Shown here in pieces: positions 1 to 64,000 of a stretch of DNA of 64,000 nucleotides. The stretch is taken from contig OX597814.1 in the NCBI GenBank assembly GCA_951406725.2, forward strand, positions 34,968,001 through 35,032,000. Direction: 5' to 3'. This DNA comes from Octopus vulgaris (Eukaryota). The notes below the pieces were generated by a model. The model searched no databases. It was not told the origin of the DNA and worked only from the letters and a program-made list of their open reading frames with translations. Positions within the stretch are counted from its first letter, which is position 1. Each line of letters starts with the position of its first letter. Position numbers and translations under genes: made by a program.

Positions 1-364
1 TTTTGGAGGGAGATATGAATTCGCATGTCTGTATAAGTGTAGGAATGCTAGCAGTTTCGTTAGATCGTTCGATGTCGCTGGTCGAGCTGGTGTAACGGGT
101 GAGTTTTTCCCCTAGCATTTCTCGATTTATAGGAAATATAATATTGACAAGGAAATGAGCCTTCGGTTCTAATCCAGAAACGATTGGTCTATAATTAATC
201 CATACGCTAGGATTTCGTTATTTTCTTCCTTTTTTGCCATATACAGGTTACAAATTCTGTTTGTTTGCGGAGACTTTTTATTAGTAGAAGAAATAGTGAT
301 CAATTTGGCTGCTATTTCTAATATCTTCGGTATGTGGTTTTGAGCAACTTGTTGCAATTAACCC

Positions 365-402
<38 letters not shown>

Positions 403-422
403 GTGCACATACAGGACGCACA

Positions 423-490
<68 letters not shown>

Positions 491-508
491 CATACATACA
501 TACATACA

Positions 509-1399
509 TATGAGGAGCTACTCCAATTAACCGGAAACGTTTTCTGTGGGACAATCCCCTTGTAGTTCATGCTTCTGCCACCATAAGCCACTTGATGCGA
601 TCCTCAATCATGAGTCTGCCGACCGGCATTTTCTCTTGAGATCGTACTGCAACGTGGTGCATCCTTACTTTGCTTTTCTCCTGTTCGTCGATTTTTGCGA
701 TGGCTGAAACTAAGGAACAGCGTGCTTCCGTGAAATTCTGTTTTCTTCTGGAGAAAACGTCTCCCGAAACAGTTGCCATGCTTCAAATGGCTTACAAAGA
801 CGTTGTCATGAGCAAAACACAAGTTTACGAGTGGTTTCTACGCTTTCGGAATGGAAACTTGTCACTTGAAACCAACGTCTTTCAGGGTGACCGTCGACCT
901 CCCGAACGAATGAAAACGTTATGAACTTTGGAGGACCGTCACCGAACACTAACGAACTTGTTGATATGACAGGTATGTCGTGGAACTCCCGTCAACGAAT
1001 TTTGAGCGAGGAATTGTGAATGGAGTTGCAGCAAAATTTGTGCCTTGCTTGTTCATGGAAGATCAAAAGCAGTTACGACTGAATGCGAGTTGAAAACTGA
1101 AAGAACAGTTGAAAGTTGATCTAGACCTTTTTTTGAAGGTCATCACTGGTGACGAATGCTGGTGCTACGAAATTTGCAGATGTGGGTGAAGTGAAAAAAA
1201 AAAAACAAAAAAAACAACGGAGGCGTTAAAACGCATCACTTCGTCGCAAGAGTTCCAACATTGCTTCCCACTGTGGAAAACATTTCTGGACCGATGCATT
1301 GCTTCAAATGGAGAATACTCTGAAGGCGATAAAATTGTAAACATGTAAAACTAAGTAAAGGAAATAATATTGCAAAATTTCAGTTTCTTTGTGGTTCTC

Positions 1400-1405
<6 letters not shown>
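509..1405 (+). mobile_element. Degenerate, internally deleted mariner transposon
   Basis: ORF 670-924 EQRASVKFCFLLEKTSPETVAMLQMAYKD..VYEWF (mariner HTH); ITGDECWCY at ~1140-1168; decayed TIRs tatgaggagc.. / ..ctccctcgca. Confidence 0.85.
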
Positions 1406-1493
<88 letters not shown>

Positions 1494-2324
1494 ACACACA
1501 TACAAACTCCCACATACATAACATAACATTCGTACATACAAAACATACACACATACATACATGCGTACACACACAAACATACACACACAAACATACACAC
1601 ACATATATTTATGCATGTTTTGTATGTACAGATGTATGTATGTTTTGTATGTTTTGTATGTACATAACATTCGTACATACAAATCATACACACATACACA
1701 CACACACACATATGCATGTATGTGTGTTTTGTATGTACGAATGTATATATGTGTTTGCTTGTGTTTACGTACGTGTGTGTAATGCTAGAGGTTCTGAGTC
1801 ATGTTCGATTTTCTCGGAGTAAACCTCATTAATACAACTGTATGCCTCATTGGAAGGTGATAATAGAAGACAGGTGGCATTATAGCTCTGTCATCATAGA
1901 ACATGTTTATAAAGCTACCACACTATTCCAGTAGTAAATCAGAAAACCCCCAACTCATTCAGACTTGCCGACAGAACACTAATTCAATACTAATATATTT
2001 TAAGCAAGAGAAGTCTAACATGTCACATATGTAATATCTAACAAAGTCAAATGATTAATGGTATAAAGATATTTTAGCAGGCTGTACAAATTTCCACCAG
2101 ATGAATCCGATAATACGTATATAGAACATTTTTTTCCCTGTCTTACTTTCTCTGCATACAATTGTGTGTGTACGTATGTGCGTGTGTTTGTGTGGGTGTG
2201 TATGTGTGTGTGTATTTGTGTGTGTATTTGTGTGTGTGCTTGTGCGTCCATGCGTGTATGTATATATATCAATATGGATATGAATAAATGTCTCTACCTC
2301 TCTCTCTCTCTCTCTGAATATATA

Positions 2325-2570
2325 GTGACCGACCAGATTGTCGGATGTTGTTACACATCGTAGGTCACAATGCACTTTGTATCATTTTAGCAGTTGAACG
2401 ACTACTACCCTCTGAGCAGCCGAACAGGCCAATATTCCTCCCGAAAGGGGTAATAGAGCAACGTGAAATGAAGTGTTTTACTCAAGAACCGAACACGCCA
2501 GCCGGTCTGGGAATTGGACCCACGATCTAGCGATCGTGAGTGCAACAGCCTAACCACTGGTCCTTCACAC
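2325..2570 (-). mobile_element. tRNA-derived SINE (diverged)
   Basis: Minus-strand head cagtggttaggctgttgcactcacgatcgc..; body gagtaaaacacttcatttcacgttgctc shared with 24358 copy. Confidence 0.7.
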
Positions 2571-3249
2571 TTTCGTCTTTGGAATATGAAACTGAATAAG
2601 CTTACGCATTGCTTCTATAGTTGTCGAACTTTTGCTAACTTAACCGCCTGTTTTTTCATGACCGTTTGTAGTCTCTGTTATTTTGTTTTATTGTGATAAA
2701 AATATGTGTAGGCTATACTTACAAAAGTTTGACCATTAACTTATATGCTAACTGCCACCTGTTAATTTTTATATGTTTACTGGTTTATTTTGGCAATGTG
2801 TTGCGTTATGAGTATTGTTTCTATGATTAATCATCTCTTTCTTGTGAGGATTTTTATATAATGTATAAATATTATCTACAAGCAGTTTTCTAAGTTTCTT
2901 TTGTAGCTTGTTATATAGAGTGCTGCGATTCCTTCTTGCTGTAAATGCATAGTGAACCCCCTAAAAAGTGTTGTATAACACGGTTAATAAAACAGCTGGA
3001 GTTGTCCTGGAAATAATGACTTTCTGTTTTACAATCAAGCTTGTTCATGAATTTGGTCATGAGCAGCTCCCTTTAGGGTTTATATGCTGGTGATGTGTTA
3101 TTAATAAAGCTTTTGGATTTGGTGCCTTCGTTGGATGTTACTAGTTATGGCTTATAGTCAGATGTGATGCCATTTGTATTCCTTTTTAGGAGTATTTTAA
3201 TTGCATGCTTTTTTGTTCGATAATTTTTGTATCTGTATGTTTATATCTA

Positions 3250-4700
3250 AATACCGGGTCTTATTTGTATTATTTTGGATGTTAAATTTTAATACAAAAC
3301 TATTTTTATTTTCTTAATCTTTCCGTGGCTACATTGTATAACATGAGTATACATACGCATTTTCATCGATATAAATGTTCAGTGAATGGAATTATTCCAG
3401 TGTTCGGGTTAACATTTTTGTCGGTAAACTGTCTTGTAGTTTCTAAGTGACATGCCTGTTGGAGAGTGTAATTCTCATCACATCCACAGCATGCTATGAC
3501 ATAAATTAAGTTTTCAGATGTGCAAGTCAAATATTTTTGTTTCAAAATTTTGTAGTTTTATGAAACGGAACTCTGAATCTTCATATGAATTAATACAAAT
3601 TCAATAATTTGATCTTGCACACTTCTTTAACTGTCGAGCTTGATGCAACAGTGGTGTGCAATTGGGCATTTTTACCAGTTTTTTTTCTCGGTGATTTTTA
3701 ACTGTTTTTTTTTTCTTTTTGGTTATATTTTGGTTTTTCTAAAATTTTGCTCGCTCTTGGGTCACATTTAATAGTGGAAATTTTGAATTATATTAAAAGC
3801 CTTGTGCGATGTGCTGAAATGTATGGTAAACTGCTTGCTTCTATTTTGGTTATTCTAGTTCTTGAATTACTGATGTCAATTTTCTCCGGATGATAAAGTC
3901 TTTCTAACAAAATATCTATTTCTTCGTTTAGCATCTTCTTTCTAGTGGTTGAATTTGATATCATCGTATGTATTCTTTTAGCTAAATTGAAAATAATATT
4001 GATTCTGGTGTCAGATGGCATGAATTAAAAAGTAAACATTACCCCTCAAGTCTGTCAGTTTATAATATGCTTGGGATTTCATTCTATTCGGGATTTTATA
4101 ACCAATATATATCCAAAAAGGGAATTTATCGCTGTCGTACTCCATAGTAAATTAGATGTTATTGATCATACCATTTATAAATTCAGAAAACCTATCCAAA
4201 CCTTCTTTTCATAGAATAAACAATATTCCAGATATCGTTTTGGGTTTACCTTCAAGTAACAGCTAAAAAAAAGAAAAAAGACTGCAAAGTTTGTTTAGAT
4301 TTTCCATTTCTTTTTATCTTAAAATATATTCTTATTAAATTTTCATACATCGGAATTCCCAACTCTTCAATTCTTGTTCTAAAACTTTTTACTGTATATC
4401 GCTTGGTCAAATTGAAAAATAAGTCGTTTTGTAAAATAAATCGAACTTCTTTAATAATGAATTGTCTTTCTTTATGAACGGTAATTCGTGAAGATACTTA
4501 TTAAGCTAAAGTTTATTGCTTGAGTTCCGTAATTATTTGTATACAGGTTAACAATACCAAATAAAGCCATTAAGATTTCTTCATTTGCTGTACGTAGAAT
4601 ATACTTTAACGTATACATGTCGTCTTATATGTAGCTATGCATAGGTTTCAATTATGTATACTTAAAAATTAGTTGGTGCAATTACAAGGAATTTAGGTTA
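3250..4700 (-). pseudogene. Highly decayed PLE (RT to GIY-YIG)
   Basis: Fragments FGIVNLYTN, PSDTRINIIFNLAKRIHTMIS, LPYISAH, LTCTSENLIYVIACCGCDENY. Confidence 0.75.
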
Positions 4701-5344
4701 GTGTCCTAAATCACTACTGTCAGTCGGGACATTATAGTACACTTTAACTGAATGTGGACAGCCAGGTATTCACTTGTAAAACTAAGTTTTAAAGCATAAT
4801 CAATTACGTCAATTAGTTTTAAATCTAAATATCACTATTTAGGACATTATATTTGCTCATCAGCTGATAAATATTTTAGCGTACAAAGCATTACCTCAGT
4901 TGTGACTCAAAATGCTTTTGAGAAAGCTAATTTTAATCACTGCATTGTGGTATCATTTAACGGAAAAGTTAACAACCAGCTTTTACGCTTGCCTGTTATC
5001 ATAAATATATCTATTAGAAGTGAAACCGGTATGGAATAATGTATTTTGGCATGATTTGATTAATACAAAATGAAATGTGCATGCTTTTTTTGTATTATTT
5101 TCTCCCTATGTATATATACATACATCCATGCATATATATATATGTATATATATATATCTATATCTATGTATATATATAAACATACACACACAAACACACA
5201 CACACATATATATATATGTCCCTTTGTCTGCCCTTGTTTGTCCTCTCTATGTTTAGCCCCCTGTGGGCAATAAAGTAATAAATATATATGTCATCAGTGT
5301 ATCGTATATCCGAAAGAGAGCACACTAAAAAAATAGAGCAGTAA

Positions 5345-6653
5345 TGTATTTATTTACAAACAGTTAAATACATGTCCGGTCATAGAGTAACCAATGGTCT
5401 TGCATCGATAAAGCGATAGGCCTTATAGACGGCTCATCACACTCAATGGCAGATGCAAAACCCTCTTCAAATTGGACGTAGAAAACTGTTATGGTCAATT
5501 AATATGTAAACAAAGGCTTGATGCTTTGGCCGAGTAATCTTCCTTAGACCAGTTTAGATGGCAAACTTTATGGACTTAAGTGACGAAAGGGGTAAAAGAG
5601 GAATCTTTACTCCTAGGCTGTTTCTAGTCTGTGGATACTATTTCGGCTTTAATCAGCGAGTGGAGAATTGGTGAATGAGGACTCCCATGCCTGTAGCAGG
5701 TAGTACTTTAAATGGAGGCTTGGGCTATAAAAGTCACTTACGGCCTGTAATTTAGTATTCTTTCTTGCTCTGCTATGCAGAGCTTGCATCACCGTTCCTG
5801 TTAATGTAGGGCTCCGGCTGCTCTATAATCCTCCATTTAGCTTTGTGTGGGATTCCATTATCCTTAAGCTGCCATACATGGCTTGTCATGGAATTGACGT
5901 ACTGTCTTTCCGTAATCTTGAAAGAGCACATGTGGTTGTACAGGCGCCGCTTAAAGGCAGTTACGGCCAACCCAATATATCTCCGAACCTGATAGCTGGC
6001 TGTGTTCACACTCCTGGTGAAACTTCCGTTGACCCTGGGCTTGGGGTTGATGTTGCTGCCGCTGCTGTTACTGGAAAAGTCAACGGTGCTGTTATTACGG
6101 GGCGTAGGTTTGGCGATATCGCTGTAGTTGTTTTCGCTGTAGCTATCCCTGACCGTTGGTGTTGCTGTTGCTGTTGCTGCCACTGTTACAGATGTTGTGG
6201 ATGCTGTCGCTATTAACATTGGGCGTGGGAAAGGTATCTTCGCTAGTGCTGTTGCTAACATTTATAGCCCATGCCTCCATTTCAAGCGCTACAGGTACGG
6301 GATTCCTCACTAGCCGATTCTCCACTCACCTATTAGAGCCGAAATGTCATCGCAGACTGGAAACAGCCTGGGAGACAGAGAGTCTACTTTCACCCCTTTC
6401 GGCACTTAAGTCCATAAAATTTTACATCTAAACTGGTTTAAGGGAGATAACTCGCAAAAGACTCAAACAGTGTTAGCCTTTGCTTACATATTTACTGACC
6501 GTAACAATTTTCTACGTCCTGTTTGAAGAGGGGTATGCATCCGCCATTGGGTCTGACAAGTCATTTATAAGGCCTAACGCTTTATGGATGCGAAACCATT
6601 GATCACCCTATGACTGGACATATATACTGCTTGTATATAAATAAATAAAATAA

Positions 6654-6655
<2 letters not shown>
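5345..6655 (-). mobile_element. PLE-derived element: GIY-YIG remnant between ~390-bp diverged inverted repeats
   Basis: Arms 5345-5732 and 6258-6655 are reverse-complementary; spacer encodes YIGLAVTAFKRRLYNH..MTSHVWQLKDNG..KWRII, then CKLCIAE in a shifted frame. Confidence 0.85.
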
Positions 6656-6688
<33 letters not shown>

Positions 6689-6713
6689 CATATATACATA
6701 CATACATATATAC

Positions 6714-6763
<50 letters not shown>

Positions 6764-9311
6764 AATATCTAACACTAAACTTTGTAGTTAATTAATATTA
6801 TAATCGATATTATTGTTACTTTTACGTAAAGGAATATTTAAAAACTATATCGTATTCATAAGTATGAATATCTGAAATTGATAGTACTGAACCAATAAAA
6901 GATTTTAATATGAAATATTTATCCGGTATTATAAAATTGTCAAATTCTAATGAAAAAAAGCAAAAATTTCGAAAAGACATCCTACGTGACACAGTAAATA
7001 CAATGATAATTCTGCTGACATCAGCAATACTACTTTCAATAACTATATTTTATAATGTAAGATTGTATATCAGAAATGATGATACGAGAGAGAGCTGAAT
7101 GAGTGGTTTTATCACATGTAGAGATTATGGAAAGATGGATATTGGCACTGCTTAAGGATAACTGGAACATATCTGATATAGTAATAGATGATATTTAGGA
7201 AATAAAATGCTAGTATTTGCGAAAAATTATTAAGAGATAATATTAACTCGGAAAACATTGGCATTTGATAAGTCTTTCAATAAATATCTTTCTCATTCCA
7301 AGCAGTAATCTTCTCTCTCTCTCTCTCTGTGCTCCTCTTTCTCTCTCTTTCTAGAGACCAACTAATTTTATGACATGTTAACAATTGATTCTGTTTCTTC
7401 ACTCCCACCACCACCACCACATTCTTTACATACTAAGGCACTTTAAAGTTTACTGAAAAATAATTTGGTAGAAAAATCCAGTTAAACACCTTGCCTCACC
7501 GTGTCATGCACTTAAACAAATTACAGATTACCACAATTCTATTGCGCTTAATTGAATGAATAACTGAGTGTGTCAGTACTATAACCTAAATACGATCATA
7601 TACATGTATGTGTATGTTTAGAACTGATTCTAAACTGATTTAAACATGCATGTTTAACATGCTTGTTTGTATATTTGCGCACGTGTGCTCGCGCGCGAGG
7701 CAAAATCGATGAAGAGTACAGTGAAATTCTCATCAGGAATATAAAAAGAAGGTCTCTCTGAAGACATGCATTATCTACCCCCCACGACAAGTTCACGTAC
7801 TCATTTTAAGCATTTTACGAATAGTATCTCTTACCGAGACAGGCCAACACTCGTTTCATTTTGATTCTCTCTTATCGTATATACATACATATCCACACAT
7901 ATACATATAATATATAGATACATACGCTCATACACACACACGCTCATACACACACACATGTATATATATATATATGTAAATGTGTAATATGTTCATGATG
8001 TTTATGTAAGTGTATATGATCATATATGTATGCATACATCCATACACACGCATGCATAGATATATTTATATGTATGTATGTATAAGGAAAGGATATACAA
8101 TAAAACGACCGACGAATATCCTCAAGAACGAACAGAAAGCGTAGAACATAACTGGAGTTGAGAAAAAAAAACTGTTTTGCTATCATTTACGATCTGCGGT
8201 AAATACTTTTCATATTTTACCGGACGTAAATAATTTAGAAAATGTTTTTTTCTTATAAGAAAAAAATATTTTTGTATGCTTACCACTAAAGTTAGATGCA
8301 TTTAAAAAAGAAATCTCATGTTCACTTCTTTGATCACCATAACAACTTTTTCTTTTATATTCACGGGAATGAATCGATAAGTTAGAATCCGTTGCGAATG
8401 TTTTTCACATTTTATCTCTAAAATGTAACTAAATTGTATTTTTTCATCCTCATATTGAACATAAATTACATTACTGTTTTTTTTTTTTTTTTAAATTTTC
8501 CCAACGTTATTCTTTTTATATTTACAGTTATCTCGCCTAGTCATAAAAATATTGGCGAAGTTTGTAGCATTGAAATTGATTCAAAATCCCCCAAATATAT
8601 ATTGTTTCTTATAATCCAAGACGCAAACATGACATATTCCTCACGTCCTACCCCTCCTTTAGCAAAAAAGAAAATGTTTCCCTCAGCCACTCTGAAACGA
8701 ATGGTAGATTGTCGAATTCAAGCTGCTAAATGTGAGAAATATGTTTATTATAAGCAAAAGAAGTGTGGAAGCTTAGTACAATCCAAAGAACGGTAATTTA
8801 TTTCTCTTTCGCTTCCCTCTTTTTTCTTCTATAAATGAATTCATTTGGCATGATCAGAAAATATTACACTGTAACGAAGAGCTCTGTCTTAAACTTCAGT
8901 ATGTATGTATCTTACATGTATGTATGTATGTCCACTTATGTACTGTATGTATGTATGTATGTATGTATGTAGTCTTGCCGTCTACAGCGACGAAGACGAA
9001 AAATCAGCCGAAAGCAACGTAAATGTGAGACCAATATTTGTTTTGCTGAAGTGCCTACATACACATACTCGCACAAACATAGATACGCATGTGCTTCTGC
9101 ACAACAGTTGCATGCGTGCGCACACACAGAAATGTCTTTAGAGCAAATCTACCCTGAAGCATACCATCACTTAAAGATATACTTGATATTACGTTTCAAA
9201 CGGTGGGCATTGAATATATTTCTTTGTTTGGCATTGTTCAACATTTAATGAAATATATTTATTATATCGGAGGAGTTTGTAATAACAAAACACGGGTGCC
9301 AAAAGACTATT

Positions 9312-9398
<87 letters not shown>

Positions 9399-12300
9399 AT
9401 TTTCGTTGTTGATGTTGTTATCGTTGTTCTATATTGGATATGCTTCGCGTCGTCTCGTAGAAGATTTGTTGTTTTTGTTGTAGATACCGTTTGGTTATAA
9501 TTATAAATTTCCTTGAACGTTACGTGAAGAGGGAAACAATAAGTGCGAGATTTAAGGGGCACCTTTCTTATAACAAAGCATGTGTCACCATATCATGCGT
9601 TTTAGTGTTTAGGAGGAGAAATGATTCTCACGATCAAAATACTGAAGAGCGGCAATTACTCGTACTCCGATTCAAACATCCCCATCTTGACTACAAGCGG
9701 CAGGAAAATAGACGTATACGAAAACAACAAGTGACCTAACAGTAACAACAATTATACCAATAGCTATAACAAAACAGCAGCTGCAACAATAAGAACAAAC
9801 CAGCAAAAAGACAACAGTATAGCAATAGTAACAACAAAAACGAGAGCAACAATAAAAACAGCTGCAACAACAAGAACAAGAGCATTAATAAAATTAGCTG
9901 CAACAACAGCCGTTCAAGAATTTGGACCTGGAGATCTCCATTTCCAGCGACTTCGAGGGCCACGCCCCAGTGGTGTCGGGCGTCAACGAAGAGCCCTCGA
10001 CTACAACAAGACGGCCAAAGCTTTTTTGTCTAAGGTCTGGGGTCTCCCACCCCTAAGCCCTAGACCATCACCTAATCACCCTTACCCATCTTGTTGCTTA
10101 ACAAGAACAACAAGAACAACAACAATAACAACAGCTGCAACAACAACGATGTCAACAAAGTAAGTTATGCGTTCAACCCCGTTGGTGAACAATTTTTTGT
10201 TGCATTTTGATGAAGTCAACAAAATATTTTTCTCTCTCATTAAACAAGGAGGTACGCCTTACACAAGCAGCGCCGCTTGTGAAAGTGAACGGAAGGAGAA
10301 CCTAAGTTGCAACCCTAATTGTGATTTTTGGAAGCGACTGTCCCTAAAACAGGATCGGCGAAAATCTGATGCATGAAGTAGAAACACACATCAAAAAGAA
10401 CAGATCACTCAAACATATATGGACAGACATAGAACACATTATTAAGGCTAAGCAATTCAGGAGTATGGCGGTACTTCAAAATCGAAATCTTCGCGCTGAG
10501 GCACTCTGCAGTTCCTATACATGACAGGAAACTATCACTTACTCAAAGTATTTTCTAAGAAGGACCTGTCGCGTTAAGATAGAATGGGTTCCACCGCGAC
10601 TAGACAAACAGTGGATATTGTTCCATGTTGTCTTGGAGGGCATAGATACTCTCCTCGACGTAAAAACGAAGTGAGAAAAAATTTTTGTTTTGGGTCTATA
10701 GTGGAGATCCTTCTCTATGTGAAGCCGTAATGTAACCGTTTGTTGCTGTCGAGGACAAAAAGACAAGAGTTCACATTCATGGTACTTAAAGTCACTTAAG
10801 AGCTTTCTGTTCCCAATAAACAGGGAAGGGGGGACATCTACTATTGCCGGAGCATAGGTCCAACAGCAATAGCAGGATTGGAGTTTGACAAAATTGGCCG
10901 GCCATTGCTTCAGGAAGTTGGTGTTCTTCCGTGGGATACTCAAAAGGACAGCTAAGGCAAGACCAGGAAGATATCTGAATCAAATTTTTGTCCAAAGCGA
11001 AGGTAAAGCTTTCAGTATAATCTGCTTAAGCCTTAACATTTAGGACTGCGTTGGAATAGGCCGAGAATTTACTGATGTACTTGTTAATCGCAGTATATAG
11101 GGCTGCATAATACAATAACGAATATCAGTGGAAATGAAAGGGACACAGACCATTGGCTCGTTGTCGCCTTTGTAATGCAGATGTGAGCAGAATTAGCATA
11201 GAAGGAATGAGGAACGACACATGGTAGGGAGGAGGTCACTATGATCTTGCAAGCTCTGCTATCTGCTTCGGACGATAAAGTTATTCTAGAAGTATCGTTC
11301 GACATGAGTGTTCAGACAAAGTGATGAGATTGATGGACAGGAAAAATAAAGCTCAATTGTTATAATTGTGTTTGCAAGGGATTTTTGTTGTGCAGAGCTA
11401 GAGAAGCCGAGAGAAGATGACGATGGTAGGCAGTAGTGCCACATCCAGTCTTCAGGAAATCATTGATAGCGAACGTAGAGGTAGCTGTCTCTGTATCTTC
11501 ACTGTGAGTCGCATCGACGATCGTAGCCCCAAAGGTGGCCAGAAATGCCACCTTAACATCGGCTTCGGAAGTGAACGATAAAGGAACCTAGACAATTAGA
11601 ACAAAAGAACATTGTACAGTATTTGCTGCATTTGAGTTGCACAGACCCCCACTTGTCTCTCTTCTCGCGAATAATGAGAGCAATTGATAGGTCGTTTGAG
11701 CATCTGTAATCAATGACAATACAATTTACAAAACGAGATGTAAAATGTTAAATCTATAACGTTCATGGAAAAGTTGAACAGAATTTGACAGGAAATAATA
11801 TAGAAACTGGCCTTCAAGTTAACTTTTGCTGGCATATTTGGAGTTTCAGATCAATACAACGACTAGCTTCTACTAATAAACTAGAATCTACTCGTTCTGC
11901 TTTACTAGAGCGAACACGAGCCTACACAGCAACAACAATAGCCGTAACCCAAACCTGTAAAAGCTGATGTCTTCCATATCAGCGTTTTTATATACTTTAA
12001 AGATATATTGCAATACACCGAAAAATATATATGTATATGCGCGCGCGCGCACACAAAATACATACATGCATACACACATACATACATATACATACACGCA
12101 CATGTATGGATGGATATATATATATATAAATAGGTAGATATATAGATATAAAATACTCTATTGACAGTGGTATTGGTATCACGGCTTTATTATAAACAAC
12201 CTCACTGAAATCAGTATTTTGTTCATAACAATTGCTTTTTTGCGAAGACCAAAAGTGTCACCGATTTAAATTACAACATCGCAGTATTTAGAAATTGTGA

Positions 12301-15300
12301 AATTGATATAGGTTTGTGTTGAAATTGTAATACTTGTCAAAATGTTTATTTTTGTAAACTCGTTGGAGACATCAGAAGAAATTTTATTGAGTAGGTATTG
12401 TTACAAACTTACATAGTTTCAATATAAATGTCTAGTTTTTGTGCCAAGAATAATGAAAGCACATGTATTATATGTATATAAATAGATGTGTGTTGCCAAA
12501 ATGTCTGGTGGAAAGCCAAACCAACAACAGGAAACTATTCAAAGCTAGATTGACCAACAGAAACGATATATTTTTCATTGAAGTTTGTATCATGTAAATT
12601 TCGAATGGTGGTTGGAAAGTTATTTCTCCCGGAGCTACGTTTAAGAATTGTAACAAACAAAGTGACTATTTGGGTCGACGAGGTTATTGTTCTAAAACAA
12701 CAGTGCTTTGCTATACCGTGTAAATTTAGAATTCTAATTGAAATTTGATTTAGCCGCTAGGATTGACAACGCTGGAATTTTCGAACAGCAGAGCGACTAT
12801 AGAACATAACGGAAGCAACCTATTAAACGAAAAGACTCATAATTGCTCTCACTAAATTAAAAGAACTTACAGGGTCGAATTTACTGATAGAATCCCATAA
12901 ATCAGATATATGATAAAGTTATACACATTATAGTTTTAAATTTTCGATTAGTTTTCGTAGTTTTCTAAATAATGGAACTATAACTGTCTTTCAGTACTTT
13001 CTTTTATCTGAGATTATCTAACAATTACGTTATGTTATGGGCAATATTTTAGTACGAAGTATTTGGTTCTTTAACACTAAATCGATAAATATAAAACAAG
13101 TACAATCTACCAGCATTACCTGAGTTTAACAGCATTGAATGGGCGCGTGTCAGATTCATATCTAAATAATATGCTACACTATATACAATGCATTTTATCA
13201 ATAGCCAGAGAGCTAACATGCCAGGTAAAATAGTCATTAATTTCATACTCAAAATTTTAGGCATTCATTCAGTTGCGTTTCTTGCGTAAGAAAATATAGA
13301 TAAAAGCTATTAAACCTAACAAATATGCTTTTAATTAGTTGTTTAGTTTCAACAAGAAGTTGACTAGTTCTGGTATACAGAGTAACTTCACATCAGTTGT
13401 TCACTCGTTAGCTTATTTAAGATCTTGCGTCAGTTCAACTAGTACAAAGATACCGAATATTTTATTTTCATACTGGCACAAGGTTTTAGATCTATAAAAA
13501 ATCTGGGCGAGTGATACTGGGACACTTATAACCTAGGTCACATAGAGATACGTATAACCTTGTCACATGCAATAATAAATAACGAACAACCTAATCCACT
13601 GTCTAATACTAACTGATCAAATTATGAACCCTAGTCATTGCCACCATGCGTTTTATTTTAACTACAAGGTACCTATTTTAGATAGTCATAAAATGTGCAT
13701 GCTTGTCGTTATCGATCTAATGATGGAATCTCTTTTTGGTTGCACAATATGCTTGAACTAGCAACCAAATCTTTCTGAAATAACAGTCTAGTATTTATAA
13801 CTATGTAGCCGATGTTGAATAATGTAAACCAGAGGTGACTCGGAAATTAAACAACATCAGTTTATATGTTATGTTATTCCGGTGTTCACAGATATGACGT
13901 TGTATCCAGTTAATATACGACCTCAGTCACTATCTCGCTCCTTCATACTTGGTTACAAAATTTCTTTAGATGTTTTCACCAATTTTGCTTTTCTTTGTCA
14001 CCAACTACATACTTGCAATATTCTCATAATCCTATATCTTAGTACCGGCCTTTAACTGACACCATACTATATTATGCTAATTATCTAATCACCTCCACCT
14101 CAAAATACATTTGATATATCCTGTTAAACCAGATATAATGTTTACAAAGCTGTCATGGTATTCTTTGGCTATTACAAATACTTCGCCAATTTTGAGAGAA
14201 ATTAAGAAATAACATTTCCACGTCAAAGAACGAACACCCGTAATTACATTGGCTAATTTGTTATTACTCTTCTTTTTATTGTATTACAGTTCCTTGTTCC
14301 GAAGGTAATGAGTAAACTTTGCTTTAAGTAAAGCGAGTGAAGAACATTGATGTAGAATGTTGCATTATTCATGAGAGTCTGTAATATTTTGGGAAACTAA
14401 AGTGCTGACCAATATTACCGGGACTTAATCATCAAGCATAACAAAGAACGGTTTCTTTATCTAGATCATAATAGTAGCCTACTAACAGCTATCAATATTC
14501 TGTGGTCGACAGCTATTCAACTTGTCAGTAAACTGTAGTCATTTATTAGGTAGCTCATTTCCGAGTAGAACAAAAGTTGTGAGCATATTTTCAAACATTG
14601 ATTTGACGTTCAAAAGCATTGATTTGTTCTGTTTATACTTGTTCAAGTTAGTAAGAAGTGTTATATTACTATCCAGAGGGAAAATGATTCGGTGTCAAAC
14701 GATGCAATATGAAGAACAATATAGCATATCAAAATCTTAATATAAACTTACCTAAATTAAATGAATGTAATCTCTAAACACTTATCGTCTAAAGTGAAAC
14801 CGCTTATTCATAACTTTACCCAAGAATTATATTAACAATGAACATCTTATTGCATTCTACAAGAGCGAAATATTCACCATAAGGATTTGCTGTTCTTATA
14901 GCTATAAGAATCTTGGATGTCAATGAATTTCAGTAACTTGTCTACTGAAGCCGAAGTAGTTCAGTGTTAGTTGGATTAGATGGAACATACCTATCATTCC
15001 AACCGTGAGCATAATACCTCTCTTTCATACTGACATAGTTATAGAACCACACTTTCCAATGTGACTTGTTTTACGGGAAAATTCGTCGCTATTTCTTGCA
15101 GATCGAGCGGTTGCCAATTGAGTGAACGAGGGTGGGTTCTATGAAGTTACTCAAGCTGAAGGAAGACAGGTTGACTTTTAACAATCTGATAGTTGTTCAA
15201 TTTGTAACTCTGTTTCCAACCATTATTTTACAACCAGTGGACTCGATATTAAGAAGATTACCAAATGCTACGTCTACTATAATGTTGTTACAACAGTTTC

Positions 15301-16049
15301 ATCTTGCTTAAATCTCCAAAAATTGTACTCCACTTCGACCAAAAACTAATGCTGCGGCTGGAATAGCCTATAATAGTATGATATTTCGTGCCTGAATTTA
15401 CGCGCAATAATTCATTTTAAGACTCTTTTTCCTTTATTTCTCTTTATCAAAACTTTCACGCTTTCAAACTTTCTATCTGTATAGTGAATCTCATTAACCG
15501 CTCTCACCGGTTATCGATTCGAGGAAGGAGATTTCACAGAGTAAGAGCAATAATATTTCTCTGCGGGCATCAGAAGAAATCGATTTATTTATATCGAGTC
15601 CTCGCTGGCGTGTCGAAATAAGTGTAGTTAAACAGGGCTGAAAATTCTATTTCTGATTAATGACATGACCTCTAATGTTTAATAACTTGAACTCTAATGG
15701 TTAAAGGGTAATATTTTGGACTTAGAATTTAGGGATAAATATGCTGACCACTGGTAGCTTCAGACTGTCTGTCTGTTTGTCTGTCCGTCTGTCTGTCTGT
15801 CTCTATGTCTGTCTGTATGCATGTATGTGTGTATGTATGCATTTATATTCATATTCTCTATTGGATGGGGTTGTCCATGTTCAGGACGAAGGCCTCAGCA
15901 AATTCTCTCTACCGACCACGGTCTGATAAAGAGACCGAGCATTTGAGCTTGAGATCATACTGGTTTGATGAGCCTACTCTTCCACACTGCCTTGACATGG
16001 TTTGGCAGATCGGTGCAGTTCTTTTGGTATACTCTTACACGGGGGTAGC

Positions 16050-16210
16050 TAAGTCAATGACATTCGCCACAGTGCTTAACTGGTATTTATTTTATCGACC
16101 CCGAAAGGATGACAGCCAATGTCGACAAAACATGAACACAGAACAAAGACAGACGAAGTATCGTTAAACATTTCGTCCGGTATGCTAACGATCCAGCCAG
16201 CACTCCGCCT
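16050..16210 (-). mobile_element. Nin-domain SINE (diverged)
   Basis: Reverse complement of catcctttcggggtcgataaaataaatacca core and ggcggag..ctgg head. Confidence 0.75.
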
Positions 16211-16221
16211 TTACACACACT

Positions 16222-16546
16222 TCATCATCATCATTGTTCGACCGTGGTCGAGACAATGGAATTTACCATGCTACGCCAGACTTCACGGTCCATCATGGCA
16301 TTACGGAGGTCCTGTTGCTGGATGCCTGTATCCCTGGAGATTACATCAGGGTAGGAGAGTGTGCGCCCTCTGGTATTGCGAGTAGATGGCTTCCAGAGGA
16401 GAAGAGTAGAAATTGCCTCGTTTTCATCTCTACAACAATGTCCAGCAAACTGGACACTCCTACCTTTCACAAGATATGGCACAGGTGGTAGTTTCCCATA
16501 TATTTGCATTTTGGTTGGATGACGCTTCCAAGAGAGGTTTTGAGCT
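16222..16546 (-). mobile_element. 5'-truncated RTE-type LINE 3' end with (TGA)n tail
   Basis: QFAGHCCR..LLLWKP..RGR..YPD..L..AMMDREVWR then tgatgatgatga. Confidence 0.85.
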
Positions 16547-16571
16547 CACACACACACATACACACACACAC

Positions 16572-16632
<61 letters not shown>

Positions 16633-16636
<4 letters not shown>

Positions 16637-17883
16637 GACATGACAAGTAAATAGAAACCCTCCATAAAGCATCGTTTTATATTTATTCTAACTTGTAAAA
16701 GTTTATATTTTTTATTAATACACATTTTTATGTTTCAGATTCTATAGGTGACTGTTTAATTATACCATGTACAAAAGAAACCTTGGAACTGTCTGAATTT
16801 CAAAGAGGCCTTACTGTGTGTCATTCTGAAGGTGGACATAGTCAGCGTAAAGTCGCAGAAACCCTTCGGATCCCACTTTCTACAGTTAATAGAGTGATTG
16901 TGCAATTCCCCAGAGAGGGGAAAGAGTCCATACCACTTCACCCAGATCAACCAGGGCACTTTGACAGGGCCATTCTCTTTGTTAAGAAAAATGTGGAGGA
17001 TAATCCTCGTTGCAAGGCCTTCAACATAACAGAACACGTTGATGTTAGTCTCAGAACAGCTGTCAGGTATCTCTCCAAACTTGGTTTCTATGGCAGAGCA
17101 GTAAGAAGGAAGTCACTTCTTCGACCAGCCAACATCAAGCGGAGAAAAGATTGGGCCAGTGAGATGGTGGAGAGACCACTAGCCTTTTAGGGCTCTGTCA
17201 TATTCTCTGATGAGTCCAGATTTGCTGCATTTCTTGACAGTGGTCGAGTGTGGGTCTGGAGACTCTGTGATCAAGAATTTGATGTGAAAAGATTGCAGCC
17301 AACAATGAAACATAGCAGCTATTCTGTGATGGTCTGGGGAGCGATTTGAAGCAATGATTGATCAAAGCTGGTGGAGTGTGAGGGAAACATAAACTCAGAT
17401 ATATATGTGTTCATATTGCAGAAAGGACTCCTTCCAATCTTCTACAGTGGTGAAATGATAAAAGAAGACTCTTTATTTATGGAAAATTGGGCTCCTTGTC
17501 ACACGGCTAAAATGACCTAAGTTTTGTTGGATGAAAATGGCATTAAAAAGCTTCCATGACCAGTCACCAGATGTGAACCCTACTGAACACCTGTGGGACA
17601 TAATGGACTGGGCATTTCATAAAAAGAACAAGAAAGCATCTTCAAAGCCAGATCTTGTGAGATTACTGCGTGAAACTTGGCAAGATATTCTGAAAGAGAG
17701 TATTTTTCATCTGATCAGTAATATGCCTAATAGGGTCCTTGCATCGAAAAATATAAAGGGCATGTCTACTAAATATTACATATCCACATTATAATAATTA
17801 ATAAATAATTCGGATGTACAATTTCATATTTAAATAAATTCTAATGATTATAAGGGTGTCTATTTACTTCTGTCATGTGTGTG
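16633..17883 (+). mobile_element. Tc1-like transposon with inactivated transposase
   Basis: TIRs cacagacatgacaagtaaatagaaaccct / agggtgtctatttacttctgtcatgtgtgtg; [30 protein letters not shown]; several stops and frameshifts. Confidence 0.92.
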
Positions 17884-18160
17884 TGCGTGTGCACGCGCGT
17901 GTGTATATTACGCACACACATACACACATTTATTTTACAAGTTAATAATTTTGTTAGAGCAATCTTTATGGTAGACTTTATCTTACATTATTTCGGGACC
18001 GATAAAATAAGCGCCAGTATCCTGGCCTATAATCGATTATATCTTGTTCCTATGTAATAACTCATAATTATTTCATATTAAAGTATTTTGCAGCTCAGTG
18101 TTAAGATATTTATTTATAGTAAATATATATAATTCATCAATTCTATGTGAAATTTTAACT

Positions 18161-19455
18161 TACGAGGGGCTTTCAATAAGTAATGCCCCTGACCCACTTG
18201 CAGTTGTTTGATCTAGCTGAAATTTTGCATGTGCAATTATTTATATCTCTATAGATTAAGTGGCAAGGTACAGCTCTGAACTAATTGTGGTTTCCTATTT
18301 ACGGGTGTTTGAACTGAGTCAAGTGTGAAATGGAGCATGTTGAGTGTCAAGCAGTGATCCGGTTTTTGTATTTGAAAGGATGCATACCACGGGAGACTTT
18401 TGATGAAATGAAAGTAACTTATGGTGATGATGCCCCATCATATGACCTTGTAAAACGCTGGCATTGTGAATTCAAACATGGTCGGAACTCTGTGGAAACA
18501 GCTCCCAGATCTGGTCGCCCCCTTCTGCCATTGATGAGGCATCTGTCCGTCAAGTTGAGGCGGCCATTTTGAAAGATCGACGCATAACTATTCGCCAAAT
18601 AGCCCATGAGGTCAAGATTAGTACCGGGTCTGTGGAAACTATCATTCATGACCATTTCCATATGCAAAAGGTGTCTGCCAGATGGATTCCCAGGTTGCTC
18701 ACGCCTTTCCAGAAGCAAGAACGCGTCAAGTGCTCGAGGGTGAATTTGGAGATGTGCCAAGAAGATGAGTCAAAATTTTTCAAAAGACTGATTGGATAGA
18801 ATAAAACCTGGGTCCATCACTATGATCCAGAGACCAAAGCCCAGTTAATGCAGTGGAAGAACCGTGACTCACCTCCTCCAAAGAAGGCAAGGGTGCAGCC
18901 CTCCGCTGGCAAGGTCATGCTTACAGTCTTCTGGGACCAGGACGGAGTAGTGAAGACAGATTTCCTGGCAAAGGGCGCCACAATTACAGGAGTCTATTAT
19001 GCTTCACTTTTGAGGAAATTAAGAGAAGCTATCAAAATCAAGAGGCGGGGCAATATCAGCAAAGGCATCCTCCTCCTGCAGGACAACGCTCCGGTCCACA
19101 ACTCGCGTGTTGCCAGATCAGAAGCACAGGCGTATGGCTATGAGCTCCTCCCCCATCCCCCAACTCTCCTGACCTTGCACTCTCTAATTTTCACCTCTTC
19201 CTAGCCATGAGGTTGTTTTTGAAAGGAAAGCGTTTCCCAGATAATACAGCGTTGATTTCTGAAGTCACGTCGTGGTTGGAGGACCAAGCTAGGGTCTTCT
19301 ACAAAAACGGTCTCCAAAGCTGCATCAAACAATGGGAGAAATGCGTAACTCTGGGTGGTTCCTATGTAGAAAAAGACTAATAACTGTTCCAAGTTTCGTT
19401 GCTCTACTGCTATGGGAAGTGGGTCAGGGGCATTACTTATTGAATGCCCCTCGTA
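18161..19455 (+). mobile_element. Full-length mariner transposon with disrupted transposase
   Basis: ~40-bp TIRs tacgaggggctttcaataagtaatgcccctgacccactt / aagtgggtcaggggcattacttattgaatgcccctcgta with TA TSD; WIPRLL, WVHHY, QDNAPVH; ORF split at 18330/18569/18848. Confidence 0.95.
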
Positions 19456-19574
19456 TAATAATCAGATTAAAAAAAAATATAAAAAGAGAAGTAAAGCAAG
19501 GTAGATAGAGAAAAATGTTGGTGAGAAACATGAATGACCATAAGACCATTGTTCTTTAACGTAGGCAAAAGAGA

Positions 19575-20010
19575 ACTCTCTTTACTCTTTTACTCTTTTA
19601 CTTGTTTCAGGCATTTGATTGCGGCCATGCTGGAGCACCGGCTTTAGTCGATCGAGCAGATCGACCCCAGGACTTATTCTTTGTAAGCCTAGTACTTAAT
19701 TCTATCGGTCTCTTTCGTCGAACCGCTAAATTACGGGGACGTAAGCACACCAGCAACGGTTGTCAAGCGATGTTGGGGGGACAAATACAGACACACAAAC
19801 ATATACACATACATATATATACACACACACACACACATATATACATATATACGACGGGTTTCTTTCAGGTTCCATCTACAAAATCCACTCTCAAGACTTT
19901 GGTAGGCCCGAGGCTATAGAAGAAGACACTTGTCCAAGGTGCCACGCAGTGGGACTGAACCCGGACCATGTGGTTGGTAAGCAAGCTATTTACCACAGAG
20001 CCACTCCTGC
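19575..20010 (-). mobile_element. SINE with internal CA/TA microsatellite and (taaaagag)n tail
   Basis: tRNA-like head ggagtggctctgtggtaa..ggttcagtcccac; 3' end ggtgctccagcatggccgc..gaaacaagtaaaagag. Confidence 0.85.
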
Positions 20011-20300
20011 GCCTGTAGATTATAACTGTAGGTTATAATCCAATCAATCCCAGTATCTATTACTTATTGCTCGAAATTAGAGCTTCGAAAATAAAAAGAA
20101 ATTGTAATTTTGCGTTTCACAATGCATGCAATTTTACTTGGTGTAGAATAGAATTAGGAAATATAATTGTGACTAATTTCTTTTGTGCATTGATAATTTT
20201 GGTTGTATCACGAAAGATTCAGCTGTTGTCTAACAAAGTGAGAATGTTCAGCAGGGAAAAGACCTTCTAAAACTAATTCAAACTGTTTATTGTGTGTGTG

Positions 20301-20401
<101 letters not shown>

Positions 20402-20574
20402 TACATACGTATGAGTTTGCGTTTGTATATGTATCTAATTTAGAAACGGAAAAGTTGAAATGCCTTAGGCATTTGAAAGTCAAGTCTGTTGTGAACCAGC
20501 TATATAGTAACCACAACAAAGCGAAAACAAAAGACTGACTGCTTAGATTAAGAAAAATTAACATAAAAAGTTAA

Positions 20575-21030
20575 TATTGATTAAAAATTTTGGCACAGGG
20601 CCAGGAAGTTCGGAGGAGAGGTTAAGTCGATTACATCGACTCCAGTGCTTAACTGGTACCTATTTTATCGACCACAAAAGGAAAAGACGGCTACGGAGGC
20701 ATTTGATCTCGAAGCGTAAAGACGGAAGAAATGCCGCTAAGCATTTTACCTGGTGTGGCAACGATTTTGCCAGCTCACTGCCTTACTCTAGTAATTAATA
20801 TTAGTTACTTATATGGTGGTGAGCTGGCAGAATAATTACCAATCTAAGCAAAATGCTTAGCGGCATTTCATTCGTTTTTACGCTTTGAGTTCAAATTCCG
20901 CTGAGTTCGACTTTCCCTTTCATCCTTTCGGAGTCGATAAAATAAGTACCAGTTGAATACTGGAGTCGAGGTAATCGACTAACCTACTCCCTCGAAGTTG
21001 CTGGCCTGTGCCTACATTTGAAACTAATAT
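20575..21030. mobile_element. Two Nin-domain SINEs, head-to-head
   Basis: Minus copy ~20575-20783 and plus copy ~20815-21030 (gagctggcagaa..tttcatcctttcggagtcgataaaataagtaccag). Confidence 0.85.
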
Positions 21031-21047
21031 TAATTACTAGAGTCTGG

Positions 21048-21137
<90 letters not shown>

Positions 21138-21138
21138 C

Positions 21139-21355
21139 CTTGGCAGAAACGTTAGAAAGCCGGGCGAAATGCTTTGCGGTATTTCGTCTCCGCTACGTTC
21201 TGAGTTCAAATTCCGCCGAGGTCGACTTTGGCTTTCATCCTTTCGGGGTCGATAAATTAAGTACCAGTTACTCACTGGAGTCGATGTAATTGACTTAATA
21301 CCTTTGTCTGTCTTTGTTTGTCCCCTCTGTTTAGCCCCTTGTGGGTAGTAAAGAA

Positions 21356-21357
<2 letters not shown>
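21139..21357 (+). mobile_element. Nin-domain SINE inside (TATC)n array
   Basis: gagttcaaattccgccgaggtcgac..catcctttcggggtcgataaattaagtacc; flanked by TATC on both sides. Confidence 0.9.
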
Positions 21358-21434
<77 letters not shown>

Positions 21435-22009
21435 GTGAGATTAGAGAGGCAAGTTTTGTCTAGCGAATGTTTTAAAAAAAGATGGGTGAATGTAGCAAGG
21501 ATGGCACGTATGAATGACGAAGCCACCTTGAGCATAATCCTATGAACCCAGAAATTGAAAACAGAGGGTTACCCACTTGCAAACAAATGTGGTAACATAT
21601 AACAATATTGACCAAGGTTACCGTGGTCTTTTTCGTAGGCTTTTCTTCCCACGGATAAACCTTACTTACTTTCCCCTTTACACCATATATCATAACACTA
21701 TGATACACGATCCCTATTGATCGTTCTTTTTTTTCCTCTTCCCCTTTTTTTCCCATTTTTTCTTCTTTTTTTCATTTCTCTTTCCTTTTGTTCCTTTTCC
21801 TTTTCTTTTTTTTCTTTTTATTCTTTTTATTTTATTCAATTTTTTTTTTGTTTTTGTTCTTTTCTTCCCTTTTACGATCCCTCTTGATCGAAAACCTACG
21901 CCACCCCCTTTTTTTCTTTTGTTTTTTGTTCTCTTCATCCCCCAAAAGAAAAGCTCTACCTTGTAACTTGTCCCATCTGTGTGCAGCCCTGTGTGGCCAA
22001 TAAAGAAAC

Positions 22010-22010
<1 letters not shown>
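21435..22010 (+). mobile_element. LINE 3' end (L1/Tx1-like) ending in (TATC)n
   Basis: ERQVLSSECFKKRW C-terminal-like peptide, T-rich 3' UTR, terminus gccctgtgtggccaataaagaaa. Confidence 0.55.
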
Positions 22011-22045
<35 letters not shown>

Positions 22046-23395
22046 ATATCTATCTATCTATCTATCTAGCTAGCTAGCTAGATATCCCTCCATGTGTTTC
22101 TCTGACCACTTGTAAATATATTAAACTGATGATAAATTAAATGACAACTACATACTTGCTTGCAGATTACAATAAATCCTATATTTATAAATAGCTGAAT
22201 ATTACATAATTCTAAGATTTTGTCAGCGTGATATAGATTGTCAGGTCACAAGGAGAAAGTCTTTAGATCCCATCTTTATACGTTAAGCCAATATAATTTA
22301 TTAAAATTATCACAGTAGCTTTGGTGGTGTCAACGGTTTTATAATGAATAACGTGTACACTTACAACCCGTTACGATATAATTTTATATAAAATATATGT
22401 TGAGCTTTTTTTTTTAGCTATCTTTATTAATATTCATTATAATATTATTCAATAAAATTTGGGAGTATAATATCGAAGTGGAGGTCATCTAAGGTTGTTA
22501 TTACAACGTTACGTTATCTTTTATAGCATTTGTGGGTCATTTGAGTAATATATTGTTGAAATATGTGTATGACTTCGAAGCAATTAGCAGAGCACGTTTG
22601 GAAATGTTTGTTTCAGTTTGTTTTCTCGATGTTTTTGCGAGATGGTTTACTGTGAAAAATTCTTCAGTCACGCACAGATTACGGAAAAAGTTTAATTGTG
22701 TAAAAGACCTGGTGACTCTACAGGAATGCGTAATTTAATACTGCAAGCTAATTCATTAGTTTTAATATAGGCTACGACGCTAGTGCCGGATCGTCCCGTA
22801 AACTTCTGAAAATATAAATATGTTGGTTTTATCTGTATTTAAATGGACTTGCAGTCAGTAGGATGTAATTTATGCTGTTTTGATTTAAAGTTTCATTTGA
22901 CTGTGGATAGGTAGATTAGCGATTTTCCTGACAATTGTATTCTATAGTTTATACATGACTGGAACACGTTTCATAATAATCTTTTTGACCGGAAAATATA
23001 AGGCTGAAAGGATAGTGAAGTTGAGCTTTATATCTTACGGTCAAAGGAGACATAGCTGTGATCCTCCCTTTTTGCTTCTTTCTGTTTTCCTTTTCGTTTT
23101 CCGGTTTTTCACCCTTCCTCCTTTTATATCTATTTATTTCTCAGTTTTTTTCTGGTTTTTTTTCTCTCATGCTATCGCCATATTCTAGCTTGTTCTGCCA
23201 TGTGGACATTGTCTGAAGTTTGCGAAAAGGCACCAGATGTGTTAAAAATGCAATCTGAGATGCTTTCGTCGCATGAAAATAAGAGTAGTCCATAAAAACA
23301 TATTGTGTTTATAAAATAATATTTATCTCTCACCAGATGGAGTACTTTTTTGTTGATCTTACCATCACAGAATAGTACACTACACACACAGACAT

Positions 23396-23457
<62 letters not shown>

Positions 23458-24357
23458 TCTCTCTCTCTCTCTCTCATACACACACAATCCAACGTTTTTA
23501 TTTACATATGTCTGGCTGATACCGTGAACTATAATATTTGGGACACCTCATGTAAATATGAATACTTTTTTTATGGGTTCTAATTACAAGTTAATAAAAG
23601 TCTAATATATGCATCAGATTCAATTCAATATGTCGATAACAATAGCACATATGTCGACATTAAAAATCCCAGAAAAAAACATAATCTATTAGCACATTAC
23701 CATCGAAATCTTAGATGTAAAATATACATTGGTGCCGACAGAACTTGAAACTGAGCGACGAAGTCACTACACCAAGAAAATAATGATAAAATAAATATTC
23801 TTAACAGTGCTGAATTAAGAAACCGCAATTACATCCTTAACTGAGACTTAATATATTGACTTAGAAAGGCAAATTTGTATTCAATATAACAGTGAACTGA
23901 GAACTTAATAAACACTGCAAAATGCACGGCATTGTGTTCAGAGAGATATAGATACTATCAAGTAGCTGACGTTCTAAATATTATCATAATGATGTTAATA
24001 TGGGTGAGTATGTATACACGTGATCAAAAAATCCTGCCTTTTGTAAGTCTTCCCGAGCTAAGCCAAATTTCACATCGCTCTTAACGGTAACAAATTCGCT
24101 AGAATAATGAGGCAACACGTCATTTCTTCCGTCTGTTACCTCAACCACCACATGAAATAGAGTGAGAGAGAGAGAGAGAGAGAGAGGGAGAAAACGAGAT
24201 TGAAAGAGAGAGACAGGGAGAAAGAGAGAGAGGAAGGGAGAGAAGGTCGTTTACTGTCACAAGTCCATCTAACACAAGTCCATTCAATCTACTGAAAAGA
24301 AGAGATGATTTCTCACAAGTCACAATGTACTGTCTTAAAGGTTATACCTAACAGCAA

Positions 24358-24615
24358 CGGTAGAAGCGCGCGGCTTAATGGTTCGGGTGTTGGACTCATA
24401 ATCATAAGATTGTGGTTTCAATTTCTGGACTGGGTGACGCGTTGTGTTCTTGAGCAAAACACTTCATTTCACATTGCTCCAGTCTACTTAGCTGGCAAAA
24501 ATGGGTAATCCTGCAACGGACTAGTGTCCCGTCCAGGTGGAAACCGGGAAACTGGAAACCGGCCCTTATGAATTGATATGACTCGAGAAGGAAAATTTAC
24601 CTTTTTTTTAAACTT
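24358..24615 (+). mobile_element. tRNA-derived SINE with 13-bp TSD
   Basis: TSD tacctaacagcaa at 24345 and 24616; A/B-box-like head. Confidence 0.85.
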
Positions 24616-26654
24616 TACCTAACAGCAATGATTTCGCTGAAGTCATGAACAAACACTTCTTCCCATGCCTTTATCTTATCGGATTTTTAATGATGAACCC
24701 CAAAGTTCATCTCAATGGGATTTATGCAGAGAATGCAAATAGACGCAGTGTTCACCACAATCTATTGTTTCTGTTAACTCACTCCCTCAAAATAAGAATA
24801 TATTACTAACGATAATGACTATATTGCACACACTCAATATATTTGACGAGAATAAATAACATAGAACGCTTTTACTTTTACTTTTATAGATGAAAGGAAA
24901 TTAGTATTTGTGATGGTTATGTCTTTCTAAATAGCATTGTGAAAAACAAAATGTAAGGAGAAAGAGAAATGACTTCAATACGCTAATGAAAATCAAGCCA
25001 CAGCCTCATTTCACTGAATGCACGTACCTTTGTTAACTAAAGTCGCAAACTAAAGAGAAGTATAAAAATTAAAAGTGCCTGCGCAAAATTAAAGTCTACC
25101 AAATTGCTAATTTATTGAACAATTATGAGAGAAAATTATCAGTGAAACGACGCCATCTTTCCTTTGCCAAATATAACGTACAGAATTTCCGGTTGTTTAA
25201 CGAGCTTTATAATAGCAGTTTTCTTTTCTACGTATACTTACAATTATAAACTTCAGATTAGCTTTCAGCAATGATTATGACTGAACAAACTTGGAAATAT
25301 AAGTAATTTTAAATGCAGACTTTTGCATTGTTGATAGAAGAACATCCCCAGACTAACTAAGCAAACAGTGAAGTCAACAAGATGTCTTCTGAACTACGTA
25401 AACATTGGTGTATTAACATGAGGTTATAATATGAACGAACACAGACATGGACAGAGACATTAGCTTCACAGATATTACAACTTCATATAGTATCCATACA
25501 TACACGCACACAAAAACACACACACACACGTACACGCACGCACACACATATTTACATCCTCAATTGTGCTCATATACCGTTGTTTGTTTACGTGTTGATG
25601 TGTGTGCCGTTGTATATATTAATATGTGTATGCGCATACCTATGATTATAGGTTGCCCTTGGATATTTACGTCTGTACACAAGAGTGAGTATTTATATGA
25701 CTGTTTACCTCTGTACACACACACACATACACACACAAAAACATATGTTCGTGATTATATGAGTGTAAATATGTGTATTTGGATTAAGCACACACAAACA
25801 AACACACATATATACACACATATATATGCCTTGGATACACTTGTATGTGAATGTATGTGCGCAACGAGTGTATGTGTTTAGGTTGTATATTTGTGTGATG
25901 TCTGCGTCTGTTCATGTGTTGAATGCTACGTGTACATACAATGTGTAAATAAGATTTTGCTGGAGGCCTTTTCATAAAACGGCACACATGATTAATAATG
26001 GTGTCTAATAAATATATAAGCGATCATATATTATACTAGAAGAATAATGAAATTTCGGATAATTTTTTTTTTTAATAAATATTGAAAACGCTTTTTATTG
26101 AAAATATAATAATATGGGTAGAAATATTTTATGTAATATATATTTTATAAACAATTGAACCTCAAAAACAATATAGTGTTTAATATTTTAAAACACAAAT
26201 GAGGTTAAGTTGGTAGTGTGTCGGACTAAGTGGTTCTCTGTGTTTATTCATACTCTAAATTGAAATCGACTTCCCATTCTATTCCTTTGAGTGGGAAACG
26301 GATAAATAAAGTACGAATCATACTGAGGTGTTTCAATCCTCTTTTTAAATGTTGAGGGAGACGACGAGACCGGTCCTTTGCGAGTTAACAAAAGAGCCTT
26401 TGCGTGCTCACTTGACATACTAAAACTAGCAGTTAAACCTCTGCTAATTTGCATCTTTCCTTATTTAAAATACAATTACATGAACACCTAGCACAATGGT
26501 ATAAAAATGAAGAGACGTTGATTGATGGAATGCTTTTTATAGTGATTATGATTGGCCATGTCTAACTTGCAGCGAACCAATTATGATTGGCCATGTCTAA
26601 CTTGCAGCGAACCATTAGCAAGACTGATATTTGCTGAAACTAGGCTGACACAAA

Positions 26655-26693
26655 ATGTATGTATGTATGATGTATGTATGTATGTATGTATTA

Positions 26694-26724
<31 letters not shown>

Positions 26725-27299
26725 TGTATGTATGGACTACGGACGTCATAATATGTATGTATCTTTCTAATTCACTGAAACCTTAAAACGGATCTAACGA
26801 TGATACACAGTAACGCTTATGTCCGGTTCGTATGTATGTATGTATGTATGTATGTATGTATGTATGTATGTATGTATGTATGTATGTATGTATATATATG
26901 TATGTATGTATGTGCGTATGCATGTATGTATGTATGTATGTATGTATGTATGTGTATGTATGTATGTATGTATGTGTGTATATATGTATTATGTGTTATG
27001 TACGTATGTGTGTATGTGTGTATATATGTATGTATGTATGTATGTATGTGCGTATGCATGTATGTACGTATGTGTGTGCCTATGGATGTTTGCATGTGTG
27101 TGTATGTATGTATGTGTGTATATATGCATTATGTGTTATGTACGTATGGTGTATGTGTGTATATATGTATGTATGTATGTATGTGCGTATGCATGTATGT
27201 ATGTACGTATGTGTGTGCCTATGCATGTTTGCATGTGTGTGTATGTATGTATGTGTGTATATATGTATTATGTGTTATGTACGTATGTGTGTATGTGTG

Positions 27300-27333
<34 letters not shown>

Positions 27334-27710
27334 TGTGCGTATGCATGTATGTACGTATGTGTGTGCCTATGGATGTTTGCATGTGTGTATGTATGTATGT
27401 ATGTATGTACGTACGCATGTATGTTGTATGTATGTATGTATGTATGTATGTATGTATGTGCGTATGCATGTATGTATGTACGTATGTGTGTGCCTATGCA
27501 TGTTTGCATGTGTGTGTATGTATGTATGTGTGTATATATGTATTATGTGTTATGTACGTATGTGTGTATGTGTGTATATATGTATGTATGTGGTATGCAT
27601 GTATGTGTCTATGTAGGTGCGTATGCATGTGTGTATGTATGTATAAGTTTATAGATACTGTATATGTATGTATGAACAATGCGTGTTTGTGTGAGAGTGT
27701 GTGTTTGTGA

Positions 27711-27750
<40 letters not shown>
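26655..27750. repeat. Compound (TATG)n microsatellite with ~140-bp higher-order unit
   Basis: Marker attatgtgttatgtacgtatg recurs at ~26988, 27128, 27267 and 27542. Confidence 0.9.
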
Positions 27751-27751
<1 letters not shown>

Positions 27752-27826
27752 AGTGTAAGTGACTAAAGGATCGAAGCTTTTCTGCATTCCATGTTCGCAT
27801 ATGGATATATCTGTATGTGCGTATGT

Positions 27827-28212
27827 TGGAAGCACTCCGTCGGTTACGACGACGAGGGTTCCGGTTGATACGATCAACGGAACAGCCTGCTCGTGAAATT
27901 AACGTGTAAGTGGCTGAGCACTCCACAGAAACGTGTACCCTTAACGTAGTTCTCGGGGATATTCAGCGTGACACAGAGAGTGACAAGGCCGGCCCTTTTG
28001 AAATACAGGTACAACAGAAACAGAAAGTAAGAGTGAGAGAAAGTTGTGGTGAAAGAGTACAGCAGGGATCACCACCACCCCCTGCCGGAGCCTCGTGGAG
28101 CTTTAGGTGTTTTCGCTCAATAAACACTCACAACGCCCGGTCTGGGAATCGAAACCGCGATCCTACGACTGCGAGTCCGCTGCCCTAACCACTGGACCAT
28201 TGCGCCTCAACA
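27827..28212 (-). mobile_element. tRNA-derived SINE with 12-bp TSD
   Basis: TSD atgtgcgtatgt at 27815 and 28213; A box tggtccagtgg, B box ggtttcgattcc. Confidence 0.92.
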
Positions 28213-28741
28213 ATGTGCGTATGTAATTGTATGAACACATAAGCGTAAACAAGAGTTAAGATAGAAAGCACAATATTAAAATTTGAATTATAAAGAGCAG
28301 CGAAAAAAAACATATAGCTGATACTCGTTGGTTGATATGGAATAACAAAAGAATATTACTGGTTAACATTGTAATGAGAATTTTTTTCACATTTGTCGAA
28401 TGAAAGATAAGAATCGCTTATGCAATACGGTATAGTATACATTCATAGATACAGTTCACCTACATACACACAAGTGTGTGTGTGTGTGTGTGTGTGTGTA
28501 TGGTTGGGTCCCTGTTTGTGAAAATATTGGCAAAAATTAAACATATTAGGAAAACACCGCATCTTTCAAAGTGACAACTTTCAGAGTAGTATGAAATTCG
28601 AACAAAAATAAAATCCATGTATCATATGACAAATCAAAAGACCATTATTATGAGACTGAGCACAATGATTTTATAATTGATATATACCGGGGTGTGGAAT
28701 ATGTAGAGACACGTAGACAATACGTTCCAAGTGAGGATCGT

Positions 28742-29140
28742 AATATTAATATCTGTAGTATTTCGTCTGTCTTTACGTTCTGAGTTCAAATTCTGCCGAG
28801 GTCGACTTTGCCTTTCATCCTTTCGGGGTCGATTAAATAAGTACCATTTGCGCACTGGGATCGATGTAATCGACTTAATCCCTCTGTCTGTCATTGGTTG
28901 TCCCCTCTATGTTTAGTCTCCTGTGGGCAATAAAGAAATAACTATTAATATCTGTAGTATTCCGTCTGGTCTTTACGTTCTGAGTTCAAGTTCAGCGGAA
29001 GTCGACTTTGCCTTTCATCCTTTCGGGGTCGATAAATTAAGTACCAGTTGCATACTGGGGTCGATCTAATCGACTAGCCTCTTCCCCCAAAATTTTGGGC
29101 CTTGTGCCTAGAGTAGAAAAGAATATTAATATCTGTAGTA
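28742..29140 (+). mobile_element. Two 5'-truncated Nin-SINEs in tandem with triplicated target site
   Basis: tattaatatctgtagta at 28744, 28943 and 29124. Confidence 0.9.
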
Positions 29141-29738
29141 ACTCTAAATAAAAGATAATCAAACCGGTCAATACGTATATTCAGTATGTACATCCTAGAG
29201 TATATTCCGCTTAGAAAAACTGCTACTCCTTATCCATTATGGAATAATAAATAGCACGTCTGTGTTAAGAATAGTCTCGCGGTAATAAAGCAATTTTAAA
29301 TTCTTCATAATGTGATATAAAACGATTATTCTTCTATAACTTACCCTCATCTCTAAAAAGGCTAAAATTTCACCCACAACATAGTACCAATTAGTGAATC
29401 TGATATTTTTATCTCTCACCTAAGTGAATGTATTCTCTATTTTCACAACTCATTCTTGGTTTTAAAAAATTGATATCACCATGCGTTTCCACGACGGGGC
29501 CTAATTATATGAAATTATTGGAATTTATACTTTTTTTGACTCTTCACGATGGGAGGTTTACACAAGTACAATTTCCGTAATATCTCACATAATTTGATCA
29601 AATTGATCTATATAGATTTAAAGGTTTTGTAGTGTCAGTTAAAAAAAAGTAGGTTTAAGTAGGGCAATACTACTAACGTTAGTCTTTTGGATATTAATTG
29701 AAATTTAGAAACTAATAAATATTACGCTATCGAGAAAA

Positions 29739-30325
29739 ATTTGCACTGCCTCCGGAAAATCCTCCGCATCAAATGGCAGAACCATATCCCCCAACAAAGA
29801 TGTCCTCAGGCAAGCAGGAATACCAAGCATGTTTGCACTCCTCACACAAAGACGTATGAGATGGCTTGGGCATGTTAGCCGCATGAAAGATGGCAGAATC
29901 CCCAAGGACATACTCTACGGAGAGCTTGCTAGGGGTACCAGGTCTGTGGGTAGACCGCTCTTACGTTACAAGGATGTTTGCAAAAGGGACATGAAGGCCT
30001 GCAACATCAATATTAGCGGTTGGGAGGCGGCTGCTGGCAACCGTGGAGACTGGCGACGTACCGTAAGAGAGGGAATACAAAGGAGTGACAGAGAAAGAGA
30101 GGAGAAATGGAAAGACAAGAAAAGACGTCAACAAGAAACTATGGCATTACAACCAGCCAGGAACAGTCTTCGCTACATTTGTGGTACCTGCCAGAGGGAA
30201 TGTTTGTCCAGGATAGGACTACACAGCCACAGCAGGAAATGTATCAGGACATGAAATGTAAAAGCCGGACTAGACTACTTTATGCGCAACTCCATTGTCT
30301 CCCGAGACAAAAAGGATGCCAACAA
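29739..30325 (+). mobile_element. 5'-truncated RTE LINE 3' end
   Basis: CLRKILRIKW..RRMRWLGHVSRM.DGRIPKDILYGEL..GRP; C2H2 CGTCQRECLSRIGLHSH; caacaa tail; candidate TSD cgagaaaa. Confidence 0.92.
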
Positions 30326-30484
30326 CGAGAAAATATTACAGATAAATATAAATTCGACACACCCTATTATTTTTCTAAGTAATTTGCGTCCTAATTTTGA
30401 TGACCGCGTATCCTTATTGTCTTCAGATGATGCATTATTCAATAATGCATTATTCAATAATGCATTTATTATTAGAATGAGTAA

Positions 30485-30692
30485 CAGGGCGGCCAGCTGG
30501 AAAAATCATTAGCACGCCGGGCTTAGCGGCATTTCATTCGTCTTTACGTTCTGAGTTCAAATTCTGCCGAGGTCGACTTTGCCTTTCATCCTTTCGCGGT
30601 CGATAAATTAAGTACCAATGAAAAACCGGTGTCAATGTAATCGACTGGTCTCCTCCCCCAAAATTGCAGGCCTTGTGCCTTCAGTAGAAAGG
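30485..30692 (+). mobile_element. Nin-domain SINE with TSD
   Basis: TSD attattagaaNNagtaa at 30468 and 30693. Confidence 0.9.
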
Positions 30693-31806
30693 ATTATTAG
30701 AACCAGTAATTTTGTCATATTGATTTCAAGAATAAAATTTAGTATATGATCCCTACCAAAAATTTCAGTCGCAGAAATAGACACGAAATATTCAATGGAG
30801 TAATCCAGTATATAATCGAAATATACAAAACCATATTATCAGAGATTTCTGAAATTCAGATTCTTTCCATTTCCCACTAAACAGTAGGTATAGAGTTTTA
30901 TATTAGAAATACAGTTTAAGTAAGCTATTCGTGCTGTAAGAATTTAGCATGTTCTACCAAAATCATAATTTCACAAATTTATCCCAAAATAGCTACATGT
31001 GGATTAATAGTACATAATAGTTGTCACTTTAGTGTCAATTACCCTTCGAAATTTTTATCGATTTTGTTAAAGCTTTAAGCGAGAGTAATATTGCTCTTTG
31101 AACTTACAGCAGCTTGACTGGTAAAGTGGTTAGGAACCGATTTCATGAATGTAGATTTCCATTAAAAAAAAATAAATTATACAAATGTTTTCAAGGACAC
31201 ACAGGTTATGAAAGAAATAGTTTTCTGCTGTGTTTAAAATCCTGTGGTTGATCCCAAGCTGAGTCAGTCCTTACGTTTTTATTCGATTCTACTCTGTAAG
31301 CTTTATTTGAATGAGAAATTGATTTTATTTCAAACTGACAAAGGCGTGCAGGGATTGTATGCTCCTCTATTGTGCATGAGCCAGATAAAGTTAAAGGTAT
31401 TCTTTCATTCTTTGTAGGATATTCGATTTCATCTGCGCATTTGAGGTTTCTATGTTTCTGTGCTTATAAAGAAAAGTTTCTTGCTTAGATATTAACCCGC
31501 AACTTAAGCGAAGAGAAAGATTCGATCATTTCGATACAAGTAATTAAATGCTACTAAAAGTTTCTAACGCAGTATACCGAATGTCTAATTTGGCGGTATT
31601 CGAAGTAAGATCATAAAGGATCGTTAGCAAAACCGATCGCCAAAATATCGATTTCTCTGTTAATTCGATAAATCTTAACTCGTTGTACGAATGAATACTG
31701 TTAGGGGATCACGAATGTACACGAGTGAAATAACATTTGAATTCGTCGATCCAAGTATAATATGAGACTCATTTGCTAGATAACGATTAAAGGTATAGAA
31801 ACACGA

Positions 31807-32223
31807 AAGGCGGTGAGCTGGCAGAAACGTTAGCACGCAGGACGAAATGATTAGCGGTATTTCGTCTGCCGTTACGTTCTGAGTTCAAATTCCGCCGAGG
31901 TCGACTTTGCCTTTCATCCTTTCGGGGTCGATTAAATAAGTGCCAGTTACGCACTGGGGTCGATGTAATCGACTTAATCCGTTTGTCTGTCCTTGTTTGT
32001 TCCCTCTGCGTTTAGCCCCTTGTGGGTAGTAAAGAAATAGGTATTTCGTCTGCCGTTACGTTCTGAGTTCAAATTCCGCTGAGGTCGACTTTGCCTTTCA
32101 TTCTTTCGGGGTCGATTAAATAAGTACCAGTTACGCACTGGGGTTGATGTAATCGACTTAATCCGTTTGTCTGTCCTTGTTTGTTCCCCTCTGCGTTTAG
32201 CCCCATGTGGGTAGTAAAGAAAT
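31807..32223 (+). mobile_element. Nin-domain SINE with tandemly duplicated body
   Basis: 16-bp TSD aggtatagaaacacga (31791, 32224); ~185-bp body repeated. Confidence 0.93.
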
Positions 32224-33158
32224 AGGTATAGAAACACGAGCCCGATACAATATAATCTAGCTAATAACGAGCCATTATGTATTCGCCCAAAGTGGCAGAA
32301 ACAATCCTAAAACTTCATCTGTTTCTAAAAGAAAAACGTATAAGATATATTGTCTAACATGCCTTACAAACAATATGCATATCTATGTCAGAAATGAAGT
32401 CAGGAAGGTATCAACTGGAATGTTTTCATCATAGGTTTGTCCTATGAAAACTGACCAGGGACTAAACAACAACATCAATTCAGATCAAGAACCTGAACGA
32501 TTATGTCCTCCACTGTAAAGTTTCCAATATGTACTGATCATAGTATGCTAATTAAATATATATGCAATACTTGAATACATCCTTAATGCTGTATCCTTGG
32601 GTCACTGGGTATTTTGGGTGTTACTCCATTTACTCCCATCCAGGCGACTCGACCTAGGTCAACCAAACCTATGACTTTGTGCAGCATTTTACTGACACTC
32701 CGGATCCTCTATTTTCAGTCAGAGCCATCCAACTAGGTTTTCAGCAGTCCCTCCTTTGTTCTGATGACTCGTTTTCCGCTGATTCCTGTTAAGCTTTGAG
32801 TTCCATAGGTCTCACTCAGGCACGAGCCGTAAATATTTGACAGCCCGCCACCAGTGGAAAACGCAGCTTACCCCACCTATTCCTCCTCTTTATATCTTAC
32901 GTCTCGACCATCTTCTCCTCCCAGTAAACATGCTAGTTAATGGTAATTTCTAAAAACAAGTTCAATAATAGGTATTTTAAGTACCTGGAGTATTGTAAAC
33001 TTTACCTCCGTGTTTCAGTCAGCCATTTAAAGCTGACGTTGATAATAAACACACTGCCTGAATCTCAGGTGCTTTACGTATGCAAGTATAAGAACATATA
33101 TTCAGAGTCTACACCTATCTAACTGCATTTAGCATTCTTGTGTTATTACACTAAAATT

Positions 33159-33210
<52 letters not shown>

Positions 33211-33222
<12 letters not shown>

Positions 33223-33822
33223 GAGGGCATTATTATACTAATTTTAGTAAAATTTTTGGTAGAAATGACTAATTGTCCCTCTTAGCGTGTGGCATGTATG
33301 TATAATAATGCCCTCTATATATAAATTAATATGTTCAATAAGAAAGAATTATTTTCGAAATTTTTTCTCTTATGAGGTCTTTCACGCTATCTACCCGATA
33401 ATTTCTTGTTAAGTTTTCCTTATTAAGAAGTTGTCCTTAATTGCTATATATATATATATATATATATTTAACAATTAAGAATAACTTCTTAATAAGGAAT
33501 CTTAACAAGAAATTATCAGGTAGTTAGCGTGAAAAACCTCATAAGAGAAAAAAATTCGAAAATAATTTTTTTCCTTTTGAAAATATTAATTTATATTGTA
33601 TAGAGGGAATTATTACACATAAATGCCTCACACTAAGAGGGACATAAGTCATTACTACCAACATTTCACTAATCGTACCCAATGCAGTTAATTTCACTAA
33701 TCGTACCCAATGCAGTTTTGAAAACTGCATTGGGTACGATTAGTGAAATTTTGGTAGTAATGACTTATGTCCCTCTTAGTGTGAGGCATTTATGTGTAAT
33801 AATGCCCTCTATACAATATAAA
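33211..33822. repeat. Nested inverted-repeat (fold-back) structure
   Basis: ~33245-33445 is inverted at ~33470-33672 around (TA)n; ~33588-33718 is inverted at 33722-33822. Confidence 0.9.
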
Positions 33823-34736
33823 TCTCTCTCTATATATATATATACATATATATATGAAGAGAGAGTGAAGAGAGAGAAAGCGATAGGGACAGAGAGAGAG
33901 AGGAAGAAAGAGAGCAAAGGAGAGAAAGAGAGGGAAGAAAGAGAGTGAAGGAGAGAGAGAGTGAGAAAGTGAGGAAGATAAAGAGTGAAAGACATATTTA
34001 TACATACATTCTTGCATCCATGTATTCAAAGAACGCAGTCCTGAAATGGCTGTTTTGGACAGGAAATTAAAGTCACGTTCAGTTGCATAGGTCAGTTTCT
34101 AAGCGGATGTTCATATTTCATTGAAAATTAGTGAGAAAAGAACATTTATGGTCAACTACATAAGAAACCTATGTGTTCTTTACTCAGGTTATGAATTTAC
34201 ATCTGTAACTAAATCATTGGTCCACTGATTTATGCTACAATGTTTTAAGTAATAAGTCTAAAAGAGCTGGAAGTTTTAGACAAAGAGCCTATTTAAATCA
34301 AACTATAAATTAAATCTACAAACTAAACGGTGAGAATAAGCACAATGTTTCCAAATTCAGTATGCTACGCTTTACTATTATTGTTATCCAAAGTCCGATT
34401 ATGGAGCTCTGTTTATGAGTTAGAGACTAGCCTTTCCCTATTTGAAGATTTAACTAAGCTGCGGAGTTACAGTGAAAATATGTTAACCACATACGTACGC
34501 ATATATTTTAGTATACGTATTTCGTTAGTGTTTATATACTTGTACACAAACATACACACACAAATGCGCGCATACACGCACACACACACACACACACACA
34601 TACACACGTGCGCGCATGTATATGCTTAAATAGATTTCTTTCTATACAATCAATGAGTATTCCATTTTTTCATCTATTGAACTACTTTAAGCTAATCATC
34701 AGATAGACTCAGCTTAATATTTCTTCTATTTTGATC

Positions 34737-34887
34737 TTCCGCCGAGGTCGACTTTGCCTTTCATCCTTTCGGGGGTCGATAAATTAAGTACCAGTTACGC
34801 ACTGGGGTCGATCTAATCGATTTAATCCCTTTGTCTGTCCTTGTTTGTCCCCTCTATATTTAGCCCCTTGTGGGCAATAAAGAAATA
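34737..34887 (+). mobile_element. 5'-truncated Nin-SINE with TSD
   Basis: TSD tattttgatc at 34727 and 34888. Confidence 0.88.
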
Positions 34888-34942
34888 TATTTTGATCGTA
34901 ACACAAGATAGTCTTTTGCTTAATATTAATGAATTTATATGT

Positions 34943-35230
34943 AGACGCATGGCCTAGCAGTCACGGTGCTACACTCGCAATCGCGAAATCGTGGTTTCAA
35001 TTCCTAGACCGGATGTAACCTTGTGCCAAAACACTTAATCTCAGGTTGGTCTCCGACCACTGCGATACCTGACGTGTGGCATATCGCGTACCTGTTCAAC
35101 CTATACCGATTTGATGGCGGGATACAGCGCAAGCATTTAATCATTATATACAAATCATTTGTGTAGGTTGTTCGACAAAAGCTGAACACTCATGGGCCGT
35201 CTTCGTGTAGGCTGTTCGGTAAGAATTTTC
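34943..35230 (+). mobile_element. tRNA-derived SINE (diverged)
   Basis: gcatggcctagcagtc..ggtttcaattcctagacc head. Confidence 0.65.
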
Positions 35231-36099
35231 AAAACCGTCTCTCTCAGACTACGAGATACTCCCACCAATGATTTTATGTTCCCCGTGCGAGTGTCTCCCT
35301 GCTATTTGCATCCACATTTTTCTATTCTCTTCTCTCTCTCTACTATGCCGTCTCTCTCTTTCTTCTTTTCGCTCTCTTTCTCTACCCTCTGTCACTCTCA
35401 ACCCGTTCCTCCTCTTCCTAATTGTTAGTCTTCGTCTTCCGCACTTTGTTCATCTTGCACGATCTATTTGTTTTTGAGCTTAACACAATATAATTTAAAA
35501 TATTCATCTGACACCTAACTTATAACAACATTAATTATATAAATGCCCGTTTGATATAATCGCAAAATAGTACGTTAGGTCGATGAATCATAACAGTACA
35601 GCAACGTCTATCAGCGCTTTATAACATCGATACATAAAAGAACAGAAACTAACTAATGCCACATTAATTATAATCGGTCACTTAGAATTACGTTCCCACG
35701 CATTTACTTAAGTAATTAATATAATAAAAAGGCTACTAATAGAATAACCCCATCATCTGTCATTAAACAATCAAATGTTTCACACAGTAGCCGTTATAAT
35801 TGAGGAACCCAGAATGAAACAATTTAGAATCTTTCACTAATGTTACCCATCGTATATATGCGTTATATCTTTGCCCTGTTTTATAATCAACTGTATGAAG
35901 CACTTTCAAACAGACTAATAAATGAGCTAAACTAACAAATCCAATGTATATTAGGAAATAGTATATCTTAATATATAAGAGCTAGATTGTGAATATATTA
36001 ACACATCAAAATGTGTTACATAGATTTTAGATCATTAGATAAATAAATACACTAAATAACAAATATCAATTCACAATATGATTAAGAATTAAAACAATT

Positions 36100-37130
36100 A
36101 TACAAATGGCGACGCTTCCACCAAATTCTTGTAGACCTAAATTCAAAACATCAGCTCTGATTTCTTCAAATTCCTTAATGATTTCATACACTATGATTTG
36201 AGTTGCTTTTTGCATTTTAAGAATTTATGTGCTTCCAGGATGTTATTCATTTTCGAGTCTCTAGTTAGTAAAGGAAGATTTTGCACAATAGTGTTGTATG
36301 CCTCGTTGTTTCTAGGGTTGTGAGTTGATATATACAGTAGTGCTTTGACATGAGGAGTGGTGTTATGTTTTGTTGCCCTTGGCACGCTTAATTCCATCGT
36401 CTATAAGTGAGGGTGGATATTGTCTTTCAGCTAATGTTGTTCTGAGGTTTAGAAAACAAAAGTTCCGAGTAGTTCTGTCAGACACTACTGTGCAAACCCT
36501 TTTACCAAATTAAAAGGAATATTTATTTTGATGTCTTTCGGGTGCCATGAGCTAAAAAGGAAATATTGCTCTGAGTCCGTTGGTTTATCATAGTTGTCAG
36601 TTATAATTCGGTTGTTGACCTTTTTAATCATAATATACCAAAATGGGACCTGTTGTTTGCTATATTCCATTGTGAATTGAATGTTACTGTTTATATCATT
36701 TAGTGTTGATTTGAATACCAAACGTTTACCAATGATCTCCTTCCAAATGTTAAAACAGTCATCCTGGTATCTTTTCCAGTTTTCTCTTATATAACGGTGG
36801 AATGGATAACCGTATTTTTGCAATGACACTTCATATATGATGAATTCAAATAACCCATTATCACGTTCGCAAGACCAGGGGTTGCTTTCGTTCCCATCGC
36901 AATTCGACATTTTTGACGATAATAGGTGTCATCAAAGAAGAAGTAATTGATCTGAAGTACAAATTTTAAACATTCAATAATAAAGAACTGATTTATGCGT
37001 TCCGGAAGTAATTCGGGATACTTTTCCGACCAGAATTTGATTGCTTTTATTCCATAGTCATGTGGGATGTTGGTGTAAAAATTGATAACATCGAACAACG
37101 CTAACTGAAAGACATTATCCACCCTCACTT
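36100..37130 (-). pseudogene. Decayed PLE RT fragment
   Basis: FDVINFYTNIPH, RQKCRIAMGT, WKRYQDDCF, KPTDSEQY..SSWHP; frameshifted. Confidence 0.9.
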
Positions 37131-37989
37131 ATAGACGAACTACGCACACACACATGTATGTATATATATCTGTGTGTGTATATATAAAGACTGAGAGCGA
37201 GAGAGAGATATGTATGTGTACGCGTATGTGTGTACATGTGTGTCTGTGTGGGAAGATGCGCTTATATATGTGTGACAATGTGTATGTAATCTTGTATACA
37301 TGTTCAAACGTATTCGTACGTGTAGCGACTCCATATTAAGATTTATCACTTCCTGGAAAATCTTAAACATTTTGCGGTAGCAATGCAGACGGGAGTATCG
37401 GCTTTATGTGTCCTGGTCCATATTTTACAATTATGAAAATGGAAAGGTGAAACTAATGTTCATCTCTGTGAAAGTCAGCTTGAAACAACACTCCTGTATA
37501 TGTTTTACTTCTCTGTAAAAATAATGTTTGTAGATATGATCATAATCGTGTATTACCGGTTTATATAGCAAGTTTAGTAAACGTCACCTAATCGACCTAG
37601 AAATGCGTGGTATTTTAATTTAATTGGCCCTAGCGTGGTTCGAAATCAGGAGTTAGGGCGTAGCAAGGTATTTGTAGGCTATTATACGAAATCTGTCACT
37701 GAAATGCCCGCTAGTAATAGTATTTTTATATGATAGTAATACTTTTCAGTAATACTTTTCAGTTGTTTCTATGGGGAGTATTAGTCTATTCAAATTTGCT
37801 ACATAATACGAAAGAATATTGTAGCATGAAGTACTCATGTCTACTTTAAAGCATGCAAAATCAGTGAATCACGTGACAGACAACTTACTCGAATATTTAG
37901 TTAATCCATATTCCATCAAATCCTTTTGCACCTCGTGTCAGGTACGTGTAGATAGCTATTTAATGGTTTTATATAATCGTTCTCTTAAC

Positions 37990-38230
37990 AAACGCAATAA
38001 CATCTTGTGCAACTGTCCACTTAAAAATGAATATCCAATTGAAGGTTTGCATACTGTGCTAAAGTAACAGCTAGAATAATCACGAATACAACTTATATTC
38101 GATTGACAGAAAACATATTCAAAATCCTTTGCAACGTGTCTTCAGCTTCTGCTGTCGAAATAAACTGAACATAGCTGTTCTTTTCAAGTATATATAAATA
38201 CTGAAAATGAATGGCAGCAATATACAGTTA
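37990..38230 (+). pseudogene. Very old PLE GIY-YIG remnant
   Basis: CNCPLKNEYPIEG followed by YIRLTENIFK (compare YIGLT..FK). Confidence 0.5.
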
Positions 38231-39318
38231 AAATGATTAGTTATAGAATGTTAAAGGCTCTATTTCGGTGGATGTCCTACCCTAATGTGGTAAAAATATA
38301 TATATATTCTGTTTTACCAAACACTCAATCGAACATGAGAAATACTTCCCAAATTCTTAATTAGAAATAAGTACGATATGTACAATCGGGCTAATATATA
38401 TAGCTGTCGCAGTAACGAATCACTTCCCACGAAAAATACATGAGATGAACCAATATCTGGCTACATAGTCTATATATGACATACAGTACCACAATTTAAT
38501 GATAGGCTAAAGCACGTAGAGCTAGAAAATATCCTTTAATATTTGCAAAAAATCGGAATTTCACATACAAACTTGAGCAATAAACATTTTAGATCCTAAA
38601 ATATTCAGGCTTCCATGAATGAAGTAAAAAACGAGGGACAGTATTCATGACGTTTGCTCTCAGTCACATGCTTTAGACATAGTTGTGGTTGATGATTGCT
38701 ATGAATATATGGAGGTCGATATCTACATGAAAAAATGTTGAGTAGTACTTCCATAGAATTACAGTTACTATTGACGATAGGAAAATAGACCTGTACATTT
38801 GGTGCTTTCCTGGTTGGGTGAGATATTTTATTAGCTAATAGAGTGGACCAAAGGAAAACTGATATAGAAATAGATGCTTGTGAATGAACCTTTACCTATG
38901 AGCTGAATGTTCATCATTTGCATTTGTGTTAAGCAATAACACTATGTCAGATATGTAAATGGTACCGTGATATTTGTCAGCAACGGATCAAACTTGAAAT
39001 ATTTCCTATCTCTAAAAAGGAGCTCAATCATTAGGTTGTAGGTGAAGAAATGTTAAAAACATGTCATATGAGAAATTCTCAGAAATTCGTATGGTATAAC
39101 AATCTATCATGAGACTCCATCATTGCTTTGTTAAAGACAAATTTGTCATCCCCTCAGTAAAGCATACTTTCATGAAGGCACTTTTTCTAGAGTGACATAT
39201 TTTACGCAGATGTTACTTGATATCCAAACATAGCATAATGGAGATACGAAAAGCAATATCAGCCGCAATGTAATGTGTTGTTACAAACGATATTAAATAA
39301 GTCGCATCCACAGATCTT

Positions 39319-39328
39319 GAAGAAGAAG

Positions 39329-39360
<32 letters not shown>

Positions 39361-39392
39361 GAAAAAGAAGAAGAAGAAGAAGAAGAAGAAGA
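39319..39392 (+). repeat. (GAA)n microsatellite
   Basis: Direct observation. Confidence 0.95.
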
Positions 39393-40896
39393 GACTTCGA
39401 GGAAGGAAATGGAGGCAAGCAATAAGATGCTTAGCTTAAGGGTGATGGAATGTTTGAAATGTAATATCTGTGCAGACATTTAAGATCAGAGTTTTGTGTA
39501 GGGATCGCACGAAAAGACTCACAATGTTTAGTATAAAATATAATTCAAGCCAATGAGAAATCTACATGGCCACTCAACATGATGGAAAGAAAAAATCTCA
39601 CAAATTATTTCTCATCGTCTAAACAAATGATGTTATATTGATTACTTTCATCATTAATTTCACATCCTCATGTGCCAGTAATCAAGTCGATGATGTGTAG
39701 AGAAATTTTATTCATACATTATACATACTACAGCTCAGTTGTGTTTTAAATGGTTCACATGATGCTTCCACATTGTAATTCAGTCAGGTTCGATGCTCTA
39801 TCTCAGATCAGTTCACATGTCAAAAATAAAGTACAACAACGAAATATTAGATAATACTATCTTAGATACACTATATCCGAGGTAAAGGGAAGAAATGGAC
39901 ATAGCAGGAATATACTTTATATCTTTAATCTTTTTTTTCTTCCAAGAGTTGACCTAAGGCTAACCACCTCCGTTGCCAAAACCAAAATCAACAACAGCCA
40001 CAAAAGAACATACATTGGATATAAGAATATAAAGAAATAGAGACGAAAGTGCTGAGAGGGTAATCTGAACATGTATAATGGAATTCAGCAGCTTTCGATT
40101 AAATTTGTGTGTTTATCAATGACGTTTGATGCGATTGTTTGTAAAAGAATTCTCAGGTTTCATGGCAAAATGAAATACTACTTTCTTTTTGTGTATGTAC
40201 TGAGGTATTCTTTCACAATGAACTTCGTTTTCTCACACCTGTTATTTCATCTCTCTCACACAAGCACGAACACAGACACACAACAGACAGACACGCATAC
40301 ATTAACTCTTTTCTCTCCATTCCTCTCTTTAGCGCACACACACACATGCACAACACGAATGCACACATGCACACGCACACACACTTTCTCTCTGTCAATG
40401 TCTGTATGTATGAGTAGTTACACTCACCAATAAAGATTTTATGTTTAGTAATTGATTTTCTCCTAAAATTGCTCAAATCAGTTAACTAGCACGTGAAGCA
40501 GTCAGTAATAAAAAGTAAACGAGCAAATGAACACACACATGCTCTCACACCCACCTACATCTTTATGTGTGTGTGTTTGTATACGTGTGTGTACAACGTA
40601 TTGCCTACGTACAATAAAAATGCATTTGAGATTCATTTAGCTATTGTCTTTTTTATTTTTTCAGTTTTCCTTTACTTTAAATTTCCATTTATTTTTTGCT
40701 CTCTTCTCTTTAAAAGATTCTACATTAATCTTGCTCCTGGTGAGTTAGTTGCTCAATAATATCCCAGAAACATTATTTTAGGAAAAATTTCGGAGGCCAC
40801 GTGATTGCAGTGTTAGGTCGCATTAATCCGCTTAAAATAAACCATTTAATAACAAGTAAAAGAAATATGTATATGCACGTCTCTCTCTTTCTCTTT

Positions 40897-40955
<59 letters not shown>

Positions 40956-41433
40956 GCTGTCTGTCTATCTATCTAGCTATCTATCTATCTACATATGCAT
41001 ACATACATACATACGTATATGCACATACCCACAACCATATATACTTATATAGATGTGCATGTATGAATATATACACACTTACATACATGTACATACATAT
41101 ACGTGTGTGTGAATGTGTGCGCGTGTGAACGTGTGTGTGCCCCGTTTAAGTGCTAATGCATTCAATAAAAGTGTTAAAAATGAAAATTAAAAAAATTCTG
41201 TGAATAGACCCTAATTTCCCAATTTGTATTTTTCGTTTTTAAACACAACGAAAAATTTATTTCATTAAAAAATAACACGTATACTTGCATAGAAAACACT
41301 ACCAATTTATTGAAAAAAATATTTATAAATACACACAACACAATACAGACACATACATGCACAAATATACATGTACGTAGGCATTCACATGCACATATAT
41401 ACGCATGTAAATGCATATATGCATATATATACC

Positions 41434-41627
41434 TACATATTCATACATGTGTATGTAAACAGATGCATGTAAATGCATATATACATATGCATACCTACCT
41501 ACATACAAACATATACGTATATATATATATATATATATATATACGTATACGTTTGTATGTAGGTAGGTATGCATATGTATATATGCATTTACATGCATCT
41601 GTTTACATACACATGTATGAACATGTA
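41434..41627. repeat. Near-perfect palindrome centred on (TA)n, abutting the PLE 5' end
   Basis: ~85-bp arms (tacatattcatacatgtgtatgtaaacagatgc... / ...gcatctgtttacatacacatgtatgaacatgta) with 2 visible mismatches. Confidence 0.95.
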
Positions 41628-42258
41628 CACCAACTAATACATACTAATACGTACTAATACATACTAGTACATACTAATACTTACACCAACCCTATACATA
41701 CACACGTCCAGACCCCGCATACGCACTTATACTCTCTCTCACACACACACACACACCTATACATACCAATACGTACTAATACATACTAATACATACTAAT
41801 ACATACACCAACCCCATACATACGCACGTCCAGACCAATCTTACGCACTAATACTCTCTCATACACACACACACACACACACACCCTTATACATACTAAT
41901 ACATACACCAACCCTATACATACACACATCCAGACCCCTCCCACGCACTTTTAGCTGGTCCCTCAACCCATTTATCAACCCTATTATCTCCCCTTATTTC
42001 GCTCTCGCGTCTCATGTTTGATCTTTGACCTCTGGCCGAAATCAGATCGCCATGTTGATTCGTTAGCTACTGCACGCATTTTTTTTCTCTCCTTCTTTCT
42101 GTGTTTTTCTCTCTCTGTGTATCTTTCTGTTGAAGAGCGTAGGCTCGAAACGTTAAAGACTTGTTTTATTTATATTTCCTGAGCGCCATACAATTGTTCG
42201 TTTGTTTTCCACCTGCCTTCGTCTTTTGTTTATTTTCATAAAGCTTCCCGTTATATAT
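41627..42258 (+). repeat. 5' pseudo-LTR of the PLE
   Basis: Direct repeat of 46204-46837; differences seen are microsatellite length and a 7-bp indel (gccatacaattg vs gccatactaatacaattg). Confidence 0.95.
42122..42159 (+). ncRNA. Minimal hammerhead-ribozyme-like motif (variant core) in 5' pLTR
   Basis: tcttt CTGTTGA a gagc-gtag-gctc GAA acgtt aaaga: helix I tcttt/aaaga, helix II gagc/gctc, palindromic helix III; A6 replaced by U. Confidence 0.65.
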
Positions 42259-42921
42259 TATGCGCTCACGTGGTCTCACTTTCATCCTATATTCTACCAA
42301 TACCACTATCAACACTTACCTCTACCTTGGATTTTCTTTACCTCTTGGATACTTACCATTGGCTGCACCTCTCTTTCGCGGATCAAAGTGACTTTGCATT
42401 GATGTGAAATCCTTAAAAAATATACCACGACGTCTACACATTTCTCACCTTGAACTTTCAACCTTGAACTTGTTCGCATAAACTGTCCCGTTTGTTGTAT
42501 TTTTATTTCTTCTTATATTACCACATTTTTACATTCATTTCATGCTTCCCACATTTTCCTGAATTTTTGTTCTCCTTTCCGTCTTTCTTCCCTCTCTGGA
42601 TGTCCATACTCCGTTTCCTCTGCCTGCACCCCCTTTTTTTGCCTCCCCCTCTCTCTGCTTCCCTTCTTTCTTTCCCTTTTTCGTTTGCCCCGTCTTTTCT
42701 GCCCCTATCGCTTACTTATCTAGTTTTTTCATACGATTATTATTTTTTTATTATTTTTTTGTTTTTTTATTATTTTTTTTATTATTTTTTTGTTTTTTTG
42801 AACGTTTGTTTTTTCCCCGTTTTTCGCTATCCTTTTTTTCTATTTTTTTCATACGATAATTTTTGTTTTTTGTTTTTTTTTGTTTTTTCGAACGTTTTTT
42901 TTTTTTTTCCGCTATCCCATC

Positions 42922-45900
42922 ATGCCGGATCCTAGGTCCTACCTTCTCACCCTCCATCACCGTTTGAAGGATCATCTACGTTCGCTTCCTGTATATTGCC
43001 TTCAGCCGTCCGTTAATCTCTCTCTACTTCTTTTTAAAAAAACCCGCTTCTCTAGCCATGTCTCTTTCCTAAGCCGCTGCCTACATCACCGACTCATCCC
43101 TAAAGGTTTCCGCCTCCACTTCCACCCTGCTCTCCACTCGGATTCTTCCATCTTACCCATACTCCGCACCACATCTTACCGCCTTATGCGGGCCACCATT
43201 CGCTCCAATCTCTCCAAACTACATGCCATCAACCGCCTTCTTCCTCCTGCTTTCTCCACCATCTTCTCCTCTCTGCCGCCTCTCTATGCTCCAAACACGC
43301 TACGCTTCATTATCCATTTGAATCAACTCTTCCATCAATTTCTTTCTGATACCAAACTTCGTAAACTCCAATCACTCTTCCATTCCACCCTACCCGACGC
43401 CACTACCCCAACTCCTCCACCACCCTTCTCCCCTCCCGATAGGCTCCATCCACCCACACCTAACCCCACTGCCCCTCCCTACAACCCCTTCTCCCCTCCC
43501 GTTAGGCTCCATCCACCTACACCTAACCCTACTGCCCCGCCTAACCACCCCCCACACACCTCTCCAATCCCTCCCCCTCAGACCTCCCCGAGACCTACCA
43601 CCCCTCCTACTTCTATTCCATCCACCCCTTCTCCACTTCCGTCTGTTGTTACCATTCCCCCCGATCTTCCCCTCTCTGCGGCTGAACGCTCCGTCCTTGG
43701 TAGGGGTCTGCGTTTCATCCCCCTCACTCCATCCTGTAAGGAATTCCAGACGCGAGTTGATGTCCACAGCTTTGTGCGCCGTGTCCGGTTGGGTGCGCAT
43801 TACCACGACTCGCCACCCACACCCAACGAAGAGGACGACTGCTTCACTGGCCTGGGCCGCCGACCATCCCCGTGGACGCCTGCCCCTGGCCAGATCCTAG
43901 CAGTGGATCTTTTCGCGGGCGCTTGTCAGCGTGCATTGGAGCGGTTCAACTTCTCCAGGCGCCAACGCCGCCTCAACATCTCCCCGGCTGAGCTCTTGGC
44001 TCTTCGTTCCCTCCAACGGCGCGCTGACATTATCATCAAACCGGCTGACAAGGGTGGAGCTGTAGTGGTGTGGCGCGCGGACCTCTATAGGGCCGAGGCT
44101 TTCCGCCAACTCAATGACACCTCCTTCTATTCCCCTCTGCCCTCTAACCCCACACGTAGCTACCAACAGACGGTATCCTCTACTGTCCAAGACCTCATCT
44201 CGTCCTCCCGTCTCTCCCGCACCGCATCCAACCTAATTGTGCGAACCCCACGTACCCCCACCATTTACTTCCTCCCCAAAATCCACAAACCCAACAACCC
44301 TGGCCGCCCCATCGTCTCCGCCTGTAACTGCCCCACGGAGCTCATCTCTAAATACCTCGACCGTGTCCTTGCCCCCCTAGTGGCATCTCTTCCCTCCCAC
44401 ATCCACGATACCAACCATGCTCTCCGGCTTTTCAACTCTTTCTCCTTTCCTCCCGGCTCCTCCAAAATCCTTTTTACTATGGACATCCAAAGCCTCTATA
44501 CTGTTATCCCTCACCACGAAGGACTGCAGGCCCTTCGACACTTTCTTGACCTCCGCTCTAACCCTGTACCTGACACCTCCACACTCATTCGTCTGGCCGA
44601 ACTTGTCCTTACTCTGAACTGCTTCTCGTTCGCGGGCGAGTTCTACCATCAGGTCTCGGGAGTGGCCATGGGAACGCGAATGGGCCCCAACTATGCGAAC
44701 CTGTTCGTTGGCTATGTTGAGGCCCAAATATTCTCTAATTTCACTGGTCCCACTCCTGAACTATATGGTCGTTATATTGACGACATTATCGGTGCCACCT
44801 CACTCTCCCGCGAACATCTAGATTCCTTCCTCTCTTTCGTCCAATCTTTCCATCCAGCCCTCCACTTCACTTCCACTATCTCCAACACCTCTGTCTCCTT
44901 CCTCGATATTTCGGTTAGCATTCTTCACTCTACTCTTACCACCTCCATTCACTACAAACACACAGACTCACACTCATACCTCAACTTCTCTTCCTCCCAC
45001 CCAGAACACACCAAGCTTTCCATCCCCTATTCCCAATTCCTCCGTCTACGTAGGCTCTGTAGTGACGACCATGACTTTGAGACTCAGTCTCAACGTATGG
45101 CTCACCACTTCACCCTACGTGGATACCCCCTCACCACTATCCACACCGCCCTTGCCAGAGCACGGTCCGTGGACCGTGTATCTGCTCTCTCTCCCCGAAC
45201 CCGCCCTGTAGTCTCCCGCCTCCCTTTTCCCCTCACTTACCACCCCACGACCCTACGTCTCCAACGCACCATTCTTCGAGCTTTCCGTCATCTCCAGTCC
45301 GACCCGTCCACTTCACACCTCTTCCCTAACCGACCCCTCCCCTCTTTCAAACGAGCCCACAACCTTCGAGACCTTTTGGTCCATAGCTCCTTCCCTGACC
45401 CTACCTCCCAACCCGGCTCGTTCCCCTGCTCCCGCCCACGTTGCCGCACTTGCCCTTACCTCTCCAACACCACCCGCCTCACTAGCACGCACCATCGACC
45501 CTATCCCATCATCCACTCCTTCACCTGCACCTCCAGCAATATTATCTATTGCATCTCTTGCTCTCTCTGCAATTCCTTGTACATCGGACAAACGGGACGC
45601 CGCTTGGCTGACCGGTTCGCGGAACACCTTCGTGACATCCACCTTGCGAACGACACACCGGTCTCACGCCATTTCCGCTCCACCGGTCACTCCTTGCAAC
45701 ACCTATCTGTGTTCGGTTTGTCCTTACACAGAGGCCATCCGGATTCCCGTTTGCGTCGTGAACAGGAATTAATCTTCTCTCTTCGCTCTTATACGCCATT
45801 TGGTCTCAACTCTCCCCCCTCCTCATCTAACCCCCTCTCCCCCTCCTCACCTATCCTTTCTCCCCCGACCCCTACTTCTTCAGTCCTTCATCCTTTCACC

Positions 45901-46161
45901 CCTACTCCCCTTCCCTTCTTCCCTCTTTCTCCCTCCCTCTTCCCCTTCCCTCTGCTCCCTCACTCCCTCTCTCCCCTTCTCTCTCCCCCTCTCCCTCTTT
46001 CCTCCTTCATCCCCCTCATCCCCTTCCTTCTCCCCATCCTCTCCTCTCCCCCTTCTCCTCCCCCTCTTCTTCCCCTCCCCTTCTCTCCCCCTCTTCTCCC
46101 CCTCCCCTCTTCTCCCCCTCCCCACTCTTCTCCCCCCTCTTCTCCTCACTACACCACATGA
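42922..46161 (+). CDS. PLE polyprotein: reverse transcriptase, Cys-rich linker and GIY-YIG endonuclease (1079 aa from first ATG)
   Basis: Uninterrupted frame; IIKPADKG, LPKIHK..PGRPIVS, MDIQSLYT, GVAMGTRMGPNYANL, RYIDD, SFLDI; linker CSRPRCRTC; IIYCISC..YIGQT.R.LADRFAEH; EQELI..FGLN. Confidence 0.95.
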   Translation: MPDPRSYLLTLHHRLKDHLRSLPVYCLQPSVNLSLLLFKKTRFSSHVSFLSRCLHHRLIPKGFRLHFHPALHSDSSILPILRTTSYRLMRATIRSNLSKLHAINRLLPPAFSTIFSSLPPLYAPNTLRFIIHLNQLFHQFLSDTKLRKLQSLFHSTLPDATTPTPPPPFSPPDRLHPPTPNPTAPPYNPFSPPVRLHPPTPNPTAPPNHPPHTSPIPPPQTSPRPTTPPTSIPSTPSPLPSVVTIPPDLPLSAAERSVLGRGLRFIPLTPSCKEFQTRVDVHSFVRRVRLGAHYHDSPPTPNEEDDCFTGLGRRPSPWTPAPGQILAVDLFAGACQRALERFNFSRRQRRLNISPAELLALRSLQRRADIIIKPADKGGAVVVWRADLYRAEAFRQLNDTSFYSPLPSNPTRSYQQTVSSTVQDLISSSRLSRTASNLIVRTPRTPTIYFLPKIHKPNNPGRPIVSACNCPTELISKYLDRVLAPLVASLPSHIHDTNHALRLFNSFSFPPGSSKILFTMDIQSLYTVIPHHEGLQALRHFLDLRSNPVPDTSTLIRLAELVLTLNCFSFAGEFYHQVSGVAMGTRMGPNYANLFVGYVEAQIFSNFTGPTPELYGRYIDDIIGATSLSREHLDSFLSFVQSFHPALHFTSTISNTSVSFLDISVSILHSTLTTSIHYKHTDSHSYLNFSSSHPEHTKLSIPYSQFLRLRRLCSDDHDFETQSQRMAHHFTLRGYPLTTIHTALARARSVDRVSALSPRTRPVVSRLPFPLTYHPTTLRLQRTILRAFRHLQSDPSTSHLFPNRPLPSFKRAHNLRDLLVHSSFPDPTSQPGSFPCSRPRCRTCPYLSNTTRLTSTHHRPYPIIHSFTCTSSNIIYCISCSLCNSLYIGQTGRRLADRFAEHLRDIHLANDTPVSRHFRSTGHSLQHLSVFGLSLHRGHPDSRLRREQELIFSLRSYTPFGLNSPPSSSNPLSPSSPILSPPTPTSSVLHPFTPTPLPFFPLSPSLFPFPLLPHSLSPLLSPPLPLSSFIPLIPFLLPILSSPPSPPPLLPLPFSPPLLPLPSSPPPHSSPPSSPHYTT

Positions 46162-46203
46162 CTTTACACATCACATCACATATGATGTGCCATACTAATA
46201 CAC

Positions 46204-46829
46204 ACACCAACTAATACATACTAATACGTACTAATACATACTAGTACATACTAATACTTACACCAACCCTATACATACACACGTCCAGACCCCGCATACG
46301 CACTTATACTCTCTCACACACACACACACACCTATACATACCAATACGTACTAATACATACTAATACATACTAATACATACACCAACCCCATACATACGC
46401 ACGTCCAGACCAATCTTACGCACTAATACTCTCTCATACACACACACACACACACACACCCTTATACATACTAATACATACACCAACCCTATACATACAC
46501 ACATCCAGACCCCTCCCACGCACTTTTAGCTGGTCCCTCAACCCATTTATCAACCCTATTATCTCCCCTTATTTCGCTCTCGCGTCTCATGTTTGATCTT
46601 TGACCTCTGGCCGAAATCAGATCGCCATGTTGATTCGTTAGCTACTGCACGCATTTTTTTTCTCTCCTTCTTTCTGTGTTTTTCTCTCTGTGTATCTTTC
46701 TGTTGAAGAGCGTAGGCTCGAAACGTTAAAGACTTGTTTTATTTATATTTCCTGAGCGCCATACTAATACAATTGTTCGTTTGTTTTCCACCTGCCTTCG
46801 TCTTTTGTTTATTTTCATAAAGCTTCCCG

Positions 46830-46837
<8 letters not shown>
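46204..46837 (+). repeat. 3' pseudo-LTR of the PLE
   Basis: Direct repeat of 41627-42258; contains atactaatac decamer repeats and three copies of a ~100-125-bp unit. Confidence 0.95.
46695..46732 (+). ncRNA. Minimal hammerhead-ribozyme-like motif in 3' pLTR
   Basis: Identical to 42122-42159. Confidence 0.65.
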
Positions 46838-46875
<38 letters not shown>

Positions 46876-47029
46876 TCGCACACATGCATGCACACACATA
46901 CACACATATACAAACACAGAGTTTATTGAAACTAAATTTTTGAATCACAACTCGGGTTTCTACGCCACTGCGATCTCATAAATGATTCATAATGAATAAC
47001 AGTGGTGTTTAAGATACTTCAAGGTGGTT

Positions 47030-47330
47030 GCATCAGCCTCTCCGTCGGTTACGACGATGAGGGTTGCAGTTGATCTGATCAGCCGAACAACCTGCTCGAG
47101 AAAATAAACGTACTAGTGCCTGAGCACTCCGCAGATACGCGTTCACTGGGTGATTCAGGTGCGACATATAATATGACAAGGATGGCCCTCTAAAGTAAAG
47201 GTACTACTCATTCGTGCCAGCTGAGTTCACTGGAGTAACGTGAAATAAAGTGTCTTGCTTAAGGACAAAAGGCACTGCCTGGAATCGAACTTATGACCTT
47301 ACGAACATGAACTGAATAACTTAGGTTTGC
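47030..47330 (-). mobile_element. Diverged SINE sharing its 3' module with the 27827 copy
   Basis: ctccgtcggttacgacgatgagggtt..; head remnant ggaatcgaac. Confidence 0.75.
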
Positions 47331-47413
47331 ATGCTTTGAATATCTGTCCCACTTCAGGACTTCATGAGACAATATATCGGAGTGAGAATATAGCATATGT
47401 TACCATAACATCA

Positions 47414-47716
47414 GTGGAGGCACATGGCCTAGGGATTAGAGCAGCGGACTCGTGGTCGAGGGATCGCGGGTTCGAATCTCAGACCGGGCGATGTGTGTGC
47501 TTATGAGCGAAACACCTATGCTCCACGCGGCTCCGGCAGAAGTTAATGGCAAACTTCTGCTGACTCTTTCGTCACAACATTCTCTCACTCTTTCCTCCTG
47601 CATCTTGCAGCTCACCTGCGATGGACCGGCATCCTGTCCAGGTGGGGAACCTATACGCCAAGGAAACCGGGAAACAGGCCCTAATGAGCCAGGCGTGCCT
47701 CGAGAAGGAACAAACA
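47414..47716 (+). mobile_element. tRNA-derived SINE with 12-bp TSD
   Basis: TSD accataacatca at 47402 and 47717; B box ggttcgaatc. Confidence 0.92.
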
Positions 47717-48567
47717 ACCATAACATCATGTCATAAGAGACTTGTGAATGAAAATGTGAGCATGGAGTATGTGTGAAAGATCGTTTGATGAATAATATCT
47801 GTAATTTAAGGGTTCATCCTCCCTATTCTGATTCACGCTGTTTCCATTTCCATCTGAGAAATATTTTAAAGGGTCACTTATTTATAGAATGTTCCGCTGC
47901 TTATATACTAGTTTAAGGAATAGGCAATTCATTTGACTCAACAACCGACCGAGGTCCAAATATATGAGTATATAAACATATATGTGCATATGTGTGTGAG
48001 TATATTTCTGTGTGTTTCTGTGTATGAGCATGTACGAATATGTGTTCGTGTTTGTGCGTGTACAGATGTGAGTCCATGGTGTGCGAATATATGTAGCTAG
48101 AGTATCAGGTTTTATGTACGAAATATAACCTGCCCCACTTTTCCTTCGATCGGTGCAAATTTACCTCATCTGTTTTACATTCAGTTAAATGAAAGATTTA
48201 CACTTAAAATAATAAGAAAATAGCATCATGTGACTATTACATATACACACTTCAATGTGTATATTTGTATTTATGTGTTTGTGTCTGAACTTGAGTGTGT
48301 GTCTGTATGTTTGTTTGTATGAAAATCGGTTCGTTGATTGGCATTTCCTTTCTCGAGAAAAGGAGACAAGCAAATAAATAAATAAATGAAAAATTATTTC
48401 ATTTTTGTTTCTCAAGTGTCTCAGAACTTAATGTTTATGCAATTAAATTTATTTCATATTTCTTCTATTTCAATATTCATAAACACCTATTTCTGTATAT
48501 GTCTGCGCTATAACTAGAGAGTAAGAGATTCTTAATGCATGGAGTTATATCAAAATAATAGCCGTTG

Positions 48568-49490
48568 TTCTTCATCACGTAGTGAGGAGAGTTAGCGATA
48601 AAAAGGGGAAAAACAATAATACATATTGTAGTCATTCGTCTTTGTCACGTTGTCTGTGTGTTTGCAAAATTACCGGAAAACGGCTGAACGGATTTTCACC
48701 AAATTTGGCAGAAATACTCATTGGGTGAGTGGCTCCAACTCATTATTTTGGTTTGATTATCTTCAAAACTGGCGGACGGGTGATTCAAGATGTTTTTTTT
48801 CTTCTTTGTTTATATATGCATAAACGATAAGCAAAGAAATAACTCTTGATGTCATTTTGTTGAAATATGAATTCGTCTGAGAAAATATTAAATTTTAATT
48901 TATCCTTGTGTGCACACGGGGTATGCATCGCCTCCCCAATGACTTTGTTTTTTCATTCTTTATATGTTAATGTAGCCCATTGAAGTATGATTTAAGGTTG
49001 GTATGGAAGTCCTGTGTTTTCGTACAATTTTGTCTTGGTATCTGCTATCTTTGAGTGTTTTTGTATCTTTCAAAGCCAAAATGGATTCATTTCATTTTAT
49101 ATTTTGGATTATTATGTTTTATATATTTTATATTCTGGATTGTTATATTTTGGATTATTATATGATTATTACATGAGTTGGATTATTATATGTCTTTATG
49201 TCCTACCTGCCCCACCCAACTCTTTTTATAAAAGCTGTTCGCTGATTAAGTATCAACATTTTTGGTGTAAAATAAAGTTAGTGGGAAGTGAAAAATATTT
49301 CGTTTTCTTTTTCTTCTCTTTTTGGAAATGGACCAGAAACATTATTTATCCAACTGAGTTTCTTTCCGATTTCGCTTTCCCTTACGGCTGTGTCCGTAAA
49401 AAATGTGGTCCTAAATCTTCGTATATCACCAGTAGTGGGTAATACATAACCAGTTTATCATGCTACATTCGTGGGATAGCCTTCGTTTTA
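48568..49490 (+). mobile_element. Putative Helentron/HINE-like non-autonomous element
   Basis: tgtctgtgtgtttg..aacggctgaacggattttcaccaaattt core; first ~125 bp recur inverted at 51003-51123; right end uncertain. Confidence 0.45.
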
Positions 49491-49603
49491 AATCAGAGAA
49501 ATATCACGAGCATTGTGTTGCATAATTTTAAAGGTAAGTATGGAGATAGAGAAATATATACATATATATGTATATCTATCTATATCTATCTATATATATA
49601 TAT

Positions 49604-49695
<92 letters not shown>

Positions 49696-50155
49696 ACACA
49701 CACATATATATGCATATCTATGTACATAGACATGCACACATACATACACACACATACATATGTGCGTATCAATTATTGCAGTTCGACGAAGATTAAAAAT
49801 TGCAAAGTCACTGTCAATAATATTCTTGCTTGAGAAATAAATTTGTACTATTCAAAAGTTTAGAGTAACCCATAAGATTAAATTTAAAATTCTTTCTATT
49901 GTAACTGAACGCAAAGATATCAGACGTTTGTATGTATGTATGTATGTCATTATGCAGTTTTATTTCAAGATTTCTTGCCAATAGAGAAAGATCCGAGTTC
50001 TAACCTAGATCCAAGGCTCCCTCATTGAAATTTCACCAACAAGATATTTTCTATGTATGTATGTATGTATGTATGTATGTATGTATGTATGTATGTATGT
50101 ATGTATGTATGTATGTATGTATGTATGCATGCATGCATGTATGTATGTATGTATG

Positions 50156-50186
<31 letters not shown>

Positions 50187-50329
50187 GTATGTATGTATGT
50201 ATGTATGTATGTAAGTATGTATGTATGTGTGTATGTATGTATGTGTGTACGAATACGTGCAGATTTGTATGCTTTGTTTTATGCATGTCTTCTCAATCAT
50301 ATACTTGCATATCTACATATGTTCATATA

Positions 50330-50715
50330 TACTTAAGTGATAAACTTAGGGAAAGTTTTACTGATTTTTACAGTTCCAATAATGGCTTGATCTTTAGTCT
50401 TTGAATCAGTTTTCTCCTTTCTGATTTTGAGAAGCCTAATTTCTCAAGATTGGTATTTTTGGGCAGTGTATTACGTATCCTAGCGCCCCAATAATTACAG
50501 GTATGAACCTGAACTTGTAATCTGGATAGAGTAACTGCAGATTTCTCAGTAGTTCAGCGTCGGTATGCACTTTTACACTGATCTTCAGCTTTATGTTAAC
50601 GTCCGCTGAGCAGCTGATTTATACGTCTGTACATAGATTTTCTTCTCTCTGCCAAATAATTACATCAGGTCTATTGTGTTTACATTTTATTGTGGTTTTC
50701 ACTGGTACATTCATA
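50330..50715 (-). mobile_element. R4/Dong-like LINE 3' fragment (REL endonuclease)
   Basis: KHNRPDVIIWQRE..C; FIPVIIGALG. Confidence 0.75.
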
Positions 50716-50926
50716 TGTATGTATGCATGTATGATTGTGTATGTGTGTGCACGTATATGTTGAATATATGTATGTGCGTATGTATGCATGTATATATATA
50801 TATATACATACAGACTTACATACACACACACACACACACATATATATATAAATGTATATATATATATATATATATATATACATTATTTAAAATTGATGGA
50901 TATTTGTACTCATCTTGTTTATTATT

Positions 50927-50972
50927 AACACAACGTTTCGGCTGATATACCCTTCAGCCTTCATCAGGTGTC
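50927..50972 (-). ncRNA. Type I minimal hammerhead ribozyme, canonical core
   Basis: Minus strand: GACAC CUGAUGA A GGCUGA-agggUAUA-UCAGCC GAA ACGUU GUGUU; helix I GACAC/GUGUU, 6-bp helix II. Confidence 0.8.
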
Positions 50973-51289
50973 TCGGGGAAATTTCGAACCTGGGTTCGAA
51001 CCTCCGTTCAGCCGTTTTCCAGTAATTTTGCAAACACACAAAGAGACTTAGACGAGTGACTACGATATGTATTGTTGTTTTCCCCCCTCTTTTTCGCTAA
51101 CTCTGTCACTATGTGATGAAGAATGTGTAGTGGCTAGCGATCTATCATATGACGCCATCCTTCCTGCATATATACGAAAAATTTCGCTTCGGTAGGCTTT
51201 TATGCTTAGAGTACACATATGTAGTGCACGGAGTACACGTATGTAGTGTACGGAGTACACATATGTAGTCCACAAAACAAAACGAGAAG

Positions 51290-51453
51290 CCAATTGAGAA
51301 GATTCGGCAAACAGTCATGAAAAACCGTCGTGTAACAATCCTAGAATGATACTCAAGAAGTAGTAATAAGCTCATTCTGTTTTAACGGAGTATTAGTGCA
51401 CACGGAGGGTGTCGCCTAAAAAATAAAGTCGAATACTTTTGAATCACCTCGTA
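51290..51453 (+). mobile_element. Small mariner remnant
   Basis: EKIRQTVMKNRRVTI and terminal tactttttgaatcacctcgta. Confidence 0.55.
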
Positions 51454-51844
51454 AACCAAGCTGTCTTAGTCAAGAACAACACACCACTTGTTCGAAAGTC
51501 CCCCTTACTCTTCCAGCTTCCCTCTTCCTCAAACTGTAAACCACGCCGTAAAGCAAGTAATTCGAGTAGCGAGAGGAAGTTATGAGAAAAGCGAGCGAGA
51601 AAGTTAGATAACCACACGTTTACATCATTTGTTCCAACGCACACTGTACCATTCTGGTTGTTTGAGATTCTGCAGTGGGTGTCATAAGTGCAGTTGCATG
51701 CTTTACATCAGCGGATCAACACGTTATTACATTATGTCAAGAACTAAAGTGTGAAGCTGGGTACATTTTATAAGTAGTTTGAGAGGAAAGTATACACATA
51801 CATAATACATATGCATAAGAACGTATATACTTATATATATGAGC

Positions 51845-51960
51845 TGTAGGTGTTTTCTTTTCCTTCTTTGGACTTTTCGCTTTCTCCTTTCCGGTGAAGA
51901 GCTTTGCTTGAAACGTCAAACACTCCCTCCTTTTACCGAGCGACCAACTAATACATTCCC
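51845..51960 (+). mobile_element. Solo pLTR remnant related to the main PLE, with decayed hammerhead
   Basis: gtgaagagctttgcttgaaacgtcaaa...gagcgaccaactaataca parallels ttgaagagcgtaggctcgaaacgttaaa...gagcgccatactaataca. Confidence 0.6.
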
Positions 51961-52096
51961 TGTGCACGTCCTATTGCTGTCTGTTATTTTAAATTTTATT
52001 ATTCGTTTATTTGAATTGATTATTTATTTGAATTGACAGACATATGTATATAGATATACATTTGTACACATATGTATACAAATACACAAGTGTATG

Positions 52097-53749
<1,653 letters not shown>

Positions 53750-53946
53750 GTTTCAAATTTTGGCACGAGGCCACCAATTTTAGGGCACGAGCTAGTCGAT
53801 TACATCAACCAGTACTTATTGTATCGATCCCGAAATGATGAAAGGCAAAGTCGACCTCGGCGGAACTTGAACTCAGAACGCAAAGATGGACAAAATGCCG
53901 CTAAGCATTTCGCCGGGCGTGCAAACGATTCTGCCAACTCACCGCC
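53750..53946 (-). mobile_element. Nin-domain SINE inserted in (AAT)n
   Basis: Reverse complement of ggcggtgagttggcagaatcg head and Nin core. Confidence 0.88.
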
Positions 53947-53985
53947 TTAATAATAATGATGATGATGATGATGATGGTGATGATC

Positions 53986-54030
<45 letters not shown>

Positions 54031-54275
54031 TCCGATATAAATGTTGGTTGTCTGATTTCTCCACTCTTGATTTACAGTGTATAAGAAGAAGAGAAGAAAG
54101 ATTTAAAAGAAAGGTGCAAAGTGAGAGGGGAAAGAGAGAGAGTTAAAATTTAAAAGTGCATGATGTGCGCACATACTACGCTTGGTGGCAGACATTAAGT
54201 AAATGAACGATACACACACAGTGCGAGAGAAAGAACCTTCGTGATAATAGTAGCAGGAGAATGTGATGAAGAGGA

Positions 54276-54320
<45 letters not shown>

Positions 54321-54687
54321 GTAGAGAGAGTGGGTGAGTGTGTATGTGAACTATAACACATAAAATCAATACACATAAAGTACTTTATTTATTTTTTGAA
54401 TATTATTACTGTTAATTTTATTTTAAGGTAATAAAATATTCTTCTCTTAAAAATTAATATTCATTTTAAAATTTTGCATAAGCTGCAGACAATTTTATAA
54501 AAGTTAAATTATGGTTATTGTGTTTATACTATATTTCCTGATATTACTAATTCTGACACTGTAGTTCACATACATACATACAATCTTACATACATACATA
54601 CATGCTTGCATGCATGCATGCATGCATACATACATACATACATACATACATACATACATACATACATACATGCATGCATACATACAT

Positions 54688-55180
54688 GGTGGTCGTCTAC
54701 TTATGCAGAGTTTGGCCACTGTACTTACACCTTAACACCAGCATGGCATCTGATGTGGCTTTTTAAACCAGACAATGTTCTGAAAAGACACCCACATAGA
54801 TCGCACCTCCGATATGGACCACCAAGACATGCAGATAAGTTCTGCTCTTTGTGGATCTTAAAATGTCTTTTGTGGCCTCCGTTGGATTTGCAAACCTTCT
54901 GGCATACATTGCATTCAAAGGTGTGCACCGACATATAGGCAGAATAGTTGGTAGAGGTTCATTTTCCATGCGTTCGCAAATGAGATTTGAACCCAGCAAA
55001 AGAGAGGCATGGTCTGTCACAGACGGTGCACACAAAAAGGTCATTGTCATTCACCTTCTCGATCGTTACATTCTTCCTTAGATCACTTTTGAGTCTTACT
55101 TGCGTAATCCTGGCCTCTTCAAATGCTTTCACTCCACTCCACACCTTTGTTCGCTATCCAACTCGATTCGAAGTAAGAGT
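54688..55180 (-). mobile_element. RTE-type LINE 3' end with three C2H2 zinc fingers and (TATG)n tail
   Basis: GVKAFEEAR; CTVCDRPCLSFAGFKSHLRTH; CNVCQKVCKSNGGHKRHFKIH; CDLCGCLFRTLSGLKSHIRCH. Confidence 0.8.
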
Positions 55181-56797
55181 TTCTACATACATACATACAT
55201 ACATACATACATACATACATACATACATACATACATACATACGTACGTACATGTGTGTGTGAGTGTGTGTGTATGTGTGTGTGCATGTATGCATATATGT
55301 GTGCGCATTGTCTTGGGTATAACATATAACTGCACCCTGAAGTGCGCCCCTGGCTCGGGAGTACCAGAGGTTTGGGATATGTTGAACCACACCTTACCCA
55401 CTACTGTTTCCAAGTCTATTCCTGTTCATACCAACAACACCTCTTAGGAACTCAGCTGTGGATTATTTAGCACGTAATAAAACTGCCTTCACTTGAAAAT
55501 CCTTCATAGACACCCTAACGGGCGCAGAAAAGCTACTGCCCTTCAACTCTTCAACTGCTCATCTAACAGAATATAACTCCATAGAAATCCTGGATCCTGA
55601 TAACTACTAGGCTCATGGCATTTGTGGCACAAACTCAATACATGTCTGAAGGATGAGAGCGTAGGATTGGATTTGCACATAATAATATAAGCCTCCTGAC
55701 TTGTTGGGAATTTAGTGAACATTTCAAGAAGGATACGTGAGTAAACTCCTCCAGAAAATCCGGAGGTGGTACCGTAAAGTATGGTTATACTTAACCACTA
55801 TCTGGCATCACCTGCGACTCATTAAATGCAGCCAACGTATTGACTTGTCTTTTATTTGTGGCGTATCCATGAGCGGAGAGGTGCTAAATGTACTTGGAGA
55901 CTTCGAGCAAAACACTTGCTTCTGGAAACAACACACGCATAGCAGAGGTGATTAGGTAAGTTATTCTCGCAATAATATTATTGACCAACAATGAAAAAGA
56001 CCAACCATGTACGTGTACGTGTGTGTGTAGTTTTGTATGCAGTTGTATGTGCAGTTTTGTGTGTGTGTGTGTGTGTGTGTTTGTGTTTGTATGTGTGTGT
56101 GAGTGTTGAGGTGTTTGTGGTTTGCGTATGTGTATGTGTGGTTCTGTGTGTGCGTGTCCATGTGTGTGTTTGGAAGTTGTTTAATAAATTGTCTCGATGC
56201 GAGACCGTTCGTTACATCTGAAAGAAATGCTTCGTAGAAGATTCCTTTGTTCCATTTAAGATCGCAAAATATTGTTATTTTCACTTTCCGTGTCCTTTTA
56301 AACAGTAAAGTATGTTATACAGTAGAATTATGTCAGTGACCAGGTGGCAACTAAGAAATAATGAGACGTGGATATAAGAGATTTTGTATGATATTTAATG
56401 GTTGAAATATTTGTTCCCAATCTAACAGTCACACAGACACACACAGACACACGCAGACACACAGACACACACACACACACGCAGACACACAGACACACAC
56501 ACACACATACACAAACATACACATTTACTCGCATATATATATATGTGTGTGTGTGTGTGTGTTTCTGTGTGTGTGCATGTGCTTATTTTCATACATATAT
56601 ACAGTCATATATACAGTCATATATACACAGTCTGTCTTTTTATGCATAAAAATGTATACATGCATATATGTACTGACATATACATATATACAAACATCCA
56701 TTCATACATATATATACACACACTCACACACACATATACATGCATACACATATATTCACACACACACACACACACACATATACATGCATACACATAT

Positions 56798-56837
<40 letters not shown>

Positions 56838-57689
56838 GCACACACTCACACACACACACACACACAAATGCATTAGCGTTATCGATTTTATTCAGATGAA
56901 TCTCCCTCGGTGCTGCTCAGTTCAAAATGTACAATCTATTTCAATGTAAGAGCCATATACTTCTCGCTCAATCCCCGCCTCTCTCTGCTTTCCTTTAACA
57001 TTCACATAAAATACGTGACTAAGCTAATGTACTGTACATGACAGTCAACACGAATTTTCACATTCTTGTATTTGCTTTTATCATTTACACATTCCACTAT
57101 AGTTAATTAGAAACGAACCTACGCGATCAGAGTTACCCTAATGTCAATCACTTGAAACCTGTCGATATACAGCCATTTCATATTTAATTATCACCTCGAA
57201 TATTAATATTCCTGTTACGTAATAGGCTTTATGAAATCATGTTTACTTTCTGTAACTAAACTGTAAGTATACATTTCCGCTAACCCACGGTACTGTATTA
57301 TTACAAGAAATACAAAAGCAGAGAATTGTATAATCGATAGAGCATGGTTTACTGTTACTCTGTTTAATCAGGTCTCTTTATAAGCCGAGTCCAAATGCCG
57401 TCGGGGTTCGCTGTATATTTTATTCTTCCGCATGTCAATAAAATAGTTAACCGTCAAGTACCGGAGACAATTTAATCAACTGTGTCGCATGGCATTGTTA
57501 ATGGTCTTTTGCCAATCGCTACTTCACTTCTTATTTACTTATCCTTCTTTCAGTCCATCCGTCCGTCCGTCCGACTTTCCGTCCGTCTGTCCATCAGTCT
57601 GTCTATCTGTTTGTCTGCTTGTCTGTCTGTTTCTGTCTATCTGTCTGTCTGTCTCTCGCTTTCTCTTTTTCTCTGTACATTTATATAAA

Positions 57690-57992
57690 ACGTCGCCCTT
57701 TTCAAGCCTAGCCAGGCTCATGGGCCCGGTTTCCCGGTTTCTATGGCGTATGTGTTCCTCCCAGCTGGATGGGACACCAGTCCATCACAGCATTACTCAA
57801 GAAACAGGAAGAGAGAGTGAAAGAAAGTTGTGGCGAAAGAGTACAACAGGGGTCGCCACCACCCCCTGCCGGAGCTTCGTGGAGCTTTTAAGCGTTTTCG
57901 CTCAATAAACACACACAACGCCAGGTCTGGGAATCGAAACCGCGATCCTCCGACCGCAAGTTCGCTGCCCTAACCACTGGGCCATTGCGCCT

Positions 57993-57996
<4 letters not shown>
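57690..57996 (-). mobile_element. tRNA-derived SINE
   Basis: Head nearly identical to 28020-28209; 3' module gaaaccgggaaaccgggcccatgagcc. Confidence 0.9.
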
Positions 57997-58033
<37 letters not shown>

Positions 58034-58049
58034 TATATATATACATATC

Positions 58050-59035
58050 CTTTAGTATTTTATTACCGTCATTAGACTGCCGTCATGTCATACTGGGGCA
58101 GCACCTTGAACATTTTTAATCGAACGAATCGACCCCCAGTACTTATTTTTCTTTTAAGCCTGGTGCTTTTTCCATCTGTCTTTTTAGCCGAAACGCTAAG
58201 GTTACGGGGATGTAAACATACCAGCGCCGGTTGTCAAGTGTTTGGTGGGCGACAAACACAGGTATACACACATGTACACACACGCGCACACATATATGGA
58301 CACACATAAACATATGGCTTAGTAGTTAGCGTATTCAGCTTACGATCGTAATGTCGTGAGTTCGAATACCGGCATCATGTTCTGTTCTTGTGCAAAATAC
58401 ACTTCTTTATTTCACGTTGTTCCAGTCCATTCAAAAGGACTAACCTTGACACATCTGTGTCACGTTGAATCAACCTGAGAATTACATTAAGTGTATGCGT
58501 GTCGCTGGAGTGTTCAGGCACTCGCACCCAAATTTTACGCACAGGGTATTTCGCTGATCGATTCAACTGGAACAATGGTCGTCATAACCGACGGAGAGCC
58601 TGGCCTACACATACATAAACACACACACATACATACAAATGCATGCATGTACTTACGTATATACTCACATCTTCATACACATAGATAATATTCATTTATA
58701 CATATCTACATGGCTGTCTGTATATCAATCTATGTATGTATCTATCTATCTGTCTACCTGTCTCACTGTCTGTCTGTCTGTCTGTCTATCAATATATATA
58801 TGTATGCATATATATGTGTGTGTGTGCATGTATGTGTGTCTGTGTTTGTCCTCCCACCATTGCTTGACAACCAATGTTGGTGTGTTCACGTCCTTGTAAC
58901 TTTCGACAAAAGAGACCAATAGAAAAAGTACTAGGCTTACAAAAAATAAGTCTTGGGATCGATGTGTTCGACTAAAGGCGGTGCTCCAGTATGGCCACAG
59001 TCAAATGACTGAAACAAATAAAAGAAAAGAAAAAA
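58050..59035. mobile_element. Cluster of three diverged SINEs
   Basis: Minus 3' half at ~58050-58260 and plus 3' half at ~58835-59035 (19575 family); plus copy at ~58315-58600 with B box gagttcgaatacc. Confidence 0.75.
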
Positions 59036-60299
59036 GAATGTAGAAATAAATAGAATTGTTTTAATCAGCCGAACACATTAATATAATTTTACTCAAATTC
59101 TCTAATCGTGCAAGAAGAGGGAGAAATTAAGTACACGTATGAATATCAAAATAATTCTATGTAATCTTCCCTTTCTAATTGGTATATATATACACAGTTT
59201 ATCTATTCTGGTTATAATATCATTTCTATTAATCTCAAATTTTATCTTCATGTTTATATACAATCATCCATTGTACACCATAATAATTTCTTCTGTATTA
59301 ACATCATAGGTTTTATTAGCGTCTTGCCCCTTTAACTTTGTAATTAACATCTTGATTTAGGGTCTTCCCCTACTCAGCCTCCTTTATAGACGATTACTTA
59401 TTTACTTTCTAAAATCCTAACAATATTTATGACCATACCCAGCTATAAACTATCAACTCACTCTATCTATCCATTCTAGCCTTAGATTTAGTAGTTGATA
59501 AAAAGACTAATAAATCAAGAGTGAACCACAATCATTTACAAGCTATGACCCTAACAGACTTCATACAGTTCTTAGAAGTGTAGTATTTTCTGAGTTGCAT
59601 TAGTAGCAACATGGACTTTCTCCCTCTTCTTGCTCTATTAGAGAATTTGAGTAAAATTATAATGATATGTCCAACTGACTAAAAAAATTCTATTTATTTA
59701 TGCAGCTGAGGATATCCCTGCGTTTAAATTAATGTAATGATAGCACTGTTCAATTAAATGGAGCCGTTTGAAACGGTCGTACTGCACCACCTCTTGATAT
59801 CCTGTTGCTTATTTTATAACTTCCATGGCTCTCAAGGAAGAGGTTGACTGTTACAGTTCGGTACCTTCAGTTGTATTGTAACCTCCCACGATTCAGATGA
59901 GACAAACGTACAACGACTTTTTCATGTTAAAAAAGACAGGAATACGCGTTTCCTAGATTCATTTCATCACACAAAGCCCTACAGCAATAATGTGATGTTA
60001 ACAGGAAGGGGATTATAACAACTGGAGTCATGTATCATGAAATATATCGGGGCTGGATGCTGTTTGATAATTGAAATTACTTTGAACCGAAGCGAAAGTG
60101 TAGGATCTGTTCTTCTCATCCAGTATTAGGAAAATCATAAAAAAGATTTACAACTAGATTCCTTTACCCAGTAAGGTTACATCTTAGTGCGTGGAAGAAA
60201 AACATATAACATTTAATCTTCGAACTTTCGGTATTGAACATAGTGAGACAAAGCTAGCTGATGAAAGACAGCTGACGGAACATAGCGGTTAAACCGTAC

Positions 60300-60600
60300 C
60301 TTGGGAGGAAACATTACCAGAAAAGTGGCAGATACTTTCTTTACATCCTGCAATGACCTGGTCGACACATTGCACAAATTAGTTAACGGCATAAATGAAA
60401 AATTGATGGTTGTCCACTTAAAGCTTGCTAGCTCTAAGAGATGCATAACAATCACCATTATATACGCGCACACATCTGATGCAAACACGGCAGTTAACAA
60501 AGAATTTTCGGTCAATTTATTGTTTCTTATCCTGAATAACAAAATATGACAAAATCATTTTGATGGGCAACTTCAGTAACAGATATGTCAGATTTGAACC
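60300..60600 (+). pseudogene. Apurinic-type endonuclease remnant of an RTE-like LINE
   Basis: INEKLMVVHLKL..ITIIYAHTSDA..KEF followed by LMGNFS (compare RLM..YAPT..GDFN). Confidence 0.55.
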
Positions 60601-62141
60601 TTTCAAATGGCACAGCTAGAAAAGATGAAATAGGAAAGGTTGACTGAGCTACAGGTCTAATTATAACTAAATATGAGGGGAACAGTTTAATACACTATTC
60701 CGGCAATGATATAGATTTAAAGGTTTCTGTCAGTGCCCACAATCTAAGCCTTGACATATAAACTTGATTTGCGATGGCAAAGCTGTACACCGGACCTAAG
60801 ATTCGTCATGAGAGGAGCTGACGATTTCTAAAGTGACCACCGTTACATCATGTAACAAAATAATTTATCTCCTTCCAAAGTGATGTCGCCAGCAGAAACG
60901 ATACCATCCGAAAACTAAGAAAGAAAAAGAGAGCGAGAAGGCTTAACCCGACTAGAATTGTACTGTTTCGGCCGCATAGAGTAGACTTACGAGAAATGAA
61001 ACACTTTGACAAGGACACAACTCGTCACCCGAACCAGGAATCGAATCCATGACCTTATGATAGTAAGTTCAACATCCTAACCACTAGGCTGTGCAATTTC
61101 CTTACCTATGTATCTACATACAAATTTCCTAAATAATCACATCATAAAAATGTAGCAGGCATAATTATACCTCTCTCTTTCGTCACTAACTTCCTCTATT
61201 TTGAATCGAAATTGAAAAGATGACCAAAATTTAAAGAAAGGCAAACTTGAATTACTTTATCAGTCTCTGGAGATTCTTGGTAATTAAAGTATAATAAGAT
61301 ATTGAAAACAAACTCCGAGACATATTCAGGTGTGAACGTTGTGAAAAGAGATATAAAAACACAAGTATAAAAACGTACTGCACAAGAATCGTAAACTAGC
61401 ACAACAGGATCTGAAAAAAGAAAGCAAAAATCATAAAAGTGTTATATGTGTAAGATAAGAGTAATCTGTTTGCTACTGTAAACAAAATACGAGTACGTTA
61501 CAAAAGCCAACAATATAATTTATGATAACAGCAAAGTTGGCAGACAACAATGCATAACTAAGAATAAAACTTAATAAATTAATTAATGTGGCTAAAGCAC
61601 GAATACAATTTATGTCTGAATTATACTGAGCAGGAGAGTTTATCCGAGTAAGCACATGCGTACACACATGTACATTCTTGTCCAGAAACAAGCATACACA
61701 GAAACGTACATACATACATGCGTGCGTTCGTACGGTGTGTGTGTGCGTGTGTGAGCGAGTGAGTGAGTATATGTGCTTATAGGATTTTCCTATTAACTCC
61801 ATTATCAACCTCAGTCCTCTCAAAATCAAGCTAAAATTCTCCTTCGTCAGCATAAATTTTATTGTCTTCAGTTTCGAATACTCAGTTGTCTGTCGATTTT
61901 ATCAGCGTCAATTTTAATGCTGTCGCTGTAGGCTGGAGCGATTTCTTTCTATGAAGAGGCATCTATCAGTGATTATTTGTTGCAGATTATGTAAATATTA
62001 ACATGTTTTTTTTTAAGATTTCATTTTTTGCTTAATATGTATTTTCATACCTTAAATTACCGTAAATGTAGACACATTAGTACATTAAATTAGCGTAAAA
62101 CTCTATACTCTACTGAACATCACATGTACATAAAATAACTT

Positions 62142-62420
62142 GAACATGACAAAGACAACATGAATAACATCTATTTGATTATTCCCATTTCTTAATTCTC
62201 TTAACATATTCCTAAAAATCCAGCACAGTTATCTACTTTAGTCAAAGTCAGCCCAGTGTCGATCAATATACATATTTATGTGCGCAAATACATCTGTTAA
62301 TCGACACCGAGCTGACTTGGATTACTGATTTGATTATGCAGGATATTTTAGGAATGTGTAAAAGGAATTAATGGATAAAATGTTAAAATAATGTTATTTA
62401 ATTTTGTCTTTGTTGTGTTC
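62142..62420. mobile_element. Old palindromic MITE-like element
   Basis: gaacatgacaaagac..cctaaaaatcc..aagtcagcccagtgtcgat / atcgacaccgagctgactt..ggatatttttagg..gtctttgttgtgttc. Confidence 0.75.
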
Positions 62421-62426
62421 TCTACT

Positions 62427-63204
62427 TACAGGGGTTGGACAAAATAATAGAAACACCTTAACATTTTAAACAAATTTATTTTAACATAGGGTAGGACTGC
62501 CTTTGGCAGTAATTACAACTTGAATTCTACAAGGTATGGACTCATACAAAGGTTGAATTGTTTCCAGAGGAATTTTTGTCCATTCTTTTGCTAAAACATC
62601 TCCGCTTCCTCTAGTGATGATAGTGGAAGATATCGACTCCTTACTTATCTTTCTAAAATGCACCATAAATGTTCAATAATATTGAGATCTGGGGACTGTG
62701 GTGGCCAGATAAGATGTTCAACTTCACTAGAATCTTCCTTGTGGCATTCAGTAACAACTTTAGCTGTGTGAATTGGTACATTATCATCCTGAAAGATTGC
62801 GGCTTTCCCCGGGAACAGTTCTCTAACCATAGAATGAATTTGATCAGATAAAATGCTTAAATAGCCTTGACAATTAATTCTGTCATGAAGGGAAACCATT
62901 GGGTTAGCAGATTTCCTAGATATAGCCCCTAAATCACTACAGATGTTTACGTTACACTAGCGCTTGCCATACGAGCACCAACAATTTGACCTCTTTTAAA
63001 GTCCGATAGATCTGTCATTTTGATGAATTTTAATTACATTTTTCTGGTGATATCTGAAAAGAAACAGCAATTTTAGCAAAACGTATTAAGCAACACTAAT
63101 AATAAAATAAAAAAACACACAAAAATAAACAAGCTTTTGACCGTTTTATAGATATTTCAAAATTATGATGCTAGGTGTTTCCATTATTTTGTCCAACCCC
63201 TGTA
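62427..63204 (-). mobile_element. Internally deleted Tc1-like transposon
   Basis: TIRs tacaggggttggacaaaataatagaaacacct / aggtgtttccattattttgtccaacccctgta; MTDLSDFKRGQIVGARMA joined to IFQDDNVPIH..WPPQSPDLNIIEHLW. Confidence 0.93.
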
Positions 63205-63291
63205 TATGCTATAGTAAGTAGTTTTATGTATATTTAATGTATGTATATTTACAGTAGCGTAAAGTGTGACAATATCATAGAAATCTTGTTT

Positions 63292-64000
63292 AACAGGCTG
63301 CCGACTGGTTGACTAGTTTGCAGAGCAACTCAGAGACATCCAACTTGGCAACGGGTTGCCACCCTCTCAACATCTTCGCTCCACTGATCATCCTATCCAT
63401 ACCTCCTAAATTCTTTAAACTTTTTCTCCCATCACATTCAATCAATATACACTATGCCCTTTGCCTCTATCTCGCATTTTTCACGCCTCTCCAATGCATC
63501 CCATTCACACTAACATTTTCCTCGCATGACCCTCATATCAACCCGCATTTCCTCAACACACTAACACGGTTTTCAAATAAACACACCTCATAACTCACCC
63601 CTCTGCCACACCTGCACAACTTCTAATCTTTTCTACCATCTCGTCTCCTTGGCAGACCCGCATACACAAGCAGATTCACACACACGTACACATATCGACA
63701 TATTCACATATGCACACCCTCAAATATCCATTCTCCTCACGTATACATACACGCGCGGGCCCACACATCACAATTCACTCACCATTTTGTTTCCCAATTA
63801 TTTTTGTTTTCGTTTTTTCCACCCGTACAAACACTCACATGTTTTCTCACTCATTTATAGTATTGTTTCTTAACCCGCCATTCCCACTTTGTATGAAAAC
63901 TCGCCTACACACTTTCCTTACCACCAACTCTTTAGCTCCCCATCATATATAGGCACACCCACAAGCACATACATACTCACACGCACGCACCTACACTTTC
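63292..64000 (+). pseudogene. Older 5'-truncated relative of the main PLE (GIY-YIG end plus C-rich tail)
   Basis: TGCRLVD*FAEQLRDIQLGNGLPPSQHLRSTDH aligns with TGRRLADRFAEHLRDIHLANDTPVSRHFRSTGH. Confidence 0.8.

Follow-up and report, generated by a model that had tools for sequence, protein, structure and literature searches.

At the 5′ end of a Penelope-like element (PLE) located within the window, i.e. the whole 64,000-nt stretch of Octopus vulgaris DNA that was analysed, the upstream sequence enters a TA microsatellite, returns in inverted orientation and stops where the element begins. This arrangement raises the questions of whether the inverted segment was derived from the host or from the element, and of how it was formed. 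As described below, three routes coupled to insertion could have produced it and, taking the three together, it is quite probable that the segment is a scar of 5′-junction repair at insertion.

The element and the palindrome at its 5′ junction

The palindrome at 41434-41627 was centred at 41530|41531 and consisted of two arms of 97 nt each (41434-41530 and 41531-41627), with a spacer of 0 and 2 mismatches at the pairs 41511/41550 and 41439/41622; both differences were T>C on the + strand, at 41550 and 41622. The centre was formed by a self-complementary (TA)13 (41518-41543), delimited by tract listing and folding, which provided the arms with homology for self-annealing and is the presumed fold-back point. 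To its left lay the CATA/TA-rich host flank at 41434-41517 (+ strand), the putative template, and to its right the inverted copy of that flank at 41544-41627 (- strand), both delimited by arm alignment and the former also by contigs of the sets X15 and X2 (see below). The earlier note had claimed about 85 bp of host flank inverted around (TA)n, with the copy ending exactly at the start of the 5′ pseudo-LTR (pLTR), and both claims were confirmed: without the (TA)13, the arms were 84 nt long and 82/84 identical, and the end of the inverted arm at 41627 was the first base common to the 3′ pLTR (46204), giving an overlap of 1 nt.

Folding of the palindrome as single-stranded DNA gave -96 kcal/mol (z -22.6), equalled by 0/200 shuffles. 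In an anchored, ungapped test it scored 74, versus 18 for the runner-up among 25 TA tracts, and in the anchored, ungapped null with cross-paired flanks, a score of at least 40 was reached in 0/600 cases (maximum 35); a gapped, unanchored null reached 148 at the top versus 158 for the palindrome, this looser test discriminating poorly. Three other readings of the hairpin or of its two mismatches were rejected or not adopted. Its matches to Rfam microRNA families were all below the gathering scores and reflect an AT-rich hairpin shape; A-to-I editing of an RNA template, suggested by both changes being A>G in the sense of the left arm, would rest on two sites, which are too few and whose direction of change is not fixed; and a templated slip as the origin of both changes was discarded, each making a 7-nt local repeat, as do 7/34 possible T>C changes.

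The element, which is intact and lies on the + strand, began with the 5′ pLTR (41627-42258), a 5′-truncated partial tandem copy whose first base is shared with the inverted arm, followed by an untranslated leader with T-rich tracts (42259-42921), an uninterrupted ORF of 1079 aa (42922-46161) and the 3′ pLTR (46204-46837), which marks the 3′ end of the element. A partial tandem arrangement forming pseudo-LTRs was thus present (41627-42258 versus 46204-46837), and the two copies differed by 0 substitutions in 628 aligned positions and by 3 indels (2, 2 and 6 nt). The 6-nt piece (42187-42188 versus 46761-46766) was missing from the 5′ pLTR and present in both the 3′ pLTR and the loose-end consensus of the family. 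The 5′ pLTR also contained a motif at 42127-42150 (+ strand), repeated at 46700-46723 in the 3′ pLTR, which may represent a hammerhead-like core; stem II was seen, whereas folding z-scores were near 0 and the hammerhead family was absent from 43 Rfam matches. The segment around it, 42114-42162, was common to other repeat families, and many contigs matched only there and left with common loose ends.

The protein predicted for the single ORF possessed a reverse transcriptase (RT) domain (RVT_1, E 1.4e-7; DKG at residue 376 and YIDD at residue 618), a linker of the CX2-5CxxC type (CX4CxxC at residue 836) upstream of a C-terminal GIY-YIG domain, and a low-complexity Pro/Ser tail. The Pfam match of the GIY-YIG domain (E 4.9e-4) had 20.8 bits, under the curated cut-off of 22.6; by eye, a CxxC could be read between IIY and YIG, with histidines downstream, and a PDB search with the endonuclease region returned nothing relevant. 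Judged from its sequence, the element is a C-terminal-endonuclease PLE by the definitions of PMC8557442. It may be called Neptune-like, a label based on the linker motif, which is common to Neptune and Nematis (PMC8557442); (TA)n targeting has been reported for clades carrying a CX2-5CxxC linker (PMC8557442).

At its 3′ end, the element ran into (TA)20 (46831-46870), as had been proposed, with the reservation that the first 7 nt of the tract are possibly element-encoded, since the same bases end the 5′ pLTR (to 42258). Behind the tract lay an A/C-rich host flank (46871-46954, + strand) resembling the upstream flank. The absence of a conventional target-site duplication, claimed in the earlier note, could not be upheld; a duplication inside (TA)n would leave no visible trace.

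Host origin of the inverted arm

Parts of the stretch were contained in 19/24 public runs. Comparison was made over 41141-42400, leaving out the palindrome core (41467-41594), with the contig sets X1, X15 and X2 and with the raw run X20, which gave 7 reads only. In all three contig sets the element family was highly abundant. The sequence of the loose ends behind 42258 was (AT)n in at least 46, at least 112 and at least 84 records of X1, X15 and X2, respectively (514 further rows); thus (TA)n is the usual 3′ junction of the family. Loose ends before 41633 read (AC)n in at least 13 records of X15 and at least 11 records of X2, and this (AC)n, not the arm, is the upstream context of the element itself, as at the 3′ copy in the window.

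PLEs typically have inverted 5′ copies and tails (PMC8557442, PMC3846280), and the inverted arm might accordingly be part of the element, either an inverted pLTR or a tail, or else a flank brought along from a donor. However, no match to the arm was observed anywhere within the element, the family has (AC)n ahead of the pLTR start, and depth in the bin 41561-41602 was 0, 0 and 6.8 (positions mostly skipped) versus 1e5 to 1e6 over most of the pLTR. An element-derived arm is thereby largely refuted and has hardly any probability left. The arm matched host sequence at 41434-41517, which bears out the earlier assumption that it is foreign to the element consensus, and in being host sequence it departs from the canonical inverted pLTR of PLEs.

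The left arm belongs to the host flank, because a contig of X15 (418 nt, depth 65.5) and a contig of X2 (417 nt, depth 55.1) cover 41145-41464 and run from unique flank into the arm without a break. Compared with the window, these contigs had 7 substitutions and 11 gap letters in 320 nt (about 2% diverged), and the X15 and X2 alleles are therefore diverged haplotypes or a sister taxon; 2 of the 7 differences were not placeable, so they supply no ancestral base for 41439. Judging from the record coordinates, the contigs appear to extend about 65 letters further, to about the TA tract, and to pass, unbranched, the position at which a second arm would make the assembly graph fork. This supports, indirectly and short of proof, an empty allele without the inverted arm, although graph simplification could have dropped a branch in these assemblies. 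X1, which had no depth at 41225-41308, and X20 provide no evidence on the empty allele, and an X1 joint 41197-41605, with a shorter side of 21 letters, was not used in the argument.

Hairpins formed by (TA)n are prone to fold-back reads, and a read that was chimeric or folded back at the TA tract might have entered the contig during sequencing or assembly, the more so as no record over the join of arm and pLTR was found among the 24 pieces listed (48476 further). Yet a fold-back read would continue backwards and not switch, 97 nt later, to precisely the first base of the pLTR, and the remaining element was clean, with the 1079-aa frame open and no substitutions between the pLTRs. The chance of such an artefact appears slim.

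Formation of the palindrome during or before insertion

We are inclined to favor, with moderate confidence, fold-back synthesis at the cut upstream host end during insertion as the source of the inverted copy, and top-strand fold-back is the most economical route. Double-strand cleavage within (TA)n by the GIY-YIG endonuclease would leave a downstream end that primes cDNA synthesis, with the cDNA stopping 632 nt into the tandem upstream copy. At the upstream end, the bottom strand would be resected or displaced by about 100 nt, and the 3′ end of the top strand, consisting of (TA)n, could self-pair at a point some 13 nt inside the tract and, with its own strand as template, be lengthened by 84 nt, either by a host polymerase or by the element RT. 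The new strand would then be displaced and end-joined to the cDNA via 1 nt of microhomology, followed by filling of the gaps. Since (TA)n pairs with itself, such priming would require no chance microhomology, and the final join hardly any homology; the palindrome would be an accident of junction repair, without a function of its own. In favor of this route, the arm is the reverse complement of the adjacent flank and halts at the first pLTR base, and the steps match the mechanism drawn for L1 insertion (PMC11702581, Fig. S9C) and that of break repair in yeast, whose final join has 0-5 bp (PMC11724301). What stood of the fold-back proposed in the earlier note was the host-copied arm, the (TA)n-targeting family and the 1-nt join, whereas at least two other routes would yield an identical product.

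One of these routes, also coupled to insertion, is a template switch of the cDNA end onto nearby target DNA, comparable to the snap-back of R2. The 3′ end of the cDNA would pair with the upstream bottom strand near 41434, proceed towards the cut, copying 84 nt and some of the TA tract, and finally anneal through the self-complementary TA to the top-strand end, so that the same product as in fold-back would be made from the opposite strand. There is a precedent in the snap-back 5′ junctions of R2, which include reverse-complemented nearby rDNA (PMC11371274, PMC11331408), although in R2 snap-back, unlike the present case, the primer is considered to be the 3′ end of the cDNA, with the cDNA also serving as template in most instances, and the rDNA target is fixed. 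The substitution at 41622, 5 nt from the junction, recreates a 7-nt repeat located 10 nt away, like a slip near the priming end; however, local repeats of this length result from 7/34 possible T>C arm changes, which makes this weak evidence, and the host homology for priming is only 1 nt. A template switch is regarded as unlikely.

The other route involves a hairpin cap opened off-centre. The upstream end would be sealed covalently in (TA)n, e.g. by cruciform cleavage or ligation, the bottom strand nicked 97 nt from the tip, and the unfolded overhang joined to the cDNA and filled, resembling a long P-nucleotide addition. The zero spacer and full symmetry are consistent with a cap, and formation and opening of a hairpin at the reciprocal end have been invoked for L1 (PMC11702581, Fig. 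S9A). Nevertheless, this route would require one more ligation and nicking at a distance from the tip and, as the arm would consist of original DNA, later changes or a haplotype mosaic must then account for the two substitutions. Such a course of events seems very unlikely.

The main alternative in kind is a palindrome older than the element: a break in a TA tract would have been repaired by fold-back without any element, leaving the order arm-(TA)-inverted arm-(TA)-flank, and the element would have landed later at the left edge of the second TA tract. An observation that speaks against fold-back at insertion belongs here, namely substitutions at 2/84 positions in the arms versus 0/628 in the pLTRs (Fisher p 0.014). 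This contrast fits an older palindrome, and equally copying errors or a haplotype mosaic; pLTR identity is no strict clock for PLEs, and the 2/84 of the arms compared with the divergence of 7/310 from the X15/X2 alleles gave a p of 1.0. An older palindrome would also agree with the presence of a second TA-centred palindrome, unrelated to the element and about 8 kb off (33244-33672, 87%), and with long inverted flanks at 2/25 TA tracts of the window. On the other hand, an insertion exactly at the arm end, leaving no TA 5′ of the element, would be required, the left arm was unbranched in the X15 and X2 contigs, and the complex at 33.2-33.8 kb seems to resemble several copies of one repeat and not copied unique flank. 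On balance, an origin before insertion is judged distinctly unlikely.

Comparison with known systems and related loci

The mechanism is not new, for the same anatomy and mechanism have been published for L1, R2 and yeast breaks, and all that this single junction adds is one more class of retroelement with a known by-product of repair. In L1, three insertions have been described in which genomic DNA is inverted at the non-primed end (PMC11702581), and an inverted duplication formed by resection, fold-back, extension, displacement and ligation to the reverse-transcribed end has been drawn there (Fig. S9C). The present junction is like that of L1 in that a short inverted copy of the flank, situated at the non-primed end, is joined to the end made by reverse transcription; the host sequence that was copied lies directly upstream of the cut and the join involves low homology. 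L1 differs in using an APE endonuclease at a T/A motif and in having been observed de novo in cultured cells (PMC11702581), whereas here a genomic GIY-YIG element is concerned and the fold centre is a TA microsatellite without a spacer. In yeast, double-strand breaks give local foldback insertions captured with 0-5 bp of microhomology (PMC11724301), which share with the present arm a templated inverted copy beside the break (10 to over 150 bp in yeast) and end-joining, but involve no retroelement and are primed by a spaced, imperfect 10-bp inverted repeat with a 41-nt loop (PMC11724301).

Inverted 5′ copies and junction palindromes of PLEs have been described as element-derived and explained by self-priming (PMC3846280, PMC8557442). 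PLEs with an inverted pLTR resemble the present case in the palindrome at the 5′ junction, microsatellite targeting and the partial tandem pLTR, and differ in that their inverted segment is element whereas here it is host (PMC3846280, PMC8557442). A PLE protein, once purified, was able in vitro both to cut AT-rich DNA and to extend the two strands (PMC11167929). Passages of PMC9977147, PMC13282606, PMC12602865 and 10.64898/2026.07.22.740005 contained nothing on a junction with a host arm, and a literature search that went without most subscription papers, including older Penelope work, showed no PLE junction described as having an inverted arm of host origin.

An explanation of how the PLE 5′ junction is resolved has been called for explicitly (PMC8557442, PMC11167929). 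The host origin of the inverted arm is suggestive of an upstream host end that, as in L1, is free at insertion and can be extended; if frequent, such arms would separate top-strand priming from cDNA self-priming and would name a source of unstable AT-rich palindromes. The broader claim in the earlier note, that PLE insertion generates host palindromes, would rest on this one junction with its 84-nt host-derived arm. It is doubtful, though conceivable, that fold-back of the host end is a regular outcome and not a rare accident in TA-targeting Penelope elements. The element RT, extending both cut strands, would then start from the self-paired (TA)n end and copy host DNA, in the same step that otherwise builds an inverted pLTR. 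Were this the case, these elements would seed spacerless TA-centred host palindromes across microsatellite-rich genomes, and their junctions would be a readable record of second-strand priming in PLE insertion.

Relatives of the element were surveyed in 80 metagenome loci (28-67% identity, 295,003 nt), which are diverged and mostly short fragments. TA-centred palindromes were found in 0/80 of these distant relatives, a count that, given such diverged short fragments, is uninformative on the question of host arms. Palindromes scoring at least 20 numbered 4 in the 80 loci. Two near-perfect ones were located upstream of related PLE fragments, one in L017 (2878-3115) with 117-nt arms, a 4-nt spacer and nested inner hairpins, and the other in L067 (20-417) with 197-nt arms and a 4-nt spacer; neither had a TA centre, and adjacency to a pLTR was not seen.

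Several other inverted structures were observed in the window. The palindrome at 33244-33672, mentioned above, had arms of about 200 nt around (TA)11. Within the same complex, a 98% palindrome with 101-nt arms (33589-33689 and 33723-33823) surrounded a tandem 28-mer, and a 33-nt inverted copy (33206-33238) lay beside another TA tract. The whole complex, 33206-33823, looks like nested copies of one repeat and is reminiscent of truncated insertions of the PLE type lying tail to tail, with an inverted 5′ copy derived from the element itself in each. At 5344-6646, inverted repeats of about 390 nt (78%) flanked a reading frame (5773-6261, - strand) that by eye appeared to be a PLE endonuclease remnant, with no Pfam match, while in 36397-37138 inverted repeats of 46 nt enclosed degraded pieces of a PLE RT, with about 30% identity to the ORF. 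Another small relic was present at 63293-63391. An abundant repeat, presumably of a SINE-like family, occurred as inverted copies (75%) arranged head to head at 20571-21033 and 21141-21298, and the host DNA was dense in microsatellites.

Follow-up and report, generated by a model that had tools for sequence, protein, structure and literature searches.

The 64,000-nucleotide stretch of Octopus vulgaris DNA analysed here (the window) carries a Penelope-like element (PLE) between two (TA)n runs. Two questions arise from this locus: is the copy as young and intact as the original prediction held, and how was it inserted into microsatellite DNA? The element is a full-length, almost undecayed retrotransposon of the Neptune group (Table 1). 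It spans 41627-46830; the predicted span of 41627..46837 was right at the 5′ start but too long at the other end, the last 7 bases up to 46837 (TATATAT) being common to element and target. Comparison of the pLTRs (41627-42258 vs 46204-46837) gave 628 identical bases over 628 aligned columns, with no substitution and three indels (2, 2 and 6 nt) that account for 10 gap columns, as their announced near-identity implied. They are arranged as a partial tandem, as expected of EN+ PLEs, and no inverted element copy was detected within the window. The remaining TE-like frames of the window, named by reading of motifs, are fragments of 162-181 aa (among 18 stop-to-stop frames that reach 150 aa or more), in agreement with the claim that the other elements are decayed.

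Table 1. Coordinates of the element, its coding and RNA motifs and its junctions within the window
Feature	Positions	Strand	Remarks
Palindrome left arm: native host flank up to the middle of (TA)13	41434..41530		continuous with upstream flank
(TA)13, palindrome centre	41518..41543		
Palindrome right arm: inverted copy of left flank	41531..41627		84 bp beyond TA run
5′ pLTR (upstream partial tandem copy)	41627..42258	+	internal repeats of 10 bp and ~120 bp
Minimal type I hammerhead motif (candidate)	42122..42159	+	in 5′ pLTR; own descriptor
5′ leader between pLTR and ORF, T-rich	42259..42921	+	49.5% T
Single ORF, 1079 aa	42922..46161	+	ATG 42922, stop 46161, no internal stop
RT core, ADKG to YIDD	44044..44784	+	alignment; Pfam RVT_1 E 1.4e-07
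CX4CxxC zinc-finger-like linker	45427..45453	+	aa 836-844, between RT and EN
GIY-YIG endonuclease	45520..45810	+	CCHH residues; R, E, N catalytic positions
116-codon pyrimidine-rich read-through tail	45811..46161	+	beyond final EN motif
3′ pLTR	46204..46830	+	pLTR alignment
Second minimal hammerhead (candidate), identical to first	46695..46732	+	in 3′ pLTR
(TA)20	46831..46870		directly after 3′ end

The predicted 3.2-kb open frame was recovered as a single ORF whose product reads, in order, conserved N-terminal domain, Pro-rich spacer, RT, thumb, linker, C-terminal GIY-YIG endonuclease and low-complexity tail. A simple pattern search found no splice donor or acceptor in the leader, and a leader intron is unnecessary because homology begins at the ATG. 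When the protein was aligned with 120 homologs, the key residues of RT, linker and GIY-YIG were all present and conserved, confirming that the RT and GIY-YIG motifs are kept. The Pfam GIY-YIG match (E 0.0065) lies below the curated cut-off; the CCHH residues are C880, C883, H902 and H917. The N-terminal GxKF motif reads GLRF (K is found in 49 of 100 homologs) and the DKG motif reads ADKG. A sequence search with aa 241-963 matched no solved structure, and the exact protein is absent from a collection of 15 billion. The best relatives listed are 55-57% identical, and identity reaches at most 64% among the 120 listed of 2077 shorter hits; short near-identical protein fragments may exist elsewhere.

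Over RT-EN, the protein is 52-53% identical to three proteins that match three Neptune1_Ap motifs at 24/24 residues, identity in the N-terminal domain being 35%. The RT phylogeny proposed as a check was obtained as a quick tree of 65 of the 121 proteins, without outgroups or labelled references, in which P0007, the cluster representative of these Neptune1_Ap-like proteins, falls with the query in a 22-row clade (SH-aLRT 98). The spacer from linker to EN is 24 aa, against 23-27 in the Neptune rows and 7 in the Nematis rows, as counted by eye on the published alignment (the Neptune1_Ap rows are printed in the supplement of PMC8557442). Together with the linker and CCHH, these results support the proposed assignment to Neptune-type PLEs. 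Nematis was rejected on its short 7-aa spacer after the linker CxxC, Penelope/Poseidon on the absence there of the Cys-rich linker, Naiad/Chlamys on their N-terminal EN, and Hydra on its lack of CCHH, its DKT in place of DKG and its CxCX5C linker. The Neptune group, itself paraphyletic (PMC8557442), is already known; judged from residues, the element is an additional member and a family separate from Neptune1_Ap, since about half of the residues differ.

In addition to the pLTR identity, sequence near-identical to the element (83-87% of 306 sampled 31-mers) was found in 20 of 24 listed runs, which come from 9 studies with 4 organism labels and imply a divergence of at most ~0.45-0.6%. This near-identity supports a very young family, as originally proposed. 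No RNA run was present among the listed runs with near-identical sequence. Horizontal transfer is not claimed, because the four coded organism labels may be close relatives or mixed samples.

Whether this copy can still move is a separate matter. It was called intact, and catalytic motifs and frame are indeed kept, but its last 116 codons form an abnormal tail of 93% C/T, that is ~0.35 kb of the 3.2-kb frame. At this composition a stop-free run of that length has a probability of ~0.81. By comparison, the stop comes within 18 aa in 100 of 101 homologs, which carry no such tail, and an out-of-frame TAA at 45828-45830 occupies their usual end position. These data suggest that either this copy or its assembly is atypical of the family; the word intact carries a caveat for this reason, and a frame slip next to the C run at 45814-45819 may have arisen in assembly.

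Both pLTRs also contain a candidate hammerhead, which, like the palindrome on (TA)13 with its 97-bp arms, was absent from the original prediction. According to the criteria of PMC4209133, it has stem I UCUUU/AAAGA, core CUGUUGA, an extra A, stem II GAGC/GCUC and GAAAC-GUU, with an extra base after A9, G10.1-C11.1 and a palindromic stem III. The descriptor gave no match in 20 shuffles of 80 related loci, and minimal hammerheads were also detected downstream of related ORFs. The monomer folds no better than shuffles (z -0.77), and Rfam returned no hammerhead match; its 71 weak matches, mostly miRNA models on palindrome or TA-rich DNA, were all under the gathering score and were rejected. Core position 6 is U here and A in 9/9 hammerheads of related loci, and no paper on an A6U change in the catalytic core came up in the literature searched. 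Elsewhere in the window, a further hammerhead end of PLE type is likewise found ~50 nt from (TA)n.

Potential activity of this copy carries caveats, namely the abnormal 116-aa tail and the U6 hammerhead. It is quite possible, although somewhat short of an even chance, that the family is recent and this copy dead, either fixed or disabled and hence immobile. The tail, against at most 18 aa in 100/101 homologs, and the A at position 6 of all nine related hammerheads speak for such a fate. On the other side, all catalytic residues are kept, hammerhead cleavage is dispensable for insertion in vitro (PMC11167929), and the slip next to the C run may not be in the genome at all.

The 5′ junction is where the element departs from an ordinary insertion. 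The two arms of the palindrome are 97 bp each, 95 of the 97 bases being complementary, and the right arm ends exactly at the pLTR start, with one shared base. A degenerate repeat (~41403-41439 vs 41464-41505) straddles the outer end of the left arm. No hairpin of the window scores higher than this palindrome (87; the next, at 30, lies inside a TA array), and a comparable inverted extension was seen at only 1 of 30 TA runs, the next best being 13 bp. The predicted (TA)n target thus stands at the 3′ end, where (TA)20 follows directly, whereas 84 bp of inverted flank separate the 5′ end from (TA)n. We take (TA)13 to be the left half of the target and the fold-back point, and (TA)20 its right half. 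The 84-base mirror of host DNA, the element's one unusual feature, was likely left by fold-back of the TA repeat during insertion.

Since palindromes and cruciforms are break-prone, the order of events could be reversed: host repair would have folded back at (TA)13 and the same Neptune element later inserted at the edge. The arms differ at 2 of 97 positions and the pLTRs at 0 of 628 (Fisher p ~0.018), a difference that fits error-prone copying as well as an older palindrome. An older palindrome is nevertheless quite unlikely: the arm would end exactly at the pLTR start by chance, just one junction would be left in (TA)n, and such an arm exists at a single TA run of the window. TA hairpins also trouble sequencing and assembly, and the palindrome might be a fold-back chimera made at such a hairpin. 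We consider this artefact very improbable, as the inversion is short, its arms differ at 2 positions and it passes without irregularity into the pLTR start.

Our preferred reading is that the element probably inserted recently into (TA)n by target-primed reverse transcription, while the other cut end probably folded back on its own TA repeat and copied 84 host bases. From domain order, motifs, pLTRs, hammerhead-like motif, flanking TA runs and palindrome, all read directly at one insertion, we infer the following steps. The ORF protein would bind an RNA longer than unit length (pLTR-ORF-pLTR-UAUAUAU), and its GIY-YIG domain would cut inside (TA)n. The freed ...ATATA-3′ end would pair with the UAUAUAU just beyond the pLTR and prime cDNA synthesis, which would cross the ORF and enter the upstream partial copy. 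The opposite ...TATA-3′ end, because it is self-complementary, would snap back, extend 84 nt on its own strand and be joined to the cDNA end with ~1 nt overlap. A PLE protein has been shown to cut and extend both strands in AT-rich DNA (PMC11167929), L1 insertions can carry inverted genomic DNA at the reciprocal end (PMC11702581), and R2 forms snap-back junctions onto nearby target DNA (PMC11371274). By analogy, the host-flank fold-back would be a modest trace of the insertion mechanism, of a sort already known from L1 and R2. No PLE with an inverted host flank was found in the literature searched, most subscription papers being outside its coverage. The pairing of UAUAUAU with the target contrasts with the only PLE studied in vitro, in which RT starts at an RNA site without homology to the cut DNA (PMC11167929).

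A microsatellite preference was predicted for the family. It is plausible but shown at one site only, where TA runs lie on both sides; relatives from other hosts gave no (TA)n flanks. Of 12 related loci that extend to the end of the EN, none shows a (TA)n flank in the 26-1500 nt of sequence available, and no microsatellite occurs within 260 nt after any of 9 related hammerheads; these belong to other families on short contigs. The combined literature search found nothing on Neptune Penelope insertion at TA repeats; (TA)n targeting has already been proposed for linker-bearing PLEs (PMC8557442). The first 7 bases of (TA)20 match the element's own TATATAT (42252-42258), which could have seeded the 3′ run. 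Insertion might accordingly be into AT-rich DNA in general, with (TA)20 grown from TATATAT by RT or replication slippage; the coral-type relatives without TA flanks and a microsatellite-rich genome (121 TRF rows) are in line with this. We think it unlikely, as the left breakpoint has a (TA)13 of its own, the other hammerhead end of the window lies close to (TA)n, and a (TA)n preference is recorded for Naiad and Hydra families of cephalopods (PMC8557442 File S1). TA runs of at least 5 units make up 1.2% of the window.

A bolder extension of insertion into (TA)n, to which we give little credence, is that, in a currently mobile Neptune family, pairing on the self-complementary (TA)n primes synthesis at each of the two cut ends. 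The first strand would start on the UAUAUAU of the RNA; the second end would pair either with the RNA, which yields the classic inverted copy of a PLE, or with itself, which yields the host mirror. If true, perfect palindromes of host DNA would be a regular product of insertion, base pairing would contribute as much as the zinc-finger linker to the choice of target, and the family would be common to several species at >99% identity. PMC13282606 reports 336 recently active Penelope-like insertions in 31 families of Octopus vulgaris, so that, on that count, one more intact PLE is ordinary by itself. The formation of inverted structures by PLEs and their microsatellite preference have been named as an open question (PMC8557442). 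Whether specificity lies in the linker or in base pairing could be tested on this young Neptune protein, which has a full set of motifs, a defined (TA)n site, an RNA with matching UAUAUAU and a fold-back junction. The in vitro PLE system of PMC11167929 is a Poseidon element.

The element can finally be set beside known systems. With Neptune1_Ap, presumably of Acropora palmata, it shares domain order, PADKG, the CX4CxxC linker with a 23-24 aa spacer and the CCHH GIY-YIG. It differs in a longer Pro-rich spacer, the 116-aa tail, a longer pLTR with internal tandem repeats, the U6 hammerhead and its (TA)n flanks, which were not seen for the related loci. Cephalopod Naiad and Hydra PLEs likewise combine (TA)n insertion preference with a Cys-rich motif before GIY-YIG (PMC8557442 File S1), but the EN of Naiad is N-terminal and a canonical hammerhead is missing there, and Hydra lacks CCHH and has DKT (PMC8557442). 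Poseidon PAc of Anolis resembles it in pLTR-ORF-pLTR structure, hammerhead, internal RT start and AT-rich cutting of both strands; it belongs to the linker-less Penelope/Poseidon clade, and its RT start is non-homologous to the target, unlike the TATATAT start proposed here (PMC11167929). Self-primed DNA synthesis at the 5′ junction, leading to an inverted segment, would be common to this element, R2 (PMC11371274), L1 (PMC11702581) and Adineta Penelope (PMC3846280). In the latter, the 5′ palindromes, of 18 and 38 bp, are made of element sequence, whereas the mirror described here is host flank centred on the target microsatellite.

The element is a real, young and nearly complete Penelope-like element (PLE) of the Neptune group. 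Its terminal direct repeats (pLTRs) enclose a T-rich leader and a single ORF. On its sense strand this ORF is pyrimidine-biased (42% C, 27% T), in a window of 37% G+C.

Features of the Neptune-group element and its 5' junction
Feature	Position	Strand	Basis or remark
Neptune-group element	41627-46830	+	bounded by pLTRs
pLTRs, direct repeats	41627-42258 and 46204-46837	+	pairwise alignment
Minimal type I hammerhead motif, one per pLTR	42122-42159, 46695-46732	+	descriptor match
ORF, 1079 aa	42922-46161	+	open reading frame
Palindrome, 97-bp arms, no spacer	41434-41530, 41531-41627		2 mismatches, centre (TA)13

Pfam recognised RVT_1 in the ORF protein (E 1.4e-07), with a GIY-YIG match below threshold. 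Alignment with 120 homologs showed that the reverse transcriptase (RT) motifs (ADKG, LPKIHK, GRPIVS and the three aspartates), the linker (CX4CxxC), the residues of CCHH and R, E and N in the GIY-YIG endonuclease (EN) are all kept. Homology to full-length relatives covers the first 155 aa at the N-terminus, so the ATG is at its expected position. The last EN motif, GLN (aa 961-963), is followed by 116 more codons, 93% pyrimidine. The EN end could be recognised in 101 homologs; 100 of these reach a stop codon within 18 aa (most commonly after 6 or 3 aa) and one carries 115 aa of unrelated sequence. Given the tract composition, a stop-free run of 116 codons is expected (p about 0.81). Out of frame, a TAA lies at 45828-45830, downstream of a six-C run. 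A one-base slip, in the element copy or in the assembly, likely lies behind this tail, so that the informative open frame is about 2.9 kb. The original prediction of an intact element with a 3.2-kb frame thus holds for the motifs and has to be shortened for the frame.

Neptune and Nematis are defined by a C-terminal EN combined with a linker of the form CX2-5CxxC (PMC8557442). Between this linker and the Cys that comes next, the query has a spacer of 24 aa and the 109 pattern-fitting proteins, query included, have one of 20-26 aa; counted by eye in published alignments, it is 23-27 aa in Neptune rows and 7 aa in Nematis rows (PMC8557442). Three stored proteins, 52-53% identical to the query, matched 24 of 24 residues of three Neptune1_Ap motifs. 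In a quick tree without outgroup, made from 65 of the 121 proteins (chosen among those with both anchors: the first 45, the named ones and every fourth), the query and the cluster representative of these Neptune1_Ap-like proteins share a 22-row clade (SH-aLRT 98). Named matches came from corals, sharks, gastropods and echinoderms, and identity among the matches listed did not exceed 64%. Together, the spacer, the motifs, the shared clade and this identity ceiling argue for a distinct Neptune family. The Neptune-type assignment is thereby supported.

In the 638-column alignment of the pLTRs, 628 columns are identical and 10 are gaps (three indels of 2, 2 and 6 nt); the 0 substitutions in 628 columns bound divergence near 0.5%. 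At the octopus rate of 0.0036 substitutions per site per Myr (PMC13282606), if it applies to the host, the age would be under about 0.7 Myr, pLTRs dating insertions less strictly than LTRs. The 6-nt indel (42188 versus 46761-46766, ATAC versus ATACTAATAC) lies within a GCCATAC context that recurs at about 46188, immediately upstream of the 3' pLTR; either slippage or a short template switch would account for it. Twenty-four sequencing runs were listed in a search with 306 sampled 31-mers of the ORF. In 20 of them, spread over 9 studies and 4 organism labels, 83-87% of the words were present, corresponding to a divergence of at most 0.45-0.6%; the other four, included by label or study, held next to no ORF words. 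One word-bearing run may be the source of the window. Seventeen of the 20 are smaller than 200 million letters, and recovery of nearly the whole ORF from such small runs suggests multi-copy or transcribed sequence. These data bear out the near-identity of the pLTRs and support the predicted very young age. Recently active Penelope-like insertions have been reported in Octopus vulgaris (PMC13282606).

The 3' end adjoins (TA)20, whose first seven bases are the same as a TATATAT within the element (42252-42258); this match would mark the presumed start of reverse transcription on an RNA of more than unit length. At its 5' end the element does not lie directly in (TA)n: there, the right arm of the palindrome terminates on the first base of the pLTR. 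The palindrome is the window's best hairpin, and such an arm occurs at only 1 of the window's 30 TA runs. TA runs make up 1.2% of the window. Because the left arm continues into the upstream flank, the right arm is the copy, and the simplest empty site, with element and right arm taken out, is flank-(TA)n-flank. The two mismatches between the arms both read as T-to-C on the right (or as changes of C-to-T type on the left), but two events are too few for an interpretation. Beside the ends of related loci from other hosts, all short contigs of other families, (TA)n was found in 0 of 12 reaching the EN end and at 0 of 9 hammerheads. The suggested (TA)n targeting is plausible from the flanks of this one insertion; those relatives do not show it. 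A linker-mediated microsatellite bias was already hypothesised for Neptune, and (TA)n preference is listed for different families, Naiad and Hydra of cephalopods (PMC8557442); the available portions of PMC12602865 and bioRxiv 10.64898/2026.07.22.740005 hold nothing on target choice.

The pLTR hammerhead fits the published consensus features of minimal hammerheads (PMC4209133), apart from U at core position 6, and is a putative self-cleaving motif. Applied to 80 related loci, this descriptor gave 9 motifs, located in 8 of the loci and each with A6; it gave 0 in 20 shuffles. Rfam returned no hammerhead match for the pLTR motif, and its monomer folded no better than shuffles, as expected for a motif thought to act as a dimer. 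Another minimal hammerhead, belonging to a different family, lies at 50855-50972 on the minus strand (core CUGAUGA, 6-bp stem II); the sequence downstream reaches (TA)n about 50 nt past the predicted cut site, and this is likely a solo PLE end adjoining (TA)n.

Other transposable-element remnants were observed in the window. A 162-aa frame (5773-6261, minus strand) has a GIY-YIG end resembling published Hydra rows by eye, with no Pfam match. A decayed RT and thumb fragment (36179-37119, minus strand) is 22-35% identical to the query and homologs. A decayed EN piece (63293-63391, plus strand; 64% identity to the query over 33 aa), with C/T-rich DNA after it, belongs to a related but older Neptune copy that extends toward the end of the window. 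Short frames at 16699-17190, 29709-30254 and 53006-53521 we take to resemble Tc1 transposase, RTE-type and R2/Dong-type LINE ends, and the right flank holds, at about 47410-47700, a tRNA-like, SINE-looking sequence. L069, the locus of a distant EN-bearing relative (28% identity), has the telomeric repeat in reverse orientation, (CCTAAC)n, over 96 nt at about 6060-6156 of that locus, about 600 nt past the ORF match.

Most likely, EN would cut inside (TA)n, one cut end would prime cDNA on UAUAUAU of the RNA, and the other would snap back on its own TA repeat, be extended by 84 nt and then be joined to the cDNA. Against this mechanism, the arms differ at 2 positions and the pLTRs at none (p about 0.018), and the relatives from other hosts showed no (TA)n beside their ends, within short contigs of other families. 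A literature search of incomplete coverage found no PLE with an inverted host flank. Two features, both from a single insertion, are worth following: the junction with its fold-back, and the TATATAT that RNA and target share. Known systems offer precedents for this mechanism: palindromes at inverted junctions of Penelope have been read as signs of self-priming (PMC3846280), three L1 insertions show genomic DNA in inverted orientation at their reciprocal end (PMC11702581), some R2 snap-back junctions contain a copy of target DNA from nearby (PMC11371274), and a Poseidon protein both cuts the two strands and extends them (PMC11167929). The Poseidon RT, in contrast, starts at a non-homologous site, which speaks against the mechanism.

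What the first reader, a model, noticed from the sequence alone, without database searches (positions are those of the whole stretch)
42122..42159. Variant-core hammerhead (CUGUUGA) in both pLTRs
Seen: hammerhead architecture with palindromic AACGUU helix III but U at conserved A6, identical in both repeats 4573 nt apart. Known: PLE pLTRs carry minimal hammerheads proposed to cleave as dimers. Inference: paired cleavage would release a ~4.6-kb unit-length, possibly circular RNA containing the whole ORF; the variant may be attenuated or inactive.
Basis: partly seen in the sequence, partly recalled or inferred. Interest (0 to 1): 0.7.

Follow-up and report, generated by a model that had tools for sequence, protein, structure and literature searches.

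The report
Retrotransposon hammerhead with fixed U6 core
A young Penelope-like retrotransposon carries in both terminal repeats a minimal hammerhead ribozyme motif with U instead of the near-universal A at core position 6; essentially all related copies laid from four public sequencing runs share the change, so it is likely a slowed but still working self-cleaving RNA that searches demanding the standard core would miss.

Summary
An identical 38-nt minimal type I hammerhead motif (42122-42159, 46695-46732; 4573 nt apart) sits in both pLTRs of an intact, recent Neptune-like Penelope element. Its extra A, ACGU palindrome and GUU triplet are normal for these elements; only U at position 6 departs. 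New here: U6 is not this copy's decay. In contigs of four runs (four organism labels) no other letter reaches 3% at position 6, while neighbouring N7, the free position, varies (A 9-46%, G 6-9%), and many elements with other flanks share the motif. Related elements of other animals keep A6 (0 U6 in 25-28 motifs). Most likely a lineage-fixed, slow, dimer- or protein-assisted ribozyme (0.55); cleavage is untested, and position-6 mutants are weak in vitro. The 4.6-kb circle is the published model, not shown here; insertions end about 103-110 nt past the cut, so a linear cut-to-cut RNA cannot be the direct template. I found no report of a natural A6U core in the searchable papers, but two key papers were not held. 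New variant of a known kind; interest 0.5.

The parts
42122..42159 (+). 5' minimal type I hammerhead motif, U6 core (CUGUUGA), extra A after A9, 4-bp stem II, 5-bp stem I, ACGU palindrome, GUU triplet; predicted cut between 42154 and 42155
46695..46732 (+). 3' hammerhead motif, identical; predicted cut between 46727 and 46728
42130..42130 (+). core position 6, U instead of A; no other letter at 3% or more in 4 of 4 runs
   Evidence: table 3
42131..42131 (+). core position N7, the free position; U>A 9-46%, U>G 6-9% of summed contig depth in 4 of 4 runs
46703..46703 (+). core position 6 of the 3' copy, U
41627..42258 (+). 5' pseudo-LTR (partial tandem copy)
   Evidence: no substitutions against the 3' pLTR over 628 aligned columns, three indels of 2, 2 and 6 nt
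46204..46837 (+). 3' pseudo-LTR; its last 7-8 nt (TATATAT) cannot be told from the (TA)n target
42922..46161 (+). single intact ORF, 1079 aa from the ATG: RT, Cys linker, C-terminal GIY-YIG endonuclease, low-complexity tail
44281..44850 (+). reverse transcriptase core (Pfam RVT_1, E 1.4e-7; YIDD at 44773-44784)
45427..45453 (+). C-x4-C-x2-C linker typical of Neptune and Nematis clades
   Evidence: motif definition from PMC8557442 passages
45541..45810 (+). GIY-YIG endonuclease with inner CxxC and two His (Pfam GIY-YIG E 0.0069, below its curated cut-off)
46831..46870 (.). (TA)n microsatellite at the 3' junction (target)
   Evidence: six X5 contigs also run into (AT)n at the matching place, table 7
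41434..41627 (.). 96-nt inverted duplication of flanking DNA centred on (TA)n at the 5' junction (94 of 96 identical)

Best explanation
This is a minimal type I hammerhead motif in both pseudo-LTRs of an intact, recent Neptune-like Penelope retrotransposon, with an A6-to-U change shared across its lineage, and it likely still cleaves, slowly and only as a dimer or with protein help. Shown: the anatomy, the intact ORF, the identity of the two copies, and that position 6 is fixed as U while N7 varies across related copies. Inferred: a read-through transcript holds both motifs; each monomer folds stems I and II but has no helix III (and U4-G5-U6-U7 is predicted to pair with A14-A15.1-C-G, an inactive fold); two motifs pair through ACGU to make helix III; G8 and G12, both kept, would cut after GUU; U6 would weaken the U-turn and lower the rate. 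A slow ribozyme suits the element, because reverse transcription starts about 103-110 nt downstream of the 3' motif and has to read through it intact, either on uncut RNA or on a religated 4573-nt circle.
For: Both core-strand changes falling on N7 has a rough chance of 1 in 49. Summed depth at the motif is 7, 37, 49 and 60 times that at pLTR position 41970, and loose ends pile up at 42122-42123 and 42159-42162, the ends of stem I (X7: 204 and 339 contigs), so elements with other flanks keep this island. The ORF is intact and the pLTRs have no substitutions, so the element moved recently with U6. Same layout as A6 motifs beside the closest relatives; L009 (51-57% protein identity) carries the motif printed for Acropora Neptune in PMC4209133 Fig. 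S3. A natural position-6 variant can stay active: A6C of phage Bcep176, kobs under 0.1/min (PMC3088659 section 8), 0.3/min in Mn2+ (PMC7151607). A PLE hammerhead cleaves only when its own protein is added (PMC11167929).
Against: No cleavage data. In a deep mutational scan all single and double mutants of the CUGA region other than the C3-G8 swap had low activity (PMC9901934 passage; the A6U value itself is in a figure I could not see). Minimal PLE hammerheads are already very weak with A6, so U6 may push the rate to nil. Position 6 is A in 56 of 56 representatives of PMC4209133 Fig. S3 (their descriptor demanded it), in 24 of 25 motifs found with position 6 free in 80 related loci and U6 is at background level in phage contigs (30 pattern matches against about 2100 estimated for A6; full architecture in 2 of 30 against 123 of 135). 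In one search depths are sums over overlapping contigs, not copy numbers; the flanks are T- and C-rich simple sequence that slips easily, so the sharp borders may overstate divergence; changes in the middle of a short island are harder to lay; a few master lineages could account for the whole pattern; and the four organism labels hold the ORF at 0.83-0.87 of its words, so they are close kin and not independent origins. Hammerhead-dead PLE RNA inserted normally in vitro, and Naiad elements spread without canonical hammerheads.
Confidence: 0.55

Rival explanations
1. The motif no longer cleaves but is kept as a folded signal: a docking site for the element's protein that sets where reverse transcription starts, or a part of the pLTR promoter or 3'-end signal. 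U6 would be the switch that removed cleavage.
For: Position-6 mutants are weak; cleavage is dispensable for insertion in vitro and the PLE protein affects folding of its hammerhead; the template must be intact through the 3' motif; U6 adds a 4-bp inactive pairing in the monomer, -10.2 against -7.8 kcal/mol for stems I and II alone, where the canonical control gains only 0.6.
Against: The kept and free positions follow the catalytic core exactly (N7 free, G8, G12, A13, A14, A15.1-U16.1 and an H17 kept), which a mere binding site need not do; N7 changes to A or G remove one pair of the inactive fold.
Confidence: 0.25
2. Neutral vestige: U6 killed the ribozyme in a founder element, and the lineage expanded too recently for the motif to decay.
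For: The ORF is nearly identical across runs; hammerheads are not needed for spread in Naiads; depth figures cannot date the expansion; a decayed relative at 51885-51923 has G at position 6, most simply from A, so the change may be young.
Against: Flanks differ among elements that keep the 38-nt island, and the only core change seen, twice, is at N7.
Confidence: 0.14
3. The U6 motif is only a substrate half, cut in trans by an A6 motif with the same palindrome elsewhere in the genome.
For: The window holds an A6 motif with the same AACGUU and GUU at 50927-50972 on the minus strand; in a double hammerhead one copy's core cuts the other's site (established model).
Against: That motif has a different stem I (GACAC/GUGUU), so it cannot pair with AAAGA; A6 forms of this stem II stay under 3%; a substrate-only half would not need to keep C3, G5, G8 and A9.
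Confidence: 0.06

Closest known systems
Minimal type I hammerheads of metazoan Penelope-like elements (Cervera and De la Pena 2014, PMC4209133; main text parts 1-2 of 4 and supplement parts 1-2 of 3 read)
   Same: One motif per pLTR, short stem I, extra base between 9 and 10.1, G10.1-C11.1, palindromic 15.2-16.2 without loop 3, frequent GUU triplet, proposed dimer cleavage and circle.
   Different: U at position 6; all 56 representatives in Fig. S3 have A6, and the only core change named in the text is U3-A8.
Neptune hammerhead of Acropora (Fig. S3 and Table S1 of PMC4209133; same motif in loci L009, L010, L048)
   Same: Same lengths of stem II and loop, same GCUC 3' strand and GAAACGU; neighbouring ORFs 51-57% identical to this one.
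   Different: A6, GUC triplet, different stem I pairs.
A6C natural variant of phage Bcep176 (PMC3088659 section 8; PMC7151607 parts 1-2 of 4)
   Same: Natural change at core position 6 with the rest of the core kept; low Mg2+ activity.
   Different: C rather than U; a single phage sequence rather than a whole retrotransposon lineage; Mn2+ preference shown there, untested here.
Poseidon element of Anolis carolinensis, PAc (PMC11167929, parts 1-2 of 4)
   Same: PLE with pLTR hammerhead upstream of the point where reverse transcription starts.
   Different: Poseidon clade, canonical core, hammerhead overlaps the ORF start; here it lies 767 nt upstream of the ATG.

Membership tests
Hammerhead ribozyme (type I, minimal) | Three-way junction with stems I and II around the core | tested here: met
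   5-bp stem I and 4-bp stem II, pair probabilities 0.62-1.0 in the 38-mer, lower (0.15-0.6) in 220-nt context; model hit 31.4 bits
Hammerhead ribozyme (type I, minimal) | C3-G8, U4, G5, A9, G12, A13, A14, A15.1-U16.1, H17 | tested here: met
   all present; none varies at 3% or more in 4 runs
Hammerhead ribozyme (type I, minimal) | A at position 6 | tested here: not met
   U in both copies and in related copies
Hammerhead ribozyme (type I, minimal) | Palindrome allowing an intermolecular helix III | tested here: met
   ACGU gives 4 Watson-Crick pairs; duplex of AACGUU only -3.5 kcal/mol, same as the canonical control
Hammerhead ribozyme (type I, minimal) | Compensatory changes in the stems across relatives | tested here: inconclusive
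   8 of 9 pairs with two-sided changes, 83.8% paired, 0 of 500 shuffles, but the 10 relatives were picked by a descriptor that demands stems and all have A6; no two-sided change was seen within the U6 lineage
Hammerhead ribozyme (type I, minimal) | Site-specific self-cleavage | not testable with these tools
   only contigs were available, which cannot show RNA ends
Penelope-like element, EN+ | Single ORF with RT and C-terminal GIY-YIG endonuclease between pLTRs | tested here: met
Penelope-like element, EN+ | DKG motif and CCHH motif in the endonuclease | tested here: met
   DKGG at 44047; IIYCISCSLC, then EH and RHF in the translation; definitions from PMC8557442 passages
Neptune clade | CX2-5CxxC linker between RT and endonuclease | tested here: met
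   CSRPRCRTC at 45427-45453; shared with Nematis
Neptune clade | Placement in an RT tree with named Neptune, Nematis and Poseidon references | not tested
   no named references on hand; indirect link only, through close relatives that carry the published Acropora Neptune motif
Naiad/Chlamys clade | N-terminal endonuclease, DKA motif, no canonical hammerhead | tested here: not met
   endonuclease is C-terminal and the motif is DKG

The most novel reading that the evidence does not exclude
A large animal retrotransposon lineage has fixed a new hammerhead core, CUGUNGA, under selection for gated catalysis: near-silent in Mg2+ alone and switched on by dimer formation, the element's own protein or another metal, so that the 4573-nt unit is cut out and circularised only inside the retrotransposition particle. 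It would be the first position-6 variant held in many copies, and a whole class of such motifs would be invisible to CUGA-anchored surveys.
Probability: 0.25. Interest if true: 0.72.

Novelty: new variant of a known kind. Interest (0 to 1): 0.5.

Why it matters
Position 6 is among the most conserved bases of the hammerhead core; the one natural change I found described (A6C) is a single phage sequence that shifts metal preference. A U6 core fixed across a recently active retrotransposon lineage gives a natural, many-copy test of how much catalysis a PLE needs, which is an open question (role in circle formation versus passenger). It also shows a blind spot: surveys whose descriptors demand CUGANGA would score this lineage as lacking hammerheads. 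If the motif proves dead, it is still a clean case of a ribozyme fold kept without cleavage.

Tried and rejected
Sequencing or assembly error: rejected (identical in both pLTRs and in contigs of other runs). Private decay of this copy: rejected. Other register, reading UUGAAGA as a U3 core: rejected by inspection, since stems I and II would not pair and U3 would face G8. Motif on the minus strand: no hit there. Rfam: no hammerhead hit, also not for the canonical control. No whole genome is held for this window, so copies could not be counted or aligned directly. U6 relatives in public contigs: 0 in viral contigs with the family pattern, 0 and then 3 in prokaryotic genomes, the 3 lacking the ACGU-H strand; no PLE relatives in viral contigs (0 of 42 candidate stretches). 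No RNA holder listed: X1 is only guessed to be RNA and all runs are contigs, so nothing on expression, cut ends or circles. The first pair count had stem II columns misplaced and is replaced. Earlier notes of this scan: nothing returned. Using the pLTR differences to tell circle from linear template: uninformative, because the 6-nt indel looks like a loss private to the 5' copy (tables 4 and 7).

Full report
Observation. Window 42122-42159 reads TCTTT CTGTTGA A GAGC GTAG GCTC GAAA CG TT AAAGA and recurs unchanged at 46695-46732, 4573 nt away. In hammerhead numbering C3 is 42127, position 6 is 42130 (U), N7 42131, G12 42147, U16.1 42153 and H17 42154. A descriptor with positions 6 and 7 free found 3 hits in the window: these two and a canonical CUGAUGA motif at 50967 on the minus strand; 30 shuffled windows gave 0 palindromic-type hits and 1 hit of any type. 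A covariance model built from 10 A6 motifs of other animals' elements, without the window's sequence, ranks the two copies first at 31.4 bits. Rfam has no hit here, nor at the canonical control.

The element. The motifs lie in direct repeats 41627-42258 and 46204-46837 that differ by three small indels and no substitution. [quoted passage not shown] By the motifs given in PMC8557442 (passages) this is a canonical EN+ Penelope-like element of the Neptune type; I built no tree with named references. The best 120 of 364 protein relatives reach at most 57% identity. The 3' end runs into (TA)n and the 5' end follows a 96-nt inverted copy of flanking DNA. An intact frame and matching pLTRs mean a recent insertion that carried U6.

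What is ordinary. PMC4209133 (main text parts 1-2 of 4; supplement parts 1-2 of 3) describes exactly this layout: short stem I, an extra base between 9 and 10.1, a palindrome in place of helix III, many GUU triplets, weak dimer cleavage, and the proposal that cleavage and ligation give circles. With position 6 free and no stem I demand, 24 of 25 had A, 1 had C and looks like chance. The closest have the motif printed for Acropora Neptune. All 56 representatives in Fig. S3 have A6, though their descriptor required it.

What is new. I laid contigs of 4 of the 24 listed runs, one from each of organism labels A-D, on 41905-42700 at 80% likeness or more, listing differences from 3%. Position 6 shows no other letter in any run. 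The next base, N7, the one free position of the core strand, shows U>A at 18, 9, 29 and 46% and U>G at 9, 6, 6 and 7% of summed depth, from 112 and 107 contigs in the deepest run. I checked the coordinate register on three unambiguous rows (41970 A, 42138 C, 42163 G). Only two other changes are listed in the 38 nt: the outermost stem I base and a C>T that keeps a wobble pair in stem II. Depth at the motif is 7 to 60 times that at 41970 in the same pLTR, and loose ends gather at 42122-42123 and 42159-42162, the ends of stem I, so many elements with other flanks keep this island with U6. An A6 contig would have been laid at least as easily as an N7 variant, as the two positions are adjacent. Limits: depths are sums over overlapping contigs; the flanks are slippery simple sequence; changes in the middle of a short island are harder to lay; a few master lineages could give the whole pattern; and the four labels are close kin (0.83-0.87 of ORF words). 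The chance that both core-strand changes land on N7 is roughly 1 in 49, which is suggestive and no more.

How rare U6 is elsewhere. In phage contigs one stem II pattern gave about 2100 estimated stretches with A6 (127 loci from 4 of 64 parts) against 30 with U6 in the whole collection; full architecture was found in 123 of 135 A6 matches and 2 of 30 U6 matches, one of them convincing (L236, type III). In the papers, the natural position-6 change described is A6C in phage Bcep176: kobs under 0.1/min (PMC3088659, passages and section 8), and about 0.3/min in Mn2+ against 0.004-0.05 in Mg2+ (PMC7151607, parts 1-2 of 4). A deep mutational scan found low activity for all CUGA-region mutants but the C3-G8 swap (PMC9901934, passages; its supplement text had no per-mutant table). 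That A6 is the purine of a U-N-R turn whose N7 takes a hydrogen bond from U4 is recalled knowledge, not from a call. Searches for a natural A6U or CUGUNGA core showed none in the listings, of which one search listed 30 of 60 papers by title and abstract start only. Lunse et al. 2017 and Arkhipova et al. 2017 were not held and are known to me only through PMC6765202 and PMC8557442 passages; they or their supplements may list U6. Passages of PMC11014351, PMC6962438, PMC7229834 and bioRxiv 2024.05.16.594327, and part 1 of 5 of bioRxiv 2026.07.22.740005, had nothing on it.

Mechanism. Shown: anatomy, identity, fixation of U6. Predicted: the monomer forms stems I and II, and U4-G5-U6-U7 pairs with A14-A15.1-C-G, 2.4 kcal/mol below the open junction, against 0.6 for the canonical control; in 220-nt context the stems are only partly formed (0.15-0.6). 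Two motifs can make a 4-bp ACGU helix III. Cutting both would give a 4573-nt RNA with a 767-nt leader holding four upstream ATGs, the whole ORF and 566 nt of trailer. But this copy ends 103-110 nt past the 3' cut, depth falls in all four runs just beyond the matching place, and six X5 contigs run into (AT)n there. Reverse transcription thus starts downstream of the motif and reads through it intact. That excludes a linear cut-to-cut template and fits either a religated circle or uncut RNA. In the Anolis element, reverse transcription starts internally, the hammerhead cleaves only with the element's protein, dead mutants insert normally and no reads ended at the cut (PMC11167929, parts 1-2 of 4). 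A slow, assisted ribozyme is the reading that fits both the kept catalytic pattern and this geometry (0.55). A non-cleaving fold kept as a signal (0.25), a young vestige (0.14) and a substrate-only half (0.06) are the rivals.

Verdict. Real, correctly described, and a known kind of motif in a known place. The new point is a position-6 U that is fixed across a recently active lineage while the free position varies. Cleavage and circles are untested. New variant of a known kind; interest 0.5.

Noticed in passing
window 41434-41627: A 96-nt inverted duplication of host flank, centred on (TA)n and 94 of 96 identical, abuts the 5' pLTR; it looks like a fold-back copy of the target made during insertion.
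   Followed up: partly
window 50927-50972 and 52633-52670, minus strand: A canonical A6 minimal hammerhead with the same AACGUU and GUU, and a shorter relative of it with a changed cleavage strand; part of another repeat family.
   Followed up: partly
window 51885-51923, plus strand: Decayed relative of the same pLTR and motif (stem II GAGC, downstream GAGCG...CTAATACA block); its core has G at position 6, most simply from A, hinting that U6 arose after this branch.
   Followed up: partly
window 42128-42137 and 42151-42160: With U6 the core strand (TGTTGAAGAG) resembles the cleavage strand (CGTTAAAGAC), so it could pair with a stem I strand and A15.1-C15.2 as a substrate mimic; the change may have come from a local template switch.
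   Followed up: no
window 42179-42197: A downstream CCTGAGCG...ATACTAATACA block is kept in related elements with other flanks (loose ends) and repeats the AC-rich unit of the upstream pLTR; its GAGC could compete for the stem II 3' strand.
   Followed up: no
window 63293-64000 (plus) and 36509-37095 (minus): Two older Penelope-like fragments: an endonuclease piece 64% identical over 33 aa that runs off the window, and an RT piece about 30% identical.
   Followed up: no
L236:1-105, minus strand: A phage contig holds a full type III hammerhead architecture with a CUGUCGA core, a second natural U6 candidate.
   Followed up: no
window 45811-46161: The ORF continues 116 codons past the endonuclease as a Pro/Ser/Leu low-complexity tail read from C/T-rich repeats.
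   Followed up: no
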